64,000 bases of DNA from assembly GCA_000182565.2 (NCBI GenBank), contig KQ257457.1, one strand, 5' to 3'. The DNA is from Spizellomyces punctatus DAOM BR117 (lineage: Eukaryota). The translations under genes were made by a program, and so were the position numbers. Of the stretch, positions 1 through 64,000 are shown one piece after another. Position 1 is the first letter of the stretch; each line of letters begins with the position of its first letter. The notes beneath the pieces were generated by a model that did no database searches, was not told the DNA's origin, and saw only the letters and a list, made by a program, of their open reading frames with translations.

Positions 1-879
1 AGTGGTAAGACACAATATTTGGATAAGCTGGCCATAAAATTACGTACGGGCTTCAGGAAAGTTGGCATATGATTGCGTATTCAGGTTAAATCTAACACGA
101 CTGCTGGTGGTGTTGGCCGCGACAAAAGCATCGTCAGACCAAACATACGCGGTGGTTGCGGTCTGCCCAGGGAGTAGTGTACAGGGGCCTTGAAGGAGGC
201 TAATGGTTCCTGCCAGGCCAAAGGCGACAAGGTTGGAGTAGGGATCGGTATTTATTTGGAGCATCGGTGCTGTCAAAAGTGCAGCTTTGAAGGTGTTGGG
301 GTATTGCTCCAAATACATTGCGCCGATTCCACCGCCCATGCTGTGACCCCAAAGGAATAAGTTTTTAGGAGAGGTAGCGGCGACCACAGAGATCAGGGTC
401 TGCATATCATCGACATAGTTCTGGAATTGATCAACGTCGGAAATGGTTTCTGGCTGGCAGCCAAGACGAGGTTTGGAGAAACCTTGGCCACGGTGGTCCC
501 AGGTAAAAACATTGAAACCCTATTTCAATGGCCAACATTAAGGGACTACAAGAGCGGAAACTTAAATAGGAAGAAAAAAACTCACATTCTGGTTAAAGTC
601 GTAGATCAACTCGCGGAATTTGATGAACGACTCCGTGTGGCCATTCACCAGGACGATGGTGTTGACAGATCCTCCTGGAGCAGCAAAGTACCTCCACGGG
701 ATATTGATACCAGCGGCTCCAACAATAGTACCGTTCTGAGAACTGACGAAATTGTTGTACATAGCCCCAGTGTAGAGACTAGGGAGCTGGTTCTCGGTGG
801 TGAACTTGACCATAGCCGCAGCCGACTGCATGCTGAGAGCGAGCACTGCGGACGTCGCGAGGAGGAGTGTCGCTTTCAT
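1..879 (-). CDS. Secreted alpha/beta hydrolase, lysophospholipase L2 (PldB)/Hydrolase_4-like; 3' end runs off the window
   Basis: Signal-peptide-like start MKATLLLATSAVLALSMQSAAA at ATG 879. Intron ~585-520 (GTGAG...TAG) joins VLVNGHTESFIKFRELIYDF to GFNVFTWDHRGQGFS. Nucleophile elbow GHSMGG. A further donor near 48. Confidence 0.8.
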
Positions 880-1910
880 GATGGTTGCAGCTATGTAGGG
901 CAACGTCACAATCTATAAGTCTATGTTTATTGTGGTAGGAATGCTGGGCCAAGAGACAAGACATTCTATCAGCAGCTTTTTATCTTGCATTTCTCAACCG
1001 CTGGCGTGGATTTCCTGTACTTTTATTTACATTGCAAGAAGTTCTAACTTTAGACGAGCCGGCAATGTCTTCAAAATAATAACTTGCGATAGCACTTTCG
1101 CAAGCAGCCGTCTTGCTGTCAACATTGAAGATTGTTATGGAAAAGAGTTGTAAATATCTAAAAATAGACGTAAAGCCTTGTGGTTAAGCTTAAGTTAGGC
1201 CAAATGTTGGCTCGGATCAGGGATGAATATCAGCCAGCGACTGTCAACATGGTTCATTCAGGAATCTTCGACAGGTCCAAATAGTCGCCGCAACTTTCCA
1301 AGTAATCCAAAATATTAGACTAGGAGGCAAATATTGTCCAAAATCGCTAAGCCCTACCATGCGTATCTTCCAAGTTTTTGCAATCCGTGGAGTTTGTCAA
1401 TGGTGAAATCAAACATCCCATACCGCTGCCAAACAGATTGCATCAGGATGCCAGCACACACCAGCGGCGTCATGCTGAGCGATCACTGATGGTCTCATAG
1501 CATGGTGGCTTTCCCTAAATGCCTGGTTACATGATGGTCGATTTCATTCAGTCGTCAACAATATCGAATTGGGTTGTTTACGGGTATTCCAGGTGATTTG
1601 ATGATTCAGGATATTTTCTTACAGTTGGGTTAGGTGTTCCGCTGGTTCAATAAATGAATATTCAAAGGACTTGTTTAAGGATCATCAAGAACACACACAT
1701 GCCTGTGTTCAAAAAACCCATAGTTTGAAGGTTGGGCGGACAAGGTTGACATTCAAATATTCCGGGATAAATACGAAGTGCAGCTTTAGGTTTGTATTGT
1801 GATCAAAGCATTGCAGGCGCTAATCCCATATTCAAAATCACTGAATAGAATAGAGAGTTATAGCTGCTGGTATTTGAAGCGGGCCCTGGTCCAGGTTTCC
1901 TCTACACCAA

Positions 1911-3571
1911 ATGGCATTTCGAAATCGATTTTTTTTATGCGCTCTACTGCTGCTTGTCACCCTGGTGCAGGCTCAAGCACACTATCTTCGAAGAAGCTCA
2001 CCAGGACGTCTGTTACGACGGGATGTTCTTGGAAACGAGACTGATGAAACGTCGATGAACTGCACTGATCCTGATCCTGCTGTCTGCGAAAACCATCATC
2101 AAGAGGAAGATGTAGAGGATTGGGACTTCTGGGGTTTCTATTCGTTATTACTTTTTCGAGCCCAAACTATCAATGTAGCTGCCGCATGTGTCCTGCTGGC
2201 CATTTTCATTGGATATTTGATTCCTTTCAAGGGTAAACATCCTTTTTCTCCGTTACACTCTGTGTTGTTTCATTGCTAATGATAATCCCATGCCTACAGG
2301 TCGTAAGTTGGGCCCTATACCCGAACTCCTCTTTACATGCACTATATTCGATGTGATGAACAGCGTATCAGTGCTTGGTGTTAGTTCCCATCTTGGATCT
2401 TGGATGGTAGTTCGTTTTTGAGCTGACTGGTCGCTCCCCCAGATTAGCAAACTTGATGGGACTGAAGCTCCCAGTGTCTGCCAAGTTTTGATGGTTTTCC
2501 AGATTTGGTCTGTTCTCTCATCTACCTTTTCGGTTGGCTGCATCTCGTATATTTTACACCGCGTCATGCTCCGGCAAAGTGCGCCTGGCCTGTCGTGGAA
2601 ACACCGTCTCTGTTTCAATCTCGGCTCAATCTTTGCTGGATTGATCATCGCTCTTGTCCCTCTCGGTGGTAATATGTATGAAAATAACGGGTGCGTAGTC
2701 GATGAACCTGATATCATTGGACTAGTGACCCAACACTCTTGCTCATAGGGGATGCTGGTTTGCGGGCACCGATTTCAAGAAACAGATCAGATGGGAGGTC
2801 TTGACATACTGGGCGTGGATTTTGGGAACAGTAGTCTACTCTGCTATTGTTATCTTCCTCGTCATCCTCGATTTGTACCAGAATGTTCGCCAGTTGACCG
2901 AGAAACGTGTAGCGTCATCTCAGAAATCTGCGAAATCCGGAAAATCCGACAAGTGTGAAACAGAAGACAACGAGTTCAGAGAGGCCCAGAGGGCCGTTGC
3001 AAATGCACAGAAGGTACGCTGCGTAAAGCTCCCTATATCCCAAAACCTATCCTAACCCTACTCAACGGGATCTCTCGCATCGCCGATATGATCTTGCAGC
3101 TTAACGGAATTCGAAAGCACTGGAAATTAATCTCCATTGGAATTCGCATCAGCCTTCTTCCACTTATTCTCCTGTTCACCCAAATTCCGAACGCGGCGGT
3201 CGAGATGTACTATTTCACACATGAGACGGACACGGAAAATAATACATTTTACGCACTGGCAGAATGGAATGGTAGACGTACAATTGATATTTGCTTTACT
3301 AGGTGCTGTTTTAACTGTTTCCTTGTATGCTCGATTCTCAGCGGTAACTCAGGTCCAGGGACTATTGAACTGTCTGGCTTTCTTGTTCTTCGATAATAAT
3401 CTGAAGAAACAAAGGAATTGGGTGCAGCGCGTTATATTCGGATGGCGACCCGCTACATATGACGGTGGCTCGTCAAGCGGACCTCTTAAAGCTCGACCTG
3501 TCAAGCAAAGTCTGTCGGTGGCGCCTCGCATCAGCGAGCGACCGAAGGCGACGAGCATAGACGACGTATAG
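1911..3571 (+). CDS. 7-transmembrane GPCR-like protein (cAMP-receptor-like/Git3 type), multi-exon
   Basis: N-terminal signal peptide. Hydrophobic helices spread over ORF fragments joined by GT-AG introns (e.g. 2233-2299). ECL2-type GCW motif, TM6 IRISLLPLILLFTQIP, TM7 QGLLNCLAFLFF. Confidence 0.7.
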
Positions 3572-3626
3572 GTGACATGAATTTCGACCCCGTTGAAACG
3601 TAGGCAAGTTGCTTTCGGCAGCTACA

Positions 3627-3801
3627 ACATTTCATACCTGACAATCCCCTGTAATGTACTGCACGGGAGCCTACAATGTGGTGGAGGACATCGTTTATTT
3701 TAGTGCTTTCGATACAGAATACATTTCATTTTTGACGATCCCCTGTAATGTACTACACCGGACGCCTACACAATATGGAGAAGGACATCGTCTATTTTAG
3801 T
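3627..3801. repeat. Imperfect tandem duplication, 2 x ~80 bp, period ~94
   Basis: ACATTTCAT..TGAC.ATCCCCTGTAATGTACT.CAC.GGA..CCTACA...GGACATCGT.TATTTTAGTG occurs at ~3627-3705 and 3721-3801. Confidence 0.85.
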
Positions 3802-4439
3802 GGCGTCTCCGCAATGAATTCCCACTTTTCCGGGCTTCCTGTCGTGCTCCAAATTTGGATGCTCTTGACATCTACTATCTGACCAACCACATTAAACTCT
3901 TTCTTCACTTCCTCTGCAATCTCTCGCTTTAGTTCTTTGTCAAGATCACCGTAGATAAGTGATAAGTGCGGCCAAAATAGCGGTTGGTCTTCTTTTTCAA
4001 AGACTTTCCGAGCAGTCGTGTTTAGCTCTATCAGAGGATCAGAAGGATGTGGGACAGCCATGACACACTGATAGTACAGATCTTTAGTTGCTATATCGGA
4101 CTGTGTCGAGAGTCAGTTGACTGTCTCCAACGACAGCGGTGAATTTTGGGTACGCACAAGAGTCACATTGAAGTTAGCTCCAGCGTCTGCAACCTTGCGT
4201 GTCAATGCTATTACATCCTCTTTTGATGTATTTATTCCACCTAGGAGAGTAATATGGGGATTCCACTGACACAGTTATCCCGATAAGGCACCAATTCTCC
4301 ACTTGCTCACAGTGGGTTGGGCACCACTAACCTTTGGTGTGTCCAATCTGTCCGAAAAGGTATCGATCACCTTCTTGAGGTAACTTTGAACTGTGGGTTC
4401 ACTCGGGCAGAGCCACAAAGAATACACGACGTCGACCAT
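3792..4439 (-). CDS. CPD1: 2',3'-cyclic nucleotide phosphodiesterase (CPDase, 2H phosphoesterase)
   Basis: MVDVVYSLWLCP start. The two 2H motifs PHITL (~4250) and PHLSLIYG are present, with two short introns. Confidence 0.8.
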
Positions 4440-4561
4440 TGCGCAACGACGATGCTGGTAGATGCCAAAGAGCCCTCCATGTGTGGTGAACCGACGCACT
4501 GGAGCCGGTTCTGGATCACTGGAACCAGTCCATTTCACGACATGGAAGCAGTTCCCTGCAC

Positions 4562-6593
4562 ATGGGTCTAATGCCAGCAGCGAGGGTAGCCAGAATGGCA
4601 AATGCAAACAGCGAAAAGACATCGTCGACAGCGCTGCACGCAAATGGAGGACCGATGACCTCGACAACAGCAGCCACTGTCACAAGTTCATCTACTACTA
4701 ATCCCGATGCTGATTGGTCGCTCCATCCGTCTGGGAAATATTACATTAGCAAGTCAAGTCCATGGTGCTACAGTGAGGCTTCTGGGTACTTTTACTTTGA
4801 TTCAAGCGGTAGGATAATAAAGCAAGATGAAGAATCCAAGCGTGAGGGAGAAACAGACACTGGGAAGGCTGCAAACGACGCGAGGGTCGAGCCAGTTGAA
4901 CAGCCACAGTCTGGACCCAACAGCCGGGACGAAAAGTTCAGGAGTTCAAAGGGAAAGCTTTCAATACTGAAGTTGGAAGAAGGGGAAATTGGAGAGGATG
5001 CGGAGACTGACAAAGTGGCGAAGGCCATGGTCCGAAGTGGCTACATACCGATGGAAGACCGTCGGCACTACTACCACCCAGACACAGGCTACGTGTACGA
5101 CACCTTAACCTCGTCGTATTCATTCTGGGACGAAGCGACCAAATCGTATGTACCTGTGCAAGACAACGGCCAGGCCGCTCCGCAGAGCAATGCCATGATG
5201 AAACTGGTTGTTATACAGTCGAAGCTCTTGGAGCCAGGTTCAATTATACTGGTGGATGCAACGGGGCTAACAGTTGGGAGAGACAAAGCCTTTGAGCGAC
5301 GTTTAGTCCTTAATGAAATCTCGGTTAGCCGGTTTCATTGCACAATTTATGTCAACCGGATAGTTGAGCCATTGGAGCCTATTCCAAATCGGCAGGCTGT
5401 CGAAGAACAGGAACCGGACACTGATGCAACCGTGGAAAAAGCGAATGAGCGAGAACAGATTGACTTTAGCAGTGCTCTAGAACGTGCTAAAGCGATTGCT
5501 GCTAGACTGACGGCAGACCTAAAATCACGCGGTAGGACGGGTCTGTCGACATAAGGAAGTCCGGCACAAGTGGAAATTGACTGTTGGTATTGACTTGCTA
5601 GACACAACCCCAATTCGGTCAACGTCTCCAACCCATGGAACCAAGCGTGTTTTTTCAGACGTGGAGGACTATCGGTCCTCATCACCCGCGGATAGTTTCC
5701 GCAGCAACACAAAGAGAAGCAGAGCGGGACCGCGACCACCTGAAAAGCGATTCATGGACTGCTTTTTTGTAACGGATGGAGGATCAACTCATGGGACATT
5801 CATAAACGGTGAGAGGTTGAGTCAACCAAAGGTAAGGTTTGGATAATGACACGAATATAACATCTTCTCTGAATATATTTTGGGACTTCAGATGAGCAGC
5901 CAACCTCATAGATTACAACATGGCGATACGCTTGTAATCGGCTCAACGACTATGAAAGTGCACATACACGCTTCCTGGGGATGCGACGAATGCCGAGTGA
6001 CATCCACAAATGTGATCAGTACCGAGCCAAAGTCAACACCGCCAAAGTCCGCAGACAATAACACGCCGCAGACTACCAAAGGGGAAAAGACAAAAAAGGG
6101 CTCTCTTGAAGTATCTCGACGCGAAGAACTCCGACGTCTAAAGCGTGAGGCACTAGGCGAAGACGCCGTTACAAAACCACGCGGCAAAAGGACGCAATAC
6201 GTTGACCGTGCTGCCATGCGTCGAAAAATGCATGGTGTGGACGCAAGTGTCATGGAGTTCCGGCAGGAGACTCAGGAGGAATCCAGTACCCATAGCTTTA
6301 CGCCTTCTGTTCCAACGCCTACACACGCGACGCCTATTACAGCTGCCGACCCTACCAACATTGGGAGCCGGATGCTGCAGAAGATGGGCTGGACCGAAGG
6401 GCAAGGCTTGGGTGCTAGCGGGGGTGGAAGGGTAGATCCTGTGGCTGTTTCCATGCGGATGGGAAGACAAGGGTTGGGAATGGGGACACCTGAGGAGGAT
6501 AACATTGGCGGAATGAGTGGAAGAAAGGAGACGTTGTATGAAGCGACGATGAGAAGGGCTAGAGAAAGATTCAATGAGATAAATAATGATTGA
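4562..6593 (+). CDS. AGGF1: OCRE-FHA-G-patch protein, AGGF1-like
   Basis: OCRE-like aromatic repeats (YYHPDTGYVYDTLTSSYSFWD). FHA motifs GRD..SRFH and DGGSTHGTFING. G-patch NIGSRMLQKMGWTEGQGLG. Introns ~5532-5599 and ~5832-5891. Start could be 4562 or 4595. Confidence 0.8.
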
Positions 6594-7636
6594 TGTTACA
6601 TAGCGTGGTCCCATCAGTCGGAAGAGCGCCGTTAATGTGCGCATCCAGCTCATTCATGTTCTTATAGATCACCTCCCAAAGTGATTCTTACTGATGACAA
6701 CGGTCACCCAAAGTTGTGGTATCTAAAAAGCGTGCATTCTGGCATCTTAACTCGACGTTCCTTTCAACCGGCATCACCAATTCTGATTCTGATTATCATA
6801 AATGGCCCACTCGAAGCTCTCATGCAATGCCTAGATTCAACTGAGTAACCCTTCCCAGGGTCTTACATATCAAAGTTTGAGTTTCGGCGCACATCTCAAC
6901 CACATTTTCAAAATGTGCATTTAGCTGCACATAGAGGCAATCGCATACAGCGATTCGATGTGGATTGCAAAAGATGGCATTGCATCACTCACATGTAAAG
7001 TCATTTATAATCTGCCATTATCTCGAGGTGAAGATTACCTGATTTGACTTTTAGCGATTTTGCCAGAGCTGAAGACAAACAGTTTTGTGATTCACCCCTA
7101 CCCACCAACCGGTAGTCACCAGAGTCAACACCCTCCCATTCCCTGCTAGCCCTCTATATCTCCTCGTAAAATGGGGCGCTGGCGGCCTTTCAATCGGGCT
7201 ATATTTGAAGAGACTGGCGATTGGCCGCGTACTGGTCGTCCAAATATCCACCGGCTCATGTTCCATCTCGTCACCAAAATGCCAGTACTGTTATAAACCG
7301 AAACTGGGGATATGAGAATGTGAGTCGTGAATCTCACCCGATCATTTGGGGATTGGCCTCATGTAAGTGACCATGGCGTGGAGGTGAATAAAGTGTCAAA
7401 GGTTTTGAGAGAGTTGTTTGAGGGGAGGAGGTTGCAGTAAGTCAATTTTGTAATGAACTGTAATGAAGAAGATGAACAGCAGATGTGTGTTTCGAGCAGT
7501 GTCAACAATGGATGACGAACTATCTATTGAGTACTGCTATCGCAGGTCTCGTGGTGAAATATCTATGTTTCTCCAAAAGCAAGTATATCATCGATATAGA
7601 TATTCCATCTCACGTATTTGCACTGAGAAACATCCA

Positions 7637-8396
7637 TAGTGTGGAGGTGATTGAAAATGGCACTAGGACCCATTATTATCCGGATTAATCCGGTTAGTCA
7701 TATCGCATAATCAGAACCCCCATCATTGCTCAAAGCGGTGAGGAGGCATGGATGCTAATGTTCTCCAAACTGCGGTGTGGCATGCTAATGTAGCTTTTTT
7801 TTTAAACTGCGGTGAGGCGCATGCCAAAGGTCTATAAAAGGGGGACCTGCTCCCTCTTCCCTCTTTCCTCTTTCCTCTTTACCCATCCTCGACTCAAAGC
7901 ATCCGCCCAACAAGTCTCAGTCCAATCATGAGAATACTGCTCTGGTGCCGAGGACCTCGACCGCCCAACAGCAACCGTGATCAGAACCAGCGGCAACCAA
8001 TCAGATCCGATAACAAAAACCTACTATTATGCTGCCACATTAGTTGAGCTTGGTTGGTATGTATCGATGGCATTTCTTGCATTTCTTGTCATCAGGTCAT
8101 CTTCTGACATGCAGTTTTAGTCTCCAAGCCTTGTCACTGAACATCCTCTGGCTTGTGACGCTGCCCAGTCGATTCGCTCCTGGATGCAAGAGTCTGGCTT
8201 CAATGCCATCAAGAGTTCCAGATCAAGGCCTAGTAGGGACCGCGTGTGGTGGTGGGCAATTATCCGGTTAGAACCAACCGTTACGTATTGCGTGTATAAT
8301 TGCCTAGTAGTAGCTTAGTTAGCTTTTCCAAACCGGTTGTCGCCGGTTTATTCCCTGGTGTAGTAGCTAGTGCCAGTTTCTGTCACCTCTACACTA
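7637..8396 (+). mobile_element. Non-autonomous TIR transposon, probable Fanzor1 'ghost' element (no nuclease ORF)
   Basis: Left end TAGTGTGGAGGTGATTGAAAATGGCACTAG (7637-7666) vs reverse complement of right end 8367-8396 TAGTGTAGAGGTGACAGAAACTGGCACTAG = 26/30. TA at both termini, CATA at 7635-7638. omegaRNA-like structure inside the right end. No long ORF. Confidence 0.85.
7732..7880 (+). promoter_or_regulatory. Putative Pol II promoter inside the ghost element
   Basis: Three AAA(CT)GCGGTG..GCATG repeats (~7732, 7767, 7804), TATAAAAG at 7833-7840, then a pyrimidine tract CTCTTTC x n. Confidence 0.45.
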
Positions 8397-8411
8397 TCCT
8401 ATCTGTCACCA
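8324..8411 (+). ncRNA. Fanzor omegaRNA-like guide RNA (scaffold ~8324-8396 plus ~15-nt flank-derived guide)
   Basis: TTTTCCAAACCGGTTGTCGCCGGTTTATTCCCTGGTGTAGTAGCTAGTGCCAGTTTCTGTCACCTCTACACTA. Stem AAACCGG/CCGGTTT (8330-8349) and stem TGGTGTAG/CTACACTA (8356-8363 with 8389-8396). Motif order matches my recollection of the SpuFz1 omegaRNA scaffold; not aligned computationally. Confidence 0.75.
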
Positions 8412-8484
8412 ACTGTTCACAGATACTTCATGGAGGTCAGAATATTTACCCATATATAGAAGATTACCCCTTGAAATTTTTGTA

Positions 8485-8557
8485 GCCCGGTTAGCTCAAT
8501 CGGTAGAGCGTGAGGCTCTTAACCTCAAGGTTGCGGGTTCGACCCCCGCATCGGGCT
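8485..8557 (+). tRNA. tRNA-Lys(CTT)
   Basis: Full cloverleaf: GCCCGGT/ATCGGGC acceptor, anticodon loop CTCTTAA, TTCGA T-loop. T7 terminator at 8579-8585. Confidence 0.97.
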
Positions 8558-8809
8558 GTTTCATAGGAATGAGGAATGTTTTTTTCCTTAACCGCAGCTG
8601 TCGCGCCTTGTTCCTGGTGGTTGCTTATAAGTAAGATATTTGTCGACCTTTGACGACGCACAGCACCGCAATTATCAAGAACTCCATACATCGGCAAGTA
8701 GCTGCATGATGACAGACTGGTAGTTGCAGTTGCCGTCAGCATTTCAACAATAGTTCTAAGCACACATCAAATCTCCCTAGACACCTACGTACACCATCAA
8801 GCATTATAC

Positions 8810-11800
8810 CTACACCTCATCCTCATCCACAACCACCCCTCCACATGGATGCACCCCGCCTATAGCTTCCTCGTCTTCGTCACAGGACAAAGATCCAGTT
8901 TCCGATGGTTGGAAACCATGTCGTCGCGCAACAATATGAATGTGATAGGCGTCTTCAAATGATAATGAATCTCGGTCGCCACCATTTGGGATGACGGTGT
9001 CCTCATCTGGGAACTGTATAAAGGACCCCATGGCAGTCGAGATACCTTCTTGAAACTTTTCGTCGCCGCCCAGGACGGGGAATTGACCGTTCGGAACAAG
9101 GGTTTTGTCATCCCTGAATAATTATACAATTTAGAATGTGCAGAATGTTGCAGGACAATGACAGGCACTTACCCATAGGGTTTAGGCGCCTCCCGTCTAA
9201 TCTGAACATGGAATGCAGCCGGAAGGTCGCTCAAATCGGGGCTATTCGGTTCAATAGAGACAAGAGACCGCGACGCATCAAACACTTGAAAGCAAAACTG
9301 CGGGCCCATCCATACTGGAGGTCTCGGCGCTGTTTCGTGCGTAACAATTTCAATCTTTGACGGCCACTGTATGCGTGATGGTGGTGATGATTTTGCTGCT
9401 GCTGTTGTTGTTGAAGTTGTTGTTGTTGGAGTTTGCGTTGGGTTGGTTCGAGTGGGAGCAGGAGGACGAGAAGGAGATGTTTGAACGGAGCGTTTGACTT
9501 CACCCCAGTCCATTTCGCGCTTCACGTTCCATTCCATGACTTCAGAGACTTTAACCCGAATATGCTGCTTTTTGCCTCCAAATCCCAACCCCGGGAACGC
9601 ACTAAAGAGCCCCGACGGAGAGAAGCGGTCAAATGACGACGGGCTAGCACCTGTGCTGGATCGCTTAGGTGAGGGCAGGAGGGTTTGAGGGCTGGCTGGG
9701 GTGGGATCTTCGAGTAGGACGTCAACATGATGCATCATGAGGCTGCCGCGGTCGGTAGGATGAAAGGTGAGGAGGCGTTGGCGGAACAGTCGGATCGCAG
9801 AGACTGGAGCTTCAGCTTGAGTGTGGGTCCAACTTCCACCACATGTCGTGCCAGCGGAACCGACAGGACTGCTCCTGTCGTGGGAACGGCGGTCATAAAC
9901 AGCCGCGGCCGTGTCTTTGAGCGCGTTCTTGTCGGGAAGGAAGGCGGCGATCAGAGGGGCACGACCACTTCCGCAGGTGATGCTATCATTAGAAACCACA
10001 CCTTCGGACCATGCTTCGCTTTTCGGAGACGCCTCGACAGGTTGACGCTTGATCCTTGCCACTGGGTACAAGCTGGCAATCCCTCCTTCAGCGGTCCCCG
10101 GTACCAAAGTCTGAGTCTGCTTCGGTTCCGCGAAACCATTGATAATGTTCAGGCGTTCACCATTCATACCATTCAAACTCTTTTCCTTCATAGACGCTGG
10201 GTTAATCCGATACACATGCGTCGTCCCCCGGGTGGTCGTCACGCCAACCCACTTGGAGTCCACCGAAAACGCGACACTCTCGATCGTCGCCATCGTGTAA
10301 CCCCGTTCGAGTTTGTATAAGCATTGAACGGCAGTCCGTGGTTTACCCTTGCTGCTTCGACCTGGGACCTGCCATATATAGAAGGTATTGGCTTGGCTGG
10401 AGGCCGTTATCACCAGTGTTTGGTTTGGGTTGAAGGCGATCACAGAGACAGGATTTGTGTGCGGTTTCCAATGGGCTATGGAAGGGGGATGCGGTTGTGG
10501 AGATGTTGTTGTCGATGAGTTTGAGGAGGGGGATGTCGGCGTAGGGAGGGGGCGGATCACAACCTTGACACACAGTTGAGTCAACAGTCCACATATTGTC
10601 TGATTCACTAACAACACTCACCACTCCGCTAGGCAGCTCGGCATATCTATCCAATTTCCCATTCTCTTTCACCTTCCCCCCAGGTGTACCATTCACCTTG
10701 ACGTCCTCCTCTGCACGCAAGGCGACTCCCTCTTTGGTGGCCGGCGAGAAGTAATTGCTCAAAGCCTGGTACCCATACTCTCCGATCACCTTGGCACCCA
10801 CGACCAAATCTTTTGCTACTTTACCAGCAACCTTCCGGGCCAATCCCGCATCCGGGATCCCGTCTGCGTCGTCGCTGTCGGGATCGGACGGCAATTCGTC
10901 AGTCGATGTTCCTTTGCGGCGGGAGGGCGGCGGGGGAGTAGATGTCGCGTAGATAATATAACGGGAACCGATGTCATAGACTATTGCGTTATTTAGGGGG
11001 TTTGGGCGAGTGTCGGTGTAGACGCCGAGGAGATGGAGTGTTAGAGCGGAATAAATATGGATGGCGTGGGACGCGAGGGACTACACTAATGTGAGAAATA
11101 TTTCAAACGTTAAATGTAGCACGGAAGCATGCGACTCACCACAGCAATGACCCTTGCATTACATTTCGCTTCTAGAGCTGTATCCTCTCCAAACTTTACA
11201 GTCTGCACAGCTGTCAGAGACCTCAACGAGTACAGCTGCAAGGCGCTCTGGGGCTTGCCACTTGAATCCTCGGAAACCACTTCAGTTCTGCAATGCGCCA
11301 TGATTCAGATGCTACAAGCCTGTACTTGAATTATCAATGTAACGTACATGTACGCAATGAGAGGTCTGGCGTGCTCCAAGTAGTCCGTGGAGCCATCTCG
11401 TCGATACGGAGTCGGTAATGCCTACCAAATAGCAAGAAGACATGAACAACAATCCCGCTCAACCAGCAGGAAGCGAGACGCTCACCTCCACCCACGTAAC
11501 CTTCCGGAGCCCCTCCCTCACCGACACCACCTCCCTCACATTCTCCAGGTCCCCCAAGCTCCATACCTGAAAGCCCCTCCCGTAACCCAGAAACAGGCAC
11601 AACTGCCGCTTATTCTCCCAATCCACCCAACAAAATGCAGCGGAAAGGACCCGTTCAGACGGATCAAGGGGATCAAACTCTGTGCTTGGGGACTTCTCAG
11701 AGAGGTTTTGGGCGACGTAGGACGAGATACCGTTAAGGTAGGATGCGATGCTCGATATGGCGGAAGGGGCTCTGTGAACATGTGTGAGAGATGATGATTT

Positions 11801-11872
11801 GTAGGAGTACTCCAGTAGCTACCTCAACGATTTGGCCTGCGCTCTCACTCCCTGGGGTGTACTGGCAAACAT
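8810..11872 (-). CDS. BCAS3: BCAS3-like WD40/PROPPIN autophagy-related protein
   Basis: LFLGYGRGFQVW, WD40 segments HTNPVSVIAFNP and LYKLERGYTMATIESVAFS..RGTTHVY, C-terminal WPSKIEIVTH..PPVWMGPQFCF. Multi-exon, with putative ATG 11872 (MFASTPQGVRAQ). Confidence 0.8.
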
Positions 11873-12448
11873 GCCGGACACGCTACGCCAGCGCCGAGAA
11901 TTTCGAAAGATGAAAAGTGGAAATGCCTTTCTCGTATATTACTTATTTGGCGTGAATCAAAGCAACTTGTCCTGCTTGGTGGGTTCAGCGTCAAGACTAA
12001 AAAGATAACGTCAAAGAAAGCTCGACGGCATGTGAGCATCCGCGATGAGATGCAACCGTTCCGCGGTGCCCATCGCGCAGTATCTCAGCAAAACATACCA
12101 CAAGTACAAGTCTTGACAAACAACAAGAAGCAACTCTCAAAAAGGAATATACACAAGGGCGTAACCGCTGCCGGCAGTCACACTACACCTCTTTAACGGT
12201 ACGGCGGTGGATGAAAGCCAAGGAACTTGGACCAAATGAATACACAAAACCACCAAGTCACAGCACAAAAATCCTAATCAAAAAAAACCAAAGTTGGAAA
12301 AGCCAAAAACGTTGACGAGGTCGAGTAAAATAAGCGCAGAAATGCAGCTAAACTGTTCCAAAGCCCAAGCAGGAAGTGACCTCTCCAAGCGTCAAGCGGC
12401 GCGTTGTTCACGCGGAAGGTCACGTGTATATATTATGTCATCAGAAGG

Positions 12449-15400
12449 TCACCCGCCTCGTCGGCGTTTCCTACCTCTCCCCCGGTGCCCTCCACCACGT
12501 CCCGGCGAAGATAAATGACCCACAGATGCATCTACATTTGTCTGAACCTGCGCGTACGGATTCTGGAGCATGCCCAGTACGGATGACAGGAGAACGGAAA
12601 GGTCTACCTGAGGTTGCGCGAGAGAAGGTGGGAAGGATAATGGGTAGGATGGGAAGGGAGATGCGATAAAGGACTGTGACTGGGGAAGGGGCTGATTGTA
12701 TGTGGAGGGTGCCTGTTGGGATGGTGCATCCATTCCATCAGTAGAAGATCTTGAGTTTTCTTCGTCTTTTGGCCCTTTCCTCTCAAGTTCCTCCATAGCC
12801 ATCCGACACGCATCTGCCTTCGCATCTGCCTTTTTCGGAAATGCCGCAGAAGTCCACTTTTGTCCTTCTCCCGCCTCCATCGTAACCGTACACACAAACC
12901 ACGGTGCAGCATGCGCAGTACTCGGTGGAGGTACAGTGGAAAAATGTGCCTGGAACCGTGATTTCGTACGTAGGCAGTACTCGTGCAGAAGGATCGTGGA
13001 AGATTTTGATGTAGATGGAGTGGGTGAAGAGTCGATCCCGAGGGCTTTGCATGCCACATGGGCGGCATCTTCTTTTGCATTGCCACGTTTAGTGTGCGAC
13101 GAGGCTGATGTGTAAGTCTTGCCGCCAATTTGGATGGTAGCTTTATGGGATCCGCGTCCGCCGGGTCCCACGTGGTAGGTCCACTCAACATGTAGGCGCT
13201 GCCGAGTGACGTAGGACATGAACCGGGGGAGCCAGATGCGATGACCGGCCTGGGTGGCAGTAAAATCATCCAATAGCCCCATGACTTCTGACGGGTCCAT
13301 CTCGTCATCAGGTTTCTCTGTTACTTCCCCCTCCTCCCTATCTTCATCAGGATTTTCGTTGTCTTCTGCAGTGAAAATCTCTTCAAGCCGACCCGAAAAC
13401 CGTTCGGTCTTGGTCGCAGCCTCTCGATAGCAATGCATGAACAAACAAGCCAGTCTCGCGACGTCTTGAGCAGCATCCAAAGGCGAAGTGAACAAATAGG
13501 CGGACTCAAACTGTTCCTGAGCAACGGTGAGGTGACATCGGTAAAGATGCTTGGACGTAGTGGGATCGGAAAAGGTGAGAAGCTTGTAGGTTGGAGATTG
13601 AGAGTTGGGATACTGTTTTGCTACAAAGGTGGCAAGGCGGTCGATGAATGTACTGGACTGTGAATCGGACCTGGAGGTTGTTGGGTCGAATGACGAGGAG
13701 GAAATGGGGGGCCCCGTGGGCGTGTCAACGGCCATGGGTCCTGTGATCAGGTCTAGCTGGAAGTTCACAGGAGCGGTGGTGCTATCGTTTTGATCGTCTT
13801 CCATTTCGCTCTTTTCATCTTCGTCCCCACTAGCCTCATCCTCCTCAGTACTTGTCTCACTCTCCTCATCATCACTGCTCGTCGCTTTCTCCTCACTACT
13901 TGCGTCATTCTCCTCATCGTCACTACTTTGATCCTCCTCACTCGATATATCAGTGGCTTGAACCTCTACCATCGGATCGCTCTTCCCCATGAACGTTTCA
14001 ACCGCTTGCTTCAAAGCGGCCAAATCGTCTTCGATATCTGAGGAAATGAGATCGGCCAGGTCGTCTCCAGCATCATTCATTGGAGACGTTGTTTCATTGG
14101 GCTTTGTGTGATCGGTTTGTTGGTGTGAGAAAATGAGTTGGTCCTTGGATTGTGTATTAGACTTTTGAGAGGATTGTGTGGGAGATGGAGGTTTTCGCGG
14201 ATCACCCGTGTCATTTTGGAAGGGAGGTGGTGACTCCGAAATGTCGCTCATGGCCATCATATCAGCATCGAGCTGTTCGGGCCTTGAAGGTTCAGGCATC
14301 GTTGCGTCTTCCTCCTGAGCAGAAAAGGTGGTTCGGCCTGTGGCCGGATTGAAAGGGCTCTCACTATTCGTCCGCAGCTGTGTCTCGCCTGTTTCGCTCT
14401 TTAATCTCGATAACCGTCCACCGACATCCAGTGCTTTCAAAGCATCCCGCCTAACCGTGTATACTCCGTCAGGAGCGTTCTTTTCCAAAACATTGGCTAA
14501 AACCATCAAATTGACGACATTTTCTGTATTCGTAATAGTACCCCACTGAGGTTCTTGTACATGGAACTCGCTTATGTCACTCAAGAGGAGCTCCCTTGCT
14601 ATGCGCTCAAAATTATGGTTGAGCAGGACTTGGGCGGATTGGGAGAGCGTTTTAATGAAATAGGCTGGGAGGGATACAAATGGATTTGGCATTGGGGATG
14701 TAGGGGCGGGCAAGAGGATTCTGCGGGATGGACATGTTGGGAGATGGTAGGTAGAAGGCGCGAGAACGATGAAGGTTGTTTGGAGTGGTGCATGGGCATC
14801 CAGCAAGAGCATATGGGTGGCAATGACCTAATTAAGTCTTTATAAACCTTCCAGTCCCATAATTGCCCGCCAGAGCATTTCAAATACCTTATCAAGATCT
14901 TGTCCCTCGACACTCATCACAAAAACACGGTCCGGTGGACTGTTAACAAACGGGTTCTGCCAGGTACCCTCAACATAAACAGCCAATATCACATCCTTCG
15001 GGACTAGATACGACCTCAACCCCGTCAGGGCCTGTCGTCCTGCATTAGCGCCTATAAAGTAGACTGAGTGGATGGGATGGGGTGAAGGGAATATCCCGAA
15101 GAAAGAAGTATAGGGCGGTGAGAGTATCGACGACGTTGGCAGAAGCGACCCTTTATCCATCGACGAACAAAAATGAAATACGAATGTACGTGTGTTAGAT
15201 GGGAGATCAGGTGAGGCAGCGTGGTCGGACAGCGTCTTGGGTATATTCCAGCACTGGTTTCTTGGATGAATTGACCGAACAGGCTGCGTTCACCTTCCTC
15301 ATGCAACCATCGTCGTCGTTCTGGAAATCCTCTCCCAGCACAATCCCCCAACCAACTGCTGTTGCCACGGCAACACGATGCTGTAATCTGATCGAGGCTG

Positions 15401-15579
15401 CGGTCCATCTTCTGGCCTTCAATGACTGCACCGAATTTGACAAGAGTTGGCAAATGGTGGACGACCAAACTGATGAAGCAGTGGGAAGGGCGCTGGTAAG
15501 TATTGATATGATCCTCCTTTAGCGTGCATATTCCGACTTGAATGCTTTTTAGGTCGTCATTTCGCTCAACGGCAACCAT
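12449..15579 (-). CDS. Protein with three C-terminal dsRNA-binding motifs (dsRBD), acidic linker and unrecognised N-terminal domain
   Basis: dsRBD helices SPLDAAQDVARLAC, KRGNAKEDAAHVACKALG and KKADAKADACRMAMEEL, each preceded by beta strands. RGG-like tail. Upstream exons are in ORFs 14840-15160 and 15207-15500; 5' end uncertain. Confidence 0.7.
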
Positions 15580-15636
15580 GGCCAGCCAACGGACTTCGAT
15601 AACTTTATAAAGGGTCTCGAGAGCCAATTTCGTACC

Positions 15637-17073
15637 ATGATATCCTCAAAGGCATCTCAGTCCACCAACACTACCATTCATGCGCATCAAAACGCAGCCC
15701 GGAAAACAAAAACCATCTCCCGTACTGTTCCAGCTGGTCGGCATGTTTTGTTTACGTTGCAGTCAAGCACAAGCCGAGGATTCGGCACGCATGATGGGAT
15801 TCCGCTTATGGCGAAGCGAGCTGCACTGGAAGTCGTAGAATGGTTCTGGGAAGAGATTGTGCCCGTGCTGAGAGAGAAGGTAGAAGGGAATGACGACAAT
15901 ATCTCAAAATGGGTGGTTCATCTTTCTGTTGTTGGGCATAGTTTGGGGGGTCTAATTGCACGATACCTCATCAAACTTTTACTGGAACGACTGTCTGTAG
16001 GGAGAAATGGAACCTCCGCAGCAACATCACTGCGTACCGTGTTTGACGCCAACGGGTGGATGACGTTGAAACCACTGACGTTTATGACAGTGTGTTCTCC
16101 ACATTTTGGGTCCCGCCGGAGTGCCAAGCCGGGATCATGGACAGCCCCCGTCTTTCAGGGTATTGTAAGATTTTACCTGACTAATATTGCCGGGCAGACT
16201 GGGAAAGAGCTGTATTTGATTGATGGCACGTCGTCTTTGTCCGCCACGGAACCATGGTCTGATGATTCCCGCGTCCCGTTACTGATTCGAATGGCCGACC
16301 CTCGCTCATCGTACATGAGTACCCTCCGAGAGTTTCGTCCAATCCTTGTGGCAGCTGTGCGCAACGACATTCCCGTCGGGTATTGCTCTGCGGCGGTGAC
16401 GAGCGTCAATCCGCATGCTGAACTGCTGAGCAATGGCGGGGAGGTGGGCGCTGTGGTGGAAGTGACTGCAGGCAGAGAAGTAGGATTACGGGTCATGAGC
16501 TTTTCTGGGTTTCGAACGGAGGCAGTCCCCACGCCTGTGAACCGCAAAATTGGGTTAATGACCAAAGAAGAAGCTGATCCCGTGCGGCAGTTTTGGGTGG
16601 ATCGGCTGTTTGGTGGTGGATCGATTCAAGACGATCCGATACTGCAGAAGATCCGGACTGACCAGACAGTTGAGATTCTGGGACCGCGTGGCACGATGCA
16701 CCACCACCAGGAGCCTTTTCACGACGCACCGTTGTACAATGATCCGCCTTCGTATAATGGCTTCTTGTCAAGTCTCTTATCACCTCCTCCCCCGACAGCC
16801 CCTACAGACGCTTTTGTGCCGGACCACCACCACGACAATCTAATTCCAACACGACTCTTGGCGCGTCTCCAAGAGACATTATGGAATGCACGACGAATCA
16901 ACATTGATTTTGTACTGTCAAACCCCGTAAGCCGAGCGACGGTGCATGCGCTTGCTGTTGGGAAAGCGGAAGGGGGAGTGTTGAATGTCGATGGGCAGGT
17001 GGCAGCGCAACAGGCTGGATGGTTTTTGGCGCGTATCGTCCTATTGGATTATCTGTACGCCTGCGACGAGTGA
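15637..17073 (+). CDS. DUF676-type putative serine esterase/lipase
   Basis: Uninterrupted 478-aa ORF with LSVVGHSLGGLIARY, FMTVCSPHFGS, GQTGKELYLID and NDIPV motifs. Confidence 0.8.
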   Translation: MISSKASQSTNTTIHAHQNAARKTKTISRTVPAGRHVLFTLQSSTSRGFGTHDGIPLMAKRAALEVVEWFWEEIVPVLREKVEGNDDNISKWVVHLSVVGHSLGGLIARYLIKLLLERLSVGRNGTSAATSLRTVFDANGWMTLKPLTFMTVCSPHFGSRRSAKPGSWTAPVFQGIVRFYLTNIAGQTGKELYLIDGTSSLSATEPWSDDSRVPLLIRMADPRSSYMSTLREFRPILVAAVRNDIPVGYCSAAVTSVNPHAELLSNGGEVGAVVEVTAGREVGLRVMSFSGFRTEAVPTPVNRKIGLMTKEEADPVRQFWVDRLFGGGSIQDDPILQKIRTDQTVEILGPRGTMHHHQEPFHDAPLYNDPPSYNGFLSSLLSPPPPTAPTDAFVPDHHHDNLIPTRLLARLQETLWNARRINIDFVLSNPVSRATVHALAVGKAEGGVLNVDGQVAAQQAGWFLARIVLLDYLYACDE

Positions 17074-18059
17074 CCTACAATGCCAGCCTCCTCACAGCGT
17101 ATAACGTACGACAATCATCTAATGAGTAGACCTAGCGGCCACGGACATGTGTGAATGCCCGTAATGGTCTGATCCCTAGTAGAATCGTAATAATAAATAA
17201 GATCTTTATATTACAATCCATCGAATTGCACACAAAGGTGTATTGTGACGCCCCATAGCATATTGGATGATCGCAAGAAACTCGAAATGGCTCATTCGAA
17301 TGCAGAGCACGTGTATAATGCATTGGAATGCGTCAAGTCCAAAATGGCAAATTCACATCACACTCCGTTACTGCTACTACTGGCTGCCACAACTCCGCCT
17401 CTCCTTCCTCCTCCTTCCGCTCGGCTTTCTGGGTTTGGCCTGCTTCATTATCTTGCAATTTGGTACTTACTTGAGAACTGGCTTGAGAGGTATGTGGTCT
17501 CATGTATAACTGTGCTTCTGTTCATCTGTGTGTGGGCGAAAGAGGCAAGCCCGCCATGTCGGCACCGGGGATGAGGGTTTTGCCGATTGGCGGGTCTGCA
17601 GGCACCTCGAGCGGAGAGAGAGTTTACTCTCTCTTTGACATGTGCAGAGGTCGGAAGATATGGTCCAACTGCTCTGAGCTCCCTTGCATTCCCGCAAGCA
17701 CGCACATTCACACTCTGCACAGTTCTGGGTGGCGCAACTCGCAGCCACATTTCTCATTGTGTTCTTTACTTCCAAGAGTGACCTGCATCTGTTGCCATTG
17801 GGGCAACGAATCGATTATTGTTTCTATACATTGAGGCCAGTGCGATCGGCTGGATCGGCTAAAAGGCGGACATAAAGCAGCGTTTGATTGGATCAACGCC
17901 CTTGTACGAACCTTGGTCATTTTTGCTTTTGAGTGTGCCCATGTGTGTGCTGATGCTCGCCTTACCATGATTAGCAAAAAACACTTGGGCATCCATTAGC
18001 GCCGTATTCTAGTCCGATCACACAGACGCACACACACGCACATATATCCTTGCGAGATC

Positions 18060-19353
18060 ATGCAGTTGCCTACTTTTTCCAGTAGTGGACGACGCTACTC
18101 CCACGGCTCGGCATTGATGGGCTCCTCTTTTTCGGGACTAGACGCTCGGCAAACCATCGATCCGTCCATCTCTTCTATCTCGCTGCGTGCAAAGAGACGA
18201 AAGAGCTGTGTTGGTTCCTTATCAAGTCCTGATGCCGGTGACGATGCACCTAAAAAGAGAAAGCAAGTCAAAAATGCGTGTGGTAAAGTTGCCATCCTTG
18301 TTGACCACGTTTGACAAGTGCATGACTAACTTGTCCTTAACAGTCAACTGTCAAAAGGCGTGCAAAAAATGCGAAATTGCACGGCCTTGTCCACGTTGTG
18401 TGCGATACGGGCTTGAAGCAACCTGTCATGACTCGGTTCGCAAAGAGCGCAAAAAGGGAGTTTCAAGAGGTCCATACAAGCGAAAAGATGAAAGAAGTGC
18501 GAGTCAATCGCCCGAACCAGCCGAACTGTCCAACTCGTCAGGCCACCCTACGCACGAGTTGGGCACCGCCAAGCGCGACTATTCAGAGGAAGATCACACC
18601 TCACCTAGTCCAGTCTCCTCACAAGAACCGAGCGAGGCGTCCACGTCCCGCCCCGCGAGCCCAGTGGTTCACGAGATAACCACTCAGGATGACTCGAGTG
18701 AGCAAAAGTGGGACAAGCTAGCCATTTTGTCGGATCTCTGTACAGCGGTCTTGGAGCACTCTGCTTATCACGGCGGCGGATCACTGGCGCATCTGGCAGA
18801 CGTTTCGAGCCAGGAGAGTGCAAGGTTGTTATTAGACGACCCGGCACGAGGGTACGTACAAAATGGATATTCCACCACATTCGGCGGCATCAGTCCGTCA
18901 GACGAGATTATCAAGCAGGAAGAGATTGAAGACCAGAACCCTGCCCAAGCTGGACCTGTCCAGGCGGGACCTGCATCCTGGTACGATGAGAAACCCATGC
19001 AAGCTGGCCCGGCCTTGACTCGCAGCTATCCTGTGATGACCACGCCCTCCCGCCCTGCGTATAGTCCCCCCCAACATGTATATACCCAACTTTCCATCCA
19101 CACCACACAACATCAACAACAAGGCAACAACCACCCTCGTCGGGACTCTGGGTACTCGCACTCCCCCCCTCCTTCCAAGGAGTCTTTTATTACTCTCCCA
19201 CCCATTCGCGAGACTTTCCCAGAGCACATTATTAGTGATCGGATGATCATGGAACCGCGACCTGATGCGTCTTCTCCCTGTTATGGATGGGGCCGAGGTG
19301 TCACGATGGATGAATTTACGTCTGTTTCTTTTGGTGTTTTGAGGAGGGTCTGA
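18060..19353 (+). CDS. Zn(II)2Cys6 transcription factor (Ert1/Rds2/AcuM-like DNA-binding domain)
   Basis: KRKQVKNAC|VNCQKACKKCEIARPCPRCVRYGLEATC..RKERKKG after removal of intron ~18283-18343. Confidence 0.88.
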
Positions 19354-19998
19354 ATGCTGGGTGGTTTTGACATATTTTTTTGTACTTGGTGGATGGATGT
19401 ATGTCACGACTGTAGGTTTGTGTTTATCTCGATAGTTGGGATCTATATCTGTTCCTTGGGTAGGATTTCTATTTTTTTTACCATAGCAATGATATGAAAT
19501 TTGTGTGGGATCTTTTGTCGTCAATAGCTACAGTGGTGTCCTAGTTCTCCATCTGAGGCTCAAGCCACACCAAGCCATGCTTACTCAACGAGCGATCTGC
19601 AATTATTGCCATGACAACAAGATGCGTGAGTCACGTCCTGCATCGGAAAGTTGGCCAATTCTCGTCAAAAAGAAATACAAAGCAATTTGGAAATCCACTT
19701 TGAAAGCCGTGTGGTCCCCAACTTGCTGGTGGGTTTTGTGCGGTCTTCTTTTTTTTTCGGAATTTGTTGGTGGTGGTAAGTTTTCTTTTGACGATTTCAC
19801 TGATTTGGGGCGTGATCTTCAGTTTGAGTTCAGAAATTTAGGTTCATTTTGTTGGGTGTGCTTACCGTTTGCATTAACTTGTAAGTGGGACGTGTTCATA
19901 AAACGAGTTGGTTGTCCTAGGGAAACTTTGATGGGAAGAAAGTCAATGGGCTTATAGTATGCCAGAAGATCTCACAAAGAGTTGGTTTAAAAGAAATC

Positions 19999-22900
19999 AT
20001 GACGACCGAGACAACTCAACCACCGGACGCAAGCACTGTTGAGGCAGGTGTCGAGAAGGATGTGGCAGAGGATGTGAATGGTGGGTCAAGACGCTTTATG
20101 CATATCAAAACCCCGGTTGACACCCAGCTCAGCGGTCGTGCAAGACCAAACCTTCAACCTTACCATCAAAATGCCACAGTCCCTGCCGCCTCTCAAATTT
20201 GTGGTGCATGCCCACACGAGCATTCAAGAAATTCGACAGGTCATATTTGATGCGTCTGAAGCACAAGGGTACACGTGCTTTCATTTGATGTTTGATGGGA
20301 AGAAGCTGAGTGACGTGATCGAGTTGGGGGAGGTGGAAGGGTTTGGAGTGGAGAGTGTGTTGGAATTGGTTGAAGGTGTGCTTTTGATTTTGTTTTATCT
20401 GTTGGTGGATGATAAAGTGTTCATTCTGGATGCAGGAGAATACACGGATCGTGAAGTCCGGGTTCATTTGACCCGATTCAGGGAGACTTTGACAAACTTT
20501 GCGAGCTTTTTGCCAAGTTTTGGAGTGGATCATGCTGCGTCGCTCTTGAGCTGTGTTGAAGACAAGGAGGGTGGGTTTAGAGCATTATTCTGCGAACATG
20601 AGAGCGACATGCTGACGGATGTTAGCAGAAAATGGCCATGATGACAAGGGCAAGAGCAAGAACAAGCGAAACGGCAAGGACTCCAAGCGTAACGGAGATG
20701 CCGCAAGGAATGGACCTGGCCATCACGCGTTTGCAGATTACGATTTCGAACGCAAGGGCGCCACACTCTTAAGTGATTTCATCCCACACGGGTTCAATAA
20801 CCCGAACCGTATTGCATGCCTAAAGAGTCTGTCTGTTTCCCCATGGAATCCTCCCCCTTTCCAGCAAAAGTCTCGTGGTGATCTGCTCTATCTTCGTGCA
20901 GAGACCCTTGAAGGGGAGGTCCTACATCTCACCTGCTGTGCTTCTGGGTTCTACGTGAATGCAAGCACCGATGGCGAATTCCACCCCTTCCCACGACAGC
21001 GAAAACCGTGCCACGAGCATAACATCCATGCCACCCTCTCCAAAGCCAGTCCGCTCTTTGGAAAGAATTTCGCAAGGCTTCAAGCCACGAACGCCCGGCG
21101 GAACCCTCTAGAGTACATTGTGACTGCATCGGGAGCGACACCATGGGCTGTCAAGAGTCGGTCGCATAGTGCTGACCCGGGACGATCTCTGGATGCCCAG
21201 CTGACGGCCGCCGAACACGCCGATGCCTTCGGGGCGCGGGACTGGAACGAAGACTTTCAGAGCACACGAGATCTCCCTCGGTCTACACCACAGGAAAAGG
21301 TCTTGCGCGATCAAGCAATGTACCGTACCCATGCTGATTTCATTGAAGCCGCCGTTCGCGGTGCGGTTGCCGTCTTGAATGGCAGTGTCATGTCCCTCAA
21401 CCCGCAAGAACCAGGTGCTACCCAAATGTACCTGCACAATAACATCTTCTTTTCCCAGGGGTACGACCAGCGTGAAGCGTTTGAGAAGCTGGGTGGGCCC
21501 GACGCTGCTCACGTGGCCGTCTCCAAAGATGTTGACGGCGTCCGACTGCTTTCCAATCTGGAAATTGACGGTTTGCATACCCTTGGTACCGCTGTCATTG
21601 ACTACATGGGACAACGTATCGTTGGACAGACGGTCATTCCCGGAATCCTGTCCAGACGCGCCGTGGAGAGCGAGTCATTGGTAAAATATGGGTCTGTGGA
21701 TCTGGGAAAAGAGATTTTCTCTGACGAAGAATTCCATGCTCTGTCTGCCCAAGTCGCGAAGGCATTGCATTTGGCCGAACACGAGGTGATCGATGGAGAA
21801 GGCAAAGTTCATAAACTCTTCACTTCCGTAGACACAAAGGTATGTTTTTGTTGCGATCACAATGCCTCCCAGAGGTTCACACGTATTTTAGGGCATCGTC
21901 GGCACGGACGGTCGCCGCTACCTCCTCGATCTGTACCGGATTACACCGGTGGATATTGAATTCATCGAACAGGTCCGATCTGATGAGACGAATCCGTATC
22001 CCCACGAAATGGCCCTCTTGCGACCGGAATTGATTGACTACTTTTATGAGACCCGATTGAGAGCTTTCGTGGAAGAACGGCAAAAGGAGGAGGAAGCAAA
22101 GAAGAGCAAGAAGGGTGACGGAGATGAGAAGCAGGATGTGGAAGACGGAGATGCTGTGTTGGTCAATAAGGAAGGTGCTGAAGAAGGGCATGAGGAGAAG
22201 GGCGAGGATGTGATAGGCAGGTGCAATATCTCTTGAGTGTTTCATGGTTCGTTTGACTGAGCGTCTTCATCCATCAGACCCCCCGAAATTTGAACTTGAA
22301 TTCAACACGGATGTTTACACTCTCGTTCAACTTGCCGGTGAACAGCAAGACCTCGAAAGTCAACGCTCTCTCACCCGGGAAGCTAGCACCTTTTTGCGGG
22401 AAACAATGATACAGCGTTTGGTACGTCCCATCCCCACCACAACTGGAAACCAGCCTTTAACACGCGCTTTAGGTTGTTGAATGCATATACCAGAGCGTAC
22501 CAATTGATGGCGAAGCCCTCACAAAGCGATTCCATCAACGTGGTGTCAATATGCGGTACTTGGGCAAAACAGTACAAGTCGCTGAGAGTACTGCGGCCAA
22601 GGTCCCGAGGTGTCCGCACGAGTATTTTACGGTAAGTTGTTGTGTTAGAGTATGTACGGTACAGATCTGATGATTTTCTGTTACAGGAATTGTGTAAACA
22701 GGAAATGATCGCCCGAGCCGCCAAACATGTCTTACGCGATTTACTCAAAGACACGCCCTTGTATTTGATGGGCGAGTGTGTTTCGCATTTCCTAAATTGC
22801 CTGTTTTGTGGTGAGGAAGGTGTTGTGCCTGTTACTGAAGGAGTTCATGGGCGGGTAAGTGTTTTGCAGTTTACAGGTTCTCTGTTGAGGTTTATTTAAA

Positions 22901-24170
22901 ACATCCTTTTGATCTAGATTACACCCAAAACTCTCTCCTACGCGGCATTGACACCCGCGGCATTGCACGAACGCATTCAGAAGGAGGTGGCCAAGCGGTT
23001 CCGGTTTGAAGGGATACCAAGAGATCTGATCTTGTCGAGACGTGTTCCTCTTTTACGGTCGATCTGTTTGAAGGTCGGGTTGCAAATTGAGGCAAGGGAT
23101 TACGCGTGGGATGCAACACCCATTTTTGGTCCATCGGATATTGTGAATCACTATCCAGTAGTCAAGCATGCTGAGCCTAGGGTATGCGTCTGATGCTTAG
23201 TGAGCATTTGCAAGTTGTTGATGTATGGTTTATTTTCTGGTAGGCAAGCTTTGCTGAAGAAGCCATGGAACACGCCCAACTCAGCTTGGCCCAAGAACAA
23301 CTCCCCATTGCCATCGACATTTACCAAGAAGCCGCCGCGGTTTACGAACAAGTATACGGCCCCGTGCATCGCGATACAGGACGAGCCTACAGCGCACTCG
23401 CCATGGCACACTACCAGACTCGCCAATTCGATCTCGCCCAACTGTTCCAACGCAAAGCCGTTGTCGTGTCGGAACGAACACAAGGTATCGATGACCCCGA
23501 TGTCCTGCAAAATTACATGAACTTGGCCTACTTTGAATTCATGGGCTCGCAAGACTCGACACGCGGCGCCCTTACACTAATGCGCCATGCACTTAACCTC
23601 TGGGAAAAACTCGGGGCCGGAAGCCGTACCCTTGAATCCGCCTCCACCGACGCCAATATTGCCGCTATGCTCCAACAACTCGGACACATTTCCCTCTCGA
23701 ACGCCTTTTACGAACGCGCCCGCGAGACACATGAACTTCTCCTAGGTAAAGACCACCATCTTACTGGCGCCTCCTATGATGCCCTCGTCAAAGGTTACGT
23801 GCTTGCATCCGATTTCCGTAAAGCACTGGGAGTCCAGAAGCTTGCGTGGGAGTACCTTCGCAAACGCTTTGGAGACACTGATGAACGTGTCGTAAGTGCT
23901 GAGACCGTCTTGCGCAATCTGACGGAAAGAGCTGTCAGCGATGTATGTATCCCCTTTCCTCGCCTGCTTCCCCTTCTTTGTTCCACCTACTAATTTTCAT
24001 ATGCACAGGCCAAGAAAGCAAAGCTCGCATCCCACCCACCACGCAAACAGCAACCCACACCCTCACCACCATCTCAGGACTCTACGTCTATAGGATCAAA
24101 AGGATCCTTACCTATTGATGAGCTGTTAAAATTTATTGGGGAGGGCGGCAAGAAACGAAGAGGAAAATAG
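19999..24170 (+). CDS. CLU1: Clustered mitochondria protein Clu1/TIF31
   Basis: CLU_N region, CLKSLSVSPWNPPP..GDLLYL, RDWNEDFQS, NNIFFS, GTDGRRYLLDLYRITPVD, HQRGVNMRYLG and C-terminal TPRs. Many short introns. Confidence 0.95.
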
Positions 24171-24386
24171 ATGGATGCTTGTGTTGACTTTACTACTAGA
24201 ATATATGCCATTCACATCATATGAGCATTTGCACCGACATTTCATGCTTTCGGCGCATTCTATGAGACCTATATATCGTCTTTAAAGTACTCATCAGTAC
24301 TTCTTAAATAGGAACTGCGAAAACACGACCATCATTACTGTGTTTGTTTATACTTGTGATCGACTGTTACACAGATTATATTGAAA

Positions 24387-24459
24387 GCCCGGTTAGCTCA
24401 ATCGGTAGAGCGTGAGGCTCTTAACCTCAAGGTTGCGGGTTCGACCCCCGCATCGGGCT
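24387..24459 (+). tRNA. tRNA-Lys(CTT)
   Basis: Identical to 8485-8557. T7 at 24480-24486. Confidence 0.97.
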
Positions 24460-24860
24460 GTCTTTAAGAAGGCTTCGAATTTTTTTCGCTGAACGAAATT
24501 GAATGTGGTGTTTTGAAAGGATTATCCGTTGGATAGCACAATGCTGGGCAATAGATGTTCCCTCGAAAGTAGCGAAATGTTCTTGATTATTCGTTGTTTT
24601 TTGATTTTTTAAGAAATAATAAATGTGCAAGTAATGCTACACTAGTTACTAGCAAGTAGATATGGAGGATGGGCCTTTAAATACCTGCCGAATCCTATGA
24701 ACATTGCACAGACACTACAACTAAGACCTGAACTAGCAGGAGCCCCCACAAGCATCTCTAAGGTAAAAAACAAATGGAAAACAAAACGTAAATATACCTA
24801 AACAAAAGGAGAAAACAGCTGCTTCACGACCCGTTCCGCCCTCCCACTTGCACACAACCT

Positions 24861-26518
24861 CTACTCATCTTCCTCCTCAATTGTACTGAATGCAGCATTC
24901 AACCTCGACTGCACCACTAACGCACACTCCCTCCTTGCTTTGACGTCCGCCATGCGCTGTGCAACTACTTTGTGGAATTGTTCCTTGATGGACGGAAATC
25001 CTTGCAACACTTGCTCGAGGTCCGTTCGGGAGAGGACCATGCAAAAGCAGTTTTCAACGGCGCGGACAGAGGCTGTGCGGGGTATATCGAAGAAGACGCC
25101 TAGTTCGCCTATACAAATCGTCAGGATGTGTGTGATCGAAAAAGGTGTGTGAAAGGAAACTTACCAAAAAAGGATCCCTGTCCAATACTGCTATACTGTC
25201 TTTTTCCATCACTCGAAACAACGTCTACCCTCCCTTTAGACAAAAAGTACATTTCCCTCCCCACCTCCCTTTTCCGAATAATGTACTCTCCTTTCAAGAA
25301 TATCGCCGGCGTCATTCTTAGCTTGAGCAGTCGTTCAAATTCTGGTAGCTCGCGGGAAATGTTTTCGTTGGCTATCGTGATGTTTCCATCGCTGTTGCGG
25401 CGGGGTCTGGTCGTAGCGGGGGGTGCAGTGGGTTTCGAGGAAGGGTTGAATGTCACGCGATTGGATGGGCTCTCCTTTTCAGATCGAGTGGTTGGTTTGA
25501 GGATCCCGCGTGTGTTAGGAGCTAGAGCGGAGAAAGACCCTGGTGTAGGGAGCGAATTGCGACGAGTGCGAGCGGGTGCGGTGGATGTTGGTGTCGTTGT
25601 AGGAATATCTGGCAACGAGATTTCGCCAGTTCTTTGTCGATCGGATAAAGTCTGGCGACCTAGCGAGTCCGACCGCCGTCGACCTTGCACGTTCGATGGA
25701 GCGGGTTGAGCACTGACTATGCGCCGATAGTCCGTCATGGTAGGTAACACTACACCAAATGCTACAAGTGTGGTCAATTCGTCAATCGTTGCGTTGCGCC
25801 GTTCGCCTCCAATAACGATTTCGTGGGTCTCGGGTTCGGGCTCCATTGTTCGGGTTGACGTAGTGAGCTTGTTAGGTTGACCATCTACACCAGGTGCAGC
25901 ACACGCCGTTGTGTTCTTCCCTGTTGCCTCCAGCGTGTCCGGACCACACGACCCACTTGAGGGCTCAATCAATGGATCCATGGAACTCGTCCAAACTTGC
26001 TTTCTGGTAGCCGCTCCTTGGTCGACATGACAATCCCCTCCATCTCGTGGAACGTCGCCGCTGGGTGCTGCGTGATCTGCCTTTATGGTAAGCGACGACC
26101 CCCAATTGGATGGCCCAGCCTCGTCGATGATGGGAACCGCGTCCACGCAGCCCAAGCCCATACTAGACGCACTCGACCCCCTCCGTGATGGGCGTAACGT
26201 GTCATGAAGCGATCCCTTGCGAGGGGTCGAGTCCTCGACCTTGGGTTCAACGGGTGCCTCTGAGACCGAGCCCCTTCGAATGGATTTATGGCTTGAGAGC
26301 CGTCGCAGCTTTTCCTTAATGGATTTGCGATGCACCGCTCCCACCTCCGCATCTCCCATTGTTCGTCGCCGTCGAGTTGGCGGACTCGGTTCCTTGGCAG
26401 TCCGCTTGGATAGTCGCTGTGTAAGCGTCTGTATCATTTCTTTGAGAACGTTGCGTTTAGTGGATCCGTCTTTGTCGCCCTCCCTGGGCACACTGGACGT
26501 TACGGCCTCCATTTCCAT
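24861..26518 (-). CDS. Soluble cyclic-nucleotide-binding domain protein with long disordered N-terminus
   Basis: FLKGEYIIRKREVGREMYFLSKGRV..GSFFG|ELGVFFDIPRTASVRA (CNBD, intron ~25164-25109). Stop at 24861. Further 5' exons are possible. Confidence 0.8.
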
Positions 26519-27454
26519 ATTCTTGAACCTTCCCTGATATGAGAAGGAAAGGGCAAGGCCAAAGGAAACACCGCACAACGAGGTAGGGGAAATGCTGAAA
26601 CGAATGAATAGACTTTTTGACGCACACCAAAAAGGTTGTTTTTGCGGAGTAAAGACGCTTTGGCAAACGGTTATTGTTCCCTCTTCAATAACAGTGCAAC
26701 AGGCCTTCATGAAATCGGCAAAAATACGGGATAACAATCAACTGACAAGCATTCATGAAGCAAACCAAAGAGTAGAATGATGGAAAAACATGAGCAAAAC
26801 TCGGGGTACTTCCCGCCAAGGTTCCTTAATCCAAAGAAAAACAGTTTACGTGGGTTTTGTTTGCTCCTGTTTTCGGTCCGTCTGTCTGAGGATATAATTA
26901 ACGATAAAAATACGAACTTTTCTATTAATAGCTAATCTCGGGACACAGACCCAGTATGCACTGTGCTTTTTTTGTATACTTACGCGGAAGAATTTAAGCG
27001 CAGATTTCCTGTCAAAACAACAGAGCCGGTAAGTTGGTTGCTTACTGATAAACATACCTCATCCTTATTGGCAGGTGTTTATGTTACTTATTGTTTATCT
27101 GTGGTGCATGGTGTGCGTGGTCATTGACACGTTGCTGAGACGAGGGTTGCTTGTACAAACCCTTAACCATCCTGGGGTAAACCATTAGAAAAGGGGTGCC
27201 TACCGATCCAAAGTGCAGTTCCAGAAAGTTCACAGACAGTATCCGCTTGTTTTGTTCAGCGTTCATCCCAACAATCGTTTTGCCGCTCGATCTGCGTGGA
27301 GGTCGGAGATGCTTACGCTAGACGCCAGACGTGACGCCTGCGCCACATCTGGTTTCGTACGTCACTGGTATTCCACCAGCGATGGATATGATCTCAAGAA
27401 TTATGTCGGTCAAGGATGTAGATTCCAGTACGGTCGGAAAAGACGCTAGCGCGG

Positions 27455-28354
27455 ATGTGTTCGAGCAGGTCAGATTGACCACCCATGTTCTTTAACCACA
27501 ACGCATTTCGAAACTTACATTTTATTTTTTTTTTCCTCATAGAGTGTTTTAGTAAAGGTACGTTCCCCGCAGGCTAGATCGCATCTTGACGCAACAGCCC
27601 CTCACCCTCGGCCTCCCCCTCTTCATTCCTGGATCCAATCTCACCCTCTGGCACCTCGCAGCCAGCACCACCCCCTTCAGTCCCTGCTCCAATAACAAAC
27701 GTAACGCCCAACACACCGCAAACTCGTTTATACGTCGGAAACCTGCCTCCAACCTTAACAGAGTATAATCTGATTACACTCTTTGCTCCTCATGGCAAGA
27801 TCCGAAAGATAGATTATCTATGGCACAAGCATGGACCTCGGAAGGGTGAGCCGAGGGGATATTGTTTTGTCGAGTATGAACGACGCGTGGATGCCGTTGG
27901 GGCTGTCGCGGCCATGAATGGGCGAGTGGTGGGAGGACGCAAGCTGACGGTGGGGTTTTCGGTTGACCATGGGCAGGATGGAAAGTTGCCGAGACCGGCG
28001 GATAGGTACAAGGATGTGCCGGAAGAGGTAAACCTGAAGTTACAGCCCAAGATTGTGCGCGCAAGGTAACAACCGAATCTCGTCACATCCTTGCCCATTT
28101 GCAACAATCTCACATAGCTTTGCACATCCAGTACGTCTGCAAAAATATCTGCTCTGGAACGAAAAATCCACCAGTTGTCGCAGCAAGAAGAACGAATGGC
28201 CAACGGAATGGGAAACGACAGAAAACCGGCAGGACCGGGAGCCGCGCGCGGGTCCTCATTCAGAGGGCCTGCGTCGTCAAATAGTAGACCTCAGGGAGGA
28301 GAAAGTTCTGGGTCTGGCGCTGGCGCGAGACGTTTCCATCCTTTTCGTAAATAA
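27455..28354 (+). CDS. RBM18: Single-RRM RNA-binding protein, RBM18-like
   Basis: RLYVGNLPPTLTEYNL..GKIRKIDYLWHKHGPRKGEPRGYCFVEY and C-terminal KISALERKI..RFHPF. 5' exon uncertain. Confidence 0.75.
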
Positions 28355-28571
28355 GAGTTTGATTGGCTGCATTACTCTCAGTCTTCATTGGAGCTTTTCT
28401 CCAGCCCATCCAGAGCAATTAATCATATCTACGATCCCATTACATGTTCTCTATCACCAAATCTATCCAAAAAAGACAAAAAGGAAGGAGGGGCATAATT
28501 GATACTGACACTTGGACGTAGCTACCATTTGTAAACGTAGGTTACTAGGTTGGATGACTACTTTACCACAG

Positions 28572-31500
28572 CTACTTCCACTTCCAAGTGAACATCCCAT
28601 CCTTTTGTGCGTCCTCGCACTTTCGTCCTCGTCCGGCAACCGGTGTTGTACCAGGTGTTCGCAGTGCTATCGTACCCTTGAACTCAATAGGTGTATTAAA
28701 TTCCTTTACTGAAGGAGTGTGCGTGCGGCCAACTGAAGGGGTGGTACCCGGAGTGGGAGGCAGGGCATTAGCGGGTAGGCCGTCATCAGGATCATATTGT
28801 ATAGCCGTCGGTGGGTGGAGGTGCGTTACATCCGTTGTGAAATGGAGAAAGAGTTCTGGGGAGTACTGGAAGGCGGATGAACTTGAAAGCAGCGATTCTG
28901 TACAAGGCGTCGCGGCCTCGCTGTATGGGCAGAGATCAGACGATTGAAGTTCGTCATGCTGGACAGGCGATGCCGGTTTTGATGGGAGGGCGTCGGTGGC
29001 TGTCATGGCCGCAGCTGCAGCCAAAGCGGCTTTTTCTCGTTCTCTTGCGGCTGCAGCTATCACTCTGGTCACTGTCTCGGCTGTAGCTCTGGGTCGTCGC
29101 GGCTTCACTTTCGGAGGCGTTGCCCTCTGAGCCATTAGTCGGTTCTCTTTTCCAGAGAGCTGATCGTCAGCGTTTCGCCGTGACCGACCCTTTGGCGTGT
29201 TTGCCTCGACAGCCGCTGTGTTGGTCTCGGCAGGACTCAAAATGCGACTTGGAGGGCCTTGCATATCCACTGTAGACTTGTCCTTTGACTTGATTGCAGG
29301 CGTAGATCCATGAGGGCTTTGCAGGTCGACGCTAGCCTTGTCTCTGGGTTTGATTGCTGACGTAGATCGGCAATGACTTTGCATGTCGACGCTAGTCTTG
29401 CCCCTTGACTTGGGCGCGGGCGTTGATCGATGTACCGTCCGCTTGGGGGTACTCCTACTTTCCCCTCCAACACTAGCCTTATCAATAGGTATGCTTCCCA
29501 CCGTCGCCAACCCTAATCGCCTAGCCTCCGTTTCTTGCGCTTCCAGCACAAACTTGACAGCCTTTCGAACCAATTGCTCAGCACTCCATTGCTCGACCAC
29601 AGCCTGAAACCGATCCATATCGACTGCCAGCGAGCTTGGCCTAGAGCCTTGGTCAATGGTTTGCAAAAGGCCATATTCAACCAAACTGGCGACCAATATC
29701 TGTCCAAACTCCTTTAACAGTTCAGCAACCGTTGGAAAGGGTATTTGCGTTGGATCTATTTCAAATGCTGTGACGACCGGAGTCGGTCGCGTACCTGCTG
29801 CCAATGCACGCGCATGGTCCCGCAACTTTCGGTTAGGACTGACGGTGGACATTTCCGACCTGATGATTGAGTCAACTTGCAGATTGCTCCCCGCAACCCA
29901 GCAAATCATTTCACCCTCTACAAGCTGCATATCAAGCTCACGCACAAACTCGTTCAATCGGCAATCCATATCCACGGTTCGCACATAACCAGTTGCAATA
30001 GGCCCATCTTCCATTCCCGTGGTCAAGTTGACTGGATTGTCTTGCGCTCCAGCCCGAAGTCCGCTCAACTCAATCATTTTGCCCAATTTCCACGCCATAA
30101 CATTCCACACCCCTTTCCGAAACCATTCCAGAATCTCTGATACGCTTCGGGTGCTTGCTGCGACTGCCGCGCTTGAAATCCAATTCAAAGAGTCTCCGTT
30201 TTGAAGAGGGACCATCGAAAATTTTGGGCTGAAAATCCACGGTTGCTTCTCCACTGCCGTTGGAACAGGTATCTTTTGGATTGGAATGATGACATATCAA
30301 CCATTATGAAAGGGACGCCAAGAAAGATCGACAAAAAAGCGAGTGGAACGCAAAAGAACATACACCGACCTGATGGATATTGACAACATGCTCTTGCAAT
30401 TCCCCTCGCTTAGTGAATTCCCGTCCACACACTGGCCATGAGCAGACATACATCATCCGCTCGAAGGAAAATGGTTTCCTGGCTTTGGCCCTCCCCCTCC
30501 CTTTACCCTTTCCTTTCACGCTGACCGCCACGGGACCGTCTTCTTCCCAGGCGTTCTCCTCTCCTAGCCTTCCAATCGGATTGCCAGTTGCAGCTGTAAA
30601 GACGTAATCGCTCTCTCTTGCGCCACCCGTCCACTGTGCCGGATTTTTACCGTTTTTGTGCCGTTCTAATCGTCCCTTTACTGCAAAGGCGGCGGGGCAC
30701 GTCATAACAAGTCGTCCTGATACGGCATCGCGTAGGAGTCCGAGTTCCACGTCCGTTTCCGGGTCCGGGAAGAATTGTGGTCTGCAGGGAGAGTCAGTGG
30801 GTCGGGGCGCCAACGTGGGCAGAGTAGATTGAGATGCTGTTGATGACGAAGCTTGGATGCATGTAAACGTAGCGGGATGTGTTGTGTTCGGCTTCCATAT
30901 TTTTGTGGTTGTAGCGTAGGCCGCAGCTGCTCGTGCTAGGCATCACAAAGGACCGAGTTTCATCAATCAAATGTCCACATAAAAACCCTGCCCAATAGAG
31001 TCGAACAGTTACCTTCAGCCATCACCTTCTGTTCTGTAACCTTTAGATGCGTTGTATGCCACCTGTAGAGTTCCACGTTTGTTGTCTTGAAGTCACAGAC
31101 AAACTGCTTTCTTTGCCACCACAAGCTCTCGCTTGTTTGAGATCCTTTCCGAAGCTTTCCTGGTCGTGATGTGTTGTGGCAAACAGGTGTGGTGAGGGAC
31201 TGAACGTCAAAAGGTCTCGAGTTCTGCGGTGACGGACGCGGATTGTGATTTTGCGGGGGTTGGTGGAGAGACGGGCCGTCGCCATATATGCTTCTCAAGA
31301 AGGGAGGCAGGTATAGTTCATTCGCTGCAGCAAACGCAACGTGTCCGGCGATGGAAGGATCCCGAGGCTGCGATTGGGAAACGGTGGGATCATGATACTC
31401 TGCAGGATCCAAGCCTTCCGGAAGAATCTGTGCTTTTCCATGAGTGACCTCCGATATCACTATCTCGGCACTCTGTTCACCATCGTCATTAGAAACATCC

Positions 31501-31952
31501 TCACGCTGGGTATCTGCAGCAACGGTGGCTATGGACATCTCGCCTTTTTGGCAATCAAAGTGATGTGCTTCCGGATCTAGCCGGCCAACCTCTTCAACTT
31601 TGATACATGTTTTTTTTGTTTCACCAGTTGAAAGCGTCCTTGTGGCATCGATGCCTTCAGGTGCGTCGGTACAGGTTTCAACATCCACACGCTTCGTCAC
31701 AGTCGTTACGGGTGCTTTATCCTCCGATCGGACTCGTTTAGCGGTCGGTTCCTCATATCCTTTCCGATCTTCTAGGCCAAGCTCATCCAACATCATCAGG
31801 GGCCTTTTGCAAGGTACTGTCGAATGCAAAGCAGCCAAAATGCTCGGCGTCGCCCGGGACATGACGCGGTGTCTGCAAGGGGTGCAAAAGGTGACGGCCT
31901 GTGTTCGAAAGTTGAACAGTCGCCAAACGGGTAGATAATCGTCTATGTTCAA
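28572..31952 (-). CDS. Large hypothetical multi-exon protein with C2H2 zinc finger(s)
   Basis: Three same-strand ORFs (30963-31952, 30304-30813, 28572-30254) separated by intron-like gaps. YVCSWPVCGREFTKRGELQEHVVNIH is a C2H2 finger. Joining into one gene is inferred. Confidence 0.55.
29261..29432. repeat. Coding tandem repeat, ~3 x 60 bp (20 aa)
   Basis: GCATATCCACTGTAGACTTG / GCAGGTCGACGCTAGCCTTG / GCATGTCGACGCTAGTCTTG at 29261, 29321 and 29381. Encodes (ST.A.KS.DK.SVDMQ) units. Confidence 0.8.
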
Positions 31953-32694
31953 TCAATCGTTTCCTGTACTCTGTGATCCGCACTGATGCGCCAAGGTAAG
32001 TGGGCAGATAGCGGCGGATGCTGTGTACAGCGCAAACCGAGGAAACGCCAGTCAAAATGAAGAAAAAAGGAAGTGGCCACACGTATAGTTCGTAAAAAAG
32101 GCAAACGGACTATGATGGCACAACCATATCTGCCTCTATGCAACGGTACTAAATTCGCATACTCAATGTAATTGGCGAAAAAACGGCGCCGCGCTTCTTA
32201 AGGTGTGAAGGTGTGAAATTGCGCACTTTGCCCTCTCCCCGCGATTCTGGCAATATAACGAGAAGCCAAGCACACTTATATCCTTGCTGATCCGCTACCA
32301 CAAGCTACTGGAGGAATCCTAGGAAAGGAATGTGCTGAAAAACAACTCCGCCGACAGCGTGATGGCAGTAGAAAACGTACGCGTTCGGCAGTGCAAAGAA
32401 CATGTCCGATTTTTGCAATGTCCACTTTATAGTTGTGATTTGATAAGCAATTTTGGATGGAAGACATTCCATCCTGTGAGGAGAATAAGAGTCGTTCATT
32501 GTTTTGGAGGCTATAAACAAGTTTTGTTTTTGTTTGTTCAGGAAACTGATGAGATCAAGATATACATATAAAGAAACAAGCCGCCAAAAAGAAATCATAT
32601 CATGAAATGCAAAACCAGCTTCGATATGCACAAATAATTTTACCCCGTGCGCAAGGACATGATAGAAATGACACCAAAAAGCTTTCAAACTTGT

Positions 32695-34638
32695 TCAATA
32701 TCGTCGGAAATCAAAGATGTTTTGAAGCTCGCTTACGGTTAACCAAATCCATTCCTGGAAACAATTGATGTTTAATATACTGATCAGGTCATTTCAAAAA
32801 ACGAAAAGGAATAGACCCACGCTACCTCTTTGTTCCGCTTGTACTCTTTGCGAACGAACCCAAATATGAGCCATAACCCCGCATACCCAGTCCACTGGAG
32901 CAAATCCACCCATGAAGCCCAACCATGAAGTTCCCCGGGGGGTTTGGGTAGAGCGGTGCCCAAAATGAGAGGCGCGACATCCCCATTTGTTCCGTCCAGG
33001 TATGTGGGATCTTCATGGGCTTCCAACCACCACCAAGGTGGAACCACGCACATTCTTCCATGATAGCTCAGACTGCTGCCACTATCCGTGCTACGTATTA
33101 GCGCATCCACGCCGCGACTCAACACACTGGGCTCTACCAGCCACACACTACCGAGCAGCAACCCCAAGAACAGAAGGAATTTTGACGAACCCGTAGGCCC
33201 TTGGCGCCTGCGGCTCGTTCGCCTCCCAAGTCCAACTTCCTCGTGCTCATAGGGTCCAGCAATGATCATGGTTGCCAATATCAAAACTGGGATATGCTGA
33301 ATGACGTCCATTGCTACACTGAAGCGGAAAAATGTTGGAGAGTATGTGTGCGGGCCTGGATCGACGAGAGGTGGAGGGAACGACACAGGTATTTCGTTGG
33401 GTAACGTATGTCCGGGTGGCATACTAGGTGGGTTTCTAAAATGATTTACAAGAAAGCAGTGAGGTCTCTTGTCCTTCACCAGTTGCGAGTAATCTGATCG
33501 AATGCATCACTTACGTTGCCAGGTATATGGATAACAAGTTCATCAACCACAGAATAAGTGCTAGAAATCCCCAGCTAGCAAAAACCCTTCTCAGGCATCC
33601 TGCGAGGCCACAACAACGGCTCCCAGAACCGCATCGCGTAGGCCGCGACATTGGCTCGTCATCATCAAACCCGTCCGGGGTTTCATAGCCCTCCAAGAGC
33701 GCTTCTTCTTCATCTCTGATATTTTCGCTAGATGAATCTCTTTCGCGCCGAGCTTTGGCAGCATTTGTATTTGGTGAGCGGTCTCGGGATATGAACGATC
33801 CCGGCCGACTTCCTGATGGGCTCCGTGCTGGTGATAGGGACTGAGACGATACTGTCCCGTACGCAGGGAAGGAGGCGGGCCGCGATGACGCTGCTGCCGA
33901 TGGTGCATGGTGTCCGGCTGCTGGGTTACGATTGCTTGTTGGGTTTGCAGATCGATCCTGTGTAATGGCTGAAATGGAAGGCAGAAGGTTAAACCAGTGT
34001 CCTTTGCTATGCAGAAGGAAATATACATGTATGACGTACAGCTCGATCGGTTCTTTCGTTGATAGTTGAGAGCCAAAGTGAAGGAAAACACAGAAAAACT
34101 GCGGAGGACAGCGGAGATAAACAGTAACCATGCATCAATGATTTGGGGTTCCACCGTAGCTTCCTTCCCTGATCCACGATCGGGCTTTCGGGACATGTGT
34201 GGCAAATCCAAAGCATACCGTATAAAATCTATCAGAAAGCTTTCCAGCCAGTCAGTCCACAAAGATCAGATACTCCAAAGGGACGAGACAACCAACCAAC
34301 CTCACACCCAACACCAAGAAATATACCGCCCACCATCCATTTCTTACTGATCGGTCTCTGATCGTCCTATTGAACACACGCGCCGAATCATACTTTGCTG
34401 CTGCGACGATCCCAAATGTGATACATGTCACGCCGATGGTCAGGAATGTTAGAGAAACTGTTGGACTATGAAGTGCCGGCGCGCCATAATTGGATCCAGG
34501 TTCAGTGGGCGGAAGGGAAGATGATAGATACGGGCAATTTGGTAACGGTAGTCCCCCTAATATGTCATGTCGCCGCTGTTCGGTTGTTATTGTGATTGAC
34601 GAGGGAGGTTGCCAGCCAGGCCCCGCCTCGACCGGCAT
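32695..34638 (-). CDS. Uncharacterised multi-pass (about 7 TM) membrane protein
   Basis: Hydrophobic helices across ORFs 34252-34638, 33591-34262, 33511-33990 and 32784-33479. Last exon EWIWLTVSELQNIFDFRRY* ends at 32695. Confidence 0.65.
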
Positions 34639-35131
34639 GTTTACTTTGAAACTAAAAGTGATACATAGTATTTACAACGCAGTCAAGCTTTGCCGTGTGC
34701 GGCTTAAAGTGGGGGCTGGTCACGTACCTAAAAGAACCCCCAATTTCAGCCCCGGGTAAACGGTGTGCTTTCTCGCTCCGAGTGTAAAAACAGAAAGGCT
34801 TTTTGGTTGCCTCCGAGCCTGCCTTTGTTATTGCGCTGTCAAGTAGCAAATCACTAATAAGAGTGCGTCATAAGCGTTGAATGTCCAGCGCAAAAGTCAG
34901 ATTTCAGGGTCAAAAATAAAGGGTAATTGGAAAAGCGCCGAGAGCCTTTTGGAATGGTGGATGCTGACTCCACCGTGTTCACATGACCTCACAGCCCTTG
35001 ATCGCGATCCACAGGAGCTTTTGACCGTATGCTCGGGCACTAGGGTTTTTGAGACCCAAGGATTTGTTTATCCCATCGCTCCATTGGCGTTTAAACAAGA
35101 AACGCTTATTTCCTCCCCCCCAGCAAACTGA

Positions 35132-36089
35132 AATGACTATCGAAAGAAGAATGCCGTCAAAAATTCTACTGTCGAAACCTCATCTTCCCGTGGAAACAAC
35201 CCTTGCCATCCTCTCCTACATTTCCCTTGCTGACCATTTACCCTTCCTAATAGCTTCTCGCAGCCTGCGGGCAGCCGCCTTGTCCTCTCTCGCAGAACGT
35301 CTTAGCAGACGATCAACGACATTCGACAAACTACCTCGATTCAACATTCTATTTCCAACTGGGAACTGGGGGGCAATTTTGTACACAGAATTTTGGTGTC
35401 TCCCCGTAGGTTGCCCATCCCAATACGGTTGTTCGGAGGACGGCGTCAATGAGTGGCTCACAAAGCCAGTATGGAGTCCTAATAAGCGAAAGTGGCGGTT
35501 GATAGCAGACAGAAAGCGGCCCACCATCATTCGCTTGCACAAGGACACTGGATGCGAGAGTCGTCTGCTCACCTTTTGGAATGGCGTCTCGCCTCATTCT
35601 GCAACTTACGCACATACTGCACCGTCATGCGGCGGATTCTTGACGATGCTACCATCTCATAGCTCCCAGATCATAGGTTTTAGTCGGGTCGTCACCACCT
35701 CCCCCGGCCAAAACAACTTTCACCGAGTCAAATGTGCCCGCTTCTCTGCTGTCTCTGGTGGGCGACATACGTTGACATCAAATGACGGATCGATCGAGAT
35801 CGTTTTGCATGTTGAGCCATCTCCACAAGAACCCGGAAATCAATTGCTGATGTTTGTGACAGAGGTGTATGTGACAAGTGGAGTCCTCTTGAGTTCGACA
35901 CCGGACTTGAACATCAATGCAAAGATAAATGAGAAGCGTACTGCGCAAGAGAACCTATTCACCGATATAGGGCACGCCCTGCTCCCCGACATAACAAAAG
36001 CGCCGTACAGCAAATCAGCTGTGCATATGGATCATGTGGGATGGCACCCTTCAAAGATGGAAAGTAGCACCTGGTGGGCGCATGTATAG
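35132..36089 (+). CDS. Hypothetical protein with N-terminal F-box-like motif
   Basis: Uninterrupted ORF with HLPVETTLAILSYISLADHLPFLIASRSLRAAA. Confidence 0.55.
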
Positions 36090-36391
36090 AGTGAAAGAGC
36101 CAGAAATGTGCGTGTAGGAGATTGATATTAGGGTAGACTCTTGAGAAATGCATCTGCCTATCAAAGGCTGGGGTTGTAATGGATTTGGTGATGGCGTACG
36201 GCTGTTTCGCGGCCTTTTATAAGCTTGATGAATATATCCGTTTGACGTAAATAGCTGCAAGGACAGATGGCTGAAGCTAGTGAAAAGAATATATATACCA
36301 AGAACTTATTCAAACTGTTGATCAGTACATGATGGAAAGCAGTCTGAACCTCTCCACAAACTACTCTTCCACGCAAAAACTCCTTCCGATA

Positions 36392-38540
36392 TTATACTGC
36401 ATCTCCAGTCACAGGGGTATCATTCAAATTGACCGCCTCCATCATGACGTCCTCGCTCCGGTTACTTTTCAATAATTCAATCTTATCCGAATCCCTGTTG
36501 TCGTCCTGGTCCTTGCCCTTGCCCTTCATGCTGATCGCAGAAGGTTGACGCGACGTTCGCTTGGACGCGGCTCGTTGCGCCTCGATTTGGGCAAGAGTTT
36601 GAACGCTGTGGTCGCTGAGCGTTGTAAAGTGGGGCCGAATGTATCTGATGGAAAATGACTCTAATCAGATAGTGTACGACACATGATGGAGAGTCTGGTC
36701 ATAATACGTACTTTGCATCGAACTGGTAAAGCCAAGCAAACACAACATTCTTCTTTGAGCCTGCCTCGATGGCCTGAGCCTCCTCATCGACTTCTGCACC
36801 TTCCGTCTCTACCATTCCATATCCCTGACTGGGAGTTCCCGCCTCCTTCTGAGCCTCACTTGGAGGCTTAACCGTCGTGGGATGCCCAGCATGGCCTTCC
36901 TCCGGTTCGCTCGGGACAAGACCAAGCCATCGAAGCATGTACGGAGTCAAACCGCCTAAAACCAGGACAGTCAACACGACCACCATGACGGTTGTGCCAA
37001 AGATTTGGCCCTTGACTGTCTCGTCAAATACAGGGTGTTCAAGGAACGTGACGCCTAGAGCGAAGGCTACCGCACCACGAAGACCGGAAAACCAGATCAG
37101 AACTTGCTGGTTGAAGGGAACAGCATCTTCTTTGTTGCGTGCCAAGTTTCGGAAACCAAGAAAAACAAAGACGTGGGTCCGGGAGATGAGAATGGAGATC
37201 TGAAAGTACATAATGAGTGGTGATCTTTTGTCAAGCAGAGACCAGATATTTTTTGCTTACACAGGCGAATAGAACAAACATTGGGCTGTACGTGGTCTTG
37301 CCTCCAAAAGACAGGAGCCCAAGTCCAAGATACAGGAAAATGAAGCACTCGCACATAAATCCAATCATTCGCAATGTGGACTAGACGATAAGAAACCAAA
37401 ATAGTTCTTGTCAAGTACTATATTTGCGACCAAGATGAAAACCAATTCGACCAACCTTTAAAGAAGTCGCCGTACTAGGAGCAAGATTGTTATAAGCATA
37501 ATGCGCCATCGTGATTCCCGTAAAGAATACGCTAATGATTCCGGTCAAAGACAACAAATCCGCCAAGAGGTAACTCGAGTAAGCAAAAATGAGGACCATC
37601 GTCATCTCATACGTGCCAGCTTCTTTATCATCTACTTTGACATGCTTTGTGATTTTGGCCAAAGCTAATCCGAAAAAGATCCCCACGAGTGAACTTCCCA
37701 GGAAGACACCGGCACTCGCCAACACTGCCAAAATAAACGTTCCAACTCCAAGTCTCATGTGAGGGTCCGCCAGGCTTGTAAAGAAGCGGTACAGAATAAT
37801 CGATACGGCATCGTTCAAAGCAGATTCACCAAAAATGATCATATACAGTCTTCGGTCCACGTTGGCCGGGAGAAGGGAAAGGACTGTTACCGGGTCCGTT
37901 GAGGAAATCAGCGATCCGAATACAAGGGACTCGATAAATGACCAGGGCGAGATAAGCTTGGAGAAAAAGTACATAAGGACAGATGTAACAAATGTGCTAT
38001 ACAGTGCTCCAAAGAATGCCAGGATGGTGATGGTAAGAATGTTTTGAAAGAAGGATACACGTTGAAGTGCAAAACCTCCCTTATGAAAAGATCAGAGTAA
38101 GAACCCTCTGCAATGCAAACACTACGACCAGCAGTTAACGGAATACCTCAAAAATAATGGGAGGCAAAAGCACCATGTAAAAAAACTTGCTCGACAGCTG
38201 AATCGCCTTGTTCTGCTCATCATACGAGATTGCTGTCCATCCCATCGCGACAACCAGACCTGCAGAACACAAACGTGTTAACTTGATGCGTTCTGGGAGA
38301 CCCAAGTAGAATCACGACCATCCAAACTAACTCACCTAGCAAGATATACACAGCCGTCTCTCCCAAATAGTGAAACTTTTTCTTATGCAGAAACACGTTG
38401 ATATTCATTGCAACGGCAATCAACGACAACATTAAAATAGCTCGAACAAAGAGCTGGTGCTGCTCTTCTTCCGCGGTTCCGCCATGGCTAATTCCGCTAG
38501 GCTGGCCGTCGGATTGAGGAGTGATTTCAACGTCGGCCAT
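36392..38540 (-). CDS. CPA1-family Na+/H+ exchanger (NHX1/NHE8-like)
   Basis: FGSLISSTDPVTVL, IIFGESALNDAVSIIL, LTGIISVFFTG and WFSGLRGAVAFAL motifs. Multiple introns. Confidence 0.93.
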
Positions 38541-39318
38541 TGCAGATGCCTCTGGGCTTTCAAATGAACCTCGTTATAAAAAAGAAAATGAACGGCAATG
38601 GCAGAAGAAAAGAAAAAGACAAGATTTGGAAAATAGAGCTGCTACTAAATACTCCTGCTCCCCCCGCTTTTTTGCTCGGATAAGCTGGTCGGAGTCGTAA
38701 GCAACAAAAACAGATAAATCCAAAAAGCCTATGGAAATAGTTTCTGATCTAAAGTCACGCTTCGCCCGACCAGAGCCCAGGTAATAAACTATCGAGACTT
38801 GCAAACCGGATATAGCTGGCCAGCTTTTATACATCCCAAACCCGAAAACACTTTTAAATACCACATCCACTTTTCGAATACTTTATGACCTCATGGTAAT
38901 CCATGCACATCAAACCAATATTCGAGTGCATGGAACAACCATCGAAGGAAACATGCAAACTCCAGAAACTCCAATGGGGATCCGATTTACTCACAAAATG
39001 CCCAACGATATTTTTGGTAACGCCCTGAAAAATGCTGAGTGGCCATTTTTTGTTTTCGAAAGTTTTTTCATATTTAATTGTCAATCCATAGAGCGTTCAT
39101 TCGACAATACGGTGTTTAGCAACTGTATTGGTCAGCTTCTTGCAGGTGCAAATGATGGAGTGAAGGCAGTGCTGAATTTCAAGTGGTTTGCACAGTTTAC
39201 TACCACGATTTTGAACGGATTTCTATCCTTTCCAAATTCCCCGGACACCGTTTCGCTACTTCAAACTCATCCACAACAAGAGCATCACATTGACGATATC
39301 CAAACGACGAGAGGACAC

Positions 39319-41835
<2,517 letters not shown>

Positions 41836-42126
41836 GACCTTGAGTATCAAGGTTAAAAAAAAAACCGGTGAAAGAGAATTCATAGGTCGTGGTGTTGGTT
41901 TTTTTTTTTCCTGTATATAGTTCCTTTTTGGAATTGGTTTTTCAACTAGACATTCTTCGCACGTCTTTTTGGGTTTAGTTGATCAACTTTTTTTTTTTTT
42001 TTCGATCGTGCTAATAATATAAATCTTTTGACCTTGACTTGCAAAAAACCGCAACTTGGCAAACTGTATTGACGCATTTATTTTGCCAAATAAAACATTA
42101 AATATGCAGGCCTACAAACCGAAATA

Positions 42127-43250
42127 TCACACATTCTTCTTTTCCTCTCCTTCAGTCGCATCCACCTTGACGCCATACAATTCCAAAACCCTCGCCTCTA
42201 CACCCATAAGCGCCCACTCGTGCTGAGCCAGTTCCAGAAACTCCTTCTCGCTCTTGAACATGTTGGCCACTTCGCCGGGCTGCTGCATAGGTTGTTGCGC
42301 ACCCATCCCAGGCATACCCATCATTTGCATTTGGTTCATATCTTGCAGGCCGCCCGCGGCTAAACGTTAAAATGTTCAAATTAGCAAACAAAAGCAAAAC
42401 GTATCTTCTCAAGAAAGGTAAAGACAAACCATTGTCTTCCCCGAGAATCAACGTAAATATGCTACGTAATCCAAACAAGTTTAGAAAGTACCACGATAAA
42501 CTGGACACCCATGTCACGTCCATGTCTGCCGTCTCAATGCCGCGTTGCAGCATCGCCTTGAACCGAAGCGTAAGGGGGAACGGAAGCTTGACTACATTAA
42601 AAGAAACCACGTCAGTCGTCCATCACTCGATGCAACCCGTCCACGATCCCGCAAAAACACCACAAAAAAAACCTACTCAAAACAAAACCAGAAAAGAAAA
42701 AGGTAATCCAACTCATAATAAGAGTCTGCGGAACAATCATGGCCATATTCTTCTTCATCATATCCATCATGGCTTCCATACCCGCTGGATCCGTCATAGG
42801 GTTCGCAGGACCCGAATTCGCCGCCTGCGGGTTCTTGAGGTACGACCCAGCTTCAAAGGCAGATGCAAGGTATGTTCTTCGGCAAGCAAAGGCGGGAAAG
42901 GGGAGAATGAAACCCGCTGGGCTGCGAAGTGTTCGGGCGCGCAAGAGTGCCGCACTATCCAGTATTTGTTTAAGCATTGGACAAATGGTTAGATGGGTTG
43001 GAGAAGAACAACAACCAACCTCTCTCTCATCCCCTTCAAATTTCCCTTTGGCGTTGAATTCAGCAGTTGTGTTGCATGATGTCTTAGTACCCCAACAAGA
43101 ACCATGACCAACATGATTGGTATGAGGACCCAATCTCGAATGGCCGGGTCGAGAAAGATTTGCTGTCTAAACAATTGTAGAATTTCTCGTCAAACTACAG
43201 AGAGGGTTTAAACGCTTGACTAGCAAGTCTACTCACGCATCTTGACCCAT
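42127..43250 (-). CDS. EMC3: ER membrane protein complex subunit 3
   Basis: [55 protein letters not shown]. Confidence 0.95.
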
Positions 43251-43489
43251 GCTTTTTCGGGCGGCTTATTTGCTCCTTTGTAGATGGCCCTAACGCGACT
43301 CTACGGTCGCAGGTCAACACCTCACAGTTGTTGGCATAGCAACTCGTTGCATCTCGCCTTGCTAGTAAAACGCTTCTGTATCGAAAAATACAAGAAAACC
43401 AGGCACGCAGTATTACAGTAATATCACATTTACAAAATAAAATCATCAGAATAATGTCACATTGCATCTATATCTAACAAAAAAAGTCC

Positions 43490-45089
43490 TCAGCGACTTG
43501 CCATGGTCTCACTGGTGCTGCCTTGTGTGACAAGAAAGCCCAACAAGTCTACCTTTGTCACCACATGCCGTACCGACAGATACCCCTTGGAAGCGTCAGT
43601 AACAACAGCGGCGGAATGAGCCTCAAAAAACTTTGAAAGCTTTTCAAGTGGTGTATCGACGGTGATTTCTGTAAACTTTTTGTTCTTGTCAAATCGGAAT
43701 ATGGCGCGGTTTATTGTATCGTCCAATCCTGCCCGACCGCTAGCCACCTTGGCGAGCAAGTTTCCTAGGGTGACGAGCCCTACAAGGCGCGTAGAGGTGG
43801 ACGATGTCACAGGGAGCTGGTCAAAGCCGCGGGATTGCATAATTTCGGCAGCTTCCCTGCACGTTATGTTCTCGGGGACCGTAACAGCAACAGGCAATTG
43901 AAGGTCCTTTATGGTAGCGCCACCCCACTGTGATACACGGTCGGCTTCAATCTTTTCAGTCTGAGCGTCAATGAATCCGTTGGACTTCATCCAATCTTCA
44001 TTGAGGTGCTTGCTCATGTAGTTTCGGATGGAATCAGCCAAAAGAACAACGCAGCGTTGACCGGGTTTGAGGGATTTAGCCGCCTTGATTGCACCCACAA
44101 CCGCAGCCCCAGATGATCCTCCACAGAGGAGACCTTCCTCGCGAATGAGTCGCCGGGCCATGAGGAATGACTCTTTGTCATCGGTTTTGATCCACTCGTC
44201 GACATATTGCCTGTCCAAAACCTCGGGAACAAAGTCGTACCCAATACCCTCGACTTGGTATGAATGAATGCCTTCGTTGTTCAAAGTCTCGGGTTGGGCA
44301 AGAATCGATCCGTTGGGATCAATTCCTACCACTTTTACGTTGGGGTACTTTTCTTTGAGCTTCTTGGCCACACCTGCAATCGTTCCACCGGTTCCAGCGC
44401 TCGCGACAAACATGTCAATCTTGCCATCACATTGTGCAATGATCTCTTCTGCTGTTCCATCATAGTGCGCCATCGGATTGTTCACATTGGAATATTGGTC
44501 TGGAATGAGTGACTCTTTGATTTCACTGTTGAGCCGCTTTGCAACCCCTATATGTGAGTCCGGAGCGTCCCATGCGGCTTCCGTGGGTGTTCGAATAATT
44601 TCCGCCCCGAGTGCCTTGAGGACATCAACCTTTTCTTGAGACATTTTCTCTGGAAGGGTGATAATGGCGCGGTATCCTTTGACAGCAGCAGCAAGGGCAA
44701 GACCAATGCCAGTATTGCCGGAAGTTGGCTCGATGAGAGTATAGCCAGGCTTAAGAAACCATGGGTGTAAGCTACGGGATATGAGGTACATTGGACTCTA
44801 AAGCTTTGTACCTTGAGGGTGCCGTCCTTTTCCGCCGCTTCAACCATACGCTTTGCAATTCGGTCCTTTACGGAACCACCGGCATTGAAGAACTCGCATT
44901 TTGCAACTAGAGTTGAAAAGGTCAGCATGTGTTTCCAGTAGACCTGGAAAACATGATAAATATACCTAGTTCGCATTCGAGTGCAGCATCCTTTGACACT
45001 CTGTTCAAACGAACCATTGGCGTTCCGCCAATATGCTCGAGGATATTGTCAAGGATCCTGCAACGGTCAAAGGTGGTTGCGCTCATCAT
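43490..45089 (-). CDS. CYS4: Cystathionine beta-synthase
   Basis: [41 protein letters not shown] and a C-terminal CBS domain pair. Two introns. Confidence 0.96.
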
Positions 45090-45254
45090 CTTGTTCGAGT
45101 AGTGGAATGGGACAAATGGTGATCTCGACAGTGTGGGGTCAAAACTCGTCGGATTTTTTATAAAGTCGTGGCGTCTCCCCAAAAGTTTGCAGACGTGGGT
45201 TGTAAATGATTTCCCCCCCAGAGCCCCGTCACGCCAGCCAGTTTTGGGGGCAGA

Positions 45255-46010
45255 ATGGACACTGCTGACACTCTCCAACCAGCGACGGGTGGTACCAATT
45301 CATTCCCATCAGAGGCAAATGTGATTGCCCCAGCGAAACGCAAGGTCAAAATCCCGCCCATAACGGCTCCTCCCTCCACTCACTCTGAGATCAACACCTA
45401 TGACTGGCGCTATGACCCCGACATGTCCTTTGACGACAATTACATTGACCTGGCCTGTCTCGTTGCACGAAACAGTCTTTCGCAAAAGGGACATATGGGC
45501 GCCGTTCTCATTGAACCTCCCTCCACATTGAACACAGCGTCCAATATCCTTTTGCTAGCAACAAACGTTCCAGTCTATCCACCACCACCTTCAAAGAATA
45601 TGAAAGCGAGCGCAGAAATCCACGCCGAGGCCAATGCAGTCTCATCGTGCGCTCGACAAGGGATCAAGACAAGCGGAGCATGGGCCTACATAACATTTCC
45701 ACCCTGCAAAGAATGCTTTATGCTGCTCGTGTACGCAGGGATCAAACGAATTGTATTTAGACGCAAAGTGGTGGCGGAGGGCATGTGGGATGTTGCAAAG
45801 GCGTGGGGTGTCGAGCTAGTAGAGCGCCGAGATATGGAACAAGATGCCAATGGAGCTGAAAGGTGTCGAGAATGGGTTCGGATGTGGGAGGAGAAGCGTG
45901 GCGAGCCAGACGGTATAGATGCAGCAGCGGCCATCCCCTCCAAGCGAAAGATTGAGAGTGTTGACAATAGCCAGGTGATGCCAATAAATGTTACAAATGG
46001 TGCAGCCTGA
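45255..46010 (+). CDS. Cytidine/dCMP deaminase-family zinc protein
   Basis: IHAEANAV and YITFPPCKEC zinc-binding motifs, GIKRIVF. Intronless. Confidence 0.85.
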   Translation: MDTADTLQPATGGTNSFPSEANVIAPAKRKVKIPPITAPPSTHSEINTYDWRYDPDMSFDDNYIDLACLVARNSLSQKGHMGAVLIEPPSTLNTASNILLLATNVPVYPPPPSKNMKASAEIHAEANAVSSCARQGIKTSGAWAYITFPPCKECFMLLVYAGIKRIVFRRKVVAEGMWDVAKAWGVELVERRDMEQDANGAERCREWVRMWEEKRGEPDGIDAAAAIPSKRKIESVDNSQVMPINVTNGAA

Positions 46011-46125
46011 AAATATCTTTTTTTGCCGTTCTCCTAAAGAACGTGTGGAAAGATGTGAAGGCTCTTCAGTTTGGACTAGAATGGCTAAAACGTCGACAAT
46101 ACTGTTTACCCCTTGAATTTCCGTA

Positions 46126-46198
46126 GCCCGGTTAGCTCAATCGGTAGAGCGTGAGGCTCTTAACCTCAAGGTTGCGGGTTCGACCCCCGCATCGGGCT
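46126..46198 (+). tRNA. tRNA-Lys(CTT)
   Basis: Identical to the other two copies. T6 at 46222-46227. Confidence 0.97.
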
Positions 46199-46345
46199 GT
46201 CGATCATGTCGCTGAATACACTTTTTTGCAAACTGCAGCCCTGTTGTGTGATTTGACGGCAAAACTATTTCTTGTTCCCTCCCTTAGAATTTGTTATTAG
46301 GGCTCCAAGCGTCTGCTGACTGTCTATTTTTTATTCAATCCTTTT

Positions 46346-46386
46346 ATGCCACGTTGTGAAATGCCACGTTGTGAAATGCCACGTTG
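46346..46386. repeat. 15-bp tandem repeat x ~2.7 (ATGCCACGTTGTGAA)
   Basis: Direct reading: units at 46346, 46361 and 46376. Confidence 0.9.
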
Positions 46387-47058
46387 CAACTTTTGCAAAA
46401 GAATGCCTTATTGACTACAAACTATCCATATAAACACACATGAAGCTTGTAAGAGAGAGAGAGAGAGAGGGAATTCCCCCCTATTAGAAATAAACTAATT
46501 CTCTCTCTCTCTAATAATACAAACTGCTCTCTCATTCAATGTAGGAATTCCCCCAAGAGTCATTCCAAAACAATCCCGGAATCTCCCGTTATTTCTTACG
46601 CGTTTTTTTCTTACAAGAGATTTTATTATAGCTGTCACATAAAAGTTTGTAGACGGCTGCACACTTTAACCTCCAAGCCTCACTGCCGCCCATCGTTGTC
46701 GTCGTCGTCGTTTTTGTTTCTTGTGGATTTACTACACTTTTACAACTGTCAAGTAACTACCTACGCACCCTTTTTTTTTTTATATCAAGCCCTTTTATAC
46801 GACGCGCTTTCAAAGAGTGTTTGTCTCTCTTCCATAAAAGTTCCTCACAAATGCATAGAGTCTTTCAAGGACTACGGCCCATCTTTGGTGTAGGGCACTT
46901 TAATCCCACTGCTGATGGAGTATCAAAGGCAAGTCTCTTTATAAACAATCAAAGGAGGTTTGGCAAAGGGGGCTGCACGCGTGATATGGGGGGAAATAGC
47001 AGTCAGTTCCTGCCTTTTGAGTAGCGTTGGACATTGGGTACACTTTTTCTGACTGGGA

Positions 47059-48705
47059 ATGATTGCCACTCTCCTCCAGGCTGCGGCATTCTTGGGCGGA
47101 CTCGGAGGGAACTCTGACGAACCCATTCACGATCCGTTCCTAGGAACAGATATCCAGACCGTCCATCCTCCTCGCCTGCACGCTTCCCAACCACAGCAAC
47201 AACAACAACCTCAACAACAACAAGCACCACACCAGCATCTATACCAATCACATTTAGCTCCATGCAGTTCGTTGGAAACTAGCGCTCCTTTGGTGGCCCC
47301 GTCCGCCGAGGCCGTCACAGTTCAACCAGCACTCTTGGACACGCTCCCCACCGTCTCTTTCCTACAACCACCCGCACGCGCGCACCCGCCAACACCGATA
47401 TCCACACTATTAGCTTTTAGAAAGCAGATAAAGAATGACACGGCCGTAGAAGAGAATCTCTTGGATCCTGTCGCTGTGGTGGATTTTGCCCAGGAATTGA
47501 CAGTGCCTGGTGTGGAAGGATTGGATAGCACGTCGCAGATGACTTGTAGTATAGATTTTGAGGTACGTGGTCCTACGGATTCCCGGCGTGCCGTATTTCC
47601 CACCAGAACGACCTATTGACTTTTTTCGTGTNNNNNNNNNNNNNNNNNNNNNNNNNNNNNNNNNNNNNNNNNNNNNNNNNNNNNNNNNNNNNNNNNNNNN
47701 NNNNNNNNNNNNNNNNNNNNNNNNNNNNNNNNNNNNNNNNNNNNNNNNNNNNNNNNNNNNNNNNNNNNNNNNNNNNNNNNNNNNNNNNNNNNNNNNNNNN
47801 NNNNNNNNNNNNNNNNNNNNNNNNNNNNNNNNNNNNNNNNNNNNNNNNNNNNNNNNNNNNNNNNNNNNNNNNNNNNNNNNNNNNNNNNNNNNNNNNNNNN
47901 NNNNNNNNNNNNNNNNNNNNNNNNNNNNNNNNNNNNNNNNNNNNNNNNNNNNNNNNNNNNNNNNNNNNNNNNNNNNNNNNNNNNNNNNNNNNNNNNNNNN
48001 NNNNNNNNNNNNNNNNNNNNNNNNNNNNNNNNNNNNNNNNNNNNNNNNNNNNNNNNNNNNNNNNNNNNNNNNNNNNNNNNNNNNNNNNNNNNNNNNNNNN
48101 NNNNNNNNNNNNNNNNNNNNNNNNNNNNNNNNNNNNNNNNNNNNNNNNNNNNNNNNNNNNNNNNNNNNNNNNNNNNNNNNNNNNNNNNNNNNNNNNNNNN
48201 NNNNNNNNNNNNNNNNNNNNNNNNNNNNNNNNNNNNNTTGACTGCTGAGATTGGAACGCAGTTGATGCGCTTGCAGCGAATATGATGGGGACGGACGGAG
48301 CGCTGTCCGAGACGTTGTTCAGGCCGTGACGGCCTTGTCGATGCTGTTACCGGGAAACGGTAGCCTCATGGGTATGTGTTGTGTTTACGCACAAGAAGAT
48401 TCTAGTCAAATGTTGATCCAGTTGTGTGTTGAACAGCAGGAGACGGTGCGATGACGCAGCAAGCAACCGACATGTCTGCGATTTCTCCAGACCAAAACGC
48501 CACGGCTGCTGCGGTCGCTGCTGCTGCCGCCGCCCTGGTTGCTGGATTCAACGAAACGGCCATGCAGCAGAGTACGGACGCCATGATGACGCAGGACAAT
48601 GAAGCGCAGATGATGGATATTGGGAAAGGTAGCGTATTTGGCGTACGATCCTTCTTGGTAGCATACGTTCCAACCGACTTTATACAACAGGAGACGATAG
48701 TCTAA
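47059..48705 (+). CDS. Hypothetical Q/A-rich protein spanning the assembly gap
   Basis: Exon 47059-~47562 (poly-Q, donor GTACGT). After the gap, exons ~48277-48371 and ~48436-48628, and a short last exon ending at TAA 48705. Confidence 0.5.
47632..48237. other. Assembly gap (606 N)
   Basis: Run of N. Confidence 1.
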
Positions 48706-48880
48706 TGGGATCACCGCCACAGAGCATGCAACAAGTAGTGACGGCTTAGACAATTAGACAACAGCAGGGTGTGGACGATGATACAAAAGACTGACGAATG
48801 TCGTTGAGATTGCATAGTACAGTGACAGTGTCAGTGCAAAAGACACCACAAGGGGACTCTCCAAAATCATGCGAGTGCAG

Positions 48881-48905
48881 TATATATATATATATATATA
48901 TATAT
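48881..48905. repeat. (TA)n microsatellite
   Basis: Direct reading. Confidence 0.9.
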
Positions 48906-50586
48906 TCGAAGAATGAAAAGCTATTTTTATGTCTGTACAAGAGAGATGTGTGTAGAATCGCTCAAGGACCCAATCCAAACTTGAGCACTCCACCGGCCGT
49001 TAAAGCGTCCGCTACTGCCTGTTTGTCTTTTTCATCTTGTGTTGCAGAGGGTTTGTTGTCGTGACTGGCATTATGAGGTTGCGTGTGGGAGGGTTTGGAA
49101 GTTGTTGACGTGCTGGCTTGTTGACCAGTTTGTTGCTTGTTTTGAGCTGCATGCAGTGATTGTTTGGTATTCGAATCTTTTACTGCCATTGAAAGCCAAG
49201 TCTTACCTGATGTATTCGCCTTGTCCATTGTTTTTGTTTTTACAAGTGTTAAAACCAGTGGATTTCTCCCTTTATATCAACTGATACCCGCTTACATAAT
49301 GCGTGACATCATGTCAGGAGGTGTGACCCGTTGGGAGACCACGGACACAGAGGGAGTGTGATGTGGAAGTCCTTTTGCTTTTTTATTTATTGGATTTTGG
49401 TGAGTGACATTTTATGGGGTTTTGTGAGGATTGTTGGATCAGTGTCAAGATGTGATTGTTAAGGATTTTTCTTTTTTTGGGGGGTGTGTGAGGTTTGCTT
49501 TGTTGGATGATCATCAAAAAGGAGTTGAGTGGTTGGGTTGGTTGGTGGTTAGCAAGAGTGATTGACAGCAGCAACATCAGCAGCAATAGGAAAACAAAGC
49601 GAGTCACGCCTATTATTTCAACAGATGCCGACTGCGCAGGGGGAATCGATGTCGGTCAGCAAAAATGTGAGCTCAGCCCTCCAAATCCCCGGTGCTGCAA
49701 AAGGGGAAAATAGGGGGATAAATAGGTCGCTTTTGGGACAATGATCGTGGTCTCTTCTTTACTTTAAACTGTCCTTTTCTTGTGCGCGGCCACTAGATGT
49801 ACAGCTCAATTGTTTACCAACACACTTGTGTTGTCAGCAAGATAGGCCGTCTTTACAGGTTTGTTGTAAATTGCCATGTGACGGGTATTGATAAAAGTGA
49901 CGACGACGACGACGACGACGACGGGGAAAACACCAAAAACACAGCGCAAAAAAACGCAGACAGGAGTAAACTGGTACCCTTTTTTTGCGGAGGACTCGTA
50001 GGAGGGTTTAAACGCGTTCGGACACTCTAGTGTTCGCTTTTTTTTAAATTTGGGCATCAACAACCTTTTTGGAGCGACTTGCGCAAGTCATGGACAGTCC
50101 CCCCCTTCTCCAAAGGACTCTGCGGGTTTTGCGGAGGGGGGAACCTTGCAAGGAGCAGCCAAGAAAACAAACAACAACAACAACAGACAGGAGGAGGAAG
50201 AGATTTGGACTTTTTTGTGGGAGGGCGGTCGTCTCTCCTTTTTTCTTTTGTTTTTTGATTTGTGATTTGCCGCTTGGGCGGATGTTTGCGAGTTGAATGG
50301 ATTTCTTATAAGTTGGGTTTTCTGGAGGGGGAACTTGTTGCCCTTGACTTTCCCTTCTGTCGTATTCCTTACTGCTTCTCCTTGACAAAAAGTGTTCCTT
50401 TTTGACCCCCATTAACTGTTATTTTATGGAATTTTGACACTTTTCCCAAACTTTTGGTTTCTTCTTTTTTTGTTAAATGATCGATTGCATGCATCAGGAG
50501 CTTTCTGCGTTGCTCTTACATCTGTCAAAGTAAAACGATTTAAGGCACCTTTACTTTGTTTGCCGGTTTTCATTACAATTACAGAT

Positions 50587-51662
50587 ATGGTTGATCCGTA
50601 CTTTCCCCCACCACCTATTCCTCGTCCTTCTGCTGCCCCTCCAGCAGACGGTCCGGTTCCTTCCCCGTCACAGCACTCTTGTGCACACATGTATACCTTT
50701 CAGATACCCACCTGTAAGTCCCCCTTTTGTAGCAATGAAAACGGGTTCACTCTACATTTGACACTTTTAAACATGCCATAGATTATCCAGGACATCATCG
50801 ACCACCAGCGGACTACTCGACCGCTCACCCACTCTACCGCACCATCAACATGGCCGAAAAACGAGCCTACCACAATGCAACCGAACGAGCCCGACGAGAG
50901 AACCTCAACAGTCGATTCCAAGAACTCGCTCAATCCCTCCCGTCACTCGCCAATGTCCGGAAACCTTCCAAATCCGTCATTGTGAACCATTCTCTCAGTT
51001 TTGTCCAAGATGTCAAGAGGAGATTGGAGATCAAGGATCGTGCGCTCGAGACATTGAGAAACAGAAACGAAGGATTGCGAAACGAAGTGAATAGATTGAG
51101 AAGTCTGTTGGGTATACCCTCCTCCGCAGACCCACTTGAAGAATTGGACGAAGATTTACAGGATAAAGAAACGAGTGCTAGTGTATCCACTAATATCGTA
51201 TTACCCGGCGATACACTCCCCAAACCCAATAACCAAACTAAAATCAAACCCATCACCATCAAAACCGATACTTTTGAGCACGAAAGCGATAATGACGAAC
51301 CACCATCCGGAACGGATACACTTGATATGGAGATACCCTCACCCACCGATACATCCCTTCCATACCCACCCCCATCTCTTTTAGTCCCAGATTTATACCC
51401 AACGTATCCCCAACGTCCCATAGACCCCTTGATCATTCAAGAAGAATATACCACACGCGAAACACCTACACCACCCAACGGAACACCCATTCTCGGAACA
51501 CAACATCAAGAATATACAGAGCTTCCATTTCCTAGTATCCAGAAATGGGAGAATGAACATAATGGGGCTTTTGCTATGCGGAGAGCGTATTCGTTTGATG
51601 CGGCTTATTTACCTGGTATGCAGGCTGTCATGGGGTCCATGGCTACCCAAGAGAGGTTTTGA
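50587..51662 (+). CDS. bHLH-leucine zipper transcription factor (Max/Mlx-like)
   Basis: KRAYHNATERARRENLNSRFQEL..KPSKSVIV followed by a Leu heptad zipper. One intron ~50714-50781. Confidence 0.88.
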
Positions 51663-51932
51663 AGAGTTTTGGTTTTTGGGGGGGGGGGGGGGTAAAAAAA
51701 AAAGGGGGGGGGGTTTTGGAAAATTTGTATTTTTTCTTTTGTTTTTTGTACATGAAGGAGAAAAACGCTTTTGGTTATTTTTTTTTTTGTGGACTTTATG
51801 GGTATCGGTCGTATTTTGGACACTTTATGTTGGGGATTGCTACTTTTGTGTGGCTATCGGATTAAGATATAATTCTTGGGCGATAAATTACATTACGAAA
51901 TAATGTACAGTTGCAAAAAAAAAATAAAGGCT

Positions 51933-52931
51933 TTATAACTCTCGGACATTACTGTCTTCTCCATCTTGCTCTCCTATTCGGTCCATACTTTGCAATTTGG
52001 ATTTTAAATACTCGGTTTGATCTCGTGTTAGACCAAAGGACTCGAGAACTCTTTCATCTGGTACTTGGTCTCCACATTCTTGTTCTAGTTGTTCTATACG
52101 CTTGTCAAGGGATGCGAGTACCACTGATGCATTTCGTTCGGTAATGGGCGTTGGGAGACGTTGTGATCGGGTTAGGAGATATCGAGCGTGGGTGAGGGAG
52201 AGGAGTGCCCATGGTTTACATTCTTTGGAAAGGGAAAGGATGGCAGCAATTTCTTGCCAGGCGTTCGGGTCGTTTGTTCTAATGTTTAAATACGTGATGA
52301 ACCGGTCGAGTGCCTTTACTGGTCGATGATTAAGACGGAGAAGATGGGCTCGAAAGAAAAGTTGTCCGGGTTCCTTGGACATCTTGAACCTTCATGAGCG
52401 ATACACCACATTATTAGGATAAACCCAATATGCACCAACCTCTAGCGGCTCGGTAATCAGTAGAGCTTGATCCACTCGTCCAAGCTTTAATGCACATCTC
52501 CCAGCAATTTCTAGTGCCTCCCCCGCTTTCATGGGTTTCGGTAACGCCGAATTGAGGTGAAGGTATTCGAGGGAGAGAGAAAGGGCAGCATCATAGTTTT
52601 TATAAAGATAGTGGTGTTCCATGGCATTAACGAGTTCATTTGGACCCAGTTTTGTATTGAAGCGTTTTGAGAGTGGGTCAGGATTTTTATGAAACCACTA
52701 ATATGGTCTGTGTTTGAGTATTATTCCGCAGGTGCAACGGACAATGCATATTTAATAGGCACTTACACCATCCAATGTGGCATTCATTCGATAGGACCAG
52801 TCAATAAAATGTCGTTGTCGTTTGGGTGCGACAGGTTCGTCTGCTTGGAGGATTTGGAAAAGCCATTCGTCATCCTCTGCAAATTGGAATAGCCCATGAC
52901 TTTCGACCGCCGTGTCCTCTTGTACTTGCAT
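51933..52931 (-). CDS. TPR-like protein, possibly C8orf76-like
   Basis: Three exons. Acidic F.F.EDD..LF N-terminus, WF, then TPR-like YKNYDAAL..EALEIAGRCALKLGRVDQAL. Family resemblance is from memory. Confidence 0.55.
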
Positions 52932-53860
52932 TCCCTCAAGACCCAAACCCTAATCTCAACAAAGGTTCCCTTGAACAGATCTCTCTACACATGCGTTTCC
53001 GGACAGCCCAAAAACCGCCTTGTCCAAATGCACGTGACTGTCAATTTGGGGTCATCTCTTGGGGGGTGTTTGGGTTGTGGGTTCACCTTTAAGTGCTTTT
53101 CCTAGTTTTTTGTTGTTTGTTTCCTCTTTACATTCGGCACTTGCAGAAGGTTACATACGGACGAGTTGTTTTATTTTGCAAGACTGGACGATAACTGGAG
53201 GTGGGCTATACCATTTTGTGTGAGGAGATGGCGGAGATGGGGACTATCGCTGTTGGTTGGAAAAAACGGGCGTTTTTCAAAGGGAGGGAACCTATGTCGT
53301 TTTTTTCAAATGATGATGGATGAGGGTGGAGTGTTTCTCTGGGTTTGGAGGAAGGTGTTGCATCGAATGGGATGGTGGATGGAAACAAGAGCCCTAAAGT
53401 CCTGGTAGACTGCAGTTCAACCACGAGGCAGGGGCCATTTTTCGGAAATTTTTGGATTATTTGGGATATGTGGATGTTTGCGTGTGTGGATGTTGACATG
53501 CCTAAAAGTGTTCTTGCCAGATGGATTAACTTTTTCGATTTTGTGTGCAGAGTGCCTAAGTTCGCCTCCATATCAAAAGCGATACATTGTAGCTGTGGAC
53601 AAAGAGCGCTGTATATAGTTTAGCATTTTGGTGAGTGGTTTTCCGAGTATTGTGGCAGAATACTCTGTATTCCGCAAATGTTATCAAGCCGGGCAAAAAC
53701 GGGTTCCCTTGTGTTGACGTGTTATTAATAATGCCGCCTCGCGTTTATGCTTTTTAGCAGTATCTCGCGGGCCCCTTTTCAATTCATTCGTTGCAAGCAA
53801 AATACGAAAATCTTTGCATAAAGGCCGGGTGAAAAAGCCATCGCGACTCATGCTCAAGTC

Positions 53861-56800
53861 ATGATCACACATGTTGATCCTAAACACCAAAACTTGGACG
53901 ACAGCCCCTCTATACAAAAACACGGATACAGTAGATCTGCGCATTGTCGGACTGGTGGTGCTGCTACTCAGCGTGGCGTCTCGGTCGACATGGATCGGAA
54001 ACAGGGCCTTGTACGGGAAATTGTGGTGAACCCAGATGGATCGTTGGGGGAGAGCGTTTTAGTGCCTAAACCTTTGGGCATACATGAGGCAGACCTTTTA
54101 GTTGATGCAAGACATATACCCGCCGATTCGGCAGCCTTGAATTCTGTACAGAGTCTTGGTCGTCCGCGCCAACCTTCTCGGTCTCCTCACACGACGCCCG
54201 AGACCTCAAATGGCGCCCACGCCCCGGATAATAGACGAAGATGGCAGGAAAGAAACCTCAATGGCCAGATAATGCAAGCTAGATTGAAGCCTTCACCGGG
54301 ATCGATTGTTACGGCTAAATCTCAAGCATCCCCGTTTTTGGACTCGGATTCGGATGTTTCGCCCATGTCCGCCATTCCACCCATTTCGGAATCGGATGTA
54401 TCCTCTGGGACATCCGATCGAATACCAAGTGCTGGTGCACTCGAGTATACCATCCCAAGAACAGTGTCTCAAACAGCACCACTCGGAACAGCCACGGATG
54501 GGTGTGGCGCATTGAGCAAATCCGACAATGGACTGACAGATTCGACTGCATCTATGGCGAGTGAGAACCTTGGACACTTGAAGCGGTCTCGACGTGGTGT
54601 ACAGCAAAGTTTGCCACATTCGGAACCGGCTCGAGGTCCTTCTCGGAGGTTGCGAAATTTGTCTGATCCTGCTTCCCCTCCTTTACCCGGTTTCCCGTCG
54701 AAAAGAGAAAAATTGGGGAATGTAACTAGTCTGCGGTATGTCATTGCATGTTAAACCTATAAGACAAGTGTATGTAGATAACGCTGAACCTTTTTTTTTG
54801 GCTTCAAAGACATCAAGAAGAGTGTACGGTTAGTTCGGGATCCGAAGAGCACCCCGCTCCGACCGCAACACCCTCTACATCTACCTCAAGACCGCCAGGG
54901 AACCAAAAGCCAAACAAGCCCAAAGAACCACCAACTACACCTGCCAATACGGATGTCAGAGACGATACACTTGGGGACGCAGAGAACACATCAACGAAAC
55001 GCCCAAAATCATCCAAAAAGTCCAAAACAAACTCTAGTAAGACGGAAACGGGGCCTACCAAGTGGAATGGGGTGTATGTTCCTGCTGGGCTTGCGAATCC
55101 ATTTGCAAAGCGCCCCGTATCGGGTGGACGGGAGGATATGGAACTTTCGGGGGATGTAGATATGATACGGTTTGGAAGGGTGGAGAATGAGAGTCTTTTG
55201 CCTGAAGGAGTTCATCAGAGGTGGGTGTGGTTTTATGTTTTGGTTGTTGGATTTGTGAATTCTGATTGGCGTGAAAACTTGTATAGCTCAGAGATGTCTA
55301 GGCGCGATAGTTTATCCAATGGCACAGGCCCCCCAAGTGACACCTCAACCGTTCGAAGTGTGAAGGATGCAGGTGGTAGCTCTCCGCCGAGACATTCTTC
55401 CCGCTTGGGTGTTGGGGAGAAAGATACTGATGAGCTAAAGGTGAGATACTCGCTGGAAAAAGGATCCGACATTGACTGATCTATATGTTTCCTGATATAG
55501 ACACAGCACAACGATGACCACTGCTCTGCGTGCTTGGGTCGTGGTCGACTACTCTGTTGTGATTCTTGTCCGAGGGCATTCCATTTTCATTGTGTAGAGG
55601 AGGGATTTGAAAGTGTTGAGGATGTGCCGGAGGAAAGTTGGGAGTGTAGAAATTGTCGTGCTAAAAAGGTAAGCATCACCAAATGTCTCTCATGCGTGAC
55701 TCAAGGAGCTGACTGAGCTTTGGTTTGTTAGCGACGAGTGGCACTGGGTATGAGCAAGAAGGGAAAGAAACCCCGACCATCACTACCCCCGTTTTCCGGC
55801 ACGCCTACAACAAAGACGGGGATCTTTGAACCGCTCCTACAAGCACTCGACGGAATGAATCCCAGAGTTTTTGAGCTACCCCGAGAGATTACAACGAGTT
55901 TTGAAAATGTTTTTGCGCATCCCATTACAGGGGCTTTTGTAGATACCCGCGAGATTGAAGTTGCTCGACATGGCAAATCTCTCAAACCCAGTCGCAAGGG
56001 GATTGTCACAGGTGCGGGCACCGTAGTAGGAGAGGGGCCCATTGAAACTCGACGACCTGGCGAACTGCACTGCTGCTTCAAATGCGGCAAGACTGGGTTG
56101 AAAATCATACAAACCTCGTTTCTGTCATCCCATTCTGTCCCTCAACCCCGATCTTGCTTTGGTCGACCTCAAGCCGTCCGAACGGAGCTCGTGAAATGCG
56201 ACTATTGTCCCCTTTATTGGCATTTGGACTGTCTGGATCCGCCTTTGACTGGCGTTCCCCCCGAACTGAAAGAGGATGAAAAAGAAGTAGTGGACGTTGG
56301 AACGTGGAATCAATTGAGGATAAGAACCTGGGGACCGAGCGCAGCGTTAGAAATGGATGGACTTGAAAAGACCAAACCAAACAAACCGCGAGCAGAAATT
56401 GGTAATGTACAAAATGGGGAAGAGGATGGTGCGTCTGGAAGCAAAAAGAGTACACAAGCTTCTGGCCGCGCGGAGGCGGGTATGATTCAGCTGAGGAAAA
56501 AGTGGATGTGTCCTTGTCATGTGGATTGGTCGTTGCCAAAGTTGAGGATAAATAGTGGGTGGAAGTGGGTTGAGGTTACGGTGGACGACAACAAGTCGGA
56601 AGAAAAAGCCGTGACTAAAGCTGTGACTCCGAGCAAACGATCGGCAGAGGGAATTTCGGAGGGAAAGGGCCATGCGGATCCTTTGGGTTCTGCCAAGAAG
56701 GTCCGTACTGGGTCAGTAAACTTGAGTAGCAAAGACGTGGAAGATGGCCACAGCAAGAGCAAAAGTACACCAGTGGTAAAGAAAGAGACGACTCAACCGG

Positions 56801-57646
56801 ACCCACACCCAAAGATAATCACAAACGTCAGTCGAAACAATGGATACATTGAAGTTATTAACGACCCGGCAACGAATGATCACTACTCGGGCTTTTCACC
56901 CTTTAAACCCAAGCGCCAACAAAAACGCAAGGAACGTGATGAAGAAGAGCTGGAATTTGGTGGCGTCAAGTACCGGTTACCGGAACGCCGCATCAAACTC
57001 GACTTTATCGACCGCGTACACAGCTTGAAAGACCTACGCACCGACGACCGAGTTCTAAACGACAAGAAAGTGGTACGCAGGAAGGTGAACGGCGAGTGGG
57101 AGTTTGATAGCGAATGGCTCGAAGGCAAATTTGGAGCTGTTGGACGGAGCTTTCGTAGCAGAATTGGAGAGCTGTACCATTCTCAGAACGTGGAGGCTAC
57201 ATTTGGTGGGAGTGTGCTCGGATATGCCGCCGTTGTTGCGGAACCCGGGGTTGCGGAGAAATATGCGGGGGAAATGCGGGCTACGGATGAAGAGGCCCAG
57301 GAGGTAGGTTCTCATTACTGTACTATCGCTTTGCATCCCGAATACAGTGCTGACTGATGACTGATTCCCGCGATATTTGCAGTGGTTACAGTCGGTCACA
57401 ATGATGCAAACCGAGCTAGCCCACCTTTTAAATATGCGACGAGCAGCAAATTCATTCCAAGCACTCACGACAAATCCATCACCAACAGTCAATGGCACCG
57501 ACACCAAAACTCCAAGCTCGCCCAAAGTACAAACACAACCTAAAAGTGATTGCACCCCGCCAAATGAAAACGAAACGATTCTTTTGCGGAGGGATGATCC
57601 TGATTGGGTGGCTTTTTGTCAATGGCGACAAGAACAACGGGGTTGA
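53861..57646 (+). CDS. RCO1: Double-PHD finger chromatin protein, Rco1/PHF12-like (Rpd3S subunit)
   Basis: NDDHCSACLGRGRLLCCDSCPRAFHFHC, NPRVFELP..F, CDYCPLYWHLDCLDPPL..KWMCPCH, NNGYIEV, YRLPERRIKLDFI. Start could be 53861 or 53990. Confidence 0.85.
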
Positions 57647-58095
57647 AATGGACTCTTTTTTTTTTTGCATGCATGTCCACCATTTTTTTTGTGTGTGTGT
57701 GTATTGCTATGGATTTTTTTTTATATTTATTGGAATGAATGAGTTGCTCTTTTTGAAATTTTTTTTGTAAGTGGATGATGCAGAGATGCCAGCTGCTTGG
57801 AAGATGGTTTTTTTGGAGCGAGTACCAGGAAACTCACTATGATGTTATCATCACCTCCCCTGCATTGGAGGTCAATCAAAAAGTTCTAAAGCCTCAAGTC
57901 TTTTTGCGGGAGTCTAAGTGGTGGAGAAATGCCAGTCAATTTGTTAATTACTCCGCAAGAGCAACTTATGATTTTTGGCACTGCATCATGCGAGTTGCGT
58001 GGCGCATTTGTAATTGCAAAGCCAAGCAGGAATGATATAAACGCTGCTAGCATTTTTCATCTCTTTCACTTTAAGTTTTGTTCAAAAAGTCCATC

Positions 58096-58650
58096 ATGCC
58101 TCAAGCGGAATGGAACGGTGTCGGTGAGTATTTAGCACTAGACCATTTTCTTTTGCTTTGCTGACTGGCGAGACATTGGGCAGTACTCGCCCAATCAGAC
58201 AAGTACGAAACAGTTGAAAACAACATTTACGTGCGTATCTTGATAATCCTCCACAACATGGCCGCTTTACAAAAAACTGAACAGTTTCCGTAAATGACCC
58301 AGTTTCCTCCTGACTCTATTCGTAAAGAATACTTTAAACCCAGCGCAACGCACAGTACTTGTCCTTGGAAAGGCGGTATGGCTTTCATTGGTTACAGCTG
58401 AACTACATTGGATCATGACGCTTTCTTTGCTACGATAGTCGCCAGTTACTACACTCTAGTGGTCAATGGTAAAGAAAATAAGGACGCTGCATGGTTTTAT
58501 CCGGACCCGAAACCTGCTGCCAAAAATATCGCAGGATATATTGCCTTTTGGAAGGTGAGTACCGATCAACGGTTTTTTTTGGACAAATAAAAAAACAGCA
58601 CAAGACTGACAACTCTTTTGTTTTTGAAGGGTGTTCAAGTGACGCCTTAG
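58096..58650 (+). CDS. DUF427 family protein
   Basis: Five exons spliced by eye: MPQAEWNGVVLAQSDKYETVENNIYFPPDSIRKEYFKPSATHSTCPWKGVASYYTLVVNGKENKDAAWFYPDPKPAAKNIAGYIAFWKGVQVTP. Confidence 0.9.
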
Positions 58651-59132
58651 GTCTTGTTGGCTGCGCATGATGTGTTGATGATTACATAATACGACCTGAA
58701 GGATCGTGTGTCGTGTTCAGCTCGACCCGCATCGTCTTTTTTTTTTATATCTCCGTTTTGCAGTTTTGGGATCCCTGAACCCTTTTTGATGTCTTACTTT
58801 TTTTTATTTTTGGAAACTTTGGACTGCATCTTGAACGGAGATGTAATGTACTATAAAAAAACATAAAGGTTTTTTTACAAGTCGGACAATGAGAGTGTGC
58901 TTTAAGCCGTCCCGTCCTTAATCTTTTAGACAGGCCAGAGTTTATCGGCGTGTTTACTTTCTCTTTTGCCCACAAAATGGTCTGCACTTTACAAGCACGT
59001 CGATCATCCTTTTCCACTGTCCTCAATCTTCGCAGCGTGGCCTATGCTACAACCAAGCAACGAGCATGCAGCATATGGGTTTCTTCGCCTTCTATCCTGT
59101 ATCAACATCGTAAACAGCCACATGCAGCACTG

Positions 59133-60778
59133 ATGATGGAGGATATCATACACGCTATTTGCCAGCAGATTGAGGATAGAAAGGATTTGGTTGCCGCTGC
59201 GTTGTGCTGTAGGAGGTGGAAAGAGGCCAGTACCCCATTGTTATGGAGGGAGTTGACGATTGGGACCCGAATACCTGGTGTGTTAAACTTTGCGCTGTAT
59301 TGTTTGAGACTGCAGATCTTTCTCGTGTGGTTTAGAAATAACAATGTTTGACATCTACAGGAGACATTTGCAAGTTTACTAAACTCGCCAATGTTGGTTC
59401 TATCGGTGAACTCCACGACCTTATCGACATTGACTACATTTGCACACCCTCCGACACCACCCGTCTCCAACTCTTGCTTTGCGCTCTCCATACCAACCCC
59501 CATCGCGCCGGCCATGTCCGGTCCATATCTATCCACCTCGAATGTCATTTTACATCCTTCATTCGATATAACCGAAACAGCTACATTGATTTCGACGACG
59601 AGGATGTTTCTGCCAATGTCAAGGAAAAAGCTTGGCAGACCTTTGTCTCTCGTGCGGGTCTTTGCATGCGGATCCTCAAACTGTTGCCGCGGCTAGAGAC
59701 CGTTCATTTGACGTTGGAAGTACGATTGGAGGAGCATTGGCGAGATGAATTCGACACTCTTTTGAAAGAGTTTGCTGAGACGGTGTCCCAAAGTGGAGTA
59801 CCAAGAGTCAAGCGATTTCATTTATGCGTTGGTCCGAATGCCGTCATACCGTCTCCAAAGGGCATTACTGAAATGTTCTCATCTGGGCAAGTCATACCGT
59901 CTCCCCGATCTGTTCAACTGTGTTCATGGCATGCTTGGTCACCATCGGATGTCGTGGACCTGTTACAAAATGTGGGACCTCTCCAAATGCTTGTATTGAA
60001 AAACGGAGCAGCTGTCAATGCCTCTGTACTGCAAGCAATGGTGCGTCATGCCCCCTCATTGCAACAGCTAGAAATCTCGGATACTCAACGTGTAGCAGAC
60101 AATGTACTGTTTGATGAAGTTTTACCGAGCGCATATAATTTACTGGATCTGACACTGGACGGAGCTGTCGTAACATGGGCGCACTCCTCTTCAAAACGAT
60201 ATACACTAGGATGTACCCGTCTCGTGCACCTGAATGTAAACCGTTGCATTCGTCTCCCGGGAGGTTTCTTTGACGCTGTCGCGCGTACATGCCCCCTCTT
60301 GGAAACTCTATGGGCCCGCGACAATCCAGCCATCACCGACACCCATGTCAGAGATATACTCCACGGCTGCAAAAGACTATCCAACATGGATCTAAGTCGT
60401 TGCGAAAATCTGAGCATCACAGCCTTGCATCACGTCGCAGAGGCTTGTCTACCACTACTCAAAAATATCAACATGCAGGGGTGTCCCCGTATTGTCGCCT
60501 ATGGTGGCGCCGGCGTTGCCATTCGCATTGCAGAAAGCTGCCCGCGTATGCGAGAGCTCAAAGTGGGTCCAGTGCACCAAAAGGCCTTAACGGTGGGATG
60601 GAGAGTCTTGGCAAATTTGCATCGTGTGAGTGATCACCCCGAAATGCCTGCAGCGCATCTGTTGCATTTGCATTGCGATCGTTATGTTGCGTTGAATATG
60701 ACCTTGTTGCGAAAGTATGTCGCTTGTGCTGAACACCTTCTTAAAGAAGTCTTTAGCGAGGAGTCAGCTGGTATATAG
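59133..60778 (+). CDS. F-box/leucine-rich repeat protein
   Basis: F-box-like EDIIHAICQQI..DLVAAALCCRRW. Intron ~59278-59360. Cys-containing LRRs (CPLLETL, CKRLSNMDLSRCENLS, LKNINMQGCPRI). Confidence 0.8.
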
Positions 60779-61093
60779 ATAGGTAGATAGTATTAATTCT
60801 CAGTGTAGAGAAGATTTAGAGATAAACAGCGCCCTTTAGGTTGAAGCTTTTTGCAGTTCAGGCAAATATCGGTTGGATGGTAAACGGTCAACAACAACGT
60901 TATTCAAACGCAAGATCAATCCATCTTTCTGAATTCGTGAAATATGAGTTATATGATTCTCTGTATGCTTATCCGCCTGCACAGCAGGGCAGAAGATAAA
61001 TACATTTACTCCATGTCGCATATATGTAATACAACATGTACTCTATTCTATAATATTCTACAAATACGAGATAACACTAAATAATGACCGGAA

Positions 61094-62679
61094 TCAAGCT
61101 TCCCAGGGCGCAACATGTGCCCGTGAACCTTGTGCCAAAGGTTTAATTACAGTTACATCAACGGCTGACACGTGCCCGTTGGAATGAGTAGGCACCGCTG
61201 GGGATGAGGTTGGAAGGTTAAAGGCATTGATGTCGCTGGGTGTTGATAGCGTGGTGGAAGAGGCAATCATTTTCGCACTATTGACGTTAGTCCGAACAGT
61301 AGACGCTCTCGGAAGGGTGCCTTTCGAGGGAGACAGTTCAAGGCATGCAGGCAATGGCGCAATCTTGGCACTGTCTGGTATCCAAGATGGTGGATCGTAT
61401 GAGGAGATGGGGCGAATCTTTGGAAGTTCCCAGGCCATGGGTTGGGGTGAAAACCGCTTTGAAAAATTAGGTTTAAGTTTGTCGTCAAAATGCGTACGCG
61501 ATATGGCTCGGCGCCGAAGAATATAAAGAAATGTTCCCAAAAGTATGAGGACCGCCAGCACGATTCCAACAATGGCTCCCGCGGACATGCCACGTTGGCT
61601 ATTGTCGGTTCCCGTTGACTGCGAGGTACTAGCGGCGACAGGTGCTGATGGCGGTGGCAATAGTTCATTGGGCAGTTGCCCTGTAAATTAAAATTGTGAG
61701 ATCAAAGCCATGCAAATCTCGTCAGGGCAACACCCATTCATACCTTGCTTATACAAGGAAATGCGTATGCCGTTATCACGGTTCCCCCCGCAACTATTGT
61801 AGAGCCCAGTACCCTTGTAACGACAAGCGTTATCACATTCTGATGGTGGAGATTTCTGCCATTGAGTGGCATTGACTGTATCTCCAAAACAAATGCGCCC
61901 TCCAGGTCCAATCGAACATGCATCCAGACCCCGCTGGGCACATATTGCGAGACAGTCTTCTGGTGGAACATCATGAGTCAGAATGGTTGACAGTCCCGGA
62001 GGTCCCTTGACGGATTGATAGCATCCTGCAGGTTCTCACATTAGAGGCCAATTGATGCCCACAAATGCAACTGGTGTGGTCTTACCTTCCAAGTACCATT
62101 TTTTGGCTCTATCTTCGGGGGCAACTTCAGGGGGTAGCGGGGTGGAAGGAGTACCTTGATATGAGATGCTTCCATTGCCTCTACCGACTTCGTACACGGC
62201 GATATTGAAGCCTAAACCGAGCGCCCTAAATCCACCACATCCACCGTCTATCTTTCCGCGCAGCGGACAAGGTGTTGAGCACTTTTGATCCGGAATTACT
62301 CCACCTTTCCGCCAGTCCCCCGTCCATGGCCCTCCCAAACAGAGTCCCCCGCCATTTGTCACTTTATTCTGAGGTATTACTCCACAGGCGGTCAAGCCGT
62401 ATGAATCGCACATTTGCAGGCACGCCTCCAGAGTTCCCTGCTGCCCGGTTTTCTCGACGACCTCTGACAGCGTCCCCAGGTTCACTGGGAAGATGTGATT
62501 GTTTCCACTGGGGTCGTCTTCGTAGCAGCCAGCATATCTAAAGTCAAGCTGAATGGTCTCTGTGGACAGTCTATCAGCAAAACAAGTACGCGTTTTCGTC
62601 GCTTTCAATACGCCTACCAACCTGCTGCCAGAGCACCGGTCGCCATCATTGCCAGAACGCTGTAGGAATTCAGGCGCAT
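61094..62679 (-). CDS. WSC-domain single-pass membrane protein
   Basis: Signal peptide MRLNSYSVLAMMATGALAA, WSC-like YAGCYED..TLEACLQMC..CSTPC..CGG, a second Cys-rich unit, and TM MSAGAIVGIVLAVLILLGTFLYILRRR. Confidence 0.75.
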
Positions 62680-63259
62680 TGTGACATGTTCATGATGTCA
62701 AAAAAAAAAGGAGATTGCGGGCGAAACCCCTCGCACACTAATCATCTTTCATCCAAAGTGTCCAGAACACGTGACACCGGGGAGGAGATTCTGAACGTCA
62801 CACTTGCTGGTCAGTTGTTGCGGAGCTGAAACTGGTCTGGCTTTATCATCAGTTCGATAGCGTAAGGGAAGCATTTGCTTTCATGCTTTTAACGAAAACC
62901 AGCAAATGATTTGTAGTTATGTGTTGTCGTTTTGTCCAGCATTTGGGGGGGATTATCGCCCAGTTCGCCCCGACAAGGGCTATCCAGCTGACAAGGTGTC
63001 GCCCAACAGGAACAGCCAGCGACTAGAGTGGGTGCCAATGAGTGGTCTAATCCCGTCCGTGCTCCAATTGCAATCCTATCTATTAGTTGTAGCGAGTCGG
63101 TGGCCAGCAGTCCGTAATATCTACCAAATCCCAATTTGGTCAAAGTTGACAGTCTCCGTATTAAACATCCCGAAATTAAGCAACTCCACAACTATATACA
63201 AAATTAATCCAGAATACATGTCAGACAATATACAACAGTCAATCTCTCCACCGCAAGTT

Positions 63260-63705
63260 TCACTGAGTAGAAGGCAGAGGGGTTGCTGCCACAGGAGCGG
63301 ACGACCCGGCTGATCTCAATGCGCCAGTTTGCCACAGGACGATCAGGATCACCACCGCTAGCAAGAACAGCACAAGACAGGCCAGACAGACTTGCATTTT
63401 GACATTCTGCCACCACATTTTTCTTCGCACTTCTTTGGCAGACTTTTTGAACCGATTCGCTTGCGTTGCGAGGTTCTCTGTTTTCCCCTGTAGCTGTTCG
63501 AGATTCTCCCCTCGTGCCATGAGCTTTTGGATATTATCTTGGGCAATATCGACAGTTTCATTGACTTCTTTCAACACCTGTGAATGACAACATTATAACC
63601 AAGTCCTTCTGAGATTGTACACCTTCTGTCAATTACCTGTTCGGTTTTGGTTGGCACCGGCTGGTATGAAGCAGCCTTCCCATTGTTTGCTGGAACCGCT
63701 TGCAT
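63260..63705 (-). CDS. Synaptobrevin/VAMP-family R-SNARE
   Basis: EVNETVDIAQDNIQKLMARGENLEQLQGKTENL..FKKSAKEVRRKMWWQNVK plus a TM anchor. An extra upstream exon is possible. Confidence 0.9.
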
Positions 63706-64000
63706 GATGTGACAGTGGATATCAACGGTCTGGGGGAAGCTCTGGAGATGAATGCAAATAATCCAACGCTTTAAAACGTTCGAGCCGTTGAGTAGCTAGC
63801 GCGGGGCGGAGCAGCTCGACGTTGCAAGGCTGAGTGCCCTGTGGCACAGTCATCGTTCTCTGTATGCTAAAGGCAACGACGTTTCGCTGACATCTTCTTG
63901 GTTCAGATTCTTGCCCTGAACTACCCTCTTGACCTGACTCTAGGTATAGTGTTCGGATCGGAGAAGTTGACATGAGAATATGGTTCGCAAGGTGACGCTG

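What the first reader, a model, noticed from the sequence alone, without database searches (positions are those of the whole stretch)
7635..8411. Protein-less Fanzor/OMEGA 'ghost' transposon: a eukaryotic RNA-guided system locus hidden in an intergenic region
Seen: 30-bp TIRs (26/30) at 7637-7666 and 8367-8396, TA at both ends, CATA spanning the left junction, no ORF long enough for a transposase or nuclease, and a structured right end that extends ~45 nt inward of the TIR. Established: Fanzors are eukaryotic TnpB-related RNA-guided DNA endonucleases whose omegaRNA overlaps the transposon right end. The S. punctatus Fanzor1 recognises a CATA TAM, and ORF-less ghost copies are known in that genome. 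Inference: this is such a ghost, mobilised in trans and able to supply a guide RNA to a Fanzor encoded elsewhere. The system class is published; I cannot tell whether this particular copy or subfamily has been characterised.
Basis: partly seen in the sequence, partly recalled or inferred. Interest (0 to 1): 0.95.

Follow-up and report, generated by a model that had tools for sequence, protein, structure and literature searches.

The report
Known Fanzor "ghost" guide-RNA transposon copy
This is a real, many-copy, protein-less mobile element of the chytrid fungus Spizellomyces punctatus that fits the published "ghost Spu-1" elements supplying guide RNAs to the Fanzor nuclease, so it is already known, although it also seems to carry its own promoter and an intron.

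Summary
Arms 7637-7666 and 8367-8396 match at 26 of 30 positions (0 of 200 shuffles reach 26). TA sits at both ends, CATA spans the left junction, and no ORF exceeds 75 aa. Only the right end folds well (z -4.2; mirrored left end z +0.5).

The window is Spizellomyces punctatus DAOM BR117: one window ORF is 100% identical to SPPG_05009. In this genome Saito et al. 2023 catalogued 134 "ghost Spu-1" loci with 30-nt IRs, a conserved CA before the left IR, a 75-nt right-end omegaRNA scaffold and a CATA TAM.

Public-run contigs show a multi-copy family. Depth in a DNA-like run rises from about 5 to 120-400, and the rise falls in the bins that hold the element.

The system, and very probably this locus, are already published. 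I could not align the right end to a Fanzor-locus omegaRNA, because no genome or printed sequences were available and supplements were closed.

One feature appears in none of the main-text parts I read or searched. The element has a TATA box, a canonical 64-nt intron that is present in DNA contigs and absent from RNA-derived ones, and family RNA 3-4 orders of magnitude above the neighbouring genes. It looks like a Pol II guide-RNA precursor gene.

The parts
7635..7638 (+). CATA at the left junction: CA flank plus the TA that starts the left IR. It equals the published SpuFz1 TAM.
   Evidence: Read directly. Saito 2023 section 7 reports a conserved CA upstream of the 5' IR and a CATA TAM. Sister-copy contigs start to align at 7631-7636 (table 8).
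7637..7666 (+). Left inverted repeat (30 nt)
   Evidence: 26 of 30 against the right arm. Depth in the DNA-like run X1 jumps from 5.4 to 397 in bin 7610-7690.
7672..7701 (.). Left subterminal palindrome holding ATCCGGTTAG (7688-7697). A second, same-strand copy lies at 8262-8271.
   Evidence: I3; this 10-mer occurs only twice in the 64-kb window, both times inside the element. 4 of the 21 CCGGTT sites on the window's + strand lie in the element.
7767..7818 (+). Two 15-nt direct repeats (7767-7781, 7804-7818) around a T-run, upstream of the TATA box. This is the variable part of the family.
   Evidence: D2. tables 5/5c: sister contigs replace 7722-7773 and 7741-7794 with other letters.
7833..7840 (+). 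TATA box (TATAAAAG), followed by a CT-rich tract at 7850-7889. Inferred Pol II core promoter.
   Evidence: Read directly. RNA-derived run X4 rises from 19.7 (7691-7771) to 808, 4,381 and 22,427 in the next three bins (table 2).
7900..8056 (+). Exon 1 of the family transcript. The 5' end is approximate and the 3' end is exact.
   Evidence: table 2 and the joint 8055->8120. The sister gene model SPPG_09412 (P0001) starts at the ATG that corresponds to 7928.
8057..8120 (+). 64-nt spliceosomal intron (GTATGT ... CTGAC ... TTTTAG)
   Evidence: the joint skipping 64 nt (GT..AG) is seen in 3 contigs of X4 and 1 of X11, and loose ends in X14 agree. Depth at the listed intron positions (8064-8103) is 0 in X4 and X11 but 44-108 in the DNA-like X1, where 2 of the 8 listed X1 pieces (records 4 and 5) run through the intron. 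Sequence signals.
8121..8396 (+). Exon 2, running into the right end
   Evidence: X4 depth rises from about 29,000 to 113,000 toward the right end. One X14 RNA contig matches 8120-8307 with 0 differences.
8322..8396 (+). Inferred 75-nt omegaRNA scaffold: stem-loop 1 at 8330-8349; stem 2 at 8356-8366 / 8387-8396 with a 3-nt bulge (8367-8369) and an inner hairpin at 8370-8386
   Evidence: All 4 positions where the right arm departs from the left arm (8376, 8381, 8382, 8390) are base-paired here. With left-arm letters the MFE falls from -23.0 to -14.5 kcal/mol. Size and bulge fit Saito 2023.
8367..8396 (-). Right inverted repeat (30 nt)
   Evidence: X1 depth is 356 in bin 8339-8419 and 2.2 in the next bin.
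8397..8411 (+). Inferred 15-nt guide (locus-specific flank read through from the right end)
   Evidence: Inference from Saito 2023 section 7, which reports 14-15 nt variable extensions. It is unpaired in the fold and unique in the window at up to 3 mismatches. No RNA was seen across this junction for this locus.

Best explanation
The element at 7637-8396 is one copy of the "ghost Spu-1" family of Spizellomyces punctatus DAOM BR117. This is a non-autonomous element with 30-nt inverted repeats and a TA duplication. It has no Fanzor gene, but its right end encodes a 75-nt omegaRNA scaffold.

Proposed mechanism:
1. A promoter inside the element (TATA box at 7833) drives a + strand transcript.
2. 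A 64-nt intron (8057-8120) is spliced out.
3. The last 75 nt of the transcript (8322-8396), plus about 15 nt of read-through flank (8397-8411), are bound and trimmed by SpuFz1 made from one of the Fanzor-bearing Spu-1 loci elsewhere in the genome.
4. That RNP recognises CATA followed by the guide. This is exactly the sequence of the empty site (CA-TA-flank), as in the TnpB/Fanzor homing model.

Shown here: the host genome, the anatomy, the multi-copy status, the right-end-only fold, the intron, and abundant family RNA. Taken from the literature: the Fanzor link, the scaffold and guide sizes, and the activity of ghost scaffolds. Inferred: that the spliced transcript is the omegaRNA precursor, that this particular copy is expressed, and how the element is moved.
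For: Host: window ORF 15553-17070 is 100% identical over 100% of its length to SPPG_05009 of S. punctatus DAOM BR117.

Literature: Saito 2023 (section 7 read whole; passages) reports 134 ghost loci in that genome with 30-nt IRs, a conserved CA before the 5' IR, a 75-nt right-end scaffold, a 14-15 nt guide and a CATA TAM, and reports that ghost scaffolds work with SpuFz1. Bao & Jurka 2013 report SPu-1 with putative TA duplications (passages).

This copy: 26 of 30 IR matches, TA at both ends, CATA at the left junction. No ORF above 75 aa.

Multi-copy: in run X1, which covers all 30 bins and reads unspliced through a neighbouring intron, depth is 5.4 on the left and about 2 on the right, and 122-397 in bins 7610-8419. 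249 pieces were laid (98/80/57/14 at >=99, 95-99, 90-95 and <90% likeness).

Fold: the right end gives z -4.2 and the mirrored left end z +0.5. The four arm asymmetries are all paired at the right end. The pair 8330-8349 is A-U here; in sister contigs it is G with U or C.

RNA: runs X4 and X11 splice the neighbouring BCAS3-like intron 9113-9171, so they are RNA-derived. In X4 the flanks stand at 6-16 while the element rises from 808 to 113,080 toward the right end. The 64-nt intron has zero depth in X4 and X11 at the listed positions but is present in X1.

Annotation: a sister copy is annotated as a spliced gene model (SPPG_09412) with the same exon junction.
Against: - No Fanzor-bearing sister copy and no published omegaRNA sequence could be compared, so homology of these IRs and this scaffold to the Fanzor loci rests on the paper's description, not on an alignment made here.
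- The interior is 700 nt, not the roughly 550 nt quoted for the conserved region. The transcribed and less variable part, about 7850-8396, is roughly 550 nt, but equating the two is my inference.
- Contigs cannot show an 88-90 nt RNA, its ends or the guide. No RNA contig bridges 8396/8397 at this locus.
- This copy's own letter is seen in RNA contigs at 8330 (367 of 86,103 depth units in X4) but not at 7967 (0 of 38,819). Its own expression is therefore unresolved.
- No empty-site joint (7636->8397) appeared in any of the 4 runs laid.
- Rfam has no match here other than the tRNA.
Confidence: 0.85

Rival explanations
1. A member of the ghost family, but a silent relic. The copy sits in the genome and is neither transcribed nor able to supply a working guide.
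For: This copy has letters that most sister contigs lack. These are an extra A at 8015 (13,938 of 17,447 depth units in X4 lack one or two bases there), A at 7967 (0 of 38,819 in X4 carry it) and A at 8330. No RNA contig crosses its right junction.
Against: The TATA box, the splice signals, both IRs and the CATA are intact. The private 8330 A keeps the base pair with 8349. RNA contigs carrying A at 8330 do exist (367 depth units in X4). Contigs drop rare variants, so absence proves nothing.
Confidence: 0.2
2. An ordinary TA-duplicating (Tc1/mariner-like) MITE with no role in RNA guidance. The right-end fold would be incidental or a transposase-binding feature.
For: TA at both ends, 30-nt TIRs, multi-copy, no coding capacity. 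In Pfam, 20 of the 39 window ORFs of 200 aa or more were scanned and none is a transposase or TnpB.
Against: The host genome and all testable features match the published ghost elements, whose scaffolds were shown to guide SpuFz1. The fold is strictly one-sided, and the IR asymmetries are the ones that create right-end RNA pairs.
Confidence: 0.07
3. The element carries a small protein-coding gene (the SPPG_09412-type spliced ORF of 80-92 aa), and that protein is its cargo.
For: A sister copy is annotated as an 80-aa protein with the same intron. With the family-majority 1-nt deletion at 8015 and splicing, an ATG at 7928 opens a 92-aa frame.
Against: The frame is not kept between copies. This copy stops after 39 aa, and the sister model shifts frame near 8193 and ends elsewhere. 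Of the 16 variable exon positions shown table 3 between 7928 and 8271, 4, 7 and 5 fall on codon positions 1, 2 and 3, so there is no third-position excess. This is my hand count on a table that is cut. No Pfam domain is on record for P0001, and it was the only candidate of 41-132 aa.
Confidence: 0.04

Closest known systems
Ghost Spu-1 elements of S. punctatus DAOM BR117 (Saito et al., Nature 2023, PMC10432273; scaffolds gst1-gst126 in Nat Commun 2026, PMC13434818)
   Same: Same genome. 30-nt IRs, CA before the left IR, no Fanzor ORF, many copies, a 75-nt structured right end with a 3-nt bulge in stem 2, and CATA at the junction.
   Different: 700 nt lie between the IRs here, against the roughly 550 nt of conserved region quoted. 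The TATA box, the intron and the abundant spliced RNA seen here are not mentioned in that paper's main text (0 occurrences of intron, TATA, spliced or polyadenyl). Supplements were not seen.
Canonical SPu-1 / SpuFz1 locus (Bao & Jurka 2013, PMC3627910; Saito 2023)
   Same: TIRs of about 30-33 nt, putative TA duplication, and an omegaRNA at the right end followed by a 14-15 nt guide.
   Different: That locus is about 2.1 kb with a 633-638 aa Fanzor ORF. According to the paper, ghost IRs differ from its IRs at seven positions and stem 2 differs. None of this could be aligned here.
Bacterial IS200/IS605 TnpB-omegaRNA elements and their protein-less derivatives (recalled, not from a call)
   Same: The guide RNA overlaps the right end, the guide is the flank, and the TAM sits at the left junction, so the RNP targets the empty site.
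   Different: Those elements have no TIRs and make no duplications (Bao & Jurka background). This one has 30-nt TIRs and TA, eukaryotic promoter signals and a spliceosomal intron.
Stowaway-type Tc1/mariner MITEs (recalled)
   Same: Short, non-coding, TIR-bounded, TA duplication, high copy number.
   Different: Such MITEs are not known to encode a nuclease guide RNA. No mariner transposase with these TIRs was found by Saito et al. in this genome (discussion passage).

Membership tests
Ghost Spu-1 element (Saito 2023) | Lies in the S. punctatus genome | tested here: met
   window ORF 100% identical, 100% covered, to SPPG_05009 of S. punctatus DAOM BR117. The next-best hit is 47% identical.
Ghost Spu-1 element (Saito 2023) | 30-nt inverted repeats at both ends | tested here: met
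   26 of 30; 0 of 200 shuffles reach this.
Ghost Spu-1 element (Saito 2023) | Conserved CA upstream of the 5' IR (CATA with the IR's TA) | tested here: met
   for this copy. Conservation across copies is only hinted at, because 4 of the 5 listed sister pieces that start at this end begin to align at 7635 or 7636 and the fifth at 7631 (table 8).
Ghost Spu-1 element (Saito 2023) | No Fanzor ORF between the IRs | tested here: met
   the longest ORF is 75 aa.
Ghost Spu-1 element (Saito 2023) | Many copies (134 loci reported) | tested here: met
   X1 depth is 23-74 times the left flank across the element's bins, with 249 pieces laid. This is an order of magnitude, not a count.
Ghost Spu-1 element (Saito 2023) | Conserved region of about 550 nt between the IRs | tested here: inconclusive
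   700 nt lie between the arms. The left 150-200 nt are the variable part in sister contigs (tables 5/5c), which leaves about 550 nt.
Ghost Spu-1 element (Saito 2023) | IRs and the 75-nt right end homologous to those of Fanzor-bearing Spu-1 loci | not testable with these tools
   No genome is held. 0 hits in 2 metagenome scans, 1 prokaryote-genome scan and 1 viral scan. No omegaRNA letters appear in the main texts. Supplements are closed.
Ghost Spu-1 element (Saito 2023) | Right end folds as an omegaRNA scaffold; stem 2 has a 3-nt bulge | tested here: met
   two stem-loops, a 3-nt bulge at 8367-8369, z -4.2. Left-end control z +0.5.
Ghost Spu-1 element (Saito 2023) | 88-90 nt RNA with a 14-15 nt guide; binds SpuFz1 | not testable with these tools
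   Only contigs were available. They show abundant family RNA over the right end, but no ends and no small RNA.
IS200/IS605-type TnpB element | No TIRs and no target duplication | tested here: not met
   30-nt TIRs and a flanking TA are present.
Tc1/mariner-type MITE | TA duplication and TIRs shared with a mariner transposase-bearing element | tested here: inconclusive
   TA is present. No partner element could be searched. None of the 20 window ORFs scanned is a transposase.

The most novel reading that the evidence does not exclude
Ghost Spu-1 elements may be self-contained Pol II guide-RNA genes rather than bare MITEs that happen to keep an omegaRNA. Each copy would carry its own TATA promoter and a spliceosomal intron, and would make a very abundant spliced non-coding transcript whose 3' end is the omegaRNA scaffold plus the locus-specific guide. 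The family would then be a dispersed, highly expressed guide array serving Fanzor in trans. The main-text parts I read or searched do not describe this (supplements unseen).
Probability: 0.4. Interest if true: 0.55.

Novelty: already known. Interest (0 to 1): 0.28.

Why it matters
The first eukaryotic RNA-guided nuclease system was defined in this genome, and its ghost loci have already been mined for genome-editing scaffolds. The locus itself therefore adds a confirmed example, not a discovery.

What may add something is how ghost guides are made in the native host. The evidence points to a promoter, an intron and very abundant spliced RNA inside the element. If so, Fanzor guides are produced from Pol II precursors, which is a eukaryotic solution to omegaRNA expression. 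It can be tested with existing S. punctatus RNA data and could inform expression designs.

Tried and rejected
- Whole-genome search for sister copies: no genome is held for this window.
A second request sent in the same turn returned an error. It was not tried again.
- Collection scans all returned 0 hits. These were the degenerate IR pattern in metagenome contigs, and a 24-nt right-end pattern in metagenome contigs, genome contigs and viral contigs. These collections probably do not hold this fungus, so this says nothing about copy number.
- A full-text search for printed omegaRNA letters found 0 papers. There were 0 occurrences in Saito 2023, the 2024 Cell paper and the 2026 Nat Commun paper.
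- Rfam at E <= 1 over 6500-9500 matched only the tRNA.
- No Fanzor in the window. Two long ORFs without a Pfam hit were compared with solved structures: 0 hits for one and PHD fingers for the other. 20 of the 39 ORFs of 200 aa or more were scanned in Pfam without any TnpB or transposase family. The other 19 were not scanned; several of them overlap other ORFs or the N-run.
- Empty-site allele: no joint across 7636->8397 in the 4 runs laid. Contigs of RNA runs and one low-depth DNA run cannot exclude one.
- The whole of exon 2 as a structured RNA: z -1.19, with 25 of 200 shuffles as good. Only the last 75 nt stand out.
- A protein search with ORF 28575-30296 gave no hit among 8,000 candidates, which is uninformative.
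- Chance inverted repeat: rejected.
- CACTA-type element: the terminal letters read TAGTG...CACTA, the reverse of the CACTA...TAGTG order I recall for that superfamily. Rejected from the sequence.
Full report
**Observation**

- The repeat finder reports arms 7636-7666 and 8367-8397 (31 nt, 87% complementary, 700 nt apart).
- Over the 30-nt arms 7637-7666 and 8367-8396 the match is 26 of 30. None of 200 shuffles of 7600-8440 reaches 26; the maximum is 24. blastn gives E = 7.9e-5 for the arm pair against the window.
- TA lies at both ends, and CATA spans the left junction at 7635-7638.
- The longest ORF overlapping the element is 75 aa.
- The window holds no second copy. Even at 10 mismatches only the two arms are found.

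**Which genome**

The window is eukaryotic: BCAS3, G-patch/OCRE, KA1 and CLU domains appear in its long ORFs. ORF 15553-17070 is 100% identical over its full length to SPPG_05009 of Spizellomyces punctatus DAOM BR117. The next relatives are other chytrids at 47% or less. The window is therefore that genome or an identical strain.

**What is published for that genome**

- Saito et al. 2023 (PMC10432273; section 7 read whole, other passages) report 42 loci with full or partial Fanzor genes and 134 "ghost Spu-1" loci without the ORF.
- The ghost loci have a conserved region of about 550 nt flanked by 30-nt IRs, which differ from the Fanzor-locus IRs at seven positions. They have a conserved CA upstream of the 5' IR.
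- Their 75-nt right-end region is similar to the omegaRNA scaffold of Fanzor loci. The guide is 14-15 nt of flank and the TAM is CATA. Ghost scaffolds support SpuFz1 editing in human cells, and their stem 2 has a 3-nt bulge.
- Bao & Jurka 2013 (PMC3627910; passages) describe SPu-1 as about 2.1 kb with 33-bp TIRs and putative TA duplications.
- A 2026 Nat Commun paper (PMC13434818; passages, section 8 part 1 of 2) extracted 126 unique ghost scaffolds of 74-76 nt from this genome and tested representatives.
- The element here meets every one of these features that I could test (see the membership table).

**Copy number**

No genome is held, so I laid contigs of four public runs on 6800-9200 at 80% likeness.
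- Run X1 behaves as DNA. It covers 30 of 30 bins and reads straight through a neighbouring intron.
- Its depth is 5.4 left of the element and about 2 right of it. It is 122-397 in the ten bins 7610-8419, with the step falling in the bins that hold the two IRs.
- 249 pieces were laid: 98, 80, 57 and 14 at >=99, 95-99, 90-95 and <90% likeness.
- Listed sister contigs with other flanks start to align between 7631 and 7636, and one stops at 8397.
- The family therefore has dozens of copies or more, in line with the published number.

**Right end**

- 8322-8396 folds into stem-loop 1 (8330-8349) and a long stem 2 (8356-8366 with 8387-8396). Stem 2 has a 3-nt bulge and an inner hairpin at 8370-8386. 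The energy is -23.0 kcal/mol, z = -4.21, and 0 of 200 shuffles fold as well. The 15 nt beyond stay unpaired.
- The mirrored piece of the left end does not fold better than shuffles: z = +0.52.
- The four positions at which the right arm departs from the left arm (8376, 8381, 8382, 8390) are all base-paired in this fold. With left-arm letters the MFE falls to -14.5, close to the shuffle mean. Since 22 of the 30 arm positions are paired, the placement alone is weak evidence.
- The pair 8330-8349 is A-U here. In sister contigs 8330 is G throughout, with U or sometimes C opposite. This is compatible with a kept pair.

**RNA, promoter and intron (the part I did not find in print)**

- Runs X4 and X11 carry a joint 9112->9172 that removes a canonical minus-strand intron (GTAAGT...CAG) of the BCAS3-like gene. 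They are therefore RNA-derived, whatever their label.
- In X4 the neighbouring transcripts stand at depth 6-16. The element stands at 19.7 (7691-7771), 808, 4,381, 22,427, 11,446, 29,360, 59,005, 68,287 and 113,080 (8339-8419).
- These are summed over all family contigs, so they are family levels, not this copy's. Several variant letters each carry thousands of depth units in 2-7 contigs, so several copies are expressed.
- The rise begins at a TATA box (TATAAAAG, 7833-7840), which is followed by a CT-rich tract.
- A joint that skips 64 nt (8057-8120; GTATGT, branch-like CTGAC, TTTTAG) is seen in 3 contigs of X4 and 1 of X11, and loose ends in the RNA run X14 agree. Depth at the listed intron positions is 0 in X4 and X11, but 44-108 in the DNA-like X1, where listed contigs run through it. 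X14 has one unspliced contig.
- Independently, the only protein-database hit of the 75-aa ORF is SPPG_09412 of S. punctatus. This is an 80-aa gene model from a sister copy that starts at the ATG equivalent to 7928 and uses the same exon junction.

**Coding or not**

- With the family-majority deletion at 8015 and splicing, a 92-aa frame opens. In this copy the frame closes after 39 aa. The annotated sister shifts frame near 8193 and ends elsewhere.
- The 16 variable exon positions shown between 7928 and 8271 fall 4, 7 and 5 on codon positions 1, 2 and 3. This is my hand count on a cut table.
- I read the transcript as non-coding.

**Mechanism**

The best-supported reading is the published one, with one addition.
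- The element is a non-autonomous TA-duplicating TIR element. Its right end, transcribed into the flank, yields an omegaRNA for SpuFz1 made elsewhere. The RNP recognises CATA plus the guide, which is the sequence of the unoccupied site.
- The addition is that the guide is probably made from the 3' end of a spliced Pol II transcript driven from inside the element.
- Not shown here: the small RNA itself, read-through at this locus, binding, cleavage, and the transposase that moves the element. Saito et al. found none within Spu-1 IRs (discussion passage).
- One X11 contig continues 234 nt past a sister copy's right end. This is a weak hint of read-through.

**Limits**

- I could not align the right end or the IRs to a Fanzor-bearing locus or to a printed omegaRNA. 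Four collection scans found nothing. No main text prints the letters. Supplements, which list the loci and scaffolds, are closed.
- The 700-nt interior against "around 550 nt" is unresolved.
- This copy's own expression is unresolved. Its letter at 8330 is present in X4 RNA contigs at 367 of 86,103 depth units, and its letter at 7967 at 0 of 38,819.

**Novelty**

- The system, the ghost class, the count of loci in this very genome and the function of their scaffolds are in print, so the finding is already known.
- I found no mention of a promoter, TATA box, intron or splicing for ghost loci. The Saito main text has 0 occurrences of intron, TATA, spliced or polyadenyl. The only two papers holding both "Fanzor" and "ghost" are Saito 2023 and the 2026 Nat Commun paper; of the latter I read the ghost passages and part 1 of section 8 and did not search it for these terms. 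SPPG_09412 appears in 0 papers. The listing was seen as titles and abstract starts only. Supplements and unsearched papers may hold it.

Noticed in passing
window 8484-8558, 24386-24460, 46125-46199: Three tRNA-Lys(CTT) genes on the + strand within 64 kb. The first lies 88 bp downstream of the ghost element's right end. RNA and metagenome contigs with other flanks also match the tRNA (table 7).
   Followed up: no
window 47632-48237: A run of 606 N inside the lowest-GC part of the window (GC 0.38-0.41 at 46-50 kb). The many overlapping "ORFs" at 47410-48365 are artefacts of it. What lies there cannot be read.
   Followed up: partly
window 6996-7607: An RNA-derived contig of X4 (612 nt, 0 differences) ends 30 nt before the left IR, about where 31-mers would begin to include the repeated IR sequence. 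The upstream transcript may therefore run into the element (table 8).
   Followed up: no
window 7688-7697 and 8262-8271: The 10-mer ATCCGGTTAG occurs only twice in the 64-kb window, both inside the element and on the same strand. CCGGTT is enriched, with 4 of the 21 + strand window sites inside 761 bp. It may be a subterminal protein-binding motif.
   Followed up: partly
window 9113-9171 (minus strand): A 59-nt intron (GTAAGT...CAG) of the BCAS3-like gene, confirmed by spliced contigs in X4 and X11.
   Followed up: yes
window 8362 (sister contigs): Contigs of X11 (2) and X14 (1) follow the element up to 8362 and then continue with unlike sequence just before the right IR (table 7). They may come from a divergent ghost clade with another right end, as the 2026 paper describes several clades.
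   Followed up: no

What the first reader, a model, noticed from the sequence alone, without database searches (positions are those of the whole stretch)
8324..8411. omegaRNA-like scaffold with apparent compensatory changes and a flank-derived guide
Seen: stem 1 AAACCGG-(TTGTCG)-CCGGTTT and long-range stem TGGTGTAG/CTACACTA that closes exactly at the element boundary, with GCTAGTGCCA inside. Compared with the SpuFz1 scaffold as I recall it (TTTTCC..CCGGTTGTCG..CGGTT..TCCCTGGTG..GCTAGTGCCA..CACTA), the substitutions appear to preserve pairing (GTGTAG/CTACAC here vs GTGCGG/CCGCAC), which suggests selection on RNA structure. Inference: the guide is TCCTATCTGTCACCA (8397-8411). The TAM+target CATA-TCCTATCTGTCACCA exists only on the element-free allele, so cutting would favour retention or homing of the element. 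A divergent natural scaffold could also be useful for genome-editing engineering.
Basis: partly seen in the sequence, partly recalled or inferred. Interest (0 to 1): 0.88.

Follow-up and report, generated by a model that had tools for sequence, protein, structure and literature searches.

The report
Known "ghost" Fanzor guide-RNA element

Summary
The motifs lie at 8324-8411. The 73-nt stretch folds into the two stems described (dG -23 kcal/mol, z -4.35). Stem 2 closes at 8396, the edge of a mobile element.

That element spans 7637-8396 (760 nt). It has 30-nt terminal inverted repeats (26 of 30 match), a CA just before the left end, and no Fanzor coding remnant inside. In sequencing runs it is a family of roughly 100 copies whose edges match the repeats. 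The window is Spizellomyces punctatus DAOM BR117.

Saito et al. 2023 (PMC10432273) described 134 "ghost Spu-1 elements" in this genome, with 30-nt repeats, the CA, a 75-nt omegaRNA, a 14-15-nt guide and a CATA TAM. Ghost scaffolds work with SpuFz1 in human cells. A 2026 paper (PMC13434818) catalogued 126 unique ghost scaffolds.

- **Match to canonical omegaRNA:** 15 of 18 nucleotides named in the paper fit. C40:G70 becomes U:A here, which is compensatory.
- **Sister copies:** they covary at two stem-1 pairs.

Verdict: a real omegaRNA with a flank-derived guide, and already known.

Side lead: the ghost transcript seems to start after a TATA box and to carry a spliced 64-nt intron.

The parts
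7635..7636 (+). CA dinucleotide just upstream of the left inverted repeat. Together with the TA that begins the repeat it reads CATA, the SpuFz1 TAM.
   Evidence: Sequence. Saito 2023 section 7 reports a conserved CA upstream of the 5' IR in Fz and ghost loci.
7637..7666 (+). Left-end 30-nt terminal inverted repeat.
   Evidence: I1, 31 nt, 87%; 26 of 30 match the reverse complement of 8367-8396, and 0 of 200 shuffles reach the observed score.
7767..7818 (+). Two copies of a 15-nt motif (7767-7781 and 7804-7818, 93% alike) just upstream of the TATA-like box. They may be a promoter element; the function is inferred only.
   Evidence: D1.
7833..7840 (+). TATAAAAG, a TATA-box-like motif inside the element. 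It is a candidate promoter of the ghost transcript.
   Evidence: Sequence. In one search, contigs of the run labelled RNA (X11) begin at 7853, and X9 depth rises from 697 (7797-7829) to 7946 (7863-7895).
8057..8120 (+). 64-nt intron-like segment: GTATGT at the 5' end, CTGAC 14 nt before the 3' end, and TTTTAG at the 3' end.
   Evidence: Sequence. table 5 shows a joint 8055->8120 (GT..AG, cut +1) in X9 (3 contigs), X17 (1) and X11 (1), and none in X1. Depth in bin 8061-8093 is 0 in X9 and X17 but 115 in X1.
8323..8396 (+). omegaRNA scaffold, 74-75 nt. Stem 1 is 8330-8337/8342-8349, the linker is 8350-8355, and stem 2 is 8356-8396 with its base at 8356-8363/8389-8396. It contains the right-end inverted repeat.
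   Evidence:: 15 of 18 named canonical nucleotides fit when nt 1 = 8323.
8367..8396 (+). Right-end 30-nt terminal inverted repeat, which forms the 3' half of stem 2.
   Evidence: One search lists no variant at 5% or more in 8350-8396.
8397..8411 (+). Inferred 15-nt guide, made of flank sequence (TCCTATCTGTCACCA).
   Evidence: The position follows Saito 2023 section 7: transcripts run 14-15 nt beyond the conserved scaffold. Depth of the repeat family drops in the 8391-8423 bin. The sequence is unique in the window at up to 2 mismatches.

Best explanation
Window 7637-8396 is a non-autonomous 'ghost Spu-1' element of Spizellomyces punctatus. It is a short relative of the Fanzor1 transposon Spu-1 that keeps the 30-nt terminal inverted repeats and the right-end omegaRNA gene but has no Fanzor gene. 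The last 74-75 nt (8323-8396) encode the omegaRNA scaffold: stem-loop 1, a 6-nt linker and stem 2, whose 3' strand is the right inverted repeat. Transcription runs into the flank, so the next 14-15 nt (8397-8411) become the guide. SpuFz1 protein made from full-length Spu-1 copies elsewhere in the genome would load this RNA in trans. It would then cut DNA that carries CATA followed by the guide sequence. That is the sequence expected at this site without the element (CA + TA + flank). A cut there would favour repair from the occupied copy, and so retention or homing of the element.

Shown here: the anatomy, the repeat family, the match to the published description, and covariation. Shown by others for sister ghost loci: they support SpuFz1 editing in human cells. 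Inferred: expression and loading of this particular copy, the form of the empty site, and the homing outcome.
For: - **Organism.** ORF 15637-17073 is 100% identical over 100% of its length to 'SPPG_05009 [Spizellomyces punctatus DAOM BR117]'.
- **Inverted repeats.** 26 of 30 positions match, CA sits at 7635-7636, and the right end reads ...CACTA.
- **No Fanzor gene.** No ORF of 60 aa or more with a start codon exceeds 75 aa between 6600 and 8320. For 8 stop-to-stop ORFs chosen from the 21 that one search lists, Pfam found nothing at or above its cut-offs (only BppL_N at 17.6 bits against a cut-off of 25.8). For the 2 ORFs nearest the scaffold, the PDB search found no Fanzor chain (only 5y6p at E 0.28).
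- **Repeat family.** 239 (X1), 374 (X9), 20 (X17) and 16 (X11) contig pieces lie on 7500-8480. Depth steps up at the left end and down after the right end. The X1 depth ratio to the flank is about 75-115 at both ends.
- **Published description.** Saito 2023 (sections 7, 9, 10 and passages) reports 134 ghost loci, 30-nt IRs, the CA, a 75-nt scaffold, a 14-15-nt guide, TAM CATA, and a ghost stem 2 with a 3-nt bulge. The MFE fold here has a 3-nt bulge at 8367-8369.
- **Named-nucleotide test.** 15 of 18 nucleotides named in Saito section 10 fit at the expected place. The misfits are G22, C40 (U here) and G70 (A here), and 40:70 are pairing partners.
- **Covariation in stem 1 among copies.** Pair 8335:8344 is G-C here. 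G>A and C>T occur together on one X17 contig (record 24), and C>T alone is commoner (6 against 2 contigs in X1), which gives G-U intermediates. Pair 8330:8349 is A-U here, G-U in nearly all other copies, and G-C in some.
- **Target-site duplication.** A putative TA duplication is reported for SPu-1 (PMC3627910).
Against: - **Length.** The element is 760 nt between its repeats, whereas the paper gives 'around 550 nt' for the conserved ghost region. The 5' part (7731-7796) has low family depth, so this copy may carry extra sequence. I could not align whole sister copies.
- **No RNA evidence for this copy.** At 8330 all X1 depth (307.8 of 307.8) and nearly all X9 depth (85,735.9 of 86,102.9) carries G rather than this copy's A. 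No listed piece spans 8397-8411.
- **No empty-site evidence.** No contig joins 7636 to 8397 (table 5).
- **Weak discriminating power of the named-nucleotide test.** Used as a scan it is weak: another site in the window scores 14 of 18 by chance. Its weight comes from being met at the place fixed beforehand by the inverted repeat.
- **Sequence not seen.** I could not see the canonical or ghost sequences themselves, because the supplements are closed.
- **Rfam.** It holds no matching family; the only hit in 6500-9500 is the tRNA.
Confidence: 0.9

Rival explanations
1. It is a ghost Spu-1 copy by descent but a dead relic in function. This copy's omegaRNA is not made or not loaded, and its guide has no target left in the genome, so it does nothing today.
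For: No contig laid can be assigned to this copy's scaffold, since nearly all carry G at 8330. The guide has no second match in the window. The element is longer than the published ~550 nt and its 5' part is less shared. Saito 2023 found no transposase for Spu-1 (Discussion passage).
Against: The scaffold shows no disruptive change. Its one private difference (A at 8330) turns a G-U pair into A-U. Positions 8350-8396 show no difference from the family at the 5% level. The TATA-like box and the intron signals are intact. X9 holds about 367 depth units with A at 8330, against 6.3 in the flank. That would fit expression of this copy or a like copy if X9 is RNA.
Confidence: 0.2
2. It is one of the 'partial Fz' loci, a Spu-1 copy with an internally deleted Fanzor gene, rather than a member of the separate ghost family.
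For: Saito 2023 counts 42 Fz loci, of which only 19 are full-length. The scaffold shares 15 of 18 named nucleotides with the canonical omegaRNA.
Against: No similarity to any Pfam family above cut-off or to any PDB Fanzor chain was found in the internal ORFs tested. The internal 7930-8320 region is itself multi-copy, as expected for the conserved ghost body. The MFE stem 2 has the 3-nt bulge given as the ghost hallmark.
Confidence: 0.04
3. It is a chance pair of hairpins in an intergenic region upstream of a tRNA gene, unrelated to Fanzor.
For: The short motifs alone are not rare. GCTAGTGCCA at up to 1 mismatch gives 3 matches against 2.56 expected. A chance site scores 14 of 18 in the named-nucleotide scan.
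Against: The fold z-score is -4.35. The terminal inverted repeat is reached by 0 of 200 shuffles. There is a family of roughly 100 copies with matching edges and with covariation. The host genome is the one in which the family was described.
Confidence: 0.01

Closest known systems
Ghost Spu-1 elements and ghost omegaRNAs of S. punctatus (Saito et al. 2023, PMC10432273; gst1-gst126 in PMC13434818)
   Same: Same genome, 30-nt terminal inverted repeats, CA before the left end, no Fanzor ORF, a 74-75-nt scaffold ending at the right repeat, stem 2 with a 3-nt bulge, a 15-nt flank-derived guide, and many copies.
   Different: This copy is 760 nt between the repeats, against 'around 550 nt'. It has a private A at 8330 where nearly all other copies have G. 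Which catalogued locus or gst number it is could not be looked up, because the supplements are closed.
Canonical SpuFz1 omegaRNA (75-nt scaffold plus 15-nt guide; cryo-EM structure in Saito et al. 2023)
   Same: The 5' UCC, the stem-loop 1 loop UGUCG, a 6-nt linker A..C.C, a stem 2 that opens U.G and closes A..A, and a guide that follows at once. 15 of 18 named nucleotides fit.
   Different: There is no Fanzor gene upstream. Pair 40:70 is U:A rather than C:G. The stretch between nt 20 and nt 29 is one nucleotide shorter, and G22 is not matched. The distal stem 2 differs (bulge instead of an 8-nt loop, per the paper).
TnpB omegaRNA (reRNA) of IS200/IS605 elements such as ISDra2
   Same: The RNA is encoded at the transposon's right end, its guide is the adjacent flank, the TAM lies at the left-end junction, and the target is the element-free site. 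(The role in transposon retention is established knowledge of TnpB and is cited in the Saito Discussion.)
   Different: The host is a eukaryote. The element has terminal inverted repeats and a putative TA duplication rather than sub-terminal hairpins without duplication. The scaffold does not overlap a nuclease ORF. The nuclease acts in trans from other loci.

Membership tests
Ghost Spu-1 element (Saito et al. 2023) | Lies in the genome of Spizellomyces punctatus DAOM BR117 | tested here: met
   a window ORF is 100% identical over 100% of its length to SPPG_05009 of that strain.
Ghost Spu-1 element (Saito et al. 2023) | 30-nt terminal inverted repeats | tested here: met
   7637-7666 against 8367-8396, 26 of 30 match; 0 of 200 shuffles reach the observed 27 of 31.
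Ghost Spu-1 element (Saito et al. 2023) | Conserved CA directly upstream of the 5' repeat | tested here: met
   CA at 7635-7636.
Ghost Spu-1 element (Saito et al. 2023) | No Fanzor ORF between the repeats | tested here: met
   the longest stop-to-stop frame is 75 aa; no Pfam family above cut-off in 8 ORFs, and no Fanzor chain in the PDB for 2 ORFs.
Ghost Spu-1 element (Saito et al. 2023) | Conserved body of about 550 nt between the repeats | tested here: inconclusive
   This copy is 760 nt between the repeats. Family depth is high for 7797-8396 but low for 7731-7796. Whole sister copies could not be fetched.
Ghost Spu-1 element (Saito et al. 2023) | 75-nt right-end region similar to the canonical omegaRNA, with a 3-nt bulge in stem 2 | tested here: met
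   15 of 18 named nucleotides fit; the MFE has a 3-nt bulge at 8367-8369. The sequences themselves were not seen.
Ghost Spu-1 element (Saito et al. 2023) | Many copies in the genome (134 loci reported) | tested here: met
   239 and 374 contig pieces in X1 and X9. The X1 depth at both ends is about 75-115 times the flank depth, which is only a rough proxy.
Fanzor1 omegaRNA (functional OMEGA guide RNA) | Transcribed as an 88-90-nt RNA that runs 14-15 nt into the flank | not testable with these tools
   Only contigs were available and they cannot show RNA ends. An X11 (RNA-labelled) contig of a sister copy covers 8151-8398 and then runs 16 nt into a different flank.
Fanzor1 omegaRNA (functional OMEGA guide RNA) | Binds SpuFz1 and directs cleavage next to a CATA TAM | not testable with these tools
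   Published for four ghost loci (PMC10432273 section 9) and for further ghost scaffolds (PMC13434818 section 8). Not shown for this copy.
Fanzor1 omegaRNA (functional OMEGA guide RNA) | Secondary structure under selection (covariation) | tested here: met
   stem-1 pairs 8335:8344 (G-C, G-U, A-U) and 8330:8349 (A-U, G-U, G-C). Pair 40:70 is C:G in the canonical RNA and U:A here. Linkage of the two sides was seen directly on only one contig.

The most novel reading that the evidence does not exclude
Ghost Spu-1 elements are self-contained RNA polymerase II transcription units. Each would have a TATA box (7833-7840), a start near 7850-7865, a real 64-nt spliceosomal intron (8057-8120) and the omegaRNA at the 3' end. 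Ghost omegaRNAs would then be cut out of a spliced, very abundant non-coding transcript. That would be a eukaryote-specific route of omegaRNA biogenesis. I found it in none of the passages read, and in no paper of the library that holds the words Fanzor, ghost and intron together.
Probability: 0.5. Interest if true: 0.45.

Novelty: already known. Interest (0 to 1): 0.15.

Why it matters
As an omegaRNA it adds nothing new. Ghost Spu-1 omegaRNAs were described in this very genome in 2023 and shown to work with SpuFz1. In 2026, 126 unique ghost scaffolds were catalogued, and one of them (gst28) was engineered into a compact editing scaffold. The result does show that a sequence-only reader can recognise such an RNA and its guide correctly.

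The one point that may be worth a specialist's time is the side lead. The ghost transcript seems to have its own TATA-type promoter and a spliced intron. If so, this would say how protein-less guide carriers are expressed in a eukaryote. It might also explain why a long 5' extension improves omegaRNA activity in human cells (PMC10432273 section 9; PMC13434818 section 8).

Tried and rejected
- **Whole-genome search for sister copies.** No genome is held for this window.
- **Rfam at E up to 10 on 6500-9500.** Only the tRNA matched, and no omegaRNA family.
- **Metagenome-contig scans.** Two scans, one with a gapped scaffold pattern and one with a 25-nt right-end string, each gave 0 matches. No full sister loci were obtained, so no RNAalifold or pair-count analysis on aligned copies was possible.
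- **Full-text search for printed scaffold strings.** 7 papers matched and none concerns Fanzor.
- **Other papers.** PMC11423790 holds none of the words ghost, stem 1, stem 2, C40, G70 or pseudoknot. The review PMC13565253 holds none of ghost, Spizellomyces or SpuFz1.
- **Other copies in the window.** There are none. blastn of the element against the window finds only itself and its own repeats, and the motif searches agree. The LE-like hit at 7374 has 2 mismatches and was not followed up.
- **Elements upstream of the other two tRNA-Lys genes.** None was seen.
- **A Fanzor gene elsewhere in the window.** No TnpB or Fanzor family was found in 17 of 17 ORFs of 250 aa or more, plus one of 237 aa.
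- **A small protein encoded by the ghost body.** Rejected. No start codon opens the frame that would run across the splice junction. Most sister copies differ by a 1-nt deletion at 8015 (13,564 of 17,447 depth in X9). Variant positions show no third-codon bias.
- **Parts without cover.** Bins 8424-8480 in all runs and the intron bin in X9 and X17 are uncovered. These are not evidence on their own, since the tool warns that a hole proves nothing.

Full report
**Observation.** TTTTCC lies at 8324-8329 and AAACCGG/TTGTCG/CCGGTTT at 8330-8349. TGGTGTAG is at 8356-8363, GCTAGTGCCA at 8366-8375 and CTACACTA at 8389-8396, and the next 15 nt (8397-8411) are TCCTATCTGTCACCA. Folded alone, 8324-8396 gives exactly two helices: 8330-8337 with 8342-8349, and a long stem 2 whose base is 8356-8363 with 8389-8396. 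The energy is -23 kcal/mol against a mean of -12.07 for 200 dinucleotide shuffles (z -4.35), and 1 shuffle folds as well. In a 212-nt context the same two helices persist, but the whole stretch is not unusual (z -1.54).

**What surrounds it.**
- No Fanzor-sized ORF lies upstream. Between 6600 and 8320 the longest ORF with a start codon is 75 aa.
- A 31-nt inverted repeat joins 7636-7666 to 8367-8397 at 87%. As 30-mers, 7637-7666 and 8367-8396 match at 26 of 30 positions. None of 200 shuffles of 7400-8600 reaches the observed 27 of 31, and the best reaches 22.
- The finding is therefore the right end of a 760-nt element, 7637-8396.
- CA precedes the left repeat (7635-7636), and both ends carry TA (TAGTG... 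and ...CACTA).
- The element is single-copy in the window.
- It sits between the 3' end of an OCRE/G-patch gene and a tRNA-Lys(CTT) gene at 8484-8558.

**It is a repeat family.** No genome is held for the window, so I used public runs.
- 20 of the 24 listed rows hold part of 7600-8450.
- I laid the contigs of four coded runs on 7500-8480 at 80% likeness or more. This gave 239 (X1), 374 (X9), 20 (X17) and 16 (X11) pieces.
- In X1 and X9 the flank 7500-7631 has depth of about 4-6. From the bin that holds the left repeat the depth rises to hundreds or more. It stays high to 8358-8390, falls in 8391-8423 and is 0 beyond.
- An X1 contig of 1379 nt covers 7500-7662 without a difference, so this very left junction exists in that sample.
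- In X1 the depth at both ends is about 75-115 times the flank depth. This is only a rough proxy for copy number, as the tool warns.

**Identity.**
- ORF 15637-17073 is 100% identical over its whole length to 'SPPG_05009 [Spizellomyces punctatus DAOM BR117]'. The next best hits are other chytrids at 47% or less.
- Saito et al. 2023 worked on this genome (PMC10432273; I read sections 7 and 10 and passages of sections 9, 11 and the extended-data legends). They report 42 loci with full or partial Fanzor genes and 134 'ghost Spu-1 elements'.
- Those ghost elements have 30-nt inverted repeats that differ from the Fz-locus repeats at seven positions. They have a conserved CA before the 5' repeat, a conserved body of about 550 nt and no Fz ORF. 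Their 75-nt right-end region resembles the canonical omegaRNA. The paper reports 88-90-nt RNAs with a 14-15-nt variable extension at four Fz loci.
- They also report the CATA TAM and a ghost stem 2 with 'a 3-nt bulge instead of an 8-nt hairpin loop'. Ghost omegaRNAs from four loci gave indel rates comparable with those of the improved canonical scaffolds.
- The element here meets these points:
  - the repeats and the CA;
  - no Fz remnant: no Pfam family above cut-off in 8 internal ORFs, and no Fanzor chain in the PDB for the two ORFs next to the scaffold;
  - a 3-nt bulge at 8367-8369 in the MFE;
  - many copies.
- One point is not met cleanly. The element is 760 nt long rather than about 550 nt, and the part at 7731-7796 has low family depth.

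**Comparison with the canonical omegaRNA.** No held text prints the sequence and the supplements are closed. Section 10 of Saito 2023 does name 18 nucleotides: U5, C6, C7, U16, G17, U18, C19, G20, G22, A29, C32, C34, U35, G37, C40, G70, A72 and A75.
- With nt 1 at 8323, and one nucleotide fewer between nt 20 and nt 29, 15 of the 18 fit.
- The three misfits are G22, C40 (U at 8361) and G70 (A at 8391). The other pair (41:69) could not be checked.
- As a blind scan this test is weak, because another window site scores 14 of 18. Here it was applied at a place fixed beforehand by the inverted repeat.

**Covariation among copies (table 3).**
- Pair 8335:8344 is G-C here. G>A (2 contigs in X1, 3 in X9) and C>T (6 and 6) occur in the family. 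Both lie on one X17 contig (record 24, 8287-8374, three other letters in all), which gives A-U. C>T alone gives G-U.
- Pair 8330:8349 is A-U here, G-U in nearly all other copies (G in 307.8 of 307.8 depth in X1) and G-C in a minority (T>C in 2 X1 contigs and 13 X9 contigs).
- 8339 G>C lies in the loop.
- No variant at 5% or more is listed for 8350-8396.
- Depths count contigs, not loci, and linkage of the two sides is shown directly only once.

**Mechanism.** Bao and Jurka 2013 (PMC3627910, passages) describe SPu-1 with putative TA target-site duplications. With CA before the left end, the site without the element would read CA-TA followed by TCCTATCTGTCACCA, that is, the CATA TAM plus the guide target. 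The occupied right junction reads ACTA plus the target. It remains inferred here:
- no empty allele was seen (no joint from 7636 to 8397);
- the guide has no other match in the window;
- no laid contig can be assigned to this copy's scaffold.

**Novelty.** The class is known, and so is the proposed use. PMC13434818 (2026; passages of sections 4, 8, 9 and 19) collated 126 unique ghost scaffolds of 74-76 nt from this genome, tested representatives and engineered gst28. I could not look up which catalogued locus this one is.

**Side lead.**
- TATAAAAG lies at 7833-7840 inside the element.
- The segment 8057-8120 has GTATGT at its 5' end, CTGAC 14 nt before its 3' end, and TTTTAG at the 3' end.
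- Contigs that skip exactly this segment (joint 8055->8120, GT..AG) occur in X9 (3), X17 (1) and X11 (1, labelled RNA-Seq), but not in X1. The bin 8061-8093 has depth 0 in X9 and X17 but 115 in X1.
- In X9 the depth climbs from 697 (7797-7829) to 171,105 (8358-8390), against 6.3 in the flank. That ratio of about 27,000 does not fit DNA of a family whose X1 ratio is about 100.
- I therefore read X9 as RNA-like, although the tool labels it 'DNA?', and X1 as DNA-like. Both are my inferences, and contig depths are poor measures.
- If this is right, ghost elements are transcribed from their own promoter, spliced, and carry the omegaRNA at the 3' end.
- 'Intron' does not occur in Saito 2023. Of the 10 papers listed out of 174 that hold at least three of Fanzor, ghost, intron and 'transcription start', none combines Fanzor with ghost.

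**Verdict.** The feature is a ghost Spu-1 omegaRNA and is already known.

Noticed in passing
window 8057-8120: A 64-nt segment inside the ghost element has textbook fungal intron signals (GTATGT ... CTGAC ... TTTTAG). Contigs of X9, X17 and X11 skip it exactly, while the DNA-like run X1 covers it and shows no skipping contig. It may be a spliced intron in the omegaRNA precursor.
   Followed up: partly
window 7767-7840: TATAAAAG lies at 7833-7840, preceded by two copies of a 15-nt motif (7767-7781 and 7804-7818). Contigs of the RNA-labelled run start at 7853, and X9 depth rises just downstream. This is a candidate internal promoter of the ghost element.
   Followed up: partly
window 8400-8425: The guide and target region forms a near-palindrome with the next bases (TATCTGTCACCA / TGTTCACAGATA, 83%, I8). 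By eye, a similar ACTGTT(A)CACAGAT string lies just upstream of the tRNA-Lys gene at 24386. The ghost element may therefore have inserted into a conserved tRNA-upstream sequence.
   Followed up: no
window 8484-8558, 24386-24460, 46125-46199: There are three identical-looking tRNA-Lys(CTT) genes on the + strand within 38 kb. The ghost element ends 88 nt upstream of the first. The upstream 20 nt of the first and third genes look alike.
   Followed up: no
window 7374-7387: TGGCGTGGAGGTGA resembles the start of the left inverted repeat with 2 mismatches, and lies 263 nt upstream of the real left end. It may be chance or the relic of an older insertion. blastn of the whole element finds nothing else there.
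   Followed up: partly
window 46001-50000: G+C content falls to 0.38-0.41, against 0.43-0.53 in the rest of the window. No ORF of 250 aa or more lies there. It was not examined.
   Followed up: no
window 12449-14812 (-): A 787-aa ORF carries a double-stranded-RNA-binding motif and a weak Dicer-dimerisation match. It is an RNA-silencing-type gene about 4 kb from the ghost element, probably by coincidence.
   Followed up: no
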